This document shows, one piece after another, positions 1-64,000 of a DNA stretch of 64,000 nucleotides. The stretch covers positions 9,982,001 to 10,046,000 of the forward strand of contig OZ241834.1 in assembly GCA_965202585.1 (NCBI GenBank), read 5' to 3'. Made by a program: the position numbers and the translations under genes. Source of the stretch: Thalia democratica (lineage: Eukaryota). The notes under the pieces were generated by a model. The model had not been told where the DNA came from, did no database searches, and saw nothing but the letters and a program-made list of their open reading frames with translations. Numbering within the stretch: position 1 is the stretch's first letter; each line of letters begins with the position of its first letter.

Positions 1-1440
1 GATGAAATTAAACTTATTTACTGAAAACTGTTGTGATGAGATTCAAAGTTTAAAAGCTTAAAACAAATTTTTTATACTTTTTAAAGTATACATTGTAAAA
101 TTACTATTTTTAACAATGAACAAATGCAACTAAGAACTTTTTTGTGAAAGTATTAAAATACAAACAACATTAAAATGTTTTTTAATTTTCTCCATCTTGA
201 AGTATATAAATAAGGTTACAAAATAAACGAAGTTTAATTGTGGCTTCGCGACATATTTTCTTTTAATAAATAAAATTAAGACCAGTAATTCCTAACTTCA
301 ATTGAACCTGTGATATAATAACTGCCTTAAAGCTAAACAACTTTTCAAAAGGAAAAACCAAAAAACTAGACAACTAATTTTAATTTCCCAATAAGCTTGT
401 CAAAACAGAGCACTTAAATTGACGGTTTGAGTTAAAGTTTACTAGTACAGTCATTTAAGTTCCATAAGAAAAAATTCCTACTATTTTACTTATGTTGTTT
501 GTATCTATTATCTTCAAAACTTTTAAATAGCCTAGAAACTAGTATGTATTACTGCTTTTAATTTTTAGTTGAACAAATATTTATTTATTTATTTGATTTT
601 TTTATGAGTTTTATTACAATACTTAAATTAAACACACAGCAAGTTTAAACAAGTTTTATGAGTTTTACAGTATAATTAGTAAGGTTCGACAACTAGTTTT
701 TTTTTGTGTTTGTTTTATAATGATTTAAAATTAATAGTCTCGATTGCCTTATGTTTACTAAAAAATGTATACTAAAATTTTTATTTGAACTATTGAGTTA
801 AAAACCACAAAAGAATATATTTTATAAAAAATATATAAACAGAAAAACAAAAATAAAATTTTGTGTTATTAGACTTTAGATACAAACTAAAATTAGAAAA
901 AACAATAAACATTTCAAAAAAAAGTTATTCATAACTTATTGTTTTTATTACTAGAGTTTTATAAAACTTAAAGGTGAATTATTGACTTTTATAAGTTATT
1001 ACATGTTTGTAACAAAAATTTCTAAGCAATTAATAAAAGAACTTTAGTGCTGGTTGGTATTCTACTTAAATGTTTATTAATAAAATGAATATATTTTAAG
1101 TCATAACTGGTCAATAACAAAGGTTTATCACATTTATTTTGAGAGTTTTACTTAGTTTTTACAATTAAATATTTAAGTTAGATTTAGACTTAATTTAGTA
1201 AAAATTGTGGTAATTGGATTTAGTTTCTTGGTTTTTATACTTACTTTTTTTTCGTTTATATTCTCAGATCAAGATTACTTAAATCTTTTAATCGATAAAC
1301 TTTTTAAACTTAAAACAACATACTAACAAAATCAAATTTTTTAACATATAATTTTGAACGCAATAAGTTTTATAATATTTACTGTTTAAGCATGTTCTTA
1401 AATTTTAGTTACCTTAAAAGAATATCAAGTATTAAAGTAC
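1..1440. repeat. Interspersed AT-rich repeat, copy 1 (runs off the window start)
   Basis: Aligns by eye with 25345-27330 in the same orientation (shared blocks such as aacaatgaacaaatgcaactaa, ataaaattaagaccag, aaggttcgacaactagttt, ctcagatcaagattactt / ctaagatcaagattactt). Termini not resolved. Confidence 0.75.
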
Positions 1441-1571
1441 TGTTTAATTAAAAAAAAAAAATTTTGACATTGAATACATATCTTTATGAATATAAATACA
1501 AACTTATTATCTAGATTTTTTTTTATAGTGTAGTGTTCGCCAAGTATTCGACGTAATCTTGTATCAGCTAG

Positions 1572-1918
1572 TTCTCCTATAAAGAGTCAAAAATGGTATT
1601 TAAAAACGATATGGGTTTTTAACAAAAAAAAAAAGTCTTTTCCAAAGTCTGTATTTTCGCAATTGAGTCTTTGATTTTCTTATTTTGACAATTTTTTTAA
1701 TAAAAAACGTGACAAAAAAAAGTAATTTTCCGCCTTAAAAACCTTTTGTAGGCAATTCTCCTATCGAGAGTCAAAAACAGTTTAAAATCGATATGGGCGT
1801 CTTCCCTAAGGTCCGTATATTTCCAATATATTTTTTGATTCTTTAACTTTGACAATTTTTTTCCATAAATGACGTCACGAATATAAAATCTTATACAGTT
1901 TTAATATACATACCTAGT
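1572..1918. repeat. Diverged dimeric repeat (two units starting ttctcctat...gagtcaaaaa and ending ttgacaattttttt), ending in ...catacCTAG|t
   Basis: Units at about 1572-1700 and 1755-1862. The CTAG followed by T at about 1915-1919 resembles a Helitron 3' end, but no 5' TC end or clear subterminal hairpin was identified. Confidence 0.4.
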
Positions 1919-2432
1919 GCTCACAAACCTCGTATTTTATTATGAACTTTATGGTAACAGGTTTAAAAACAAATAGGCGACGATTTTGCACTTACAAATT
2001 AAATTTAGTTTATTACAAACATGAATGAGCAATGCTTCAAGTTTTTATTTTATTTTTATATATTAAATTGCACGCTATTTACAAACGAAAAATGTTTGTG
2101 TCACACAACTAAAACAAAAAAAGGAACGAAAGTTTCACTATTAATACTATTTGAAAAAGAAGAATTTAATCTGATATTAAAACTTATTTGATATATATGT
2201 CAAGTGCTTATATTAGTAAAATATTATTTGATAGAAAACAAAAAACCGAAATTTAAGAAAAATATTAATAAAAGATGTTATTTTGTATAACAAATTAATG
2301 TTTTACATACGTTAAGTTTTTACTTTGTTAAAATTGCTTTCTTAATTTACACAACTAAAATAATAAGACAAAAAATGTCATAATTAAAACTGTTTAAAAT
2401 AAAATAAACTCCAAAATTGATAAGTTAGTTAC

Positions 2433-2731
2433 CATGATTACAATAGCGACAATAACAAGAGCTCTTTTTTATAGCCTCGAAATAACACGGTCTGTAGCCC
2501 AGACAAGTAACCTTTCCTTTTACAAAAGCTGCAACTGATCTGTTAGAATATTATACTATATAAAACTGACTAATGAAATATACTAGTATTTAAAACTATT
2601 AGATAGTTTTCATTGTAAATAACCCTCTAAGTTTTGTATAGTCAGTATCAAACTAACCCGAAGCACTTTTCCAGTATTGTTTCTGGCTGGAGCAGTATGG
2701 TTCCATTCATAGCAAGTTGTTTTGCCATAGA
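2433..2731 (-). other. Two candidate exons (2658-2731 and 2433-2539) of an unidentified minus-strand transcript
   Basis: Good splice signals: tttcacag / gttagt and ctaacag / gtaact; GC-richer than the flanks. One frame (SMAKQLAMNG...CFG|SVAAF...CNH) stays open across both exons. No recognisable protein. Confidence 0.35.
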
Positions 2732-3229
2732 CTGTGAAATGTTTGTTTTTACTCTTTTTATACAATATTTTTAATAAGTTTAAATATACCATTTAAAAAA
2801 TTTGATAAAAGATACGTTTTGAAAAGCGTAATGTTTAAATAATATTTAAACAAGTGAAAGCGAAATATTTAAAATCAAATAACCTCTATCTCACAATAAA
2901 GTTGTTGCTATGTTGAATCTTTCTTGCTTAAGTTCTGTTTAATCTGTTTTCAAGTTTATTTCTTTAGGAAAACATTGATACGCTTTTATTATTAGTAATA
3001 CAGCCTGTAGTTTCCATCAATAATTTAATTTTAAAATGCTAGTTTCGCAAAACTCTTATAAAATTAAGTAAATTGCAACGAATTAATATTAACATTGGTG
3101 TTTGGTTTTTAGTAATCATGCGAGCTAGTCACAGTAGTACTTTGAGGTTGTTTTAACTTCGCTCTCGAAAAAAAAGTTCAAAGGGTATAAAAATTTTAGT
3201 TGCAAAACTACATAATGGAGAAAAAATAT

Positions 3230-3451
3230 ATAACTGTTCAAAATATAGTTTTAATTGTTTGCTAATAAAAGATCCTAGTAAAGTAACTTCACTGGAATAT
3301 AAATAAAAACAAATTATACAGTAATCTTCCTTTATTCTACCAACATATGTTTCTGTGTGTCAACGAATCAACACACTTCAACTGGGTTGTTAATAGGAAA
3401 GATAACTCAGTTAACTTATCTTTCCTATTAACAACCCAGTTGAAGTGTGTT
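3230..3451. repeat. Palindromic MITE-like family member ending in a perfect 36-bp stem / 10-nt loop hairpin (3370-3451)
   Basis: aacacacttcaactgggttgttaataggaaagataa (3370-3405) is the exact reverse complement of 3416-3451. The left arm 3230-3385 matches 52143-52305 (reverse) and 50560-50670. Confidence 0.8.
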
Positions 3452-3488
3452 TATTACACAAAAAAAAAAAGAAAAAAAAAAGTTTAAA

Positions 3489-6400
3489 TCAAGTAGACTT
3501 TTTTAATCGGGATATTCTTGTCGGTGGGGATAAATAGGATTGTTGCTTTTTTGTTTTGCTGCTGTCATTGTGTGTAGAAGGAACTTTTTTGGTTTGTTCT
3601 CCTGGCGACACAGATGACCTGCGAAGCATGTTTAGTTAAATTGTTCGTTCTGTCTTCTGTAATATTAATTTTTAGTTTCTTTATAAACACTTCTTAAAAC
3701 AAAACACCTCTCAATACAACCAAGATTTATACAAACTACAAATTGTATTTTATTTTGTAGTATATAAAGAATTTTGACTTTTGAATAAAAAAAATAAGAC
3801 ATAAAAGTCATACGATATTATTCATTCAGTTTGTTGTAGTTTTTATATTAAAAACCTTCGATACTCGCCGCCGTGGAATTCATTGTAACCTTGGTTTGGC
3901 GTTCTAGGCGACGAGGAAAGACGTGAGTTCGGTGACCTGAGCGACTGGTTGCTGTTTAGGGGGATTGCAGAGGAGGACGGGAGCCTCTTGTAAGTGAAAA
4001 GAGGTTTTTTGCTGTTTCTATTGTTCTTGTCATCGGCAGCCACGTTGGCCGGTGTGCTGTATTGCCTGATGAGCTTCTGCTTCGGTTTAATCGATTTAGA
4101 CGGCGATTCAATTCTTCTGAATAATTTTATAGAGTTAGTTTGCTAAGCTTGGTAAATAATATTTAAAGTTTATTTGCATGAGTAATATGTGAAAGATAGA
4201 TAATTTTTTAGATTATTATATTTTTAGTATTTTGTTTTTAAATTTTGTTGACTGGATAACAAATTATTACTTTATCAGTCCCCTGGGTGAGAGAGGCTGG
4301 ATTCCTTTCGATTTCGATAAAACAGTTGTTTCTTTTTCTTTCTGCATTGAAGTCAGCTGCGAAGCGTCAATCGAGTGTTGCCTTTCCACCGAAGGTACCT
4401 TTCTGTGGTTCAAAACAGCTATGCTCTTGTTGCCGTGTTGTTTTTGCTGCAGTTTGGCAGGAGACTACAGTTTGGAACACAGGGACTGTTTTTTTATAAC
4501 CTTTACTTTGCTTACTTTTGTTGTCGGTTTACCTGTTAAAAATGTCATGTTTTAGTGTTTTTTTAATAGAACTTAGTTAAGATAAAAAGAATCAGTTTAA
4601 AGCTATCTCCTTAATTTGTTAAACAGTTAATCACAATTATTAAATCAAACTAATTCTCAATTAAATACGTCAATTTTTTAACATACTGTTATCTGGAACT
4701 TCTTCATTTATCCGGGCAGAACTCGATAATTCGTCAACGTATTTGTCTTCATCTTGCTTCTTCTTTGGCGAAACTGAGTTCTGTGTGAGTGTTCTGTCCT
4801 TCTCCATCCGCTCTATCGTGCTGCTCTCACCGAATCCCTCATCACTCAGTGCCTCCACGTCTGGTGTGCCTATGGAATAATTTTAAATAGTGTTTAGAAA
4901 ACTCTCACAAACTACAGCAAACATTTTTAAGCAGACTGCTAAAAGCACTGTTTTTAAAAAACAGACTAGAGCAGTTTTAATTTAAAAAGGTAACTTGTAC
5001 TACAAAAGTATATTGATGTACTCAGTAGAAAAAATGAGAAATTGTATTACAACTTTGTTTTATTTTAGGCAGTTTAATCAATTTTAGATCAAGCAATTTA
5101 CCTACTGCTACGCGATTTTCAACCAAACTTTTGTCCTCCTGGTACAGTTTTTCCTGCTGTAAGGGCTTACAACTTGTTAGCTTAACCTTGGAACCCATAG
5201 GTGGCTTTGATTTAACATAACCACTAGAAGCAGGAATCTTGTTTGATGTAAACTCCTTAGATGCGTCTTTAGTTTTTTCTTTAGATGATCTAAAAAAGTT
5301 TTCGAATTAAGTTAACTATTTTTTTAGTAAAGCATGTGTTTGCTTACATTTTTCCAACATTGATTCCTATAAGTATATATTTAGTTTAAAATTTGATTTA
5401 AATGTTAAAACTAACTGCAATATTCATTATTAAAAAAGTTATAATAACTAAAACTATACACTTATATTTTTAACAACCTGCTGAACTTGGACTTCATTAT
5501 TCCCACGATGGACTTGGAGCTGGTGCTTCCGTGCAGCGGCGCCAGAGGTTTCGGTTTTATCGAAGGGGAACCACCATTCAGGTTGGGACACACCGTCTTG
5601 TTGATTGGAATTATGTTGAAGTCGAACGACCCCGACCGGTGGTAGTCGAAGGGGATTTCCCTCTTGTAGAAGTCACTTTGTGGTTTCAGCGGCGCCCTTT
5701 CGCCTGTTAGTAATGAGCAGTAAATAAAATTAACTTCCAAAGTGTCGGGCTTCAGAGCTTTTAAAAAACAGTTAGTGCGGTCAGGCGCTCGTTACACGGC
5801 ACTTGAAACGCAAGGCGTGTTAAATTGAAGCCATAAAACAATAAGGGTGTGAATTTAATGTTTGTGAAATTTAATAATGTTTGTGTTTACGAGATAGCAT
5901 TTGTAAAACAAACGAGCGAGTAATTGTAAACACAGAAGTTCGCTTTGATGCCGATAATGAATTTAACGGTGCTGCATTGTGATATAATGTGCTTTTAAAT
6001 TGTTGCAGGAACTAACAGTTTTCAGTGAGTGTTCTTCTGTTTTGCAAATCGTCGTTGTAGTTGTTAAACTTGCTGAACTGCTGCTTGGCCCCTGTTTCAG
6101 GGTTGTAGCACGTGACTTTGGACGTTTCTTGCGATGCTTTGTGCATCATAAACTCTGCAAATTAGTGTAATTAGTCTGCACGTTTTTAAACTTTATGCAT
6201 AATTGATAAGTTAATAGCTTTATGTGGTTAAATATACCAGAGTAATAAAAAATAAAATCCGCAAACAGTATCATGCGTATGTGATTAAAAAACTTTATGT
6301 ATGCAAGTTTGGTACCAAAACAGTTTTCTTTTGACTTCATAGAACTAATTTAACAAAAATTCTAAGTATTTTTTCTTTTTGTTATGCAAAAAACCTAGGA

Positions 6401-9400
6401 AAGTTTTATAGCCATTTAACAGCATATTTTAAATGTTTTTGGAATTAATTCAATCCTACCACTATTGTATTCCAAATTGTATATGTCAAGTTTAAAGCAC
6501 TCAAACATTTTTATAAAATTTATGAAACCACTCAAATACTATTTTTGAAGTTCATGAATGAAAAGTTTTGAAAAAACGTGAAAAAACTCTATATTTAGCT
6601 GTGCAGCTTGTACTTTTCTTAATTTTAGTATTTTTGAGTGAAATATTAAACCAATGAATTGTTTCTTGGTTTGTAACAAGACATGCAATTTTGGGACGTA
6701 AAAACAACTTTTTGATAAAATATTTAAAACCAAATTTAAAAAAGTGATATAATTATATTTTAATAATAAAAACAAACTTTGCTGGGGACAAACGAAATTG
6801 TCTTCACTGCAGTTGTCGTCCTCGACTGCAAAATTATCGAATTCTCGCATCTGTGAAAATTTCACGGTTAGTTTAAGGGTTTTTTGAAAAAAAAAGTTAA
6901 ATCAGTTTTCTTTTTTTTTTAAACGCTTTTTTATTACGTAAGTATTTTTTTAAAATTCTTGGAACTATGTCAATAAGTCTACAAGCTAGAAATAATTTGT
7001 ATTTCGGATTTTTTATTACAAACCGGTTTAAACTATTAACAATAAAAAATATAAGTAATATTACCAGTTCAATTAATTTAACTAAAAATAGAAAAAAAAA
7101 TCTTTTTTTATAAATTTTACTCATAACTTACCATGCAATCTTGTTGCAAAAACATCCCAACTGGCAAAGACTCTGTTTTTTGATTTCCTCTTTGCATCAT
7201 GTTTTTTTGACACAAATTAATTTCTTCCAGTGTCGCGTAATTTTTGAATGCATCCATGTCACTTGAATGAGAGTAACTTTGGTCTGAAATTTTATATATA
7301 TATATATATTTGCATACGTTATTCAAATTTATTTTTACATTTTAAAAATAAAAGTTACAGTAAATAAACGAGCGTTTTTAGTTAATTTAGGGTTAAGCTA
7401 TACCTGTATAAGTAGTTTAAATAATTCATAACTTAGGTTAAACTACTCATACTTTATAATTTTTTGATTTTTGTTGTTTAAATACAATAAAAGTTTAACT
7501 TAATCACATAAATCAGTCAATCTGATCTGTTTGCTTTGTGTATCGTAAAACAGTGTAAGATTTTGATGAATGAGAAAATATAAATCTCACAAAGTCAGCT
7601 TTAATGATTCATGCCCTTGAAAAGTACTTTGTGTGTAATAAATTAATTTGTGTCACATTTACAGATTATGTAAGGTGCTATTAGCAGCCTTGTGTTATAA
7701 CATCAAAGGAAAACTTGCTATCTGAGTAACGTTTAGTTTACATACTTGAGCATTATAAGTTTTGTTCAACTAATGGTTTGAACCACTAAATTAGTTTTAT
7801 TATAACGTTTACATAATTGTATTGTGTTGTTTTTATTAAAGTTGTTTAACTTTTCATTGAAAAATTGATTTCTGTTTACGTAAGTATAACTTTTAATCGT
7901 CTATCTTCTACCGTTAGAACCTCATTTATTTTTATTCACCATTATAAACGCTCGTAGAAATTTTAGCCTATTTATTATTGATAGAAACTAACCTAGCAAT
8001 CTTATCGCTTCTTCTTGATAGTTACATGTCTCATCACTATTCTCCTCAGTACAGTATCTGTTTTTGTAGTACTTTTTAACTTATTTTAAATAAACTACAG
8101 TTAATCTTTTTACTATTCAAAATTATATTAAAATAAAATAATACTGACAAGCTTTTAAATTTTTACTTGAGTCTTTTGTTGGATTTTGAAGTTTTTGTTT
8201 TAAAGCGGTTATAATCTACTATTTGAGATATTCAAATTAAAAACAAAACAAAACTTTACTTACACTTCATCATCCTTGATTTGATGGTTTTCGTTTTGTT
8301 GATAACCTTCTTCAACAAAATAATTATTTAAGTAGAAAGAATTTCTGTTTGAAACATCATCTGCTTCCACTACAACGTTCACACACCTCTTTTGTGTTTC
8401 CGCCTTGACAGGTTTCTTACCTCCGTTTGTATACCCTTTATATAAATAGACATATACGTAGATTAAACTTTTAAGTATCATCTATCATTATAATACTTAA
8501 AATGACTTTTTAGACTTTAGTTTTCGGCATTAACGAAAAATTATTCCCTACTAATATTCAAAAAGATTTGTATAAAACAAAAAAAAATTCTACAAAAAGA
8601 TTTACAAAATTAAAACAAAACAATTTAGTTTCAGGCAGAAAAATGATACCACCAAACACGAATCGTCATTAAGGGATTAAGATCTGGTAAACAAAGATAA
8701 ACAACTGTAATAATAAGTAAAAGATTTATTGGTTAATTTATAAAAACTGTCACACGCTTTTTTAAGTGTTTGCAAATAATCATTAGGCTTTAATGACGTT
8801 ATCTAGTAAAAATTTTGACTAAAATCACATTATCTTAACTAATCGTTTACTTAAAAATAACAGCGTCACGAAATCGTAGGAACATGGCTTTTATTTATTT
8901 GTAAATTATCTTAACTTAGCGGATACTTTTAAAACTGAAATACAAGTAAAAAAGCAATTAATAAAAAAGTAGTACTTTAAGTAAATTTTTAACCAGTAGT
9001 TTTCAAAAATGAAAGTTTAATTTTCCTCTTTTCCGATCTTTTAAACAAATTTTCATTCAAGTTTCTAGAAACATTTTGATTACACACTATTTGATGAATA
9101 CTTAGTAAAGCCTAATTCATTTCAGTTTTCGTAATATTTGCTTATTCAAAAGTGTTTAAAATCACTTGTAACGTTGTCGATTTCCGTCGAAGACCAGCCA
9201 CGATTTTTGAACCTCGAGTTTTGCTGGCTTTTGATTGGACGTTCTTCTGTTTCGTGAAAAACGTCTTCACTTTCCGATTCGCTCTCCACCTGCTTCTTGC
9301 TGTTTGTTTCCACATCTTCATACACCTTCACTGCCATCTTCGGTTTCATCTCGTCGGTTCCATGCGGTTCGCAGTTCATTTTCCCGCTACAGTCGGAATG

Positions 9401-12400
9401 CTTCAGATCTTCTTCTGCGGTTTTGTCTTCGGAGGGTTTCACTTCGGTTTTTTGAATTTTTTCTGCCGGTTTAGTGGAAAGTAGGAGGGAGAGGAACGGA
9501 GCCAGTTTCGTGAAAAGCTGCTCGATAAGTTGGTCTGGCATACCTGCAATAAATTTTAAAAATATGTTTTGTGTTTTCGTTTTTATCTTGTTTTGTATTT
9601 ATTATTATGTTTTTTTTTTTTCAAAGCTATTTCGTTTATTTTTATTTGTAGTTTGGTTTTTCAAGTAGTTAACAACTTTTTAAAAAGCATAAACATGTAT
9701 ATTTTATCGAAAACATTTCGTTTAATGTTTTATTGGTATAAGGCAGGGGCGTAGCGTGGGGAGGGACACTGGCGCATGCGTGCCACCGAAAAAAAGAAAA
9801 ATGTAAAAAAAAGAATGTAATATCTTTGTCCTTTATAGTTCATTTTTTCTGCTTAATTTGCCTTTTTTCAACCATGTTTATCTAGTATTCAAAAAGTTAA
9901 ACGAAATTTTGAATACCAATTAGTGACAAGTTAGGAAAGTACATGTTATTACTCAATATACTGATTCGGTGCGTAATTGCAAATGCGAACCGATGTTGAT
10001 GAAAAACTCCATAAGGAAACGTTTTATAAGTTCATTAACTTCATAAGAATTTAGGCTCAAAAAGCACGCAATTAATATAGCGCACCGCTGTAGTATAACC
10101 TATGGCAGATCATTTTTCTAAAAAAAAGTTTACAAAAATACGTCACGCAAAAAGAAAAATTAAACAATTTTACAAGTTTTTCTTTTATGCTACATTGTTT
10201 TACTACATTGTTTTAAGACTACTGCTAGTTTTCTGAACTTTATTTTTGTAAACATACAAGAAAAAGCGTGTCGGCCTATGAGAAATAAACTTTGTTTGTG
10301 ATTTTTATTTTAAACAAATACAATCAAATGAAATAAATTTAAAAAGTATACTTTTAACTATTTTACAAAGTTTTAATACACTGTAATAACAGTTATAAAG
10401 TTGGTCTATTTTAACTTCTGTGTAACTTTATTAAAATTATGTGCAATGAGGTGTTGTTATCACTGTTGTATTGTGTATTAAAAAGATTGATATTTTTTTT
10501 GTAAATAAAACAGATACTTCCGTTTTATTGAATATATTAACTTTAAAAGATATAAAGTTTACTTTAAGTAATAAAAACAATTTCTATTTAGTAAGTTTAC
10601 ATTTTCTCAAGTATAAGTAATTCTAATGAAATTTATAATTTTATTTAATTGTTTAATTTTGTAATATATAAATATTTTTTAAAACAGTTAACGAACTTGT
10701 TTTACTTAATAAATTTATTTCAATTATATTACTTATAAAAAGTTTTTTTATAGCTAATTACAAAAGTTTTAATTTAGAGAATTTTTTGAGAAAAAAATTT
10801 GCGCACCCCCTGACCAAAATACCACGCTACGCCACTGGTATAAGGTATATATAAAAAAAAGAATTTCAGAATAAGTTTAAAGTAGTTACAACGTTTACGT
10901 AACACTTTACTAGTTACAACTAAAAAGTCATTTATGAGAAAAATATCAAATTTTAACTACCGGAGTAATTTAACAGTTAAATGTCAAAATGGCATAAATT
11001 GTTTAGTTATACAGTTACCTTGCTCTTTTATTACAAACGCCTTTTTATTTTTTGCCTTAAGATAGAAATTAGGCGAAGAAAATGACATAACGAGTGAGGA
11101 ATTCCACACCAACAGGAGAAATTGAAAGTCTCAATTGTAAAATTACCTCAAGTGCAAGGTAAAGTTGGATATTCGTTACGTGCGATTATTTAGTATCTGA
11201 AACAGAAAAAGTAGAAGAGACATTTTCAAGGGATTTCTTTCATGCGTGTTTTTTTTGCGAGTTGATCAAAAACGAGGCTGTTTGCCAGCAAAAATGTATT
11301 TAACCTTGTCGGCACGTCTTTTGATTCTTATACATCAGCATGCTTTGTTTGAACAAAACAGAAAAACTCCTGTATCACGCTTATATATATATATATATAG
11401 GCTTTTTGTTCGGTTTCGACATTCGGAAATTTATTTTCAAATATAATAACCTGTTTGTTCAGCAAGTTGTTTCCAGTTCGCCGAAGTTTCGCTTCTTTTA
11501 AGCTCCTTGTTTTCTTGTATCAGCTCACTCGAAGATTTTATTCTTTCTTTTTTAGTGAAAAATTTGGTTAAGATTAAGTACATAAATGTTTAATGAGACA
11601 GCTTTTAGGTTATATTTAACTCTTACTTTTATTTTTATATATACGTATAGTTATATTAACGACAAAAAAATTTTTTTGATCCGTATTTCTAAAAAAATAA
11701 CTAACTTTTATTTATTTTTTACTTGACTAAGTTTAGCCACTATATTTAATAAATTTAGTTTTTGATAATAACACTCACATTATGTTATTTTACAACTTAT
11801 TTAAATAGGTACAATAATTAATAAGTATAATTAATGTATGCAAATTTCTTACTCTTTGTGTTTAGTTTGTTTTTGTTGGTAAGTTCTTCCACTTTGTTTC
11901 TCAATACGTCACATTCATCAAATAGTTCATCCCTTTCTTTTTCAACAAGCATCTTTTCTGTTTCCACCTAATTTATATGGAATTTATATTCAAAATACTC
12001 ATTTAATTTACAATTTAAAAGTGTTCAGTACTACAAAAAAGCTGTTTATAATACGAACGTATACATGTTTAAAAAATACTTTCTAAAGCATTTAAAGTAT
12101 TCGAAAATTGTACATTGAAATGAGTTTAATCGCCCTAATGTCAAGTTAATGTTAAATCTACGTTTCTATTTGATTAATTTATTTCATAATCTTAGTAATA
12201 CAACCCGTTTTACTGCATTTAAAAACAAATGTTCAAGTTGTTTTGATGACGTTTAAGTCGCTTTCCGATCAATTCAGTTTTTATACTATATTAAGTATAA
12301 AACATAAAAATTTGCTTTGAAAAAATTTAAACATTTTAGTCTTGTTTCTTGTTGCGTGGAAGTTGTTTAACATATTTTAAAAAATAACTAAAAATGTTTC

Positions 12401-13296
12401 AAACATATTAATATTACTCACTTTTTCGTTTTGAACCTTCAGGTTCTCAACGAGCTTAACCAGATTTTTGTTTTCATCTTCAACTCGCTGAATCTTTTCA
12501 ACTAAACGAGCGTAACTGGAGTGTACCATGTCCACATTCTAAAAAAAACAACAGTTCAGTAAAATCTCCTTTTGATAAAACATTGTTTAGTCTATTTATA
12601 TTCTATACAGACAAAATTTAAATTTTTTATAAAAGATTAAAAAAGTTATTAGTGTTTTACTTATTTTAGCTTTATAATAACTTCTTATGACGGTAAAATT
12701 AAGTTTTTGGCTTTTAGCTAGCTCAGTTTGATTAATTTATATCAGATTATCTAATTAAATTGTTTACATGTTTGAATAAAACGTTGTTTTTGTTTCAATA
12801 ATTAAACAATTAAATTTTATTTATACAATTAAACTTTTTTTTGTTTACAATATTTTTCAGCTGTAAAATGCTACAAGTTGAAATTTGCTATTTAAATTTC
12901 AACAATTTTTATCTTTTCCAATAAGTATGACTTTGAAAAATTTATTAAAATAAAACTCAAAATGCATTTTAAAATTGCCACAGACGTTCTTAATTATATA
13001 TAGCCTGAGCTAATCACGACTTAAAAATAAAATGTTTTTTACTTAATGTACACACGTCACATATAACTACCGTTTCACAAGACTCAAAACAACAAACTAC
13101 AAGCATATAATAAGCGGGCAGATTACTATTCTTCTCAAAATTGCAGTGCAATTTGACACTGGTAATTATACCTTAAAGATTCTCATTGCCACCCACAAAA
13201 TGAACAAAAACTCACGCTCCTTGAAGTTCTCGAGGAAGTAGATTCGCTATAACGTGAATTGATGCCATACCGACTCTGCGATGATTTCGAAGTCAT
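3489..13296 (-). CDS. Uncharacterised 861-aa protein: N-terminal coiled coil, long Ser/Lys/Glu-rich low-complexity C-terminus
   Basis: 17 GT-AG exons, all phase-compatible: 13216-13296, 12422-12538, 11853-11967, 11451-11546, 9166-9543, 8264-8435, 7993-8057, 7132-7283, 6778-6850, 6017-6154, 5478-5703, 5102-5289, 4687-4869, 4516-4532, 4271-4464, 3856-4116, 3489-3618 (2586 nt). Starts MTSKSSQSRYGINSRYSES..., has the heptad-rich stretch LVEKIQRVEDENKNLVKLVENLKVQNEKVETEKMLVEKERDELFDECDVLRNKVEEL, ends ...SRLKKST*. The donor at 9166 (gtgatt), the acceptor at 11546 (ctaaaaaag) and the choice of last exon are the weakest calls. Confidence 0.75.
9744..10837. mobile_element. Non-autonomous hAT-family DNA transposon (MITE) in intron 4 of the orphan gene
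   Basis: TIRs CAGGGGCGTAGC ... GCTACGCCACTG; exact 8-bp TSD GTATAAGG at 9736-9743 and 10838-10845. No transposase ORF. Confidence 0.9.
11019..11088 (-). CDS. Alternative first coding exon of the orphan gene (MSFSSPNFYLKAKNKKAFVIKEQ-G)
   Basis: ATG at 11088 with an upstream in-frame TGA. Strong donor AAG|gtaact; ends in phase 1, matching the phase-1 acceptor at 9543 (G|GT ATG CCA). Confidence 0.55.
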
Positions 13297-16200
13297 AACA
13301 GACTAATTGCTTGTTTGCTTTGTTTTGTTGTTTTATTGTTAATACCTGCGAAAAGACGAAATGAAGTTGTTTAAGTCACCAGATTAATTATTCAATATTT
13401 GCGTCACTCTTGTAATGCGTGTGTGTGTATGGTTAAACCTTTTTATTTGTAAATAATGATTTTAACTGTCTTTTGTAATGACGTTGTTCGACGTAAAAAC
13501 AAGCCTTTACATAAGTTTTTATTTTTTTGTTTGTGTTAAGATAAAAAACACGATGCATTTTTTATTTAAAAATAATTTTTTGTTTTACTTATAAATCTAG
13601 TATAAAATCCATCTTTAAAGCAAGTATTTCAATTATTGCAGAAATATGAAAATTAAAAAAAAATTATTCAACTCTTATCGTCAAAAACACAAACTAATCT
13701 TAAAGTAATTTTTTTCTATTACTAACACTTCTAAAAACTAATAAAATAAGTCACTAAGTACTTTTTAAACTTGAAACTTTTTACTTTAAAAGAGCTTACT
13801 TCAATTAAAATTAGAACATTTTTAGTTGGTTGTTTTAAACTAAACAATAAATTTTATAGCAATCGTATTCAATTATCCAATTTTATAACTTGTGTTTATT
13901 ACCAAACAATATTACGACTCAATTTTTTTTTCTCTAAATTAATTAACTATTGAAACACTTTAAAATTTAATATTTTATTAGACCTAATTTATAGTTTTTA
14001 GAGTTAATTTTAGCTTTTAATAAAAGTTTAAATTTGTTGTTTTTTATTTTGTAAAGACAATCACCATTAATAAAAACTATTTGGTTTAGAAACTAACTTG
14101 CGAAATTTACAAAGCCTTTGCTAACTACTAAGTTATATATCTGATACAGTCAATTTTTAATAAAAATGTATTAAAAGTCTACTTAATTTTTTTTTCAATG
14201 ATAAACTCATCAAGTCAAAGTTTTTAAAAAAGGTTTAAAAACTATTATTACTTAAAATAAATTTAAATATTTGTTATATATTTCTAAACAAAACTACTTT
14301 TAAGCTTTCTAATAAAAAACTTACACAATGCTACGCTAAGATGTTTGTTTTTATATCTATTTTTTTAACAACTAATAATTATATTGATTCTCATTTAAAC
14401 AAAAGCTTAAATTTTAACTTTTTTAAATCTACAAAACTGTTTTCAGTGCAAATCCCACGAAATATTTTAATTTTAATTACGTATATCTGTTACTAGTTTT
14501 TACTTAACCTCAAATCATAAAACTTATACTATATGTGTTAGACCTAAAAGTTCTAAAACACACATTCTTTAACTTACTTCAAACTTATTTGTATTGTGAA
14601 TTTGAAATATTTTTAACTGAATGCAATAAAATATCTTAATCAAAACTTCAGTTTAATCCTTTTGATACTTGCTAAACAAAAATACCAGTAAGTTATACCA
14701 ACTGTATCACTTGAGTTTATAAAAGACTCAACAGTTCACCGATTTATTTATGAATTATTCAAAACCGTTTCAGCGGCCAAGCATCGGAAAGAGTTGAATC
14801 GTCCAGCTGCTGTTGTGACGTCATAATGCCTCCAATTCTGTCGTCGGCGGCAGGTGGGGGCCGGGCGAGTCAACAATCTTGTAGCAATTTGATTGTGACA
14901 TCACATTGAGCCGTTCACTGACATTGTCGCTTATTTCCTTGCAACTTGTTGCTACTAGAAGTTTTTTTTACCGCGTTGTACAGTAATTTTCAATTAGTTG
15001 TAAAATACAGTACATTTCTTCTTTCCAAACTTGTTTTAAACACTTTATTTGTTTTCATTGTAGTATATTCAAATATACTGTTTCTAAATTAAAACTTGAT
15101 TTTTTACAAAAGTCTAACTTCTTTTACGCTTTTTTTACAAAATTATATATATTTTTTATTTTTAACAAACAATTTAAAACATTTTAAAATTGAACTTGTA
15201 CAAAAAATTTTAAATAAACTACATAAAAACTTATCAATGATGCAAACAAAAATATTTAGATTGTATTTGTAGTAGAGCAACAATTTTGTAGTAGCTTGTA
15301 ACAGTTGTCAAAAAATATGATTGATGTGTTTCAAAAACTAGTTATGTACTTAAATCTGTTTTTCTTTGATCTTTTGTTCACGGCAATATTTGCTGAGATT
15401 GTTTTGAGTAATTATAAAAACTAACAATTTTTCTAAAAAATTCTAAAGTAATTCAATAACATTAAAATAAAAAATAAAAGTAAATAACGAAAAAATAAAT
15501 AAAAATTGAAATAATAGTCATGATTTTAATTAATTCTGTTGCAGCTGCAAAAAATTATACATAAAAGGTTTTTACTCTCAAAACAAAGCTTGAAATTTTG
15601 TCATGATAAACCAAACCACTGCATTGCAGAAGTCATGATGTTAATTACGTGTTTTTATTTAAAAGTTTTTCATACATATTTCAGTAGGTTTAACACTGTT
15701 AAAACCAACTGAAAATACTTCACAAGCCGTCTTACGAATACTTAAAAGTGAATTACTTGAGCTTAGACTATATATATATATTTGCGTGAGCAAAACGACC
15801 AAAATATATTGTGTACATTATTTTATAGATTTTTTTAATTCATGTGTCATAGTATGGTATTTAGTTCTATGTAACTTGTTAATATTTGATTCAGCCATTG
15901 TTAACCACACCTAAGGCTGTAAAAACAACACTAATTATTTTTAACAATGTATAGAAAAAAAAAACATCATTTTTTTATTTTTTTATTTATGCTTTATGTA
16001 AGTGTGTGTTGTTTCAATTCATTAAGAAAAATTATACGTATTAAAAAGTTTCTTTTAACTGTGTGTCATTTTTTTTAAGTTTTGAGTTTCAGATGTTGTT
16101 TAAAATATCATAGAAATTTTCACTTGTGTCAATACAACAACTGTCGTAACTAATAAGAAACAAAGTACTTTTTTAAATTCTTTTTTTAAGTTATTTTAAA

Positions 16201-19200
16201 GTTATTATTTTCATATACTGACATCAAAAATTAGTAGAACTTGCAAGTTAACAAAAAACTTACCAAAATAAAATTTGGTAAACTACGTAACTTATGATAA
16301 CATATCTTTAAACTATTACTTAAAATATTTGGCCATACCTAGATAATTTACTAAAAAATTTTAATAATGTACACTCACTGACACTAGATCTGCATTATAT
16401 AAGTATTCAAAAGATTGGAAAATAAACTAAAAATTAAAGTTTTTGGTTAAAATATCTTTTCTCTTTGCTTTTTAAAATTTTTGGTTGGTTTGCGTAAAAC
16501 ATTAAAAACAAAACTACTTCCGAAACCAATTATATTACGACCGGCTTCATTTTCAAAAATGAGCAGTTTTGAACTTCAAAACTTCAAAAAGCATCCGGTG
16601 CTGTGAAATTACTGTGCAGTTTTTACTGCTCTTCTCTCGTTTAACTACTCATTTTAACTGCTGACTCTCAATTTCTAAACAGTCGTGCGAAAGTTCATGC
16701 TGCCGATTTAGTTTCACTGTGAGACTCGAGTCCAGCAAAAGCAGTTAAGCAGGTAAACAAGAAAGTAACTGCTCAGTGCCAGTTGAGTTGTTTCACCAAC
16801 ACACTGCTTGCTTATCTCACAAACTGGTTTCGCTGCAGGCCGGTTATCAGCTGATTAATTTGCGAGAAAGTAGCAATTCTCAATCAAGTTCGAGATCTCG
16901 GTTAAAGTTCGAGCATCGAAAATCATGAAGTGTTGTTTGTGTTGAACAAGAAAAAAGCGTTATAAATTCTTTTTCAAACAACAAATCATTTTTCAAGCTT
17001 CAGATTTTTACTTTGAAGTTTGCTTTTATTCAATTTATTTAAAAATATATTCATCACTGTTTTAACTAGTAAATAGTTTTTTAAATTTTATCTTAATACT
17101 TTTATTCAATTTTTATAATTTATTCTTATGAATACAATAAAATGTTAATTATTATAAAATAATTGAAAAGTTTTATAGTATAAACATACTATACTTTAAT
17201 TTTTTCCTAAATATTATATATAATTTAAGATAATGACAAAAAGCTCCATCTAAAACTTTTTATTATGTTTGAGAAAATATGTTACGTAAAAAAACAAAGG
17301 TTTAGACACTTACTAATTAAAAAATATAATTATTGCATAATATATTATTTTAAATAGCTTTATTTTAAAATTTCTTACTGTTATTTAAGTAATCAGATTA
17401 AAAAAAGTTTTGTTTGAGTAATAAATCTAAAAAAAAGTTTTACTTAAATTGAATAAAGTTGACTTTTAAAAAAACCTATCTGTATAAAATAGAAAAAAAC
17501 TAAAAAACTTCTGAGCTTTTATTATCAAAAGCAGTTTTTTTTCTTTGGTTTAATTAAACGATTAACAAATATTTATTTAAGAGATAACTGCCGCAAATTT
17601 ATTTTTTACAAACAACACGGATTTAAAAAATAAACAATATGATAAACAATCAATTTTCTCATACTTTTCGAAAAGTTTCGATGAGTAAAATGTGTGGTAT
17701 AAGTTAATACAAAACCTTTGAACTGTTTAAAAAAATCTTATTTTAATTAAAAGTTTACTTGTACCGTTTACCTTCGTAAAAAAATATGATTATTTTTTTT
17801 ATAGGTAGATTCTCTTCAATTTTTTTACTATCACTAAAACATCTGCAACTATATATTTTTTCTTGTTTTTATTGTCTATTCTTTTTCAAACTCAAGTACA
17901 AACAAACTGCTCTTAGGACCTTTATAAACAAAAGACTTTCTGTATCAAGAGTGAAAACTTCAACTTAATTTAAGAAACAAAACAGTTTTGAGCCGATTTA
18001 AATCAGAGTCAATTGCCGAGTATTAGTAACAACAAAAAAGTTTGCTAAGTTCAAGTTAATTGTTTCACATTGGGATTTTCACTTGACTGTCACCAGAGTA
18101 AATTGCCAATGAACTAATCTCAATTCAGGCTTCTCACCGGCTAAAGAGAAACGAAAAACGCGTTACAGTTTTTTTCCGCTCCACCGGTTTCAACGACGCA
18201 AAAAGAGAGAGCGATGCTGGTGCTATTTTGACGTCATATCGCATTATCTTGCCGCCGCCAGAACAACGGTGGTTTTCAGTAAATAGCTATTCAGCCTACT
18301 TTTCTACCAATACTCAGTGTGCTCGTGCTTTTGCTGCTTGTGTAGATAACATAACATTATTTTAACGTTTTCTGTTGACAAAACCCTTGAAACTACTAGT
18401 CTGATAAGCTTAAGATTGTGTGTTTATTGCATACATTTTCCAAATTCTTAATAAGCCATAATCTGTTATTAATTTTACATTATAAAAAATATATTTTGTT
18501 TAAGCACGCTTATAACCAATCACGTTTTAAAGCTCGTGAATAAAATACGAAACATATTAAATAAAATTATAAAGATAAATAGACTAAAACAGTTTAAAAC
18601 ATGTTGTGCTACTTTCTAATTTATAAAAATAATTCTGTAATTAAAAACTTACATGAGTTCCTTATTTTTTGTGTAACATACTGTTATTGTTTTTCATAGT
18701 TATAATGTTTTATGTAATATCACAGGTAAAAGTCACATATTCTAATATTTATGAATATTTCTTCAATTTCGGTTTTAGCAAAAAAAAGATAGTAATAAAT
18801 TTGTTTAAATAGATGAAAAAGAATTGTTGCAATAAAAAAAAGTTCAAATAGTTAATCTGGCTTGCACAGGTTCCTACTTTAGAATTGGATTGTGCACTGA
18901 AATTTAAAATACTGTAATTAACTATTTAAAATAATTTGAGCTTTGACTAATAGCTCAACACAATGGATTTTAAAATTCAGTCTTAAGAAACAAGATTTTA
19001 AAAAAATTTTAGAATAAAAGTATATTTTCAGTTTGTCAGTCTAATTAATAATAGATAAAAAAAAGCAAGCTATTTGACTTGGCTATTTATAAGTAAATAA
19101 TACTTCATAATTTTTCTACAACATTATTTTATTAAAATGCAAGGGCAAACAAAACTACTAGACCAAAAAATATTATTTTTTTTCAACCACCAAGACTTCT

Positions 19201-22200
19201 TTCTGTTAATCGTCGGCTGCACTATATTTGTTTTCATTAGCTCACAGTAACAAAAAAGCTATAAACAAAATGCAGACACAACTGACACCTCCAGTTAACC
19301 TCCCAGCAAACTGTGTGTATTTTGTGCAGCAAAATCAACCCTCTCAAAAGGTCACTTTGAAGGAGCAAGTAGTTAAGATAAGCTGCGAACGGAGAACGGG
19401 TTGTAATTATCTTTTTATCGCCGGAATTTTTTGGTATTTTTAGCAGTATTAAGTGTCATTAATGCGTCAATTGAAGGCAAATAACCGGAACGAGATGGGC
19501 TTCAACCACTAAGCAGCCGTCGTCTTACAATAACAAGCAACAAATACTGGAGGAAGAAGAGAAATTAAAAATCCTGCTAGATTCAATAATTCGTGATTTT
19601 GTCGCGCCTTTTTGTTAATTAGCGCTCAAGTGGCAGCAATCAATGTCACTCATCTCAAACTGTGAATTATCGGGAGTTTTGAGGTATTTGCTGTCATGTT
19701 TCTCTTAATCCAAGGAGAGTAGGGTTTTAAACTATTATATAGATTTACACTTGTACGAAATTTAAAACCACTCAAAACAACTTTCTGACAAGATTAAAAA
19801 CTAATTGAAAATTTGTCATATGGATGGTTATGAAAAAGTGAAAACTAAAAAGGAATTTACATAAGTTTATAGTAAACTACAGATAGTTGCAATGAATAAA
19901 CAACAAAAAAAATTTTTCTAATATTTAGTTATATCATATTCTATGTTAATATTTTAAAATTAGTTAAAACACTTATTTTGTAAGAAAGTAAAAAAGTCTA
20001 AGGTAATTTATACTAATCTCCTTCCTGTTAAAATTATTGATTTAATAAAATATATAAAATTTGAAAATAGAATATACTTTTAGAGCAAATTTTTATACCG
20101 TCAATTGTTTGTAAGTTTGTATTTAACAATTGATTTTTTTATTTAGTTGTAGCTTTTAATAAAAAACTAATATCAAAAGAAAATACTTACTAGTTGTTAA
20201 TTGTATAACCATTATTAAGCTATAAAACGATTTATTGTAAGTTTATCTAACTATTTGTTTTTTCTTACTTTAATGTTAATTAAATAAAGTGTCCGTTAAA
20301 AAAACTGAAATACTTCGTAAGTCTTAGTTTACGCTTTGATTTTATTCTGCTGCAAACATTGCAAATTTTGCAAATCATTTACTTGTAATTACTCCTGTAA
20401 GAACGGAAATCAAATACAGTTTTCAAAATTTTTTAAAAAGGTAATTTGTGACCAGGTTACAATTCAATTAAAAAAAAAAAGGCTAAGCTTCTTTTACTTT
20501 AAAAATAAGAAACTTTAGAGCTATCTTTATGCTATCAACAAGCTAGAAGATGTTTTAAAATCTTAAATGCCTTAAATTATTAATGTGTATTATTTGTAGA
20601 AAAGATTATCATTACTTTTTAATATTAGTATATGTTAATTATTTATATCTGGTATAAGTTGTTTAAAAGCTTGTTAAGTTATATTCATTTTTACTTATTA
20701 TTTGCACAAAAACCAAATGTTTATTTGTTCATTTTAATTAGTAGCTCTAATTTAATTACTAAGCAAAATTTTATTTCATAATCTATAATTAGCATAATTA
20801 AAGAAGAGTTAAAGTGTTTCAAGTAGATTTTGTATTTATAAAACAATAAGTTCTTATAGTAAACAACTTTAGCTGTACTTATAAACAAATTTTTGGCAAG
20901 TCTCATAACTTTTTTAAGTATCAACAATTTTGGGTAAAAAACAAAGTTCAAAATACAATATATTAAAACAAAAACTAAATAACTTAACCAATTGAAAATA
21001 TAGCAGTCTTCAATTAAAAACGCAATTATCTAGTTTCTTCAATACCAACTTTATGTGCGTTTAAATTTATTTTAAACTAATAATCATCGTTGTTTACTTA
21101 GTAAAATTTAAAAAAATACGTTCAACAATAAATGTTTAATACAAAAACTTATTTACGACCCACACTTAGTGAAGACCATTAAGGTTTAATAAATGGGAAG
21201 TAATAAAAAGTAAGCATTTTCTAGCTAGGTTCAAGTATTTACCTATTAGGCTGTTTGGAAAAGAAAAAAACTTTTTTGTTTCATTGGAAAACAGAAAGTT
21301 GTCTTTGATGGCGCCTAGGAAGCGATAGTTAATCTTTATTATTGGTGATGTCAATCTTAGAAATTTTAAAAAGATAAAACCAAAATTAAGAGTTAAAAAT
21401 ATTTAAGAAGGAGTAATGCTAGCTATAACTAGAAGTTAATTATGACAAAAAAATGTATAACTTCAAGGTTAATTTAAACAATAAAAATACTATGTTTTTT
21501 CTAATTTATTTTCGCTAATTTCATGTTAAAAACAAGTAGTTGACTAATAACTCTCAAGAGTTTCAGATAAAGTTTTCAAAATAAAATGTTTCTGAGTTTA
21601 ACAATTACTTTTTGTATCGATTAATAAATTTCAAAATTAATGAAATTAATCGTTTTGTGATAAACTTTAAAATATAAGAATGATGTGAAGTTAATTAGTA
21701 GTTTTTTTGGCAAAAAATTATAGTTATAAAAAATTTAAAATTGATAAAATTTTACTACTCAAGTTCAACTTCACACCTTATATACTAAAAGTTCATTCTT
21801 AATATTAGTATAACAAAATCATACAAATCACTAACGTATATTTTAATAATTCGTATTATTCAATTTCGTTAAAAACAACTTTTATTTTTACTAAATTATC
21901 AACAGTTTTCTAGGGATGTTTTCGAAAAATAGTGTGTTAAACTTTCATAGAACAAACATAGTATTAATCATTATAACAAGGAATATTTTTAAATAATTGT
22001 TTTAAGAAACAAACAAAATAAAGCATCAAGTCAACTAACAGCAAATCATGCTTTTACAAAAGTCGTTATGCAAACGCAATAAGTATGTAAAGCATACAGA
22101 GCGTAATTTCAACTTGTATCAAGTTCAATATTCAAATTCGTGCTGTGAACTCATGCTAACGAAGGGAAAGTTCACTGATTGGAATTTTTGTTGATACACA

Positions 22201-22322
22201 ATCTTGTCACGACTTGAGTCGTTCAAGTTGACTACTTAGAAGCTGTCTGTGCTTTTGCTACTTATTATGCTGGGTTTAAACTGTTTTTGAAAAAAAAGTC
22301 TGAAGTTTTAATGAATTTTTAT

Positions 22323-22690
22323 TTTCAATTAATACTTGATATAAATAAAATACACTTTTTATATGACTCTTAATTTAGATATACAAACACAATCTTTGAA
22401 AATATGTTTCTAATTAAAAAGTAAAAATTAAACTCTAAAGTTGAATGAAATCATTTGATCATTTCTAAAGAATTGAAAATATCAGGAAAAAATTACTAAA
22501 GTAAATAAGTTTTTTATCTCAAGTTTTTATAACTGGTACTTGATATAAATAAAGTATAATATATAACTCTTAATTTAGCTGTAAAAACACAGACTTTGAA
22601 AAAAAAAAATTTAAGTTAAAAGTAAAAATGTTATTCATTAGTTGACTGAAATAATTTAATCATTTCTAACCAATTTAAAATTTAGCAAAA
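22323..22690. repeat. Diverged tandem duplication, period about 205 bp
   Basis: tacttgatataaataaa...actcttaatttag...tcatttctaa occurs twice (about 22332 and 22537). Confidence 0.6.
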
Positions 22691-25344
22691 TAAATGTTAA
22701 AATGAATTAGTAATTGTATATATTTAAATGTTATCATGTGGCCTTACTGTTATTTTAACTACAACTTTGATAACAAAAGGACATTCACAATACAAAAAGA
22801 AATATTGGCAGGTGCATGGAAATATTCGTAATTCCAATATTCATTGCGCTAAGGCTAATGTCAAAATTTATAACATGCGTTTGAAACTTACACGGATGTT
22901 CTATTATGACGTAATTTGGGGATTACGTAGAGCTTCTAGTTATATAGTTTTTGTTGTTGTTTAGTTTAGCTTTCACAAAAATAATGGGATTTGTTTTATT
23001 TGACAAATTGTAACTGGATTTGGTTGTGCTAACTTTAAAGTCGAATGGAAAGAAATATTTTGATTAGTTGACTACTAACTAGCTCGTAAAGTAGTTTTAT
23101 AAAAATAAGTTTTACTTAAAAATTTTTAAAGTATTATCAACTATATACTGTTCGTACTATTTGTTTCCAACAACATATTCAGAACTATAGATAGAAGTCA
23201 AATGTTGCAGTATAACATAAACAAGTTTGTCACACGGCACACTTCAACAACCTCAACTGTTCACATCTATCTTCTAATTTAAAGCGAAATGAAACCCGAT
23301 TCAAAAACTTCAATCACTACAGAGTCCGATACGTTAATAACATGGTCATTTTCGTCTCTGTGGGAAATATGACCCTGCCATTTTTTATTTGCTTATATTC
23401 GCTTGATTGCATTGACTTCTCTTCGTCCTGCTGCTCATACGCAGTTTTCTACTTCAATTACTTTTTATTTAAACATTCAACTCAAATCATATCGCTGAAA
23501 AACTAGTTTGGCATTTGAATTCACAATTCAAAACAAAATAATTGAATCTATTTGGCTAAATTTTTAAAATCAATCAATTGAAACTTGATTGATACAATTT
23601 TGAATTGTAGTACCATTAATCGTTTGGATGTGTTTACAAAAACAAGCGCCTAACATTGTTTCTTGTTCACAATCCCCTTTTTTTCTCCCATGAAGAGGCT
23701 TAGCGCGTTTTCTAAACACCAATAAGTTAGCGCAGAAAAAAAAAAACTTATAACAAAAACTCTCGGGTTAGAATGTTTGCCCAACGACTAGCTGTCACGC
23801 ACGCCAGTTGGCAAATAAGCAGTCTGTATTATTATAAGTCCACAAAATTCCGCCTTTAATCCTAGCACCAGAGAATTCAAGCGATTTGTGTAGTGCTTCC
23901 GCGACACCTCTGCTTTTGTCAGTCGCCTTTTTGTTTGCCAGTTTACACAAGATGTGAATAAAGCGACGGGGATTTGAATAAACAATGAATGACAAAATGC
24001 GTTGTAAAGCGTTTTTAAGACTCTTGTTTTTGTTCCCACGCGTGCAGTGAAGCTGTTGTAAAAAAAACAATAAAGAAAAATAATTAAAAGTCATAACATA
24101 AAATATTGCAACATTGTTTAAAATATGTTTGAAATGTTTGTGACGTAAAAATTTATAAGTTTAAGTTATATGAGCAGCAGTAATTGTTTTTTAGTAGTTG
24201 AAACTTTACAAATAAAAATATTCACAAATACATGCAGACTTTGAATATAGGACTACCTTAAATACTTGCTTTAAATTAAGTAGTACTTTCAAGAAATATT
24301 TTTTCAATAGTCTTTTTTTTCATGTGAAATCTATAGTCTACTTCATCAAGTAAAACAAAAATGACTTGTGTAATATATTGCAACAAACATTATATATATT
24401 TTATATTAAGTAAACATTAAATGGTTTGCAACCAGCTAGTTTTATTAAAGTTAACTTTTTGGACGGCTGCATGTATACTTTTATTTTTAAAATATGAGTA
24501 AATTATTTGAAGCAGCATGATATTTTAGCATCGTTTTTAAATATTTGTTGTGATTTTTTTATAAAAGAAATATCTTAAACTTATATTTACGTAATAAACT
24601 TTAACATAATAAGTTTTAAACTTTTAGAATTATTTTTAACAACAGTTTTATTCTTCAACAGTTGTTCCAAGTAGTTTAGAACAAATATAACTTTTAAATA
24701 GAACTGTTGGAATGTGTAGGACAACAATTCTTTGTTTAGAAACATTTTGAGACAAACAAGGCTTTTTTGTATTAATGTATCCAGAATTTATACTTTAAAA
24801 CCTTTAAAATTTAACACCAAAGTTAATTTTTAATCAAAATAATGCAAACATTGCATATTTTTTGCCTCTGCAATATATATATTTTTTTTAAGTTATTGTC
24901 TTCTTTATTTTAAATATAACGAAAATCGAATATACGGTCTTGTTTAAAGTTTGTAACACATTTCTATACAAGTAAAAGTACTTTTCGAAAACAACATTTA
25001 CATGACGTATAGTTCTGTAATAAGTTTATAGTTGTACAAGAAAAATACTGTTGAATCTAAACTACTTTGGTAAAAAGTTTAGTTTAAGTATTAAAAAAAA
25101 AAGCATAGCTTTTTCAAGATAATTTTACACGCACTAGAGAGCATAAAAATGAACACATCATATGTTTTAAGATATATTGCTACAAGTTGCAAACCTTAAC
25201 AATGAAAGTTTCTTTTCATGATTTAATAAACTAACAGGTAAAAACTTTTTGAAATTATTACTTAAATAAATTTAAGAGCACTAATCTTTTAGGTCACTCT
25301 GTATCAACAGCGTACTTTTAATATGTTAAAAGCAAAAATAGTAT

Positions 25345-27330
25345 CATTTAAAACTTAATAAAATAAAACTAAATTACTGAAAACTCTTGTGTTGTGATTT
25401 AAAGTTTAAATGGTTAAGACAAAACATTTATACTTTAAAAAGAATATGTTGTAAAATTATTATTTCAAACAATGAACAAATGCAACTAAAAACTTATTTG
25501 TGAAAGTCGGAAAATGCAAACACTTTTAAATTTTTTTTTTTTCTTAACCTTGAGTTATTTAAATAAGGTTACGAAATCAACGTAGTTTAAATTGTGGCTT
25601 CACGACAGAATATTATTTTTGTTAAATAAATAAAATTAAGACCAGCAATTCCTAGCCTCAGTTGAACCTGTGATATATTAACTGCGTTAAAGCTAAACTA
25701 CTTTTCAAAAGGCAAAAACCAAACACTAGACAATTGATTATAATTTCACAATGAGCTTGTCAAAAAAGGGCTGTTAGATTGACGGTTTTATTTAAAGTTT
25801 ACTTACAAAGTCGTTTAAATTCATACGAAAATTTCCTACTATTTTACTTGTGTTTACTCTCTTCAAGACTTCAAATATTTTTAGTTAAATAACCTAGCAA
25901 TTTGAATCTATAATTACATTTAAGTTATAGTTAAAAAATATTTTTTTCTTTATTTTATAATTTTATGGGTTTTATTACAATGCTCAAATTAAACACACAG
26001 CAAGTTTAAACGAGTTTCATGAGTTTTACAGTATAATTAATAAGGTTCGACTATTAGTTTCTTCGCGACAGAATATTTCTTGTTGGCTTCGCGACAGAAT
26101 ATTTCTTTGTCAAATAAATAAAACTAAGACCAGTAATTCCTGACCTCAGTTGCCCTGTGATAAAAGTGATTGTGTTAAAGATAAACAACTTTTCAAAATG
26201 CAAAAACCAAACATTATAATTTCACAATGAGCTTGTCACAAAAGGGCTCTAGGATTGACGGTTTTATTTAAAGTTTACTCGTACAGTCGTTTAAGTTTCA
26301 TAAGAAAACTTCCTACTATTTTACTTATGTTGTTTGTATCTACTCTTTTCAAAACTTTTAAAAATTTTAGTTAAATAACCTAGAAACTAGTATGTATTAC
26401 TGCTTTTAACTTTAAATTGAACAAATATTTAGTTATTTATTTGATTTTTTTATGAGTTTTATTACAATACTTAAATTAAACACACAGCAAGTTTAAACAA
26501 GTTTTATGAGTTTCACAGTATAATTAATAAGGTTCGACAACTAGTTTTTTTGTGTTTGTTTTATAATAATGTAAATTTATAGTTTTAATTGCTTAAGGTT
26601 TACAAAAAAAAATAGACTAAAAGTTTTATTTGAACTATTGAGCTAAAAAACATGAAAGAATATATTTTACAAAAGTTCTGAGATTAATATAAAATTAATT
26701 TAGTAGACTTTAGGTCAGGGTTTTCGAAGGTGGAACGAAGTAGCCCCCTTGGGGGCTTTAAGCAGCAAAGAGGCTACAGGAGAGCCATAAGTTAATGATT
26801 TGAAACTTACACTAGATACTCTGGAGTTGATGATGAACAGCAAAAAAAGGGTTGAAGGTGATTAGTGATAGTTTTTGAGAAATTTTGTCGGAGGGAAATA
26901 TTAGTTAAAATATCAAATTTAGGTTTACACTTAAATTTAGTATAAATAAATTCAGTTTACAGGTTTTTACACTTTTATTTCTATGTTTAGATTCTAAGAT
27001 CAAGATTACTTAACTTTATTGATCGGTAAACTTTTTAAACTTAAGACAACATACTAACAAAATAAATTTTCTTGACATATAAGTTTGAACTTAATCAATA
27101 TCAAATTTTCTATTTGAATAAGATTTACAATTTGAAAATCCACTCTGCGGTGAAACTGAGTAATTGCTTTTTTCTCTAAAATAATAAATTATTAATTATC
27201 AATCTCCTATTAGTGGATAGATTACTATGTCCTATTTATTTGTTCTAAACTCTATAGTTAAATATCAAAATTTATACTGTTTAAGCATGTTAATACTTTT
27301 TCAATCAACTTAAAAAAATATTAAGTACTA
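25345..27330. repeat. Copy 2 of the 1-1440 repeat, with an internal 488-bp tandem duplication and a short insertion near 26715-26930
   Basis: The taagaccag block recurs with accag at 25641 and 26129; aaggttcgac occurs at about 26042 and 26531. Confidence 0.75.
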
Positions 27331-27601
27331 AGATATTATTTTAGAAAGTATTAATAATAGTATTTTTTATTAAACGATAAAAAAAGCGCTTAAAAAGTTC
27401 GGTTTAAGAACCTGGTACGAAAAAATCTTTCTGTCATCGAATCGTACACCACATGCTTTATTAATTGATATTATTATTATAGTTTAACATCACTTTTTAA
27501 TTCTTTAGGTAAATAGTTTTGTGATTAATGTACAAAAAAAATAGTATATACTAAAAATTTCAGAATTTAAAAACTGAATATAAGTTTAACTATTTTATTG
27601 A

Positions 27602-28005
27602 AGGGTGTAATTTTTGCACAAACGGACACTTTTACACGAGTACGTTTTTGCACGGCGTCACTTTTACACGCAGGGTCACTTTTGCACGGTGTCACTTTTG
27701 CACTGAAAGAGGTAAACACCCGCGTTAAGCTTGCACTCACGTAAAGTACGCACCCGCGAAAAAATACATTATAATATTTTTCTGTTTCGTTTATTTCAAG
27801 AGATAGTGCGTACTTTACACGTACTTAAGGCGTAACAAACGCGGTTGCGTATCTCTTTAAGCACGTACTTTGTACAAAAGTGACGCCGTGCAAAAGAGTC
27901 GCCGTGTACAAGTGAGCCCTCTTGCAAAAAAGGCGCCGTGCAAAATTTTCCACTCGTGCAAAAGTGACCCTTTGTACAAAAGTGTCCTTGTGCAAAAGTG
28001 ATCCG
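27602..28005. mobile_element. Foldback-like palindromic MITE with about 18-bp subterminal repeats (cacttttgcacg)
   Basis: Left end carries tandem cactttt(g/a)cacg units, right end carries their reverse complements (gtgcaaaagtg), and there is an inner inverted repeat gtaaagtacgcac / gtgcgtactttac. TSD and superfamily not resolved. Confidence 0.75.
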
Positions 28006-28789
28006 TTACAATATTATAGAGCTTTTTTTTCAAGTATTTATACTTGATTACTTGTGAAATATTGTATTTTCTTTTGTTTTCAGATTAGTTTTATTAGTTG
28101 CAAATTTTAAAATGTGCAATAATTAAAAAATACATTTTAGTTTTTTTTATAATTTCAATCTCATACCCTTAGTGCTGTTGTTATTTAGTTATTTTTTTAA
28201 ACATTAGAATGGTTATAAATACCAAAAGAACTAATCATTCAAAACAATGAACAACTATAATTTATGATGATTTTAAATTAAAATAAACTTAAGTTTAAAT
28301 TCGAAAATCTAGGTAGATACGTAATTTACAGATGCATCTTTACAGGGTAATACTGTGAAATTTACATTTTGCTTGTAAATGTAAATCATCATTATAAAAA
28401 ATAAAAGACTTTACAAAAGATTAAAAAAAACTATAAAGAAATAAACGGTAGAGTTTATATAACTATTTAACAAAATTTAACAGAAAAAAAAGTAGGTTAT
28501 CAAATTAAGTAAAATAAGTTTCCGTATTTAAATGCTTTAGAAAGTTAAAAATTGGACAGTTAAATCTTAAAAAAATAAAAAATAATAAGCTAATTGTAAA
28601 AAAATTTATCTGAAAAAGGATCTGAAAAATGTTATAAGTAGAAAAAGCAAATATAAAAACTGAGTACAAAAAATGGAAAAAATTGAATATCTTTTCTAAT
28701 TAGAATTAAAAGGAAAGTCTACTTTTTTTAATATCATTTAAGATGTAGTACTTTTTTAATAATTTTAAGAGCTGTTAAATTTAGTAATA

Positions 28790-29539
28790 CAGTGCTTCCT
28801 CGCTAAACCGGTCCTCGCTAATCCGGTTCTTCGCTAATCCGGCCGGTTTTAGTCGAGAAGTCGACTTATTTACTTTAGCGTTTTTAGCGTTTAATTTCAT
28901 TTTATTTCGAAAAAGTATTTAAAGATGATATTCAAAGATGGATGAGCTGCGATGGTCCTGGATATGAGCATATGGACGAGCAAGGAATTGTTGAACTGGT
29001 TACTGGGGATAACATAAAAGAGGCTGTTGAAGTTGTTGAAGATGAAATTTGTGTTTCCCAGCCTTCTAAGTGTCCATTTTCTTATGCTGAAGCCATGCAG
29101 AAAATGGACGATTACTTAGCTTACTATAGTTGCCAACCAGAAATCACACCTGAAGATGTGTAAAAACTCATCAAATTTCGTGAGTTTTCTGCTAAGAAAC
29201 GAGAAAGCACTGTAAAACAATCTTCCATTCTTTCTTTCTTTTTTTTTAATCTTAATTTAGTTAAAGTGTAACAGTGTAGTTTTTTTCCATTAATTTTGAA
29301 CTTATAAAATTTTGTTTCGTTTAGTTTTGTCTATTTTAATTCTTTTTTCTTTGAATAAAGTAAAATAAATTAAATTAACAGAAATTCTATAATATGTTTT
29401 GTTATATACATTCATAATATAACTAAGGTAGATAATTTGTAAAAAAAGCGATATTTTGTTCTTATCCGGCCAAAGGCAAATCCGGCCGTATTTTCAAAAA
29501 AATCTTGCCCAACTTGGCCGGATTAGCGAGGAAGCACTG
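28790..29539 (+). mobile_element. Tc1/mariner superfamily (pogo/Tigger-like) non-autonomous element with a transposase C-terminal remnant (28942-29163)
   Basis: TIR CAGTGCTTCCTCGCTAA at both ends, TA TSD at 28788-28789 and 29540-29541, subterminal tcgctaatccgg repeats. The ORF remnant MDEQGIVELV...FSYAEAMQKMDDYLAYY resembles pogo/Tigger transposase C-termini. Confidence 0.9.
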
Positions 29540-31010
29540 TAGTTTTATACTTCAACATAACCAACTACTAATTTTAGTAAAAGTAAAGTAAGTCAAACCA
29601 TTGAGATCCTCAGCAACAAGTTCTCAATATACTAGTACCTAAGTTTCGTTTTTATTAAGTTTCATGTCTTTTAAATATGTTTTACGAATTTTACTTTCAA
29701 AGTAAATTGAAAAAATAAGTAATCAAAATTCTAAGTAATAAAAAAATTATTTTTTTTCTTAAAGTAACTTTTGAGCTTTAAAACTTAATTCTTAAACTAA
29801 TGTTTTAAATTTATTAATTTGTCAATGATTTTAAACCAAACTATTTAAAACAAAAAACATTTTCAAATGAAAAGAAGGTTAAATTTTATGATTATTATCT
29901 AAGTTATTAATATCAACTTAAAATTAGAATATGATATCGTGGACCAGACGTTAAACTTCTATAGCTTTATTTGAAAACTACTTTTTGTATATTCTTTGTT
30001 TACAAAAATTTTGTGTTTATTTTGCATTTTAAAACTGCTTTAAATCAAAAATATAAATCAAAAGTAAAATTTTTAGCAAACTCTTCAAAGCCACATTTCT
30101 AAAATTTTTATTTGTACTGTTCAAATTAATTAAAACATATAGTTTAAACAGAATTCATTACGTTACATCTCAAATAATTGTAATTTAAATAGTAACTCTA
30201 GTGTTTATAACTTAATATTTTAATCAATTTAAGTTTTCATTTTTTCGGTAAAAGGTTAGCTGAGTATTTTTAATTTAAATTAAAAAGTAAATACATTACA
30301 TTTTAAGTATACATATTGATACTATGTAATTCTAGAAAAAAGTTGTAGAAAGACTCACTTAAAATGAAAAGATATAAATCAATAGTGAAGAAAATCTTTT
30401 TGAAACTTAAAGTAAACATAACTTTGATGTCTAAACAATTTTTAGTTTTTAGGATTTTTAGTGTGTTTTTTTTAAGTATATTAATTTTAAACTAAAAAAA
30501 TTAATTATGCATTTAAATTGTAAAATGATCAGGTCTTGCAGCAACTAATTATTACTTATAAGTTTTAATTGCGTTTTTAACTTACTAATATAAATCATCA
30601 TATTACACAGCAAAAAAAATCAGCTTTTTAGAATTATATAAAAATAAAATACTTGATATTTAGATAAGATCAATTTTTTACTTTGTGTAACTATTCTGTT
30701 AAATTAACTTTGTTTTAAAAACTTTGTTAAATAAGTGAATATTATATACAAAGTAAAATATTAGTAGTTATCATAGTTGCCATAAATTGGATGTTTTTAA
30801 TTCCAGATCAGGGTTGCACGAGTACTATTATTGACATGCAAACTGAACACAGGACTCTATATGTTAAAAATTGTGTAGATTTTGAAACTATGAAACTAAA
30901 TGTATAAACAGGATTTTCTTACCTAAAAATCTATAAGATTATTGACTATATAAAAAGTATAGTTATCAAATCGTAGTTTCAAAATAAACTCTTTTAATTC
31001 AGCAATTTAA

Positions 31011-34000
31011 TCATCTAAATGAATTCACCACTGATCTTACGTTTTCTACGCAATTAAAAACCATATTAGGATCATTATAAACAAAATTAATCAGTTTGTA
31101 TCCTCCGAAAGCCAACACTCCGAGTAGAACTCCTCCTAAAACCATGCCTTCGCGCTGCGCTTTCAACAAAAACTTGTCTGTTTCCATCAGTTCCTTGAGA
31201 ATTGCGCCTTTCTTGTTTTTGTGTGGAAACGGCGTGTCTGGGACTGGCACCCCTAAAAACTCGCACAGTGGCTTCCAACCTTTTTTGAAGTCCACAATGT
31301 GAAGTTTGTCTTTTGGAGCTTTCTGTGTATGATTATGTTGAGTGCTTTTTTTATAGGTTTTGGAAAAGTAAAAAGCTTTGTTTAACTTAATAATAAACAT
31401 TCCTTATTACATCATGTGTTTATTATAAGATTCTACTTTTTATAAGAAATTGAAACACAGAAAAAAAAAACTAATACATATAAGTTAAGGACGTAAAGCG
31501 GTCTACTAATTACTTAAAAAATTATTATATCTTTAATATTTAACATTTTGAAAGGTAAATTAAGGTGATTTTTTTCTAGTATTTCACTACAACCAACTAA
31601 AACAAATTAGAGCCGAATGACAGTGTAAGTTTATATTACAAAACTTCAAAAGTTCTAGGATGAGACTGAAATAAGTTTCAACTTTTATAAAAGCCTACTA
31701 ATATAATTTATTTAAAACTTTCATGTTTTTATTAAAAATATTAATAGTTAATTAAAACAACTATATAGTAAGAAACCATCCTTTTATTTTAACCTACTTT
31801 AAAGGATTCCTTTTATACGCAATAAATAAGAACAAATAACAGTATACAATGACAAACAAACCTCAAGAACATAAAATTAAAAATTGTTGCATAAAACTAC
31901 AATAAGTTATAACTTTTATAAAGCCTCTCTATTATGATTTATTTAAAATTGTTCTTTTTTTTAAACCTTAGTTTTTAATAAAACAACCATGTAATGGGAA
32001 ACAACAACTTTTAATCTACACTTTGTAAACGATGCCTTAATTATTTATAAGTAAGAACAAATAACAGTATACAATGACAAACAAACCTCAAGAACATAGG
32101 CATTGTGTTTTCTGTATGACTGTCTACATAAAAGTTCACTGTACTTACAACCACCGAACCAATGCTGTGTGAAATTTATTCCAAAACAAATCTTTCCTTA
32201 TAATATGTAAATAATAGTTTAATAAACTTAATTGAGCCTTTTAACTAAAAGAAACTATCTACAAATCACATGTCTTGTTTAAACAAAAGTATTTCGTAAA
32301 GTCAAACGATAAAAGCAGTAAAAGACAAAAATAATTTATCCTGCGCTTCTTTTTAAAAGTAGTACTAGTTTTTAAAGGTATGAAGTAAAAAAAAGATTTA
32401 TGTTAAAAAAACAGCTTATGTTCAGTTTGACATAAAAAATTTATGGAGTGTAAAACATGAATGAATAGTATTTATTAAATTTTGTACCATTTACTTACTT
32501 GCTTTATCTAAGTTAATTGCCTTAAATAAAATATTTAAAAAAAACCTATTTTAAGACCATAACGATTCATGAGCCACAGTCTTGGTGAGATCATCATTAT
32601 AAGTGTAACTAAAGGATGGGTTTGAACTTGAAGCTGTTTGTCAAAACTTTTAAACCATTCATCTTCAGTAGCACGTTGTCCAAATATTATCTAAACAGTT
32701 TTTGTACTAATTTAGAAAATCAAATTCTACATATTTTCATTGAAAAGTGTGTTTAAAAGTATATTTCAAATAACTTAAGGGTATATTTAAACTTTTTGTA
32801 AACAAAAAAATTGTGTGCGTAGTAATACATAAAAAACAAATATTTCCAGGGAGATATATCGCTTATCTGTAGAAAAAGTAATTTACGCAAAAAAATATAT
32901 ATAACTGTAACAAAATATGCATTTTGTTGTATTTTAAATGACCGCAAAGGGACGTTAGACGATTTTATATCAAATTACACAACAAAACTTTAAAAATGTT
33001 TGTTATAATTAGTGATGTACCGGACTCACTATCTGGGTCCGGGTCCGGCCGGATAGCCATTTTTATCTGATATCCGGATCCGGCCGGACCCTAATTTGAA
33101 AAAAAAGTCCGGATCCGGTTCCGGTCGGATTCTAATTTGAAAAAAAAGTCCGGATCCGGTTCCGGCCGGATTCTAATTTGAAAAAAAAGTCCGGACCCGG
33201 ATCTAGTTAGTAGAAAAGAGCATACTGAAAAGTATTTTTTCAAAAACAAACCCTGTGTAAATTAATAAGAGTCATTTTTGTCAGTTAAAATTAAACACCT
33301 ACCGTGATTGGCTCATTTTGTACACGTGACTAATTTACATTTGTTTACATTTAAACTTTGAAATAAACATTTCAGAAATGCAACTCTTTACATTTGTGGT
33401 AAAATTGAAAACTTTAGAATGAATACTTGCATAATTTATTGGTTAAAGTTGAGCTCAGAGAATATTTAGAGTTAATACGGTTGAATGTACGAGCCAATGA
33501 GAATCATATGACGAAATGTTTCAAACTAAATACTGATGCAACAAAACATCAGAACACGACAGGCAGTTTATATGTAAGCAGTTAGTTAGTTTGGTGTGCA
33601 GCTTGAAGCAACAAAATATCTTGAACTTTTTTGTGAAATTTTGTGATAAGTGAATATTTCAACTGGTGTTTTATTGTTTTAATATTTAAGCCAGGTTTAT
33701 AGTTTAAATAGTTTATTAAAAATTTTACAGTATCTTGTTTACTAAAATTTTTATTTAATTTTTAGTTTATTGTTTTAAGTCTTTTGATATAGATTTAAAT
33801 AGCTTCCAGTTTTTAAAGTGTTACCAAAGTAATTAATAATTTTGTATATGCTAGTATTTCTTGTTGTATTTTATATAAAAGATTCATCACTCAAAACTGT
33901 CGTGTCTGATTATAGAAAGTAGTCTCAGTTAGAATTTAGTATTTGTTAGATATTAATTAAATAAGGTAGGATTTAATGATGATCGGTAGTACTAATAAGT

Positions 34001-35934
34001 AAAGTGTACCACAATCAGTCCACAACTTTACTACCAAATTGTCAACCTTTACTAGCTGTTCTACTGATTATTAGATTAAAGTAATTTTTTCAGTTTTTTA
34101 AAACCTCATTCTGACTCAGGCTTGTTTATACTCACTCTAGCTAGTTTTATTGACTAAAACAGTGGCAACTCTGCTAGTTTGAAAAATTTTAGGAATGTTA
34201 GGAAATCTTGGACTGCCTCAAAGCTAGTTTAGTTTTTTTAAAAAGTTCAGGCTAGTTTTCTTTTAAATTTTGAATGAGTTTGAGCTTATCCAGTTTTCAA
34301 TATTTGGTAATTTTCTAGTATATTTGGTTCAAGAACTTGATTTCAGATTTTTAGTTGTAAATAAAACCTAAATTTTTAAACCTTGTGGCTAGCTGTTCTA
34401 CTTATTATTAGATTAAAGTTCTTTTTTTTTCTCATTCTGACTCAGGCTAGTTTATACTAGTGATGTACCGGACTCACTATCCGGGTCCGGGTCCGGCCGG
34501 ATATTGCCATTTTTGTCTGATATCCGGATCCGGCCGGATTCTAATTTGAAAAAAAAGTCCGGATCCGGTTCCGGCCGGATTCTAATTTGAAAAAAAAGTC
34601 TGGATCCGGTTCCGGCCGGATTCTAATTTGAAAAAAAAGTCCGGGTCCGGTTCCGGCCGGATTCTAACTTGAAAAAAAAGTCCGGATCCGGGTCCGGTAC
34701 ATCACTAGTTATAATGCTCATTAGCCTGTAGCTCGTGCACTACGCGCAGCTCGATATGTTGTTCGTTATTTTTGTTTTTGGCTCAGTTAGCCATAAGATC
34801 GTGCAAAAAGCACACTAATTTTAAGAACTTAAGACACTGATTGAATTTAAGAACTTTGTTATGATTGTCATTTTATAAGAACTTTATGTTTATTTGTATT
34901 ACTGTATTGTAATCTGCTCAGTTAAGCCATAAGACCGTGCGAGACGCACACGAAATTATTATAAGAACTTTTTTATTATTTTCGTTCTATAAGATCTTGA
35001 TGCTTATTTGCGTTATTGTGTTATATTGTGCTTAGTTTAACCATCGTTGTTCATGAAGCACGATATATATGAAGACTCTGTATTATTAGTACTTTTATTA
35101 GTAAGAACTATTTTAGTATTTAAGATTTTAAACACTTTAAGAACATTTCTATTTGTAGAACTTTGTTTTTATTTGTTGTGTTTATATTCGCAGTTTTATT
35201 CAACTGATTTATTAGCTGCTTTATCATTTCTACTTCCTAATTTTCACATTAACATCACGTTTTGAATAAACTCACTTCATTAAAAAAATTATATATATTA
35301 AGCTTATTACATACTTATTAACTACTAAGTTAAACCTAATGAGTAAGGTAAATTCAGTAAAAATCTCAAAGCTAAACGCGCTAAGTGTTTAGCACAAAAA
35401 GGGGACTTCCCCCAATTAAAGGTAGTTCCTACCTCAGGTCCTCTAGGACTACATAATTACTTCCTAAAAGTGGACGATATTGTCTCTAAAATTAGCCATT
35501 ACTAATTTTAAATACTTTTTTCTCACTGTTTATGGCAAACTTACAACACTCAGAGAGTTTTTAACTTCTTTTTTAAAATTATAATGAAGAAGGTAAAGCA
35601 TATGTACTTCATAAGTTTTTTTTTAATTTAATGAAAGCAAAATAATAGTTTTTTTTACATAAAAAACTAAATTTTTATTTACTTTAGCTTCAGGGAATGC
35701 TTCGTGTATATCTTCCCAAAAAACACAACCAGGTACGTCCATTATTGCATCAACATCTTCAAACATCCTTCGAAAATCTTCAACTGATCCACCTTGGTCG
35801 AAAATCTTTTGCCACTCGTCCCCAAGATAAACATAGTTTTCAATGTAGTCATAACATTTAAAACCTAGCTCAGTCAGAGCTGCATTGATGGTTTTAGTTC
35901 CTGTTTTCGGAAAACCAGCGTATATAACTTTCAT
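31011..35934 (-). CDS. P-loop sulfotransferase (Sulfotransfer_4-like), copy A, 272 aa, with C-terminal hydrophobic anchor
   Basis: Exons 35683-35934, 32546-32690, 32087-32196, 31011-31322 (819 nt, phases 0/1/0). N-terminal PAPS-binding loop KVIYAGFPKTGT, DVP..F.E..EAFP.AK, and C-terminal GWKPLCEFLGVPVPDTPFPHKN are typical of this family. TM-like segment GMVLGGVLLGVLAFGGYKLI. Confidence 0.88.
33010..34707. mobile_element. Composite hAT element: truncated MITE (33010-33203) + about 1.25 kb cargo + complete MITE (34458-34707)
   Basis: 15-bp TIR TAGTGATGTACCGGA at 33010, 34458 and (reverse) 34707. The 8-bp TSD GTTATAAT flanks the whole unit (33002-33009, 34708-34715). Both MITE copies contain 41-bp tandem repeats (ccggccggattctaatttgaaaaaaaagtccggatccggtt). 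Confidence 0.88.
33290..33520. promoter_or_regulatory. Promoter-like cargo with CCAAT boxes and an E-box
   Basis: gattggct (about 33307), cacgtgac (about 33322), tattggtt (about 33438), agccaatga (about 33492). Motif-only evidence. Confidence 0.35.
34708..35279. mobile_element. Possible solo LTR (would start TGTTATAAT at 33001, interrupted by the composite hAT element)
   Basis: TG start; internal direct repeats (gctcagtta(a)gccataaga-cgtgc twice; many taagaac); AATAAA then CA near 35279. Absent from the paralogous intron. No TSD confirmed. Confidence 0.35.
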
Positions 35935-38201
35935 GGTTGCTATGTACTACTAAGTTGATAAGCGCCTAAAATAAATTTTAATTAATTATTTGATATAAAT
36001 AATCTATTTAAATCTTTGTTTTTAATCAAGCTATAAAGCCATTTCATAATATTATATGTACTCAGAACAAAGTTTAAAATGAAAGCTGACTATAAAAAAG
36101 AAAAAATTGTTTTTATAGTAATTTTTAGATTGAATGTACTACGGCTAAAGGTTATAATTTTAAAAGAAAAAACAGTTTTAAACATACGTTATAAAACTTT
36201 ATACATATTTGATTTACATTGTAGCCATTTACAATTTTTTTTTATAAAATATTTGAAATTTTAACTGCAATCTATGTTCATAATGAAATTAACTTGAGGA
36301 TAAACACACTTTTCATCATCTTTAAAAACAAGTTTTATCTTTTGCTAAAACTTATACCAATAAATTATACATCAAATAGCTACATTAATGCATAAATTCT
36401 TCTCAGGTAATGTTGAACTTGCTTTCTATAAAACTAAAACTTAAATAGTCTTTGCTGGTTTTAAATAAGTTACCAACTTGGTTTTTAAGAAACTGTTTTT
36501 ATTGTCTATCTAAACTTTCTATTATCTTATATTAAATACGTGAAAACTTTAATTTAATCTCATTAACTTATCACTATTTTGACTTTGTTTAAATGACTGA
36601 ACAAAGAAACTTTATTGCAATATTTTTGAGTTCAAAGCTACTATTGGTAAATAATTTACTTTGCTATGTTCACATTTCTTTCTCTCTTTATTTACTGTTT
36701 ACTGTTTGCTTTGTCAAAATTAAAATAGAATTTCAATTAGTTTAATATTTGTAAAAATACTTTAATAGTTTAAAAATTAAGTAAAACTTAATTTTTTAAT
36801 AATAGAATTTTTATTTATATGTTTTTCTTATTATTATATATTTTTTTAATTAGTTTTGCTATTTTAAGTATTAAAAGAAGAGTGAATTATTATAAATAAG
36901 ATTATATAAACTCGACGTATTTAAAACTATAAATGAATAATATTTGTAAATGTTTTATCTTAAATAAAAAGGTGAATAACTAGTTACGTGATAGCAGTTA
37001 ACCATCAATTATTCGTGAATTTGAATTGAATTAGCTGTTATAAACAACTTCAGTAAACAATAACAGTTTTTATTCAAATTCTTGTAGTTTTGTTTTGAAT
37101 GCAAAAAAACATTTGCTTGTTTCAAACATATTTAAACAATAATTTTAATATTTTATTAAGATTTTATTATGATAATCTTTAAAGTTTTCTTATTTAAGCG
37201 TCTGAGAACATTGTTTGATTAATATACTTTTAAATCTTTTGTAGTGCGACAAGTTATTACAAACTAGCTGACTTTTTTATGCTTACACAACTAACACCAT
37301 GCTTATCTAAAACTTTATACAATTATTTATTTTATTTATCAAAAAGAGTCGGAAGTATGTTTGAATTTAGTGAAAAATAACTTTATACTTATATTACTTG
37401 TTGTCGATAAAAACTCCATTATCTTTTTAAATTTTTATTTTTAAACTTATCTTAACTTGAGTTATAGCAAATGTGAAAACTTTATGTATTAATGGCAAGG
37501 GTTAAGTGTTAAGAAAGATAAAACTTATTCTGATTTCAACGTTATACATAAGTTTAGAATTTTAAGTACTATGTTTTTTTTAACAAATTTTTCTGAACAA
37601 TTTAAGTGTTAATAGGTATTAATAACAATCAAAGATTTATTGAAGTAATTAATGCATATAAATTTAATTTTTTCTAGTAGGTAAAACCTAATCAGTTGAT
37701 TTGTGACATTTTCTAAATATATTAGTATATAATATTATTGAATTATTTTTTAAGTAAATTAAAAAATAATTCACTCTTGCATCGGTCAATATTATTTGAA
37801 TTAATTTTATTAATATCACAAGTTTTGTTCATAAAAACAGAATACTTTTCACCGAAATTAATTTTTGATCAGAATTAAAAAGTATTTTATTATTCACGAA
37901 AATTGTGATTTAACTTTGTAAAGCAAGTAACTAAATTTTTTTTAGTAAATAAAACCTAATCCATCGATTTTCCACATTTTGTTGAAAATGTAACTAATTA
38001 ACATTATCTCTAAATTTTCATATTTACATAGACAATTAGTAGAGGTAAATAATGCCTTGTGTATTTTGCGTTGATCGATATTACTTAAACTAGTTTTAAT
38101 ATTACCACAATTTCTATTTCTAGAAGTCAGAATACATACTCAAACAAGTTCACAAGCATTATGAATAGTTTATTGATTACAAACGATTTTTTCAAATAAT
38201 T

Positions 38202-39351
38202 TTACTGTGGCTTGGACACGCGGGACATGGTGTGCCCGTTGTAAGTAATTTTCTCATGCAGTTTTCCACCGGACATTTCCAGTTGCAGCAGATAGTTGCT
38301 TCCTTTGCACACAACTTTACCCCCATCTATTTCTGGTTTCACCTAAAATATTGAAAACTGTTAACTTTTGTATTTGTGTTTTACAAACAAAAATTCCCAT
38401 ATTTTTAACAATAATTCTTAATATAAGTAACTTTAACTGTTTAAAATATATGTAAGAAAAGTCAACAATTACTAATCAAAAAAACAATGGTTTAAAAGTC
38501 TAAGTTCTATTGCTCCATACTGTCTATATTTAGTATATACATTTTTACATTTCTTAATTCTTTTAGCTCTCAATATATGGCTAATAATATATTCTTAAAG
38601 TATTAGAATTGGGTCATACAAATTTAGAAGAAATAGAAACTGCTTTGAAATGATTTTTGTTGCTGTTTGTAAACAATGCAATGACTTTATAATAGTTTTA
38701 AATGTTTAAATACTTTTTATTAAAGCATTCAAACAAAAATCTTACCGTAACTTTTTCTCCCTTGATATTCTCAAGTTCACAATCTTTACCAATGGTCAGG
38801 GTGTTGGTGACAGTTTTGTATGGGCGAACTCTTGACATTATAATATTGTCACCACTCTTGCTTATTTCAGTCACTACGTTCACATTGCGTCCTTTTTCGA
38901 TGTACTCATCTGGAACACCTACCAGTAAAAAAACAATTTTATTTATCTAATTATAGTACTATTACTTATAACTTTTTATTAAATTTCGTTTAACGTTTTT
39001 TATAACATTATAAAGTGTTAAAACTAAGAAAATTTTAATTAAACTGGTTTTATAAAGTACTTTCTTTTATTACTTTAATAAAAACATTATTGTTGCTTGA
39101 ATCAACGTTTTGTCTTAGAAAATTACAATGAAAACAATTTTTTTTTTATTAAATAAAGAAAACTATCTTTGAAGTAAAACAGTTAGTAAAAAATATAAAT
39201 ATTAATAAACTATTGTTTCGATATTTAGTTTTCAGAAACTACATCAACACAAACAATATTTACGATTACAATACAAACCTACTCCCTTCATAAAACCGTC
39301 ATAATTATCTCTCGACTCAACAACAAATTTTCCGACAAAAGCATCAACCAT
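38202..39351 (-). CDS. Fatty acid-binding protein (FABP1/6/10-like subgroup), copy A, 128 aa
   Basis: Exons 39279-39351 (73 nt), 38746-38918 (173 nt), 38202-38342 (141 nt): MVDAFVGKFVVESRDNYDGFMKGVGVPDEYIEKGRNV...TLTIGKDCELENIKGEKVTVKPEIDGGKVV...HTMSRVSKPQ. Has the FABP N-terminal signature, and the first two intron positions match vertebrate FABP genes. Confidence 0.92.
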
Positions 39352-39656
39352 CTTGAAAAAAAATAGCGTCATCAGTGTTTTGTGGTCATTATAAAAGAAC
39401 ATGTTTAATATACTTTAGTAAATCAAAAATGAATTAGTAATTTAGTTAAATGTTGTTTGTTTTTTATTATCTATCGCCTTATTGCTTTTTATAGCTAGTT
39501 TTAAAAATAGCTACAACACCTTGTTCAATAAGTTGAATAAGTAAATTAATAGTAAAGCAAAAACATCTACCAAAGATTAAATAAGACTTACCTTTTTATT
39601 TTAGTTAACCTTGTAAAGTTTCAACATTAAATGATGTAGTTTTGAAATCACTTGTC

Positions 39657-39733
39657 CTTTTATACTTAAAGAGCTAAAACTTTTAGTATTTTTCCGTTAC
39701 ATATCTGTTACAGTGTTTACACAGTCGTTATCT
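39657..39733 (-). promoter_or_regulatory. Putative FABP-A promoter: GATA + forkhead site + TATA
   Basis: Minus-strand AGATAAcgacTGTGTAAACA (39714-39733) and TATAAAAG (39657-39664); a 5' UTR exon donor (gtaagt) lies at 39591. Confidence 0.45.
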
Positions 39734-41703
39734 TTCTAACATGAAAAAAAAGCGGATAAGTACTTTTTAAAATTACTTTAGTTATATTTTTCTACCAACA
39801 ACATTTTAAGGAATAAAGCGAAACTTTAAAGTACGTAGTTTAAGTTTAAAGTTTTATAACAATAATATGTGTATTAACGGTGGTTATCAATATCTAAAAC
39901 AAAAAGTATTAGACCTATTAATGCAAGTAAAAATTGTGCATACATAACATATCAAAATAGCATATACTTAACTAAAATTCATTACCTTAAAGTATCAAAA
40001 AAAAAGAAATTAATTCAGTTTTAGTATTCAAACAGTAATTGTATAAATTAATGGGTCTCAGTTTTTGGAATAGCTATATACAGTAGTAGACAACTTAGTA
40101 TATAAAAAATTTACAACTATAACTAATATTATTATTCTTCAATTGTTTTTATTTATAAATACTATGCTATTTTAGCTATAAACGAAAAATAAAATTATTA
40201 ACAAGTTAAATAATGTTAAACTTTTTTTTTAATCATTTTCACTAGTCATTCACTTATTTATGTACTTATTAAGAATTTAAGATCAAAATTTTAAGATAAT
40301 TTATCACAATAATATAAAAGATAAAAGTTTTAAAAAGGTTTAAAGTATGTATTAAATTTCAATTTTAAACTATTTATTGTGTATAGCCCAGTAGTTATTT
40401 TATAACAATCTTGAATATAAACAATAAACAGTTTTTCTATTAAAAATACAGTTTTTAATCACATAATTAAAAGTAAAAATGCTAAAGTTAAAGTTATTAC
40501 ACAACATATAGAACTTACAATATCGATATATAAGTTTATTAAGTTTTCTGATTAATTTTTATCTTTTGTATAAAGCACTCACACCACGACGTAAAGTAAT
40601 TTTCTTACAATGTGCATAAAAATGTATGTAATGCTAGTTCACAATTGGTTTATAGTTAGAAAATATTAGATTAAAACTTTTCAGCTTCTTGCTTCAACAA
40701 AATTTTGATTTCGAGTAAATAGATTTAACTTTTTTTATAAATACATTTAATATTCTTTGAAATAGAATACAACTTTTTAGACTTAACTGTATTTAAGTGA
40801 TATATGATGTCAAAATATACTTTTAGGATATTAATTTGTTTGTAGTTTTAGAAATAGCTAGCATAAGACGAATAAACGTTAACTTAATAATTACTATTGA
40901 AGTAAAACTTTGCTATTTAAATATTTACAGTGTTTAATTTTACTAAACAAACTGATTTTAAAATAATAAAAAATATGCTTAATGTTTTTAGGAATACTTT
41001 TTATCAATCTAGATTCTAATCTATCCTAATAATTAACTTTGGTAACTTGAAAGCCTAAAGAAAATAGAGTAAATTATGCAAAGTAAAGTTTCCAATCGAT
41101 TATTATTAAAGCTTTAAACTATTTTTTTGCTCGTAAGACTATTTCTGATTTAATTATAATCTGGTTGATAATGATATAGAATCTTTTTTAGTATGAAAAA
41201 AAGAATAATATATACATATTGTACCTTCCGTATGTTTTTAAATATATTTAATGGCTATAGTTTATAGTATATTGAACGACAAAAAAATGCTAAAAAAATT
41301 TGTTCTAGGACGTTGTGCACGAAGAACCTTTCATTTATCGAGTCACATACCACAGATACCTCTTAACCTCTTATCCAGGTTACTTAAACTAATTAAAACT
41401 TTTTTTTATTCCCGACGTGTTTGTGCTTGAAAAACAAAGCGTATTTACTTTGTTGAAAAAGTACTGTTTGAATCCAAAAAAAAAAATCCACTTTTAAACA
41501 TTAATGCTTTGTTTAATCTAACAAGAAAATGTTTTTGTGTAATATAACTGTCAGTAATTGCTGTCAAAAAATTTACTTATCATACTCGTACATCTTGTAC
41601 TACTTCCACAGACGTTGCTTGTTTCTCTTTGAAATAGTATGTTTAAGAGCAACAACCTTCATTTCTTAGTTGTGTTATATAAAAGTAAACGTCCTGTGTC
41701 TAC

Positions 41704-41774
41704 TGATAAATCTTGTGTAAACAAGTAGGTAATGGAAAATTACTGTAAAATTTACTTTCGCTTTAGTATATATA
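41704..41774 (+). promoter_or_regulatory. Putative FABP-B promoter: GATA + forkhead site + TATA-like
   Basis: TGATAAatctTGTGTAAACA (41704-41723), TATATATA (41767-41774), donor gtaagt at 41845. Same motif order and similar spacing as copy A. Confidence 0.45.
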
Positions 41775-42085
41775 GTACATCCATTTTATAATTTTATCAT
41801 TCAAACTTTCAAAGCCTTGTCAAAGTACTAATTAGAATCTAGATGTAAGTAGTATTTTTGCAGCTGCACAAACTAAAACTAAAAAAATAGTATTTTTTGA
41901 AGTATACTGTTAAATGTTTAATTTGAATTTCTAGTTGCTATTTTTAAGTTATAAGTTTAAGCATATAGTCAAGCTCAATGTATAAACTAGTTTAAATTTA
42001 TTAAATTATTTTAATAAATAAAAATAAATAACTAAAGCAAACTAATACTATTAGTAACTAAATAGTACAATAATCAGACTTCAAG

Positions 42086-43254
42086 ATGGTTGATGCTTTT
42101 GTCGGAAAATTTGTTGTTGAGTCGAGAGATAATTATGACGGTTTTATGAAGGGAGTAGGTTTGTATTGTGATTGTAAATATTGTTTGTGTCGATGTAGTT
42201 TCTGAAAACTAAATATCGTAACAGTAGTTTATTGATATTTATATTTTTTACGAACTGTTTTACTTCATAGATAGTTTACTTTATTTAAAAAAAACTTTCT
42301 TATTTTCTTATAACTTTATAAGTTAAAACGTTAATTTAATCAAAAAAAAAATATTTTTTTCAAATAATAAAAGTTATTACTTACTGATATCAGTTTAATT
42401 CTTATTATCTTAGTTTTATATCTTTTAAATGTTTTTTATACCTTATATGCAAATAAAAATTTTAATAGTACTAAAATTATATAAACAAAAAGTATTTTTT
42501 ACCGTTAGGTGTTCCAGATGAGTACATCGAGAAAGGACGCAATGTGAACGTAGTGACAGAAATAAGCAAGAGTGGTGACAATATTATTATGTCAAGAGTT
42601 CGCCCATACAAAACTGTCACTAACACCCTGACCATTGGTAAAGATTGTGAACTTGAGAATATCAAGGGAGAAAAAGTTACGGTATGACATTTGTAAACTA
42701 TATTTTGTACGACAATTAAAAACTATTCTAAAAGCATGACAATGATTACAAAACAAAAACAAAATTCTTTTTAGGAATTATTTTAGGAAAAAGCAACTTT
42801 TATTTCTCCTAAATTTATATAACATCATTCTGATACTTTTAAAATATGTTGTTAGTCATATATTGATAGCAAAAATCGATTAAGAAAAGAAAAGTATATA
42901 TACTAAGTATAGACAGTATGGAAAAATAGAACTTAAACTTTTAACTGTTCAAAACATATGTACGAAGAATCGACACTTACTAATGCAAAAATGCTTTGAA
43001 GCTTTATATACTAGGAATTATTCTTAAACATTTGTATTAAAAATAAAAAGCGATTTTTTTTTGTAAAAAAACAAAAACAAAAGTTAACAGTGTTATAGTT
43101 TTCAATATTGTAGGTGAAACCAGAAATAGATGGGGGTAAAGTTGTGTGCAAAGGAAGCAACTATCTGCTGCAACTGGAAATGTCCGGTGGAAAACTGCAT
43201 GAGAAAATTACTTACAACGGGCACACCATGTCCCGCGTGTCCAAGCCACAATAA
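42086..43254 (+). CDS. Fatty acid-binding protein, copy B, 128 aa (protein identical to copy A)
   Basis: Exons 42086-42158, 42509-42681, 43114-43254; 5 synonymous and 0 non-synonymous differences from copy A by manual comparison. Confidence 0.92.
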
Positions 43255-45277
43255 AATTATTTGAAAAAAATCGTTTGTAATCAATAAACTATTCATAATG
43301 CCTGAAAACTTGTTTGAGTATATACTCTGAAATTAGGAACAAAACTTGTGATAATATTAGAATTAATTTAAGTAATATCGATCAACGCAAAATGCACAAG
43401 GCATTATCAACTCCTACTACTCGTCTATGTAAATATGAAAATTAGGATATATTTTTAAATAACTAGATTTTCAACAAAGTGTAAAACATCGATTGATTAG
43501 GATTAGGTTTTATTTATAAAAAAAAAATAAGTTATTTGCTTTACCTACTAAATTCACTTTTTTAATGAATAATAAAATGTTCTTTAATTGCTAATTGTAA
43601 ACTAATAATTAGTAATTGTAATAAACTACTAATTGTAGCAAAAAACATATGATCAAAAAAAGTAATTGAGATTAATACTACTGTATATTATTAAAATCAG
43701 TACTAGTATTATATTTCTTAAAACTAAAACGTTGCTATTAACACATTAACTTTTAACCTTTGCTTTGACTAAAGTTAAAATGTAGTTTGAAAAATTTTAA
43801 TAAAGAGAATGAAATTTTTATTGACAACAAATAATATAAGTATAAAGTTTTGACTAAATTGAAATATACTTCCGGCTCTTTTTGATAAATAAAAAATTGT
43901 ATAAAGTTTTAGAGAAGTATGGTGTTAGCTGCGTAAATACAAAAAATTTAGTTAGTTTGTACTAACCTGTCGCACTACAAAACATTTTAAAATATATTAA
44001 TCAAACAGTTTTCTCATATGCAAAAAAAAAACTTTAAAGGTTATCAAAGTAAAGTTGCAACAAATTAATAGAACTTTTTTTTTTATATGTTTAAAATAAG
44101 CAAATTAATTTTTTTCATTATAAACAATACTACAAGAATTTGAGTGAAAACGGTCATTGTTTACTAAAATTGTTTAGGAGAGCTAATTTAATAAAATTCA
44201 GGAGTAATATAATAGTTAACTGCTATTACGTAACAAGTTATTCACCTTTTTATACGTGATATAACATAACAGTAACAAACATTTTTTAATTATTTATGAT
44301 TTTAAAACCTTCAAACTCATATGATTTTTAGAATATAAAAAAATAATAATAGCAAAAGTAATAGAAATAAGATTAAAACAACAAGAAAAACACAAAACAA
44401 ATAAATTGTTTATTATAAAGTTTAGTTTTACTTAAATTTTAAACTGTTAAATCTTTTTTTTTTTAACAAAACTTATTTAAAATTTCATTTAAATTTTGAC
44501 AAAACAAATAAAGTACAACAGTGAATTGAGAGAGAAAGAAAAGTAAACATTGCAAAGTAAAGTATTTTATTAAAAATGGTTTTGAACTCAATAATATTGC
44601 AATGAAAATTCTTTGATTAGTCATTTTAGCAAAGTCAAATTAAGAGCAACTCAATGAAATTACATAACGTTCTTATATATTTTATATATAGTGTTAGAAA
44701 GTTTATATAAAATAACTAAAATAATTTTCTAAAAGTCAAGCTGTTAGTAACTTTTTTAAAACCAGTTTTAAGTTTTTTTGAAGAAAACTAGTTTAACATG
44801 TTATGAGAAGAAGTAGTGTATTGATAAGCTTCCAGGTGTACAACTTTATCAGTAAAAAAATTTTAGTATAAGACAACATTTGTTATAAAAGATGATAAAA
44901 AGTATGTTTTGATAAAGTTGTGTATATCATGAAGACAGATTGCAGTTAATATTATAAAAATTTTAGTTTAAAAAGATATATGGAAATAAATGCAATGCAT
45001 AATCTTAAAGTGTATAAAATTTAAAGACATATGCTTAAAAGCGTTTTTTTCTTTTAAAGTTATAACCTTTTGGACTTGTACATTCAATCTAATAAGCATT
45101 GTAAAACATTTCTTATCTATTTTGTAGTCAGCTTTAATTTTAAACTTTGTTCTGAGTACATATCATATTGTGAAATGGCTTTATAGCTTGATTTAATATA
45201 AAAATTTAAATTTTTAAAACAAATAGTTAATTATACTTTGTAATAGGCGCTCATTAAATTAAAAGTACATAGCAATC

Positions 45278-48268
45278 ATGAAAGTTATATACGCTGGTTT
45301 CCCAAAAACTGGAACTAAAACCATTAATGCAGCTCTGACCGAGCTAGGTTTTAAATGTTATGACTACATTGAAAACTATGTTTATCTTGGAGACGAGTGG
45401 CAAAAGATTTTCGACCAAGGTGGATCAGTTGAAGATTTTCGAAGGATGTTTGAAGATGTTGATGCAATAATGGACGTACCTGGTTGTGTTTTTTGGGAAG
45501 ATATTCACGAAGCATTCCCTGATGCTAAAGTAGATTTAAAATTTTTAATTTTTATGTAAAAAAGAGTACTTTGCTTTTATTAAATTAAAAAAAACACAAA
45601 ATAATTCTAGATACTATAGGTTCTTCATAATAAAAGTTCTACTAACTCTCTGAGTAATTTTTGTAAATTTGCCATAAAAGATAAATAAGAAATTTAGTCC
45701 TTGAAAACGTAATTTCCACTTTAAGATGCAGTATCGTCCACTATAGAAAGTTATTTTTTAGCACAGTTATTTTCTACTTTAACGGGAGATATAGATAATT
45801 TAAAATATTTGTTTTTATTGTATTACGACAAACAAATCTTATTTTTAAAGCTTTACAAAAGGGTAGATTATGCCAATTCGATTATCAGACCACAAGTTTC
45901 GGTAGATTGAGACCGGTTTCGTCCTTATTAGGACTCATCAGTCAGTCACAACTGCAAAACTTGCAGTTGTCAATCTACAAACGGTATATGATGATTTCAC
46001 ATAAAGCTACCATTTGCTGGCAATGATCTGTGACGTCAGAATTGTCTTTGCCGTGCAACGTTTAAAACATTGTCCACTAGGCAAGACATCTGGTACGCTC
46101 GTTTTAGAACGATCAACAGAAAACAGACTTTCGCTGATGTTTTCTGTTGATCGTTATAAAACGAGCGTACCAGATGTCTTGCCTAGTGGACAATGTTTTA
46201 AACGTTGCACGGCAAAGACAATTCTGACGTCACATATCATTGCCAGCAAATGGTAGCTTTATGTGAAAGCATCATATACCGTTTGTAGGTTGACAACCGC
46301 AATTTTTGCGGTTGTGACTGACTGATGAGTCCTAATAAGGACGAAACCGGTCTCAGTCTACCGAAACTTGTGGTCTGATGATCGAACTGGCATGATCAAC
46401 CCTTTTGTTAAACTTGAGCTTGTCTCATGGCAAACAAAAGTCCAAGCTTCTGCCATGCAGATTTTCGCCGATGTTTTCTGTTTTAAAGCTTTATTACACC
46501 CTTAAGTTACTTGATATATACTTTGAAATACACTTTTCAATGGAAATGTTTAGAATTTCATTTTATAAATTAGTACAAAAACTGTTTAGATAATATTTGG
46601 ACAACGTGCTACTGAAGATGAATGGTTTAAAAGCTTCGACAACCAGCTTCAAACAAACACTCATCCTTTAGTTACACTTATAATGATGATCTCACCAAGA
46701 CTGTGGCTCATGAATCGTTATGGTCTTAAATTAGGTTTTTCTCATTTACTTAAAACAATCAAATTAGCTGTAAAGTAAATTAGTAAATAATCAAAAACTT
46801 AACAAACATGATTTTTTTTGGTACACTTGAAGAATGTATTATGTAAAATTAAACATAAGCAATTTTTTAACCTAAAACTTTATTTAATTTTTTTTTACTT
46901 AATACCTTTGAAATCCAGAATTTGTGTAAAAGGAACCGCAGGATAAGATAATTTTGTCTTTTACCGCTTTTATCATTTGACTTTACCTAAAAGTTTCGTT
47001 AAAAAGCAATATATGCTTTTTAGATTGCTTATTTTAGTAAAATAATTTAATTAACTTTTTTCTAGCAAAGATTTGTTTTGGAATAAATTTCACACAGTAT
47101 TGGTTCGGTGGTTGTAAGTACAGTGAACTTTTATGTAGACAGTCATACAGAAAACACAATGCTTATGTTCTTGAGGTTTGTTTGTCATTGTATACTGTTA
47201 TTTGTTCTTACTTATAAATAATTAAGGCATCGTTTACAAAGTGTAGATTAAAAGTTGTTGTTTCCCATTACATGGTTGTTTTATTAAAAACTAAGGTTTA
47301 AAAAAAAGAACAATTTTAAATAAATCATAATAGAGAGGCTTTATAAAAGTTATAACTTATTGTAGTTTTATGCAACAATTTTTAATTTTTATTGCTGGTC
47401 ACTTAGTACAAAAACTTTTTACTTATGTATTTAACCAGTTGATCTCTTAATTGATTTTTTTATTAAGTTAAAAGTATTAATTAAACTCTCTACTTAAACT
47501 CTTACTTATTTTTAAAGGTTTAAGAACTAAGTATTTATTATTCGGTATTCAAACTTAATTTTTTTTTGTTTTTGTTTTAAATATCTAATGTAAATCTTTT
47601 TTTTTTATAAATAATACATAGTATAAACTAACACTCTCATTCTCCATTAGTTTATTGCAGTAATTTTTCAAAAAAACAGGTGTTTAGAAATATTTAAAAT
47701 TGAAACTGTTTTGTTTTAGTTTACCTCTTAAAATGTTAGTAATAAAAATTATGATCATTTTCAAATTGCATAGTAGACTGCTTAACGTCCTTAACCAATA
47801 TGTATCAGTTTAAATTTTTCACTGATTCTACTTGTTATATAAAATAGAATTTTATAACAATTATTCGATGCAATTACGAATATTTAATAATATCTAAATA
47901 AAGCTTTTTACTTTTCCAAAACCTATAAAAAAAACACTCAACATAATCATACACAGAAAGCTCCAAAAGACAAACTTCACATTGTGGACTTCAAAAAAGG
48001 TTGGAAGCCACTGTGCGAGTTTTTAGGGGTGCCAGTCCCAGACACGCCGTTTCCACACAAAAACAAGAAAGGCGCAATTCTCAAGGAACTGATGGAAACA
48101 GACAAGTTTTTGTTGAAAGCGCAGCGCGAAGGCATGGTTTTAGGAGGAGTTCTACTCGGAGTGTTGGCTTTTGGAGGGTACAAACTGATTAATTTTGTTT
48201 ATAATGATCCTGATGTGGTTTTTAATTGCGTAGACAATGTAAAATCAGTATTGAATTCATTTAGCTAA
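45278..48268 (+). CDS. P-loop sulfotransferase (Sulfotransfer_4-like), copy B, 272 aa
   Basis: Exons 45278-45529, 46590-46734, 47066-47175, 47957-48268, the same lengths as copy A; 13 amino-acid differences by manual count. Confidence 0.88.
45905..45947 (-). ncRNA. Type I hammerhead ribozyme, minus strand
   Basis: Reverse complement reads GACTGA-CTGATGA-GTCCtaataaGGAC-GAAAC-CG-GTC-TCAATC: the core is identical and stem I has one mismatch. Confidence 0.85.
46316..46358 (+). ncRNA. Type I hammerhead ribozyme, plus strand
   Basis: Stem I GACTGA (46316-46321) / TCAGTC (46353-46358); core CTGATGA (46322-46328); stem II GTCC-taataa-GGAC; GAAA (46343-46346); 2-bp helix III within palindromic ACCGGT; cleavage triplet GTC (46350-46352). 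Confidence 0.9.
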
Positions 48269-48859
48269 TTAAATTGCTGAATTAACATAATATTTTTTAT
48301 CTAAAATATTAATTAATAACTAAATTTTTATTATGTATTTAATGCTTTTTATATAAATAAACATTTAGTTTTAAATTATAAATAAAAAAATTATAAAACT
48401 TTTATAAATAATACTTATTTAAGTTTAAAATTGCTATTGTTTACAAAATTTACAGTATAAGTTTATTTTTTAAAACCAAATTTATCATAAAATTAAAAAA
48501 ATTAATAACAAAATTAGTCTTTCTCGTAACTACCTGTTTTCAATAGGTGCATTTTTTCAATTACACTGTATTGATAAAATATATCATTTGTTGTTAAAAA
48601 TAGTTCCTTGTTCTTATTACAAAAACTCTAAATAGGTTCAAATGTTAAATGCACAGCCTAACAAATTACATGTTTTAATATTTACCGAATGGATCAGAAA
48701 CTTTTTTTTAATTACTTATGATTTTTTTTTTAGCGCAAAAGCTACTAACTTGTAAGAATACTAATCGGTGAAAACATATTTATTTATTAAATATTTAACC
48801 GTTTTAATACAAAAAAAAAATACTAACTTATAGCATTTTAGTCGTATTATCTTCAATAA

Positions 48860-48945
48860 CTAATGAACTACCCAACAATTTTCTCAAATCAAAAACCGGA
48901 TCAATGCATAAAAAATCGGTTACATCCGGATCCGGTAATTCATTA
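48860..48945. repeat. Degenerate remnant of the ccggatccgg hAT-MITE family
   Basis: ttttctcaaatcaaaaaccggat...atccggatccgg resembles the reverse complement of the 41-bp unit seen at 33080-33200 and 34530-34690. Confidence 0.45.
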
Positions 48946-50559
48946 GTTTTTACACATAAAAGTTAATATTACATTTGATTTGAAAACTTAAAAGTACTTA
49001 TTAAGAAGCCTCATGTCCGTAATGTCATTTTTGTAACAAAAACAATTGTTTAAAATAAAACTTAGCTTATACCTATTAAAAACTTACACTTCACTTGACT
49101 TTTAGTAAATATTTGCGCTCTTTAAATGTTTTTTCATAAAAACCTTGCTTGTAAATTCTAGTATAATATTAAAAATCATATTAACGGTGACTCACGAATG
49201 ACTTTTTCCCTATAAACCTAACAAATCCAGCCACATTGTAGTGAAACCGGCCCTTTTTACATACAAAATGCTGCCAACCACTGGTTTTATGCTTAAAACA
49301 AATACTTACTGAAGTACATTTGATAAAGTTAGTTCTATATCTATAAAAATCAAATAGAATATAGAAAACAGTACACAAATAAGTAAATATATATATTTTT
49401 TTTTTCTACTAGGTTAGATTTTATATTACTTTTCAGTAAAATTCATAAAAAGTTCAACATAGTTTAAAAAAATAACTGGAGTTGTGTCTATGATTATTAG
49501 AAGCATAAGTTAAACCACCAAAGCAACTTAACTCAAAGCTTTTCAAGTTAGAATTTATCTTAATTTTAAACGGTTTTTATTAACATTTATGTATCTTAAT
49601 TTAAAAAGTAGTTGTTATTTTTCACCTGAAGCTATATTTTTCTCTTATAATTGTTAATTTGTGATTAGCTTCTGAGTTACTTTCGAATGACAGAACAGAA
49701 ATGTCAAGGTACAATGTTAGTAAGTATAGAAATTTTTAATCATAACAATAAGTCACTAATAATTGAATTAATACTGACTATTTTGATTCTGGAGAGCATT
49801 TAAAACTGTAATTTACAAAATAAAGAACGTTAGTTTTAACACAACATACCCAGTGCTAAAATTTTATAATTATTTAAAGCTTTTAAAATATTTTAAATAA
49901 TCTCTTGAAATTTTCTAAAAAATTTTTGATTAATAAAATTTTATTATTAACGGTGTTATAAAATTAGACTTAAGTAAAGAACTATATGTAAGAGAATAAA
50001 CATGGTGACCAGACATCTTATAAATTTAAAAGACTTTATAAGTAATAAAACTAACTTATTTTATATTAAACATAACGTCTTATTTTATTTTTTGTTTTAT
50101 TTATGTATTTGAGATAGAAAAAAAAGGTATTAAACGAGCTTTGTAAAAACTAGTAACTGTTTAATATTAGAAACTTAATCTATACAACTATTGATTACAT
50201 ATTACAACTTTTAAAATACTTATACTGTTGTTTTATTTCAGGTAATATTGCAAATATGTTACTTATTTTTAGCTGGTTTTACGGAGAAACATGCTTAACA
50301 ACTATTTTTAATTTATATCTATTTTTCAATATTTTTTTTAACATGTAACATTAAAATAGCTTTGTTAATACTTGCTCAAATTAAAATCACTTTACGTTTT
50401 TTTATAACTGTTCAACTTTTGCAAAGACGTACACCTTCAACTTTTCATACTTTAAAATTCTCTTATATGCTGAATTAGAATATAAACGTTTTTTTACATT
50501 AAAAGTACTTTACTTTAAATTTTTCAAAATATAAAGTCAATCGTTTGCTGAAAAAGATC

Positions 50560-50800
50560 CAAGCGAAACAAGTTCACTGGAATATATAATAAAAACAAAT
50601 TTAAACAGTACTCTTTCTTTGTTAAATTAACACATTTTTCTGTGTGTTTACAAGTTAACACACTTTAACGGAGCTATGAAAATTGAATAAATAATAATTC
50701 CAAACTACTATTTCTTCACATTTTATAGCTCCGTTGTAGAAAAATATTGTAGTTTAATAGAGAAAGAGTTCAGTTTGTTATTATTAAGTATTATTTATTA
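50560..50800. repeat. Second member of the 3230-3451 palindromic family, with a different central hairpin
   Basis: Arm aagttcactggaatat...aacacactttaac, then aacggagctatgaaaat / attttatagctccgtt, then a partial mirror arm (gagaaagag...tttgttattatt). Confidence 0.6.
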
Positions 50801-50899
50801 AAATTAGCATAGCTTTAATTGAACAAACTGTTTGTTCAATATATTAAATTAATAACTAGTCATATTTTAGATAATTTAAAGTCATACGATTATTTTTAA

Positions 50900-51010
50900 T
50901 GGGTGGTCGTCAGAATGGCACAGCGACACTTTAGCACGGGTCGTCAATTCAGCACGGTGGTCATTTTAGCACGGAGGGTCACTTTTGAACTGCATTACTT
51001 TAGCACGAAA
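50900..51010. repeat. One-ended fragment related to the foldback-like element at 27602-28005
   Basis: About 18-bp tandem units cactttagcacg / cattttagcacg / cacttttgaac. Confidence 0.55.
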
Positions 51011-52142
51011 TAAAGCTTTCAATAGGAGAATTTATGAAACTTTCTATTGAACTGATAAAAATAATTGTTAATACTCTAAATTTGTAGGAATTTCAAGCTT
51101 AAATTAAAAATCTTGTTTTGTGTCTATAAGTTTTTTAAGGAAAACTTAATTTTACTTTTTAGTACTTTGCAGTTTTTATAGTATTAAATTTACTGTTTAA
51201 TTTCAAACCAAAAATTTTAAAGTTTGTTATTTAATAATCATATACATTTTAAACTAAATAAGTAACACGATAAGATAGTAAAGATAATAATTAATCAACT
51301 CATTTGAAATAAAAACTACCTCAAACTAAATTTTTGTTTTACTAAATAACTCTAGGTTAAAAGCAAAAGTAAATAAATTATTTAAACACAGTGTGTTAAA
51401 ACTTTTTGGTTATAAATTACTACTAATGTGTAGCAAGCAAAATTTAGCTTTTTGAAATATTTCTATACTCAAATAATTAAATTATTCAACTCTTTCAAGT
51501 TTTTTATACTGAAAAAAAATTAAGAGTGTAAATAAATTAGTTTTTAATTTACTATCCTAAGCTGATGTTAAAACCTTATTGTATTGAAAAAAATCAAAAT
51601 GCAGTTGTAAGGATGTTAGTTAGAAACTTTTCAGAATTTCGATACTTCAAATCTTGCCAGTTTTGTTGTAATTACATCATAAAATATACTAAGCATACAA
51701 TATATATTAGGTTCTCTAACGTGGACTTATGTATGTTTTTAGTCATGAACAGTCTGCAAAGGACTCAATAAAAAAAACACTAACTACATGTAAGTGCTAT
51801 TTAGAAAACAGCGATCTCTACCTTGTGCTTAAACTTATCTTTTTACAACTCTGAGTATGTCAATTTTAAACAGTAGTATGTTAAAAAGTGAGCAATTTTT
51901 AAATTGACAGGCATATATAATAAAAAACAAGTTATTGTAACACAAATAAACAGATCTTAACACATTTTTTATAAAACTTAAAATAGAAAAGCAGTATTTT
52001 TAAATAACAATTTATACTAAGTTTGTTCTAAGTAACGGATAGCGACCTATTAATAATATTCTAACTCGGAATAAAGTTTTATCTTTCCAAGCGTACGTAA
52101 TGAAAAATAAGTTAAGTAATGATGAACTCTTTAAAAACCTTT

Positions 52143-52305
52143 AAATCTGAAGTGTGTTGATTCGTTAACATACAGAAACATTTGTTGGTACAATAAAGGA
52201 AGATTACTGCACAACTTGTTTTTATTTATAATCCAGTGAAGTTATTTCACTAGGATCTTTTGTTAGCAAACGATTAAACCTATATTTTTGAACAGTTAGA
52301 AATCT
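52143..52305. repeat. Third (inverted, truncated) member of the 3230-3451 family
   Basis: Reverse complement matches 3230-3385 (aactgttcaaaa...gatcctagtgaaataacttcactgga...aacgaatcaacacacttca). Confidence 0.7.
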
Positions 52306-52853
52306 TTTATCTAAATATTATCAGAACGGTAATAAAATGGACTGACTAAAAAAATATTGGTCGTTCAACTGATTATTAAGAAAAACTAGTTAACTAATTA
52401 CTTCATAATGTAATAACTTCTCACTTATTTGCTTTTTTTTTTAAGATTTTCATTATGCAGATTAAAATAGACACCATATCTATATAAGACAAGGTATTAA
52501 CTTTTTATATAGTTTAGTATTTTTTTACTAATATAGTGAGTTTTTTATGGTTTTCCACATTAAACTTGTATAAACTAATAAAAGTATTTTATTATGCAAA
52601 AAAATGGATTTTTAAAAAAATGCAGCAAAAACATAGTGCCAAATACAAGTTGTAATTTCACATTTATAATCCTTACAGTGATTTATATATAATTACTTTA
52701 CTGCAAAAACTAATTAACAAATTTTAGATATTTTCAATGAAAAATGTTTGATAAAACAACTAAAATCAATTTTAAGTAGTTAAAAAATTTTACGAAATAA
52801 AAACCTTAGTTTAAAAACTTATTTAGTTTAGTAAAATATATAAAGAGGACGGA

Positions 52854-55800
52854 TTATTTGATTATAAGGAAGCAAGTTTGAATAATTTCATTGTCGATTT
52901 TAGGTGACTTTTGTTGAACCTGTTCTATTTTCAAGCCATTTTCTATCATGGTGCACAAATCTTTGTAATTCTCTTCACCAATCGTCTCTGTATAAAAACA
53001 CCTTTTGTTTAATTATATCCTTTTTTATTAAGGTATATTAATAGGAGAAACTAATAGTTATCAATCTGTAAGTGTTTATATTATGTATTTTATAAATTTA
53101 AAAAAATATTAAATAAAAAATATTAAAAAAAAAAAGTAAAGTAGTATAGAAATATTTCACCAATGCAGTTTTTCTTAATAACTTCAATAGAAGATGCTGT
53201 CTTGGAAGGGCTATTAACTGCTTCATCATCAACTGTTTATAAAAATTTTAATTAGTATTAATATTTCGTTCAAAGAATACTAAAAGATGAACTTGCATTG
53301 AGAAGTTTTTCATGTTTTTAAAATTAAACTTTCTGTTTAAATTGTATACCACAGCTTTTTTAGTCGACTAATTTTTAATATGATAGTTTTAACTTCAATC
53401 TTTTTATCCAAGCGAATAACTTGTTTACTTGCAGCTAGTTATACAAATAAATTTTTGTATTGAAAGTATATTAAGATGTGCGGGCTGTAAAAAAAATCTT
53501 TGCAAAATATAAAGAAAAAAAAAGCAAAGTCCTCTACAAAACAAGAACTATTTTTATATAAGTTAATAAGCAAATCATTTCAATTTTTTTTTTCTTAACC
53601 ATATACAAACTTATATAATTTTATTATTTGGCAGATTTGCAAGGGTAGCAAACTGACACCAAAAACTGATCAATTCAACCATTTAAAAAGTGACACCCGT
53701 GCAACCCCATAAAATATACAAAAGTACAAACTGTCCTCCTCAAAATCGTCTTCGTCGTAAATGTACTCGTTGTCACCGTCTCCATGGAAACTGTCACGCA
53801 ACAACGAGCTGCTGCCATGACAACCACCTGGGTTTTGTTGATGGTCGCCGGACGCCTTGTCTGGACTTTCATCTGAAAAGAGAAACATTTATAAATAATG
53901 TAGATTTGTAAAACCACCTTAGTAAAGGTTGAAAAGTTAAACAGTTTTTTTTTTTTATTAATACAATTAGTCATACTTTTTTTCCATATTGGTTGTACTG
54001 TTTTCATTAAACATAAACGGTTTGCAACAAGAAAATAATTTACAAATCTTCACAAAACTAAACTTTTGGCTTCACTTATACCACTCTTATACTCAACTTT
54101 TTCATAGAACTAATAAAAATTTAAGGCGCGGGTGGCATTTGTGAAAATTTTAAAAACAGTTAATAAACTTTCAGTAATTTAACTAACTTTTTCTTCTTTT
54201 CACTCCCCCGTACAGCCAAGCGCTGCCTGGCAAATCTCTCATTACTTTTTCGGTGTTTGTGATTGGCTCATTTCTGTCACGTGTCACAATTCGCCTCGTC
54301 ACTTTTCTCACCACTGGAGCTTTTTTAATATGACTTTCTAAAAACAAGTTGTTTAATTTGAAGTTTTTTTTTAGCCAAGTTAATAAGTACAATTCAAGAC
54401 ATTTCAACTTAAAAAAATGTTTCAGTAGATGTGGAGTTTAGAAAAATATTTCAAATTAAATACAAAAAATATTGAAGCATGAAAAAAACAAAATCATTAC
54501 TTATGTTACTAACAACGTTCTTTAAAATGTAATTAAAGATCACAACAAAACCTAGCTCTTTTAAAATGAGACTAGGTCAGAATTTTTTTATAAGGGGGAA
54601 ATGTCACCCTTCCATTCAGACAACTATTGGTATTTTTATATTTATTTTAAACTAACTGATATCATCATTAGTGACATTTTGGAAATGTTTTGCTTGCTTA
54701 GCAGAAGGAGTAATGACTAGCGACTGGGCCGCACTTATTCCATTGACTTTCTGTCTTTGGACTCCGGTCACCAACTTTTTTGATCCTGAAACCGAGCTTT
54801 TCTGACGCAGTGCCTGATTTTTTTTTTTGAAAAATTCAGTTGATATAAAAAAATAATAAAGTTAGGTTTGATAGCTTTAAAAATTTTTAAAAATCATACA
54901 ACCTTACTATTTATTATGTCGAAAATAAACAGGCTGTTTACACAGACTAATTTTTAAAACATTAATTTAAAAAATCTAAAAAAATAAACAATAGAAGAAC
55001 ACGAATCGTTTAAGATTTCAAAGAAAAACTTTGAAACAAATACTTATTTTTACAGTGTTTAGAAACGAGCAGTTATTAAAAAAACAAAACCCATCTTCAA
55101 CATACTTTAAAGACAGTTAAAAACCACAAGGCTTTTGTTTATAAAAACATGAGAAAAAAGAGAACAGAAAATTGAAAGCTACAAAGTAGCGATTGACAAT
55201 GCAAATATTTATATCCACTCGTTTCAAATGGAACTTATTATTTGCTCTTGAAGCACTTGAAAGCATTTATCCGCTACATTCACTTTCAATCGGACAGATA
55301 TTCAAGTATAAATACACAAAGTTTGATTTCTATCTAGGTTTGATAAACATTTAAACAAAACTGATTGAAAAAGTTCTATTAAATGTATTTAATACTTGTG
55401 CTCTTTTAGAGTGTAGCCACACACTTCCGGGTAGTTTGCTGCAGCTGACAGCTACGTTACTTTTGTTTTCTTCGAACTGTTCTATCACTTCTGGTATCTC
55501 ATCTTCTAAACCTGGGAAAATAGAAAGTGTAATTGAAACAATCGACTTAAAAAAGTGCATATTTTAATGGAATTTAAATTACTTTTTTCGATTTTTCTTT
55601 TACTTGTTATGGAATAGTTTATAATACTAAGGCAAAATAAACACAATAGTTTAAGCTGAAAATAATTAAGTAAAAATGTATAAACATATAGCAATCTAAC
55701 TTGGAAAATCTTATTTTCGATTAATACTTTTCACAGAATTTTTTTAATTAATGAAGATATTTGAACAAAGTTTTATTCAGAAAGAATTTTTTAAGTAGTT

Positions 55801-58800
55801 TTGAAACATATTTAAAATGTATAATCATTAAAATTGTATTTGTTGTATAAAACTTTTTATAATAACAATTTTTTAAATACTACTTAGACTTAAAAGTAAA
55901 CAAAGTATAAATACCTTATGAACCCTTGTGTTCATAACAAAATTTATATGCTGACAAAAGCATAACAGTTTACTTAGTGTATAACATGGTGAAATTTCCT
56001 TTTACTAAAAACAAATAACATAATACTTATTTGAAAATTTACCTTTAGACGAGTTAAGAGTGTTGGATAAGCTTGCAGTGTTTTCAGTGAACGATTCAGA
56101 CTCGCTTGTTGATTCAACATCGTTTAAATCAGTGTTATTGCTGTTATAAAACAAAAAGTTTTTTTTTTTATATGAATTGATCGAATCTGGTTAAGTTTTC
56201 TTTAGAATAGTGTTTAACACTATAACTTAAAGTATTTAACAAAAAAAAATTGGTAAACAAAAAATTTAAATACGGTATTAAGTTACTAAAACATACGTAC
56301 TTTATAACAATAATCATTTTGAAATAAATCAATTTCTGAAAAACATCAATGAGTATTTATTTCACTTAAAAAACTACTTAATCGAGCTACTGAAATGTTC
56401 TTTGCATTTAATTTTAGTAATTTGGATAAACCTTAAATTAAACTATAAATATGTTAAAAAAAACTTTCGACAAAAACTTTTTATTTAAAGCTTTGCATTA
56501 AAAAACTTTGAATGATTTTTTTTTATTCACGCTTCTGCTTTTACTACCATTTTCACACAGTACGAGAAAAATAAAACTTTCAAAACAAGATTACAGTAAC
56601 AAAACATAATTTAAATAGGATTTAAGGGAATAAAGCTACAGTATAAAGGGTTTAGTACACATAAGTTGACCTAAATAAGTCATAAGAGTTGTAAACAAAT
56701 TTTATAGTAAATAGCTGAAATGGTAGACCAATATGTTTATTTTAATTTTTAACTTTAGATTTATATTTAAATTATAAAACTAATAAAAGTTAAAGACCCC
56801 AACTAAAATCATTACCTTTTAAACTTGTGGTAACTAGAAACTATTTATGATAATTATAGACAACTACAACCAGGTGTTTTTGCTGTAGATAAACTTAATT
56901 TTTTATATAAAAGTATAATTTGTTTTTTCATATTGCTTTTTAAAGATAATATTTATTTTAACATAAAAAATAAACAATTTGATGCTTTAACTTTTAGTCC
57001 ACCGGGGCAAAAAGAAACTTAGTTAATTAACAAGAAAACAAAATCAATACTGATTGATAAAATAAAAATTACAAAACACTAACATTGAGCTGCAACAAGA
57101 ACTCATGTCAGATTCAACATCATCGTAGTTGGGAGCCAAGATGGTTTCTGAGGTGGCAAAAAGATCTCCTTGATCCGTTCTCGTCCTCAGCATGTCATCT
57201 AGCTTCGACCAGTCGTCTTCGCAAAAGCCTTGTGACGTCACACTTGTTGTGATTTCTTCAGAATTCTCATTCTGCCCGATGTGAACAAGGTAGGGAGAGA
57301 GGCAATCAGATTTCAGCAGCTGTGAAGCGGACGGCCTCAGAGCGGAATCCGCCACTAAAATGGAGGAGATGAAGTTTTTCAGGGGGCAGTTTTGGTGCAC
57401 GGGCTCAAACTTGCAGTTGACGATTTTGTGGAAGAGGCTGATGAGGTTGGCGGCGTCGAAGGCAGGCTTCAGCATGACCACTTCGTACACCAAACAGCCC
57501 AGGGCCCACACGTCCGACTTGAAACTGTACGGGACGTCTTGGCACAGTTCGGGGCTGAGGTAGCACGGGGTTCCTACGCAGGTGGACGCCTTGTCCAACG
57601 TGTGGTTGAGGTCTTTGGAGATTCCGAAGTCTCCCAGCTTGATTGTGTCATCTCTGTGGTGATAAAAGTTGATATATTCTTTTTAATATACAAAAATTAA
57701 ACCTTAAAGAGTAATTAAAAAACAGTATGAGTATATGAGACACAAAACCATCAACTAAAACAAACTTAAGTAGGAAGACATTTTCAGATTTGAGATCTCT
57801 GTGCAGGATGCGTTGTTGATGGATGTAAGCAACAGCAGATGTGATCTGTGCCGTCCACTTACCTACTAGCTGGTTGCTGAAATGCTCTCGTTTCTTCGTA
57901 TTGGAAACAATCCTTTCTTGCAAGGATCCTCCGTTGCAGAATTCAAGAATCATTGAAATCATCAGGTCCTATAGGTAAACATTGGATTAACGAATACTTC
58001 TCGAATAACTATAATTAACAAAGATTTTTTTTACAGCATTTATCACTGTGAGGATTTTGTTGACGTTTATTTAATGAACTTTAACGCCTTTAAAATTATT
58101 TAGTATCAAAATACTCATAGTTTAAAATTTAAAAATTGTATGACAGTTGTTGTAAGATATTTTAGAAATAATATCTAAAAACTTTTAATCAATTTTTCTT
58201 ATTTCTTTAATTTAATGGCTTTGGAGACTAATGTTCTAATGATTACAAAAAACAAGAAACGTTTAAATACCAAATAACTTGAAAAAACCTTTAAATGTTG
58301 AGATGGTAAACAAATATTGATTTTTATAAACACTATAAATTGATTTTTAAAATTATATAACTAAAATCTTTTGTGAAAATTGTACATAACATACTAAAGT
58401 TTGTTGTGTGTGAAGAATAACTCCTTGTCAATTTAGTTTAATAATTTATTAACAATGTAAAATCTGAAATGTAAACAAGTATAAACATAAAAACTAAAAT
58501 GAGCTATAGTCTAATTTTTCTACATCCCCTCCAGCTCATTTAAGATGATAACAAGTTTAAGGCAATGACATAGCTCGTCAAGAGGGGATTTAAATAAGTA
58601 ACAAAAATATTTTACTAAGATGAAACTAAATTTTATGCATTAACAAAGCTCAATTAACTTAAACAAGGGATATATTTGAGGAAAAAAAATAAATAAAAAC
58701 TGCAATAAAACGCACTAAATAAATCCAAAACAATTCAAATCCATGCAATTCCACGCTGAATCCTTCCTGGCTCAGCAATTATCACTATCAGCAGCAATTG

Positions 58801-61800
58801 AAAATTTAGCACCAACTGTTGTATAAACAGGAACAAACAGACTTCACTTACGGTGATTTCTACTTTGGAGTACTCCACTCTCAAGCTTCCCTGGCGCATT
58901 GAAGTCTTTCAACCTACGCAAAGCAAGCGGCACCTTATTTTTTTTGGGAACCATAGGAGCAGGAATGTACTCTTCCTCAACCTCTTCATGATCCGCTTCA
59001 ACCTCACTGGTTTTACCAGTATTGGCACCGTTGGAGTCCTCTGTAATCTTTACAGAAGAATTAGGACGTTGATGATCAACATTGCACTCATGTGAGCTTG
59101 GTAGATTACTGCTCCAACCTCGGGAAGTTTTTGCTTCAATGCTTGTTGAGGCTGGGTTGTACATCCTTAAAAACTTTCTGTTCCTCCGAGTAAGTCTCCG
59201 TGAACCATCAACTCTGACTACATACTGATTATGTGGAAGCACCTCCATTACCACTCCGCTTCTGTCCCATTTACGTGGATGAGTGCCACTCTGGTTCTGT
59301 AGTAGACACCTACTGCCAACATAGAGAGGTCGCAAATCCCTGGCTCTCTGGTTAAGTACTTCGGAATTATTAACAAATCTTGTCTGGAGCGCCTCTTCTT
59401 TAAGCTTCCATGCTTTTCTCCACATGGGTCGCACATTAGGATTGGAGAATTTGTCAAGTTTGTTCAAGAATGAGAAACTATCTCGCAGCTGACGTCCATA
59501 TATGATCTCGGCTGGAGACACTTGACAATCGCTATCAGGAGTATTTCTCAAATGAAGCATCGCACTTAAAAACTTGTCATTGTCCAGACTTCCTGAAGCA
59601 CCAACATTTGATCTTAGCAACCTTTTTGCCTGTTTGACGGCTACTTCCGCTCTACCGTTTGATCTTAGATAGTAAGCTGAAGATATTCGATGCGTGACAT
59701 CCCAGGTTTTAAGGAATTCCTTTGTTGCACTGGACGTAAATTCCGGTCCACCATCACTCGATATTTCCTCGGGTACTCCAAACCTGGAAAACAAAACTCG
59801 AAGGCACTTGATCAACCCACGCGAACCTGCCTGAGAGGTTCCGCTAGGTGTGGAAAATATTTCTGACCAACCTGACAACCTGTCACTGACTACCAAAAAA
59901 TTGTCTCCGGCAAACTGGAAAAAATCTGCGAATATTTTTACAAAAGGGTTTGTAGGAGGATCAGATGCTTCTTGTGGCAATGATGGTTGAGAAGGTGAAT
60001 TGCGGTTGCAGCTTTGACAATTGGCCCGAATTGCTTCAATGTCTTGTGTAATACCTGGCCAGAAGACAATCTGTTGGGCACGATTATGCATTGATGTGAC
60101 TCCTTGGTGCGCCGAGTGTAACTTGTTGAGGACCCAATATCATAAACTGACGGGGATTACTACTCTGTCCTTGTAAAGTATAACCCCATCACTTAAGTAC
60201 AATGCATCATCGTATCTAAAATACGCTGACAAAGATTCATCATGTTTCAAGCTTAATACACCTGGATACTCTTGAAAGAAATTTGTCATTTAGTGTCTCT
60301 TCTACAATTTCCTCCCAAGTGATTGCCATTAAATGGCATACTTCATTACTCAATGAAGCAAATAGAAGTGATTCGTCAGTCAAATCACTATCATGTAAAT
60401 TCACTTCATTAATCGAGCTTGGATAACGCGATGCAGCATCTGCCGCTAGATTAGTTTTACCTGGCATGTAATGCACTTGAAAAAGTCATGGCAATGTACG
60501 TTGTTTGAGCCTAAAAATGCGCGTGTTGTGAATTTCGTTTAAGGTGCTATCACCAAAAATCTTTACCAGTAGTTTATGATCCGTAACAACCACAAGATAT
60601 TTGCAGCCCTTAGTGAAATACTTTGTCTGTTCTAATGACCAAGCAATAGCAAGCAATTCCCCTTCTATGGCAGCATAATTCTTATCTGCCCCATTCAGAA
60701 ACCTTGAACCTGCAAGCGTCACTTTCCAGCCGGTGGTGCAGCAATCTGGTAACCGGCTATTGCATTTGCAGTGTTTCTGCATAAGGAAGTAGCCCAATCC
60801 TTGCTTTGACCAGTCTGGTCTAAGACAAGTCAGTTTCCCAAGATCAAAAATTTGAACTCCTCTCTTTATTGTGTCAATGATTATCTCTTTTGATTCATTA
60901 AATGATTGGTTTAATTTTTCTGTCCACATAAACTTACATTTTGGACTAAGAAAATCTCTAAACGGTGCCATAACTTTACAAAGTTTAATTTGCGACTTGA
61001 TATATCAGACCAAACCAGCTACGTAAATCTGTGGCAGACTTTGGGGTTGGGAAATTGCGAATGGAATCCAGATATTTGGACAAAGGTTCTATACATTAAT
61101 CAGAAATTCTAAATCCAGGAAAATCAACGGACTTTTGACAAAACTGGAACTTTTTGGGATTTAGAATGATGCCTGCATTGCCAACTTTTGACAGAAAATC
61201 TATTGTTCGCCACCAGTGACACTCTAAATCTGAATCAAAAAATATAGTGTCATCAACACATCTCTCCTTTCTTTCAAAATCAGACAAAATAGCTGCAAAT
61301 CGTCAATTGTAACCATCACCAGATGATACAAAGCCTTGAGGTGCTCTAGTATATCGGAACCTGCCAAACGGAGTGATAAATGTAGTGAGGTGTTTATCAC
61401 TTTCTCTCAGTAGAACTCCATAATACCCGTTCCATGCATCTGTTACAGTCTTGAACGTTCCATTTGGAATTCTGCGCGCTAGTTTAAACGGAGTATCTGT
61501 AGCGCACGTCTCCCTCTTGCAATACTTGTTAAGTGGTGAGAGATCTACTGTCCTCCTAGGTGACCCATCCTCTTTCCTGGTGACCACCATGCGGTGACAC
61601 CAGCTTACAGGTTCACCAAATGGGACACGTTCCAAGACACCCAACCTCACATCTCGAATGAGATCTGCTTCAACCTGTTTCTGCCAATGAATTGGCACGT
61701 GAGCTGGTGTATGACAAGCACGTGGTTTAGCATCATTCTCCAAATGTATCTCAAGTTGAGGCCACTCATTTGCTGGAGTAATTTATGTCGACATACATTA

Positions 61801-63775
61801 AACGTTGAAGCTGTATACCTATGTAAGAGCCAATCACGCATTTTGCTCACGTTTGTATTTGTTGCCTCAAACGGAAGTTTGTTTGGTTGGTCTGGCACTC
61901 TACTCCTTGGCGGGTAATCACAGGTCACATCTTTATGCAAGTCCAGTCATTCGGATCATTTTCATTTGAACTTACAGCAACTTCAGAATGCTGATGAGGC
62001 AGTTGAGATCCAATGGTGGGAAAATCCTTATTAATAATCAGGAGGTCAACCATGGTTTCATACGAGAGAAAGAATCCAGTCACTGAATCGCTTACATAAA
62101 CAATTCCATCACATCTGATAACCTCCTTCTTTGGAGACATTCCGCTAAAAGTCGCTTTGAAAGCCCCTAGAATGTTAATAGGAATTTTATTGGCAGCCCA
62201 AGTTGTGACGGTAACAGGCATTAAATCCTTCTTACAAAAACCAGCCTCCTGAAAGTTTTTCCAGCCCCAAAGGTTCGACTGTGCTCCAGTATCAGTTAAA
62301 GCACTTACCAATGCAAACTTGTTTGTGTTTGTCTAGCAATCTTGACTGATGCACGAGGATGATCAGTTGTTGCCTTGGCTTTACACAAGGACTTCTTGCT
62401 GAATATTGTGTTATTCAACATGATTCTTTTACTTGCGTGTAGTGACATTATTTGGGTATCTTGTTGCATAAAATCAGAACGATCAGCTTGGATTTGAAAA
62501 GCATTAATTTTTTTTGATCGACTACGCCAACAAGATAAACAATATCTGAAAGGCTCTTTATTTTGGTTACCTTTTTCGTTGAAAGGATAGAAAAGCTTTT
62601 TACAGTTCTGGCAAGGAACATGTTGGGACTTATCTCCTATGTTGACACGTTCCTTCTTCTGACGTTGAAAGGAAGAGACTGCAGATATAGTCCGCGAATT
62701 CTCAGTCGCATGGCGTCCCATTTCTTTACTTTCAATAAAGGAAATTATATCAAATGATGGCCTGGATAAGATATCTTCAGTACTGATAACTTCTCTTCTT
62801 ATGTCATCGTCCCCAACGCCAGCGAGCATCACGTCTTTTATTGCTTCTTCTGTGTAACTCGTCACATTGCTTTTCCTACAGTCACACTCACTGACTGTAG
62901 TAAAATTGCAGGTTTCTGCTTTGCTTCGTACACGTGTGGCAAACGTCCTAAATGGTTCATCATGGTCCTGATGTAGGTTTATAAGTTCTGCTCTCTTTAC
63001 ACCAATAGCAACTTTTGTGACTGCAACCGATTCCATCAGTTTAGCAACGTAACTTTCTGATTTGGCCATCAGTCGAGGATCACTTGCTAACATAAGATTG
63101 TCAAGCTTGTCCTGCGCACACTGAAAAAACTGTATGCTTGCATTTTGGTTGCTTATATTCGAACCAATCTTGAATGCCTCCAACCTCCAAATGAAAGCAA
63201 GCCATGTCTCTTGGCTGATCCCCCGGTCAACCCTTGGTCGAATCAATTGAGGTGCATTTGACATTACTCCATTATTGGATAACCCAGAATCTTGCTGATG
63301 CTCCACTTTGTGGAGGTTGAGAAGGCTACTCACTTCATCACTGGATAGATCTGGCGTCTTGAACTCGCATCCATGGATTAGGCACTTTACTACAACCATT
63401 TTACTTTCTCAGATTGTTGATAAGATTTTACATAAGAATAACTCCTTGTCAATTTAGTTTAATAATTTATTAACAATGTAAAATCTGAAATGAAAACAAG
63501 TATAAACATAAACACTAAAATGAGCTATAGTCTAATTATTCTACAGTGTGTAGTATTTCTTTCACAAAATAAAATTTAGAACTCGAAAAAGTACATTTTG
63601 CAACTTAAACTGATCTGTGGAAATAACTTACATTGTTGTCAAGAAACCACTCATAACACTTGACAATATGCACATGATCTAACAGGAGCATTATATTTGC
63701 TTCGCGAGTCACTGACTTCTTGCTTCTTGACTTTCTACTTTCATCTATTACTATTTTCTTAATTGCAACTGTTTT
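52854..63775 (-). CDS. NIMA-related (NEK-family) Ser/Thr kinase, 5'-partial (first exon(s) beyond window end)
   Basis: Phase-compatible exons 63632-63775 (KTVAIKKIVIDE...HVHIVKCYE), 57766-57968 (ILEFCNGGSL...HRDLKSENVFL), 57084-57653 (IKLGDFGISK...STCVGTPCYLSPELCQDVPYSFKSDVWALGC), 56043-56140, 55396-55511, 54657-54813, 54188-54337, 53732-53872 (YDEDDFEED), 53161-53232, 52854-52987 (stop TAA). Subfamily not assigned. Confidence 0.9.
58844..62311 (-). pseudogene. Frameshifted pol: protease (DTG, 61925-62311), RT (about 61096-61940, VDD), RNase H (60486-60971), integrase (58844-60091; SDGGPEF, SNGRAEVAVK)
   Basis: The domains are split across at least six ORF fragments in different frames, with stops. 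Confidence 0.9.
62305..63399 (-). CDS. Gag of the Gypsy element (N-terminal C-x4-C...H-x3-H motif, C-terminal CxxC...CxxC)
   Basis: 364-aa ORF MVVVKCLIHGCEF...LLNLHKVEH, F..FATRVRSKAETCNF. Confidence 0.8.
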   Translation of the reverse strand: MVVVKCLIHGCEFKTPDLSSDEVSSLLNLHKVEHQQDSGLSNNGVMSNAPQLIRPRVDRGISQETWLAFIWRLEAFKIGSNISNQNASIQFFQCAQDKLDNLMLASDPRLMAKSESYVAKLMESVAVTKVAIGVKRAELINLHQDHDEPFRTFATRVRSKAETCNFTTVSECDCRKSNVTSYTEEAIKDVMLAGVGDDDIRREVISTEDILSRPSFDIISFIESKEMGRHATENSRTISAVSSFQRQKKERVNIGDKSQHVPCQNCKKLFYPFNEKGNQNKEPFRYCLSCWRSRSKKINAFQIQADRSDFMQQDTQIMSLHASKRIMLNNTIFSKKSLCKAKATTDHPRASVKIARQTQTSLHW

Positions 63776-64000
63776 CTGTATAAAGATAATATCAGTTTAT
63801 GTTATCTCAGTAAAAATAACATATAATTGTGATCAATTAAACTTAACAAGTTGCTTTTTGTAAGAACTATATATTTTGAATTTCATATACATTAAGTTTA
63901 AAAAAATTATTAGTGGAAATACAAAAAGCAATTAGTTTTTGCATTTGCTTTTACTTAAGAATAAACTGTATTCTTTTAATTAAAAAAAGGTTTAAACACA

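What the first reader, a model, noticed from the sequence alone, without database searches (positions are those of the whole stretch)
45856..46480. Palindromic, dual-polarity hammerhead-ribozyme element: a 334-nt retrozyme/Penelope-like monomer inserted as a foldback
Seen: a 625-bp insertion with a 13-bp TSD (TTTTAAAGCTTTA), missing from the paralogous intron and with no credible ORF. It is an inverted partial copy (45856-46125), then a full 334-nt unit (46124-46457), then the first 23 nt of the next unit (46458-46480). The result is a 271-bp-armed hairpin with a complete type I hammerhead on each strand (+ 46316-46358, - 45905-45947), both pointing outward. Established: minimal type I hammerheads with a 2-bp palindromic helix III (here ACCGGT) are characteristic of Penelope-like pLTRs and animal non-LTR retrozymes, and they cleave as dimers. 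Inverted truncated pLTR plus partial tandem repeat is the typical Penelope insertion layout. Inference: this is a non-autonomous self-cleaving RNA family, probably producing an approximately 334-nt (possibly circular) RNA mobilised in trans. Here it is arranged so that transcripts of either polarity are rod-like and ribozyme-bearing, which is viroid-like. Whether this family is already catalogued cannot be judged without a search.
Basis: partly seen in the sequence, partly recalled or inferred. Interest (0 to 1): 0.92.

Follow-up and report, generated by a model that had tools for sequence, protein, structure and literature searches.

The report
Ordinary hammerhead retrozyme insertion, Penelope-style
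This is one routine, probably inert copy of a family of over 2,000 small non-coding mobile elements carrying a self-cleaving hammerhead ribozyme; its hairpin shape is the normal scar of how the family inserts, not a viroid-like design.

Summary
A 625-bp insertion with a perfect 13-bp TSD lies in intron 1 of a sulfotransferase gene and is missing from the paralogous intron. It has an inverted 270-278-nt arm, one 334-nt unit, 23 nt of the next unit, and a type I hammerhead core on each strand.

It is not special. The genome holds at least 2,279 copies of this ribozyme core. In 18 of 23 sampled loci the family forms the same head-to-head foldback, with 13-14-bp TSDs. One outer end falls at unit position ~280-285 and the other ~74 nt further on. 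The window copy fits this exactly.

A resident Penelope-like element (RT plus C-terminal GIY-YIG) leaves the same scars: inverted pairs, 13-16-bp TSDs and a ~68-nt one-sided tail. It has no hammerhead and no similarity to the unit.

This is therefore a new member of a known kind, the animal non-LTR retrozymes, proposed to be non-autonomous Penelope derivatives.

This locus has only one ribozyme per strand, each buried in a hairpin of about -495 kcal/mol. It cannot release a unit-length or circular RNA. The viroid-like reading is not supported.

Earlier follow-ups of this scan reached the same verdict on other copies of this family in the same genome.

The parts
45843..45855 (.). Left copy of the 13-bp target-site duplication TTTTAAAGCTTTA
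   Evidence: D4, 100% identical; family TSDs are 13-14 bp
45856..46125 (-). Inverted, 5'-truncated copy (unit positions ~284 down to 15). Its 3' end (terminus T1) abuts the left TSD.
45905..45947 (-). Minus-strand hammerhead copy. The core is intact; helix I is weakened by G-to-A changes at unit positions 233 and 187.
46126..46137 (+). 12-nt centre of the foldback (unit positions 3-14), where the 5' ends of the two arms meet; it forms the hairpin loop
46124..46457 (+). One full 334-nt unit of the repeat family (GC 0.43 against 0.22 in the surrounding intron)
46316..46358 (+). Plus-strand type I hammerhead: helix I GACUGA/UCAGUC, helix II GUCC/GGAC, helix III ACCGGU palindrome. Predicted cut after C46352.
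46458..46480 (+). First 23 nt of the next unit. This is the family's long terminus (T2), the one-sided ~74-nt 'tail'.
46481..46493 (.). Right copy of the 13-bp TSD
45530..46589 (+). Host intron 1 (GT..AG) of a Sulfotransfer_4 gene: 1,060 nt with the insertion, 422 nt without. Exon 1 ends at 45529 and exon 2 starts at 46590.
   Evidence: (spliced RNA contig joins 45529 to 46590)
32587..32845 (-). Paralogous empty site in the other arm of the inverted gene duplication

Best explanation
The 625-bp element is a single, moderately old insertion of a non-autonomous, non-coding retroelement of the animal non-LTR retrozyme kind.

Inferred life cycle of the family:
1. Tandem arrays are transcribed by read-through.
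2. Neighbouring minimal hammerheads pair through their ACCGGU helix III and cut after C17.
3. This releases ~328/335-nt monomers whose ends are held together by an extended helix I.
4. A host ligase may then circularise them.

Integration is carried out in trans by a Penelope-like RT/GIY-YIG enzyme. A staggered cut of 13-14 bp gives the TSD. Both target 3' ends prime reverse transcription at fixed sites on a template longer than one unit (multimeric or circular). The two cDNAs meet 5'-end to 5'-end at a variable point. This produces a head-to-head foldback with 3' ends facing outwards and a ~70-nt extension on one side.

The foldback in the window is this scar. Here it is functionally inert as a ribozyme source, because each strand has one hammerhead and that hammerhead is locked in a ~270-bp duplex. 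It is simply spliced out with the intron.

Shown here: the anatomy, copy number, family-wide scars, the matching scars of a resident Penelope-like element, hammerhead covariation, and the intron position.

Inferred only: cleavage, circularisation, which enzyme mobilises the family, and the dual-priming mechanism.
For: - Family size and arrays: 2,157 first-look candidates and 128 scored matches, with tandem periods of 328 and 335 nt. There are 2,279 exact hammerhead cores against 0 for the reversed control pattern.
- Layout: 18 of 23 distinct loci have both orientations, always minus copies then plus copies, each with its own central junction. The 15 mixed clusters in the first 100 core hits are all in that order.
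- Scars: TSDs are 13-14 bp in most loci. Of 16 insertions with clear TSDs, 15 have a terminus at unit position 279-285. In 14 of those the other terminus is at ~20-27 of the next unit, and in one (L005) both ends are at 284. The window copy has 284 and 23.
[quoted passage not shown] Five of five inverted pairs have one short and one long terminus about 68 nt apart, with TSDs of 13, 13, 14, 14 and 16 bp.
- Hammerhead fold: 96.7% of cells are paired against 21-48% when partners are slid, and 4 pairs carry changes on both sides across variant families.
- Dimer requirement: the monomer prefers a non-ribozyme fold (-20.6 against -16.3 kcal/mol), while the ACCGGU duplex in trans gives -9.7 kcal/mol.
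- Array monomers fold with their ends paired, z -4.8 and -4.1.
- Subfamily differences: both arms share 14 differences from the family majority, none in positions 186-292, which hold the ribozyme and the 3' module. Thirteen differences are private to one arm and one site differs in all three (about 2-3% per arm).
- The unit plus tail exceeds one unit, so the template was longer than a monomer.
- Literature: PMC7229834, PMC4209133, PMC8557442, PMC7761336, and bioRxiv 10.64898/2026.07.22.740005.
Against: - No self-cleavage, 5'/3' ends or circular junctions could be observed. All available runs are stored as contigs, and family sequence in RNA libraries could be DNA carry-over.
- The sampled Penelope-like elements share no sequence with the unit and carry no hammerhead. 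The partner is therefore inferred from scars only. A rarer ribozyme-bearing Penelope-like element was not excluded, and 5' UTRs could not be fetched.
- The insertion termini (positions ~284 and ~23) do not coincide with the ribozyme cut site (position 229). A cleaved linear monomer is therefore not the direct template.
- The Rfam score is below the gathering threshold.
Confidence: 0.82

Rival explanations
1. The foldback is a functional, viroid-like, dual-polarity ribozyme element: transcripts of either strand are rod-like, self-cleave, and give a ~334-nt (circular) RNA from this locus.
For: A hammerhead core lies on each strand. The whole element folds as a rod. Family sequence occurs in metatranscriptome contigs.
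Against: - Each strand has one hammerhead, so at most one cut is possible and no unit-length product.
- The ribozyme needs a second copy to form helix III (PMC4209133).
- In the transcript it is paired to a perfect antisense made earlier (-495 kcal/mol).
- The minus copy has a weakened helix I.
- The unit's antisense strand has no ribozyme of its own.
- The element is integrated DNA with a TSD, and its shape is the family default.
Confidence: 0.04
2. The insertion matters mainly as a long intronic hairpin. Host pre-mRNA carries a ~270-bp perfect duplex that is diced into small RNAs against the family, or that perturbs splicing of the sulfotransferase gene. This is a by-product function and does not exclude the main explanation.
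For: The element lies in intron 1 on the gene's sense strand, 96 nt upstream of exon 2. It forms an extremely stable hairpin. Foldbacks are common in this genome, so many such hairpins would be transcribed.
Against: No small-RNA data could be examined. The intron is removed correctly in the one spliced RNA contig seen, although that contig may come from an allele or sister species without the insertion. No selection signal was found: the arms have drifted apart by about 5%.
Confidence: 0.1
3. It is a foldback or MITE-type DNA transposon with ~270-bp terminal inverted repeats and a 13-bp TSD, and it carries a hammerhead only by chance of descent.
For: It has long inverted arms flanked by a TSD.
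Against: - The central junction differs at every locus and arms hold 0.2 to more than 4 units.
- The two outer ends are not each other's reverse complement (T1 against T2).
- Five of 23 loci have no inverted arm.
- Copy depth rises towards the 3' part of the unit, as expected for 5'-truncated cDNA copies.
- An RT-encoding element in the same genome leaves the same scars.
Confidence: 0.03
4. It is an assembly artefact, such as a palindromic chimera of long reads.
For: Foldbacks are a known artefact class.
Against: The arms differ at 14 of 278 sites. The TSD is perfect and an empty paralogous site exists. Independent short contigs bridge both junctions exactly. The same layout recurs at many loci with different junctions.
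Confidence: 0.01

Closest known systems
Metazoan non-LTR retrozymes (Cervera & de la Pena 2020, PMC7229834; review PMC7761336)
   Same: - Non-coding tandem repeats of ~330 nt, each with a type I hammerhead.
- GC below 50%, and no LTR, PBS or PPT.
- TSDs longer than 4 bp and thousands of copies.
- The monomer is predicted to be compact and self-paired.
- A weak, palindromic helix III, as in the amphibian 330/350-bp repeats that cleave as dimers.
   Different: Circular RNA is not shown here. The head-to-head inverted arms, fixed T1/T2 termini and 13-14-bp TSDs documented here are not described in that paper, where the word 'inverted' does not occur. The host species is undisclosed, and neither 'tunicate' nor 'urochordate' occurs in the paper's text.
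Penelope-like elements and their pseudo-LTR hammerheads (Cervera & de la Pena 2014, PMC4209133; Craig et al. 2021, PMC8557442)
   Same: The insertion architecture matches: an inverted 5'-truncated copy, a partial tandem and a one-sided tail. The hammerhead is minimal and dimer-dependent. The same scars are seen on a resident RT/GIY-YIG element.
   Different: The element has no ORF. The tail is ~70 nt rather than the published 30-40 bp. The resident Penelope-like elements that were sampled carry no hammerhead and share no sequence with the unit.
Retrozymes as non-autonomous derivatives of Penelope-like elements (Li, Clavereau & Pollet 2026, bioRxiv 10.64898/2026.07.22.740005)
   Same: The conclusion is the same: retrozymes ride on Penelope-like element machinery.
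   Different: Their evidence is co-occurrence and pLTR sequence phylogeny in vertebrates. Here the evidence is matching integration scars without any sequence relationship. They report depletion from introns, whereas this copy is intronic.
Hammerhead viroids and viroid-like satellite RNAs (Avsunviroidae)
   Same: A small rod-like RNA fold with hammerheads readable on both strands, and a dimer-dependent helix III.
   Different: Those are autonomous RNA replicons without a DNA stage, and each polarity has its own ribozyme. Here one ribozyme sits in two inverted DNA copies with a TSD, and the unit's antisense strand has none.
L1 twin-priming inversions
   Same: The two target strands each appear to prime cDNA synthesis, giving an inverted, 5'-truncated segment within one TSD. 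I draw this comparison from general knowledge; no paper on it was read here.
   Different: A different enzyme family. Here both arms start at fixed 3' sites and inversion is the rule rather than the exception.

Membership tests
Hammerhead ribozyme, type I | Conserved core CUGANGA ... GAAA ... UH with the cleavage site after position 17 | tested here: met
   The sequence was read directly. An identical 31-mer lies on both strands. My descriptor scan finds the plus copy.
Hammerhead ribozyme, type I | Helices I and II flank the core, helix I is open-ended, and both are supported by covariation | tested here: met
   96.7% of cells are paired, 4 pairs change on both sides, and slid controls give 21-48%.
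Hammerhead ribozyme, type I | Score at or above Rfam's gathering threshold | tested here: not met
   HH9 scores 35.4 and 30.4 bits against 52, and the window has no match at gathering level. This is expected for variants with a minimal helix III.
Hammerhead ribozyme, type I | Self-cleavage | not testable with these tools
   Needs in vitro transcription of monomer and dimer constructs.
Metazoan non-LTR retrozyme | Short (150-400 nt) non-coding tandem repeats, each with a type I hammerhead | tested here: met
   Arrays have a 328/335-nt period with C17 sites every 328 or 335 nt. At this locus there are only 1.07 direct units plus 0.8 of an inverted unit.
Metazoan non-LTR retrozyme | No ORF, LTR, PBS or PPT; GC below 50%; TSD longer than 4 bp | tested here: met
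   No credible ORF and no RT similarity. GC is 0.43. TSDs are 13-14 bp. PBS and PPT were not searched for specifically.
Metazoan non-LTR retrozyme | Expressed as unit-length linear and circular RNA | tested here: inconclusive
   Family pieces of 58-230 nt occur in metatranscriptome contigs. Contigs show no ends or circles, and DNA carry-over is not excluded.
Penelope-like element (autonomous) | ORF with a telomerase-like RT and a GIY-YIG endonuclease | tested here: not met
   tblastn of the resident element's ORF against 40 hammerhead-bearing loci and the window gave no hit. The element is therefore non-autonomous at best.
Penelope-like element (insertion signature) | Inverted 5'-truncated copy, partial tandem, one-sided tail and a TSD | tested here: met
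   Seen in the family and in the resident RT/GIY-YIG element. Described in PMC8557442.
Penelope-like element (derivative of a resident pLTR) | Sequence similarity between the unit and the 3' region or pLTR of a Penelope-like element in the same genome | tested here: not met
   No similarity to 30 GIY-YIG loci. No hammerhead in 96.6 kb of those loci. Only elements reached by the GIY-YIG search were sampled, and their 5' UTRs were not seen.
Viroid-like dual-polarity ribozyme RNA | Each polarity of one RNA carries its own ribozyme, with RNA-to-RNA replication and no DNA stage | tested here: not met
   The unit's antisense strand has no Rfam match at E<=10. The element is chromosomal with a TSD and an empty paralogous site.
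Foldback/MITE DNA transposon | Fixed terminal inverted repeats that are the same in all copies | tested here: not met
   Junctions and arm lengths vary and the T1/T2 ends are asymmetric.

The most novel reading that the evidence does not exclude
In this genome the hammerhead elements may be an independent lineage that parasitises ribozyme-less Penelope-like elements. On this reading the enzyme recognises them without any shared 3' sequence and itself sets the ~70-nt one-sided tail and the 13-14-bp stagger. The obligatory head-to-head product would let promoter-less arrays yield sense, ribozyme-bearing RNA whichever way they are read through, while single-unit foldbacks like this one become intronic dsRNA hairpins that feed silencing of the family.
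Probability: 0.2. Interest if true: 0.55.

Novelty: new member of a known kind. Interest (0 to 1): 0.25.

Why it matters
For this locus, very little: it is a decaying copy in an intron.

For the family, the clean and repeated scars give structural evidence that animal retrozymes are integrated by Penelope-type RT/GIY-YIG enzymes. The scars are a 13-14-bp TSD, fixed T1/T2 termini about 74 nt apart and obligatory head-to-head arms, and a coding Penelope-like element in the same genome mirrors them. This complements the distribution and phylogeny arguments published so far.

The sampled Penelope-like elements lack hammerheads. That bears on the open question of whether the ribozymes serve these elements or merely ride on them.

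The fixed termini, away from the cleavage site, together with insertions longer than one unit, constrain models of the template RNA. It must be multimeric or circular, with internal initiation.

Tried and rejected
1. Search for an autonomous parent.
- A GIY-YIG (PF01541) search of the genome gave 69 matches, mostly one Penelope-like family.
- None of the 30 loci fetched contains the unit or a hammerhead, by BLAST, by regex, by Rfam at E<=1 and by my own descriptor.
- Ten loci holding other hammerhead variants, 10 kb each, have no RT. Their open frames give no RT or endonuclease Pfam domain.

2. My first genome pattern search used the wrong spacer (14 N instead of 12) and found only 4 length variants. 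It was corrected.

3. Ribozyme conservation within the family. The minor-allele fraction is 0.011 in the ribozyme against 0.035 elsewhere. This is weak evidence: the copies are young and array-homogenised, and other segments are equally conserved.

4. Read laying. Only contigs were available, so there is no information on RNA ends, strand or circles. No table of places where molecules begin or end was produced.

5. A circular-fold script with shuffles timed out. It was replaced by linear folds of array monomers.

6. A literal search for the ribozyme sequence in the paper library found 0 papers. Repbase and Dfam could not be searched, so whether the family has a catalogue name remains unknown.

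7. Lunse et al. 2017, on dimeric Penelope-like element hammerheads, is not held in the library.

8. The microRNA-family hits (MIR1515, MIR2587, mir-5918, mir-785) were rejected. They are generic matches to a long perfect hairpin, all far below gathering scores.
Full report
WHAT IS THERE

Window 45856-46480 is a 625-bp block flanked by a perfect 13-bp direct repeat, TTTTAAAGCTTTA, at 45843-45855 and 46481-46493.
- Inside, arms 45848-46125 and 46138-46415 are 278 nt long and 95% complementary, with a 12-nt spacer.
- Positions 46124-46148 recur at 46458-46482, 334 nt further on, at 92% identity.
- A 31-nt hammerhead core occurs identically at 46322-46352 (+) and 45911-45941 (-). None is expected by chance.
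- Rfam's best model is Hammerhead_HH9, at 35.4 and 30.4 bits. Both are significant but below the gathering score of 52. That is usual for variants whose helix III is only A-U and C-G around a 2-nt loop, the palindrome ACCGGU.
- The microRNA-family hits are generic responses to a long perfect hairpin.
- There is no credible ORF. GC is 0.42-0.43, against 0.22 in the surrounding intron.

HOST CONTEXT

- The block lies in intron 1 of a plus-strand Sulfotransfer_4 gene. Exon 1 (from 45278) matches profile positions 1-93, and the next exon matches positions 94-135.
- A 521-nt contig from a marine metatranscriptome joins 45529 to 46590 across a GT..AG intron. The intron is 1,060 nt with the insertion and 422 nt without it, and the right TSD ends 96 nt before exon 2.
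- The gene belongs to an inverted segmental duplication. Left flank, one TSD copy and right flank align without interruption to the other arm (about 32587-32845, reverse strand, 86% identity). The paralogue is therefore an empty site.
- Short contigs from an organism-A run bridge both insertion junctions with no differences.

THE FAMILY

- A genome search with the 334-nt unit gave 2,157 first-look candidates and 128 scored matches at about 89-97% identity (91-93% for near-full-length copies). Many sit in tandem arrays with periods of 328 or 335 nt.
- The pattern CTGATGAG-N12-CGAAACCGGTC occurs 2,279 times in the 802-Mb genome. The reversed control pattern occurs 0 times.
- Of 23 distinct loci examined, 18 contain copies in both orientations. 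In all 18 the minus-strand copies lie to the left of the plus-strand copies. The 5' ends therefore meet in the centre and the 3' ends and ribozymes point outwards, and each locus has its own central junction.
- The same order holds for all 15 mixed clusters among the first 100 core matches on chromosome 1.
- Most insertions carry 13-14-bp TSDs.
- Of 16 insertions with clear TSDs, 15 have a terminus at unit position 279-285 (T1). In 14 of those the other terminus lies at about 20-27 of the next unit (T2), or at the equivalent 320+35 nt in the 328-nt subfamily, roughly 74 nt further on. In one (L005) both ends are T1.
- The window copy has T1 at 284 on the left, T2 at 23 on the right, and a 13-bp TSD.

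It is a textbook member, and its 'palindromic, dual-polarity' shape is the family's default.

WHO MAKES SUCH INSERTIONS

[quoted passage not shown] This is a canonical endonuclease-positive Penelope-like element, with many 5'-truncated copies and many head-to-head pairs.
- Its copies end at one of two places about 68 nt apart.
- In five of five inverted pairs, one end is short and the other long, and the pair is flanked by a TSD of 13, 13, 14, 14 or 16 bp.

These are the same three scars as in the ribozyme family. They match the published description of Penelope-like insertions: an inverted 5'-truncated copy, a partial tandem and a one-sided tail (PMC8557442). The tail here is about 70 nt rather than 30-40.

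There is, however, no sequence link.
- The unit has no similarity to 30 GIY-YIG loci.
- Those 96.6 kb contain no hammerhead by regex, by Rfam at E<=1, or by a structural descriptor that does recover the window's ribozyme.
- Two more divergent Penelope-like lineages also lack one.
- Conversely, no RT remnant lies near any of 40 ribozyme-bearing loci.
- Full-length copies could not be fetched to inspect their 5' UTRs.

Mobilisation by a Penelope-type enzyme is therefore well supported by scars. The specific partner remains unproven.

IS THE HAMMERHEAD REAL?

- All core nucleotides are present.
- Other hammerhead families in the genome differ in helix I (GACUGA/UCAGUC against CCUGC/GUAGG) and in helix II (GUCC/GGAC against GUUU/GAAC).
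- On an alignment of ten sequences, 96.7% of cells are paired against 21-48% when partners are slid, and four pairs carry changes on both sides.
- A single motif prefers a non-ribozyme fold (-20.6 against -16.3 kcal/mol). Two ACCGGU segments form a 6-bp duplex worth -9.7 kcal/mol.
- This fits the published view that such weak, palindromic helix III variants act as dimers in tandem transcripts (PMC4209133, PMC7229834, PMC7761336).
- Ribozyme-delimited monomers from arrays (L022:1264-1591:-, L030:1602-1936:-) fold compactly with 5' and 3' ends paired, z -4.8 and -4.1. This suits ligation into a circle.

WHAT THIS LOCUS CAN AND CANNOT DO

- Each strand has one hammerhead. Two in the same orientation are needed to excise a unit, so no ~334-nt RNA can come from here.
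- The full transcript folds into a hairpin of about 270 bp (-495 kcal/mol, z -51), in which each ribozyme is paired to its antisense. In the host pre-mRNA the antisense arm is made first.
- The minus-strand copy also has two G-to-A changes in helix I.
- The unit's own antisense strand has no ribozyme, so there is no true dual polarity.

AGE

- Both arms share 14 differences from the family majority. All lie in positions 16-185 and none in 186-292, the region that holds the ribozyme and the 3' module.
- Thirteen further differences are private to one arm, and one site differs in all three. This gives roughly 2-3% divergence per arm since insertion.
- The insertion is much younger than the gene duplication, whose introns are 79-86% identical.

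RNA EVIDENCE

- Four metatranscriptome runs hold 30-36% of the unit's sampled words, and five coded organisms hold 24-46%.
- Laid on the locus, RNA contigs of 58-230 nt cover the family parts but not the unique intron. All data are contigs, so ends, strand and circles cannot be seen, and DNA carry-over from about 2,300 copies cannot be excluded.

COMPARISON AND VERDICT

The element meets the tested defining features of animal non-LTR retrozymes (PMC7229834), except for demonstrated circular RNA. It also carries the Penelope insertion signature (PMC8557442), in line with the recent proposal that retrozymes are non-autonomous Penelope derivatives (bioRxiv 10.64898/2026.07.22.740005). It fails the tests for a viroid-like replicon and for a foldback DNA transposon.

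Notes of this scan show that hammerhead elements were flagged many times in this genome (332 notes match the word). Two earlier follow-ups on other copies reached the same verdict.

It is a new member of a known kind and of low interest as a locus. The modest added value is twofold: the quantitative match of scars between the ribozyme family and a ribozyme-less Penelope-like element, and the fixed termini that do not coincide with the cleavage site.

Noticed in passing
L032 (G000:C1:2656678-2659893); pairs L046/L047, L049/L050, L057/L058, L059/L060, L043/L044: An abundant canonical Penelope-like element (RVT_1 plus C-terminal GIY-YIG) has two alternative 3' ends ~68 nt apart and 13-16-bp TSDs. 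It has no hammerhead within 1.5 kb of the endonuclease domain. Published work states that canonical Penelope-like elements carry hammerheads in their pLTRs.
   Followed up: partly
L034 and L041: Two further Penelope-like lineages (about 34-51% and 27-35% amino-acid identity to the abundant one) also show no hammerhead in the 1.5 kb fetched on either side of the GIY-YIG match.
   Followed up: partly
G000:C1 7203438/7203567, 7212582/7212711, 8506129/8506258, 8849624/8849753: Four inverted hammerhead pairs share exactly the same 129-nt spacing. One particular foldback seems to have been copied several times, by segmental duplication or by re-mobilisation of a foldback.
   Followed up: no
L064:7381-7451, L065:7265-7366, L068:7340-7411 and 7743-7777, L069:7109-7179: A second hammerhead family has a covarying helix I (CCUGC/GUAGG). 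It shares only unit positions ~170-229 with this family. Its sequence also appears as loose ends of RNA-library contigs at 46318 and 46352.
   Followed up: partly
window 46298 / 46310 and mirror positions in the left arm (unit positions 175 / 187): These two positions pair in a small hairpin just 5' of the ribozyme that overlaps distal helix I. The family majority has U.G, the plus arm C-G and the minus arm U-A. Both arms turned the wobble into a Watson-Crick pair in different ways, which could be chance.
   Followed up: partly
window 32795-35449: The paralogous arm of the inverted FABP/sulfotransferase duplication carries about 2.65 kb of extra sequence in the corresponding intron, where another reader noted a hAT-type composite.
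   Followed up: no
L014 (G000:C444:1-2408) and L015 (G000:C8:54069775-54073104): Both show the same retrozyme insertion with an identical internal layout in opposite orientation. The small contig is probably a haplotig of the chromosome 8 locus.
   Followed up: no
window 46334-46441 against 46118-46279: In the organism-A contig set, summed depth over the 3' part of the unit is several-fold higher than over the 5' part. This fits many 5'-truncated copies. The tool warns that contig depth is not a reliable measure.
   Followed up: no
window 45470-45577 and 46550-46765: A marine metatranscriptome contig carries the correctly spliced exon 1-exon 2 junction of this sulfotransferase gene with 5 differences in 145 nt. 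It is closer to this gene than to its paralogue, so this animal or a close relative is present in open-water plankton samples.
   Followed up: partly
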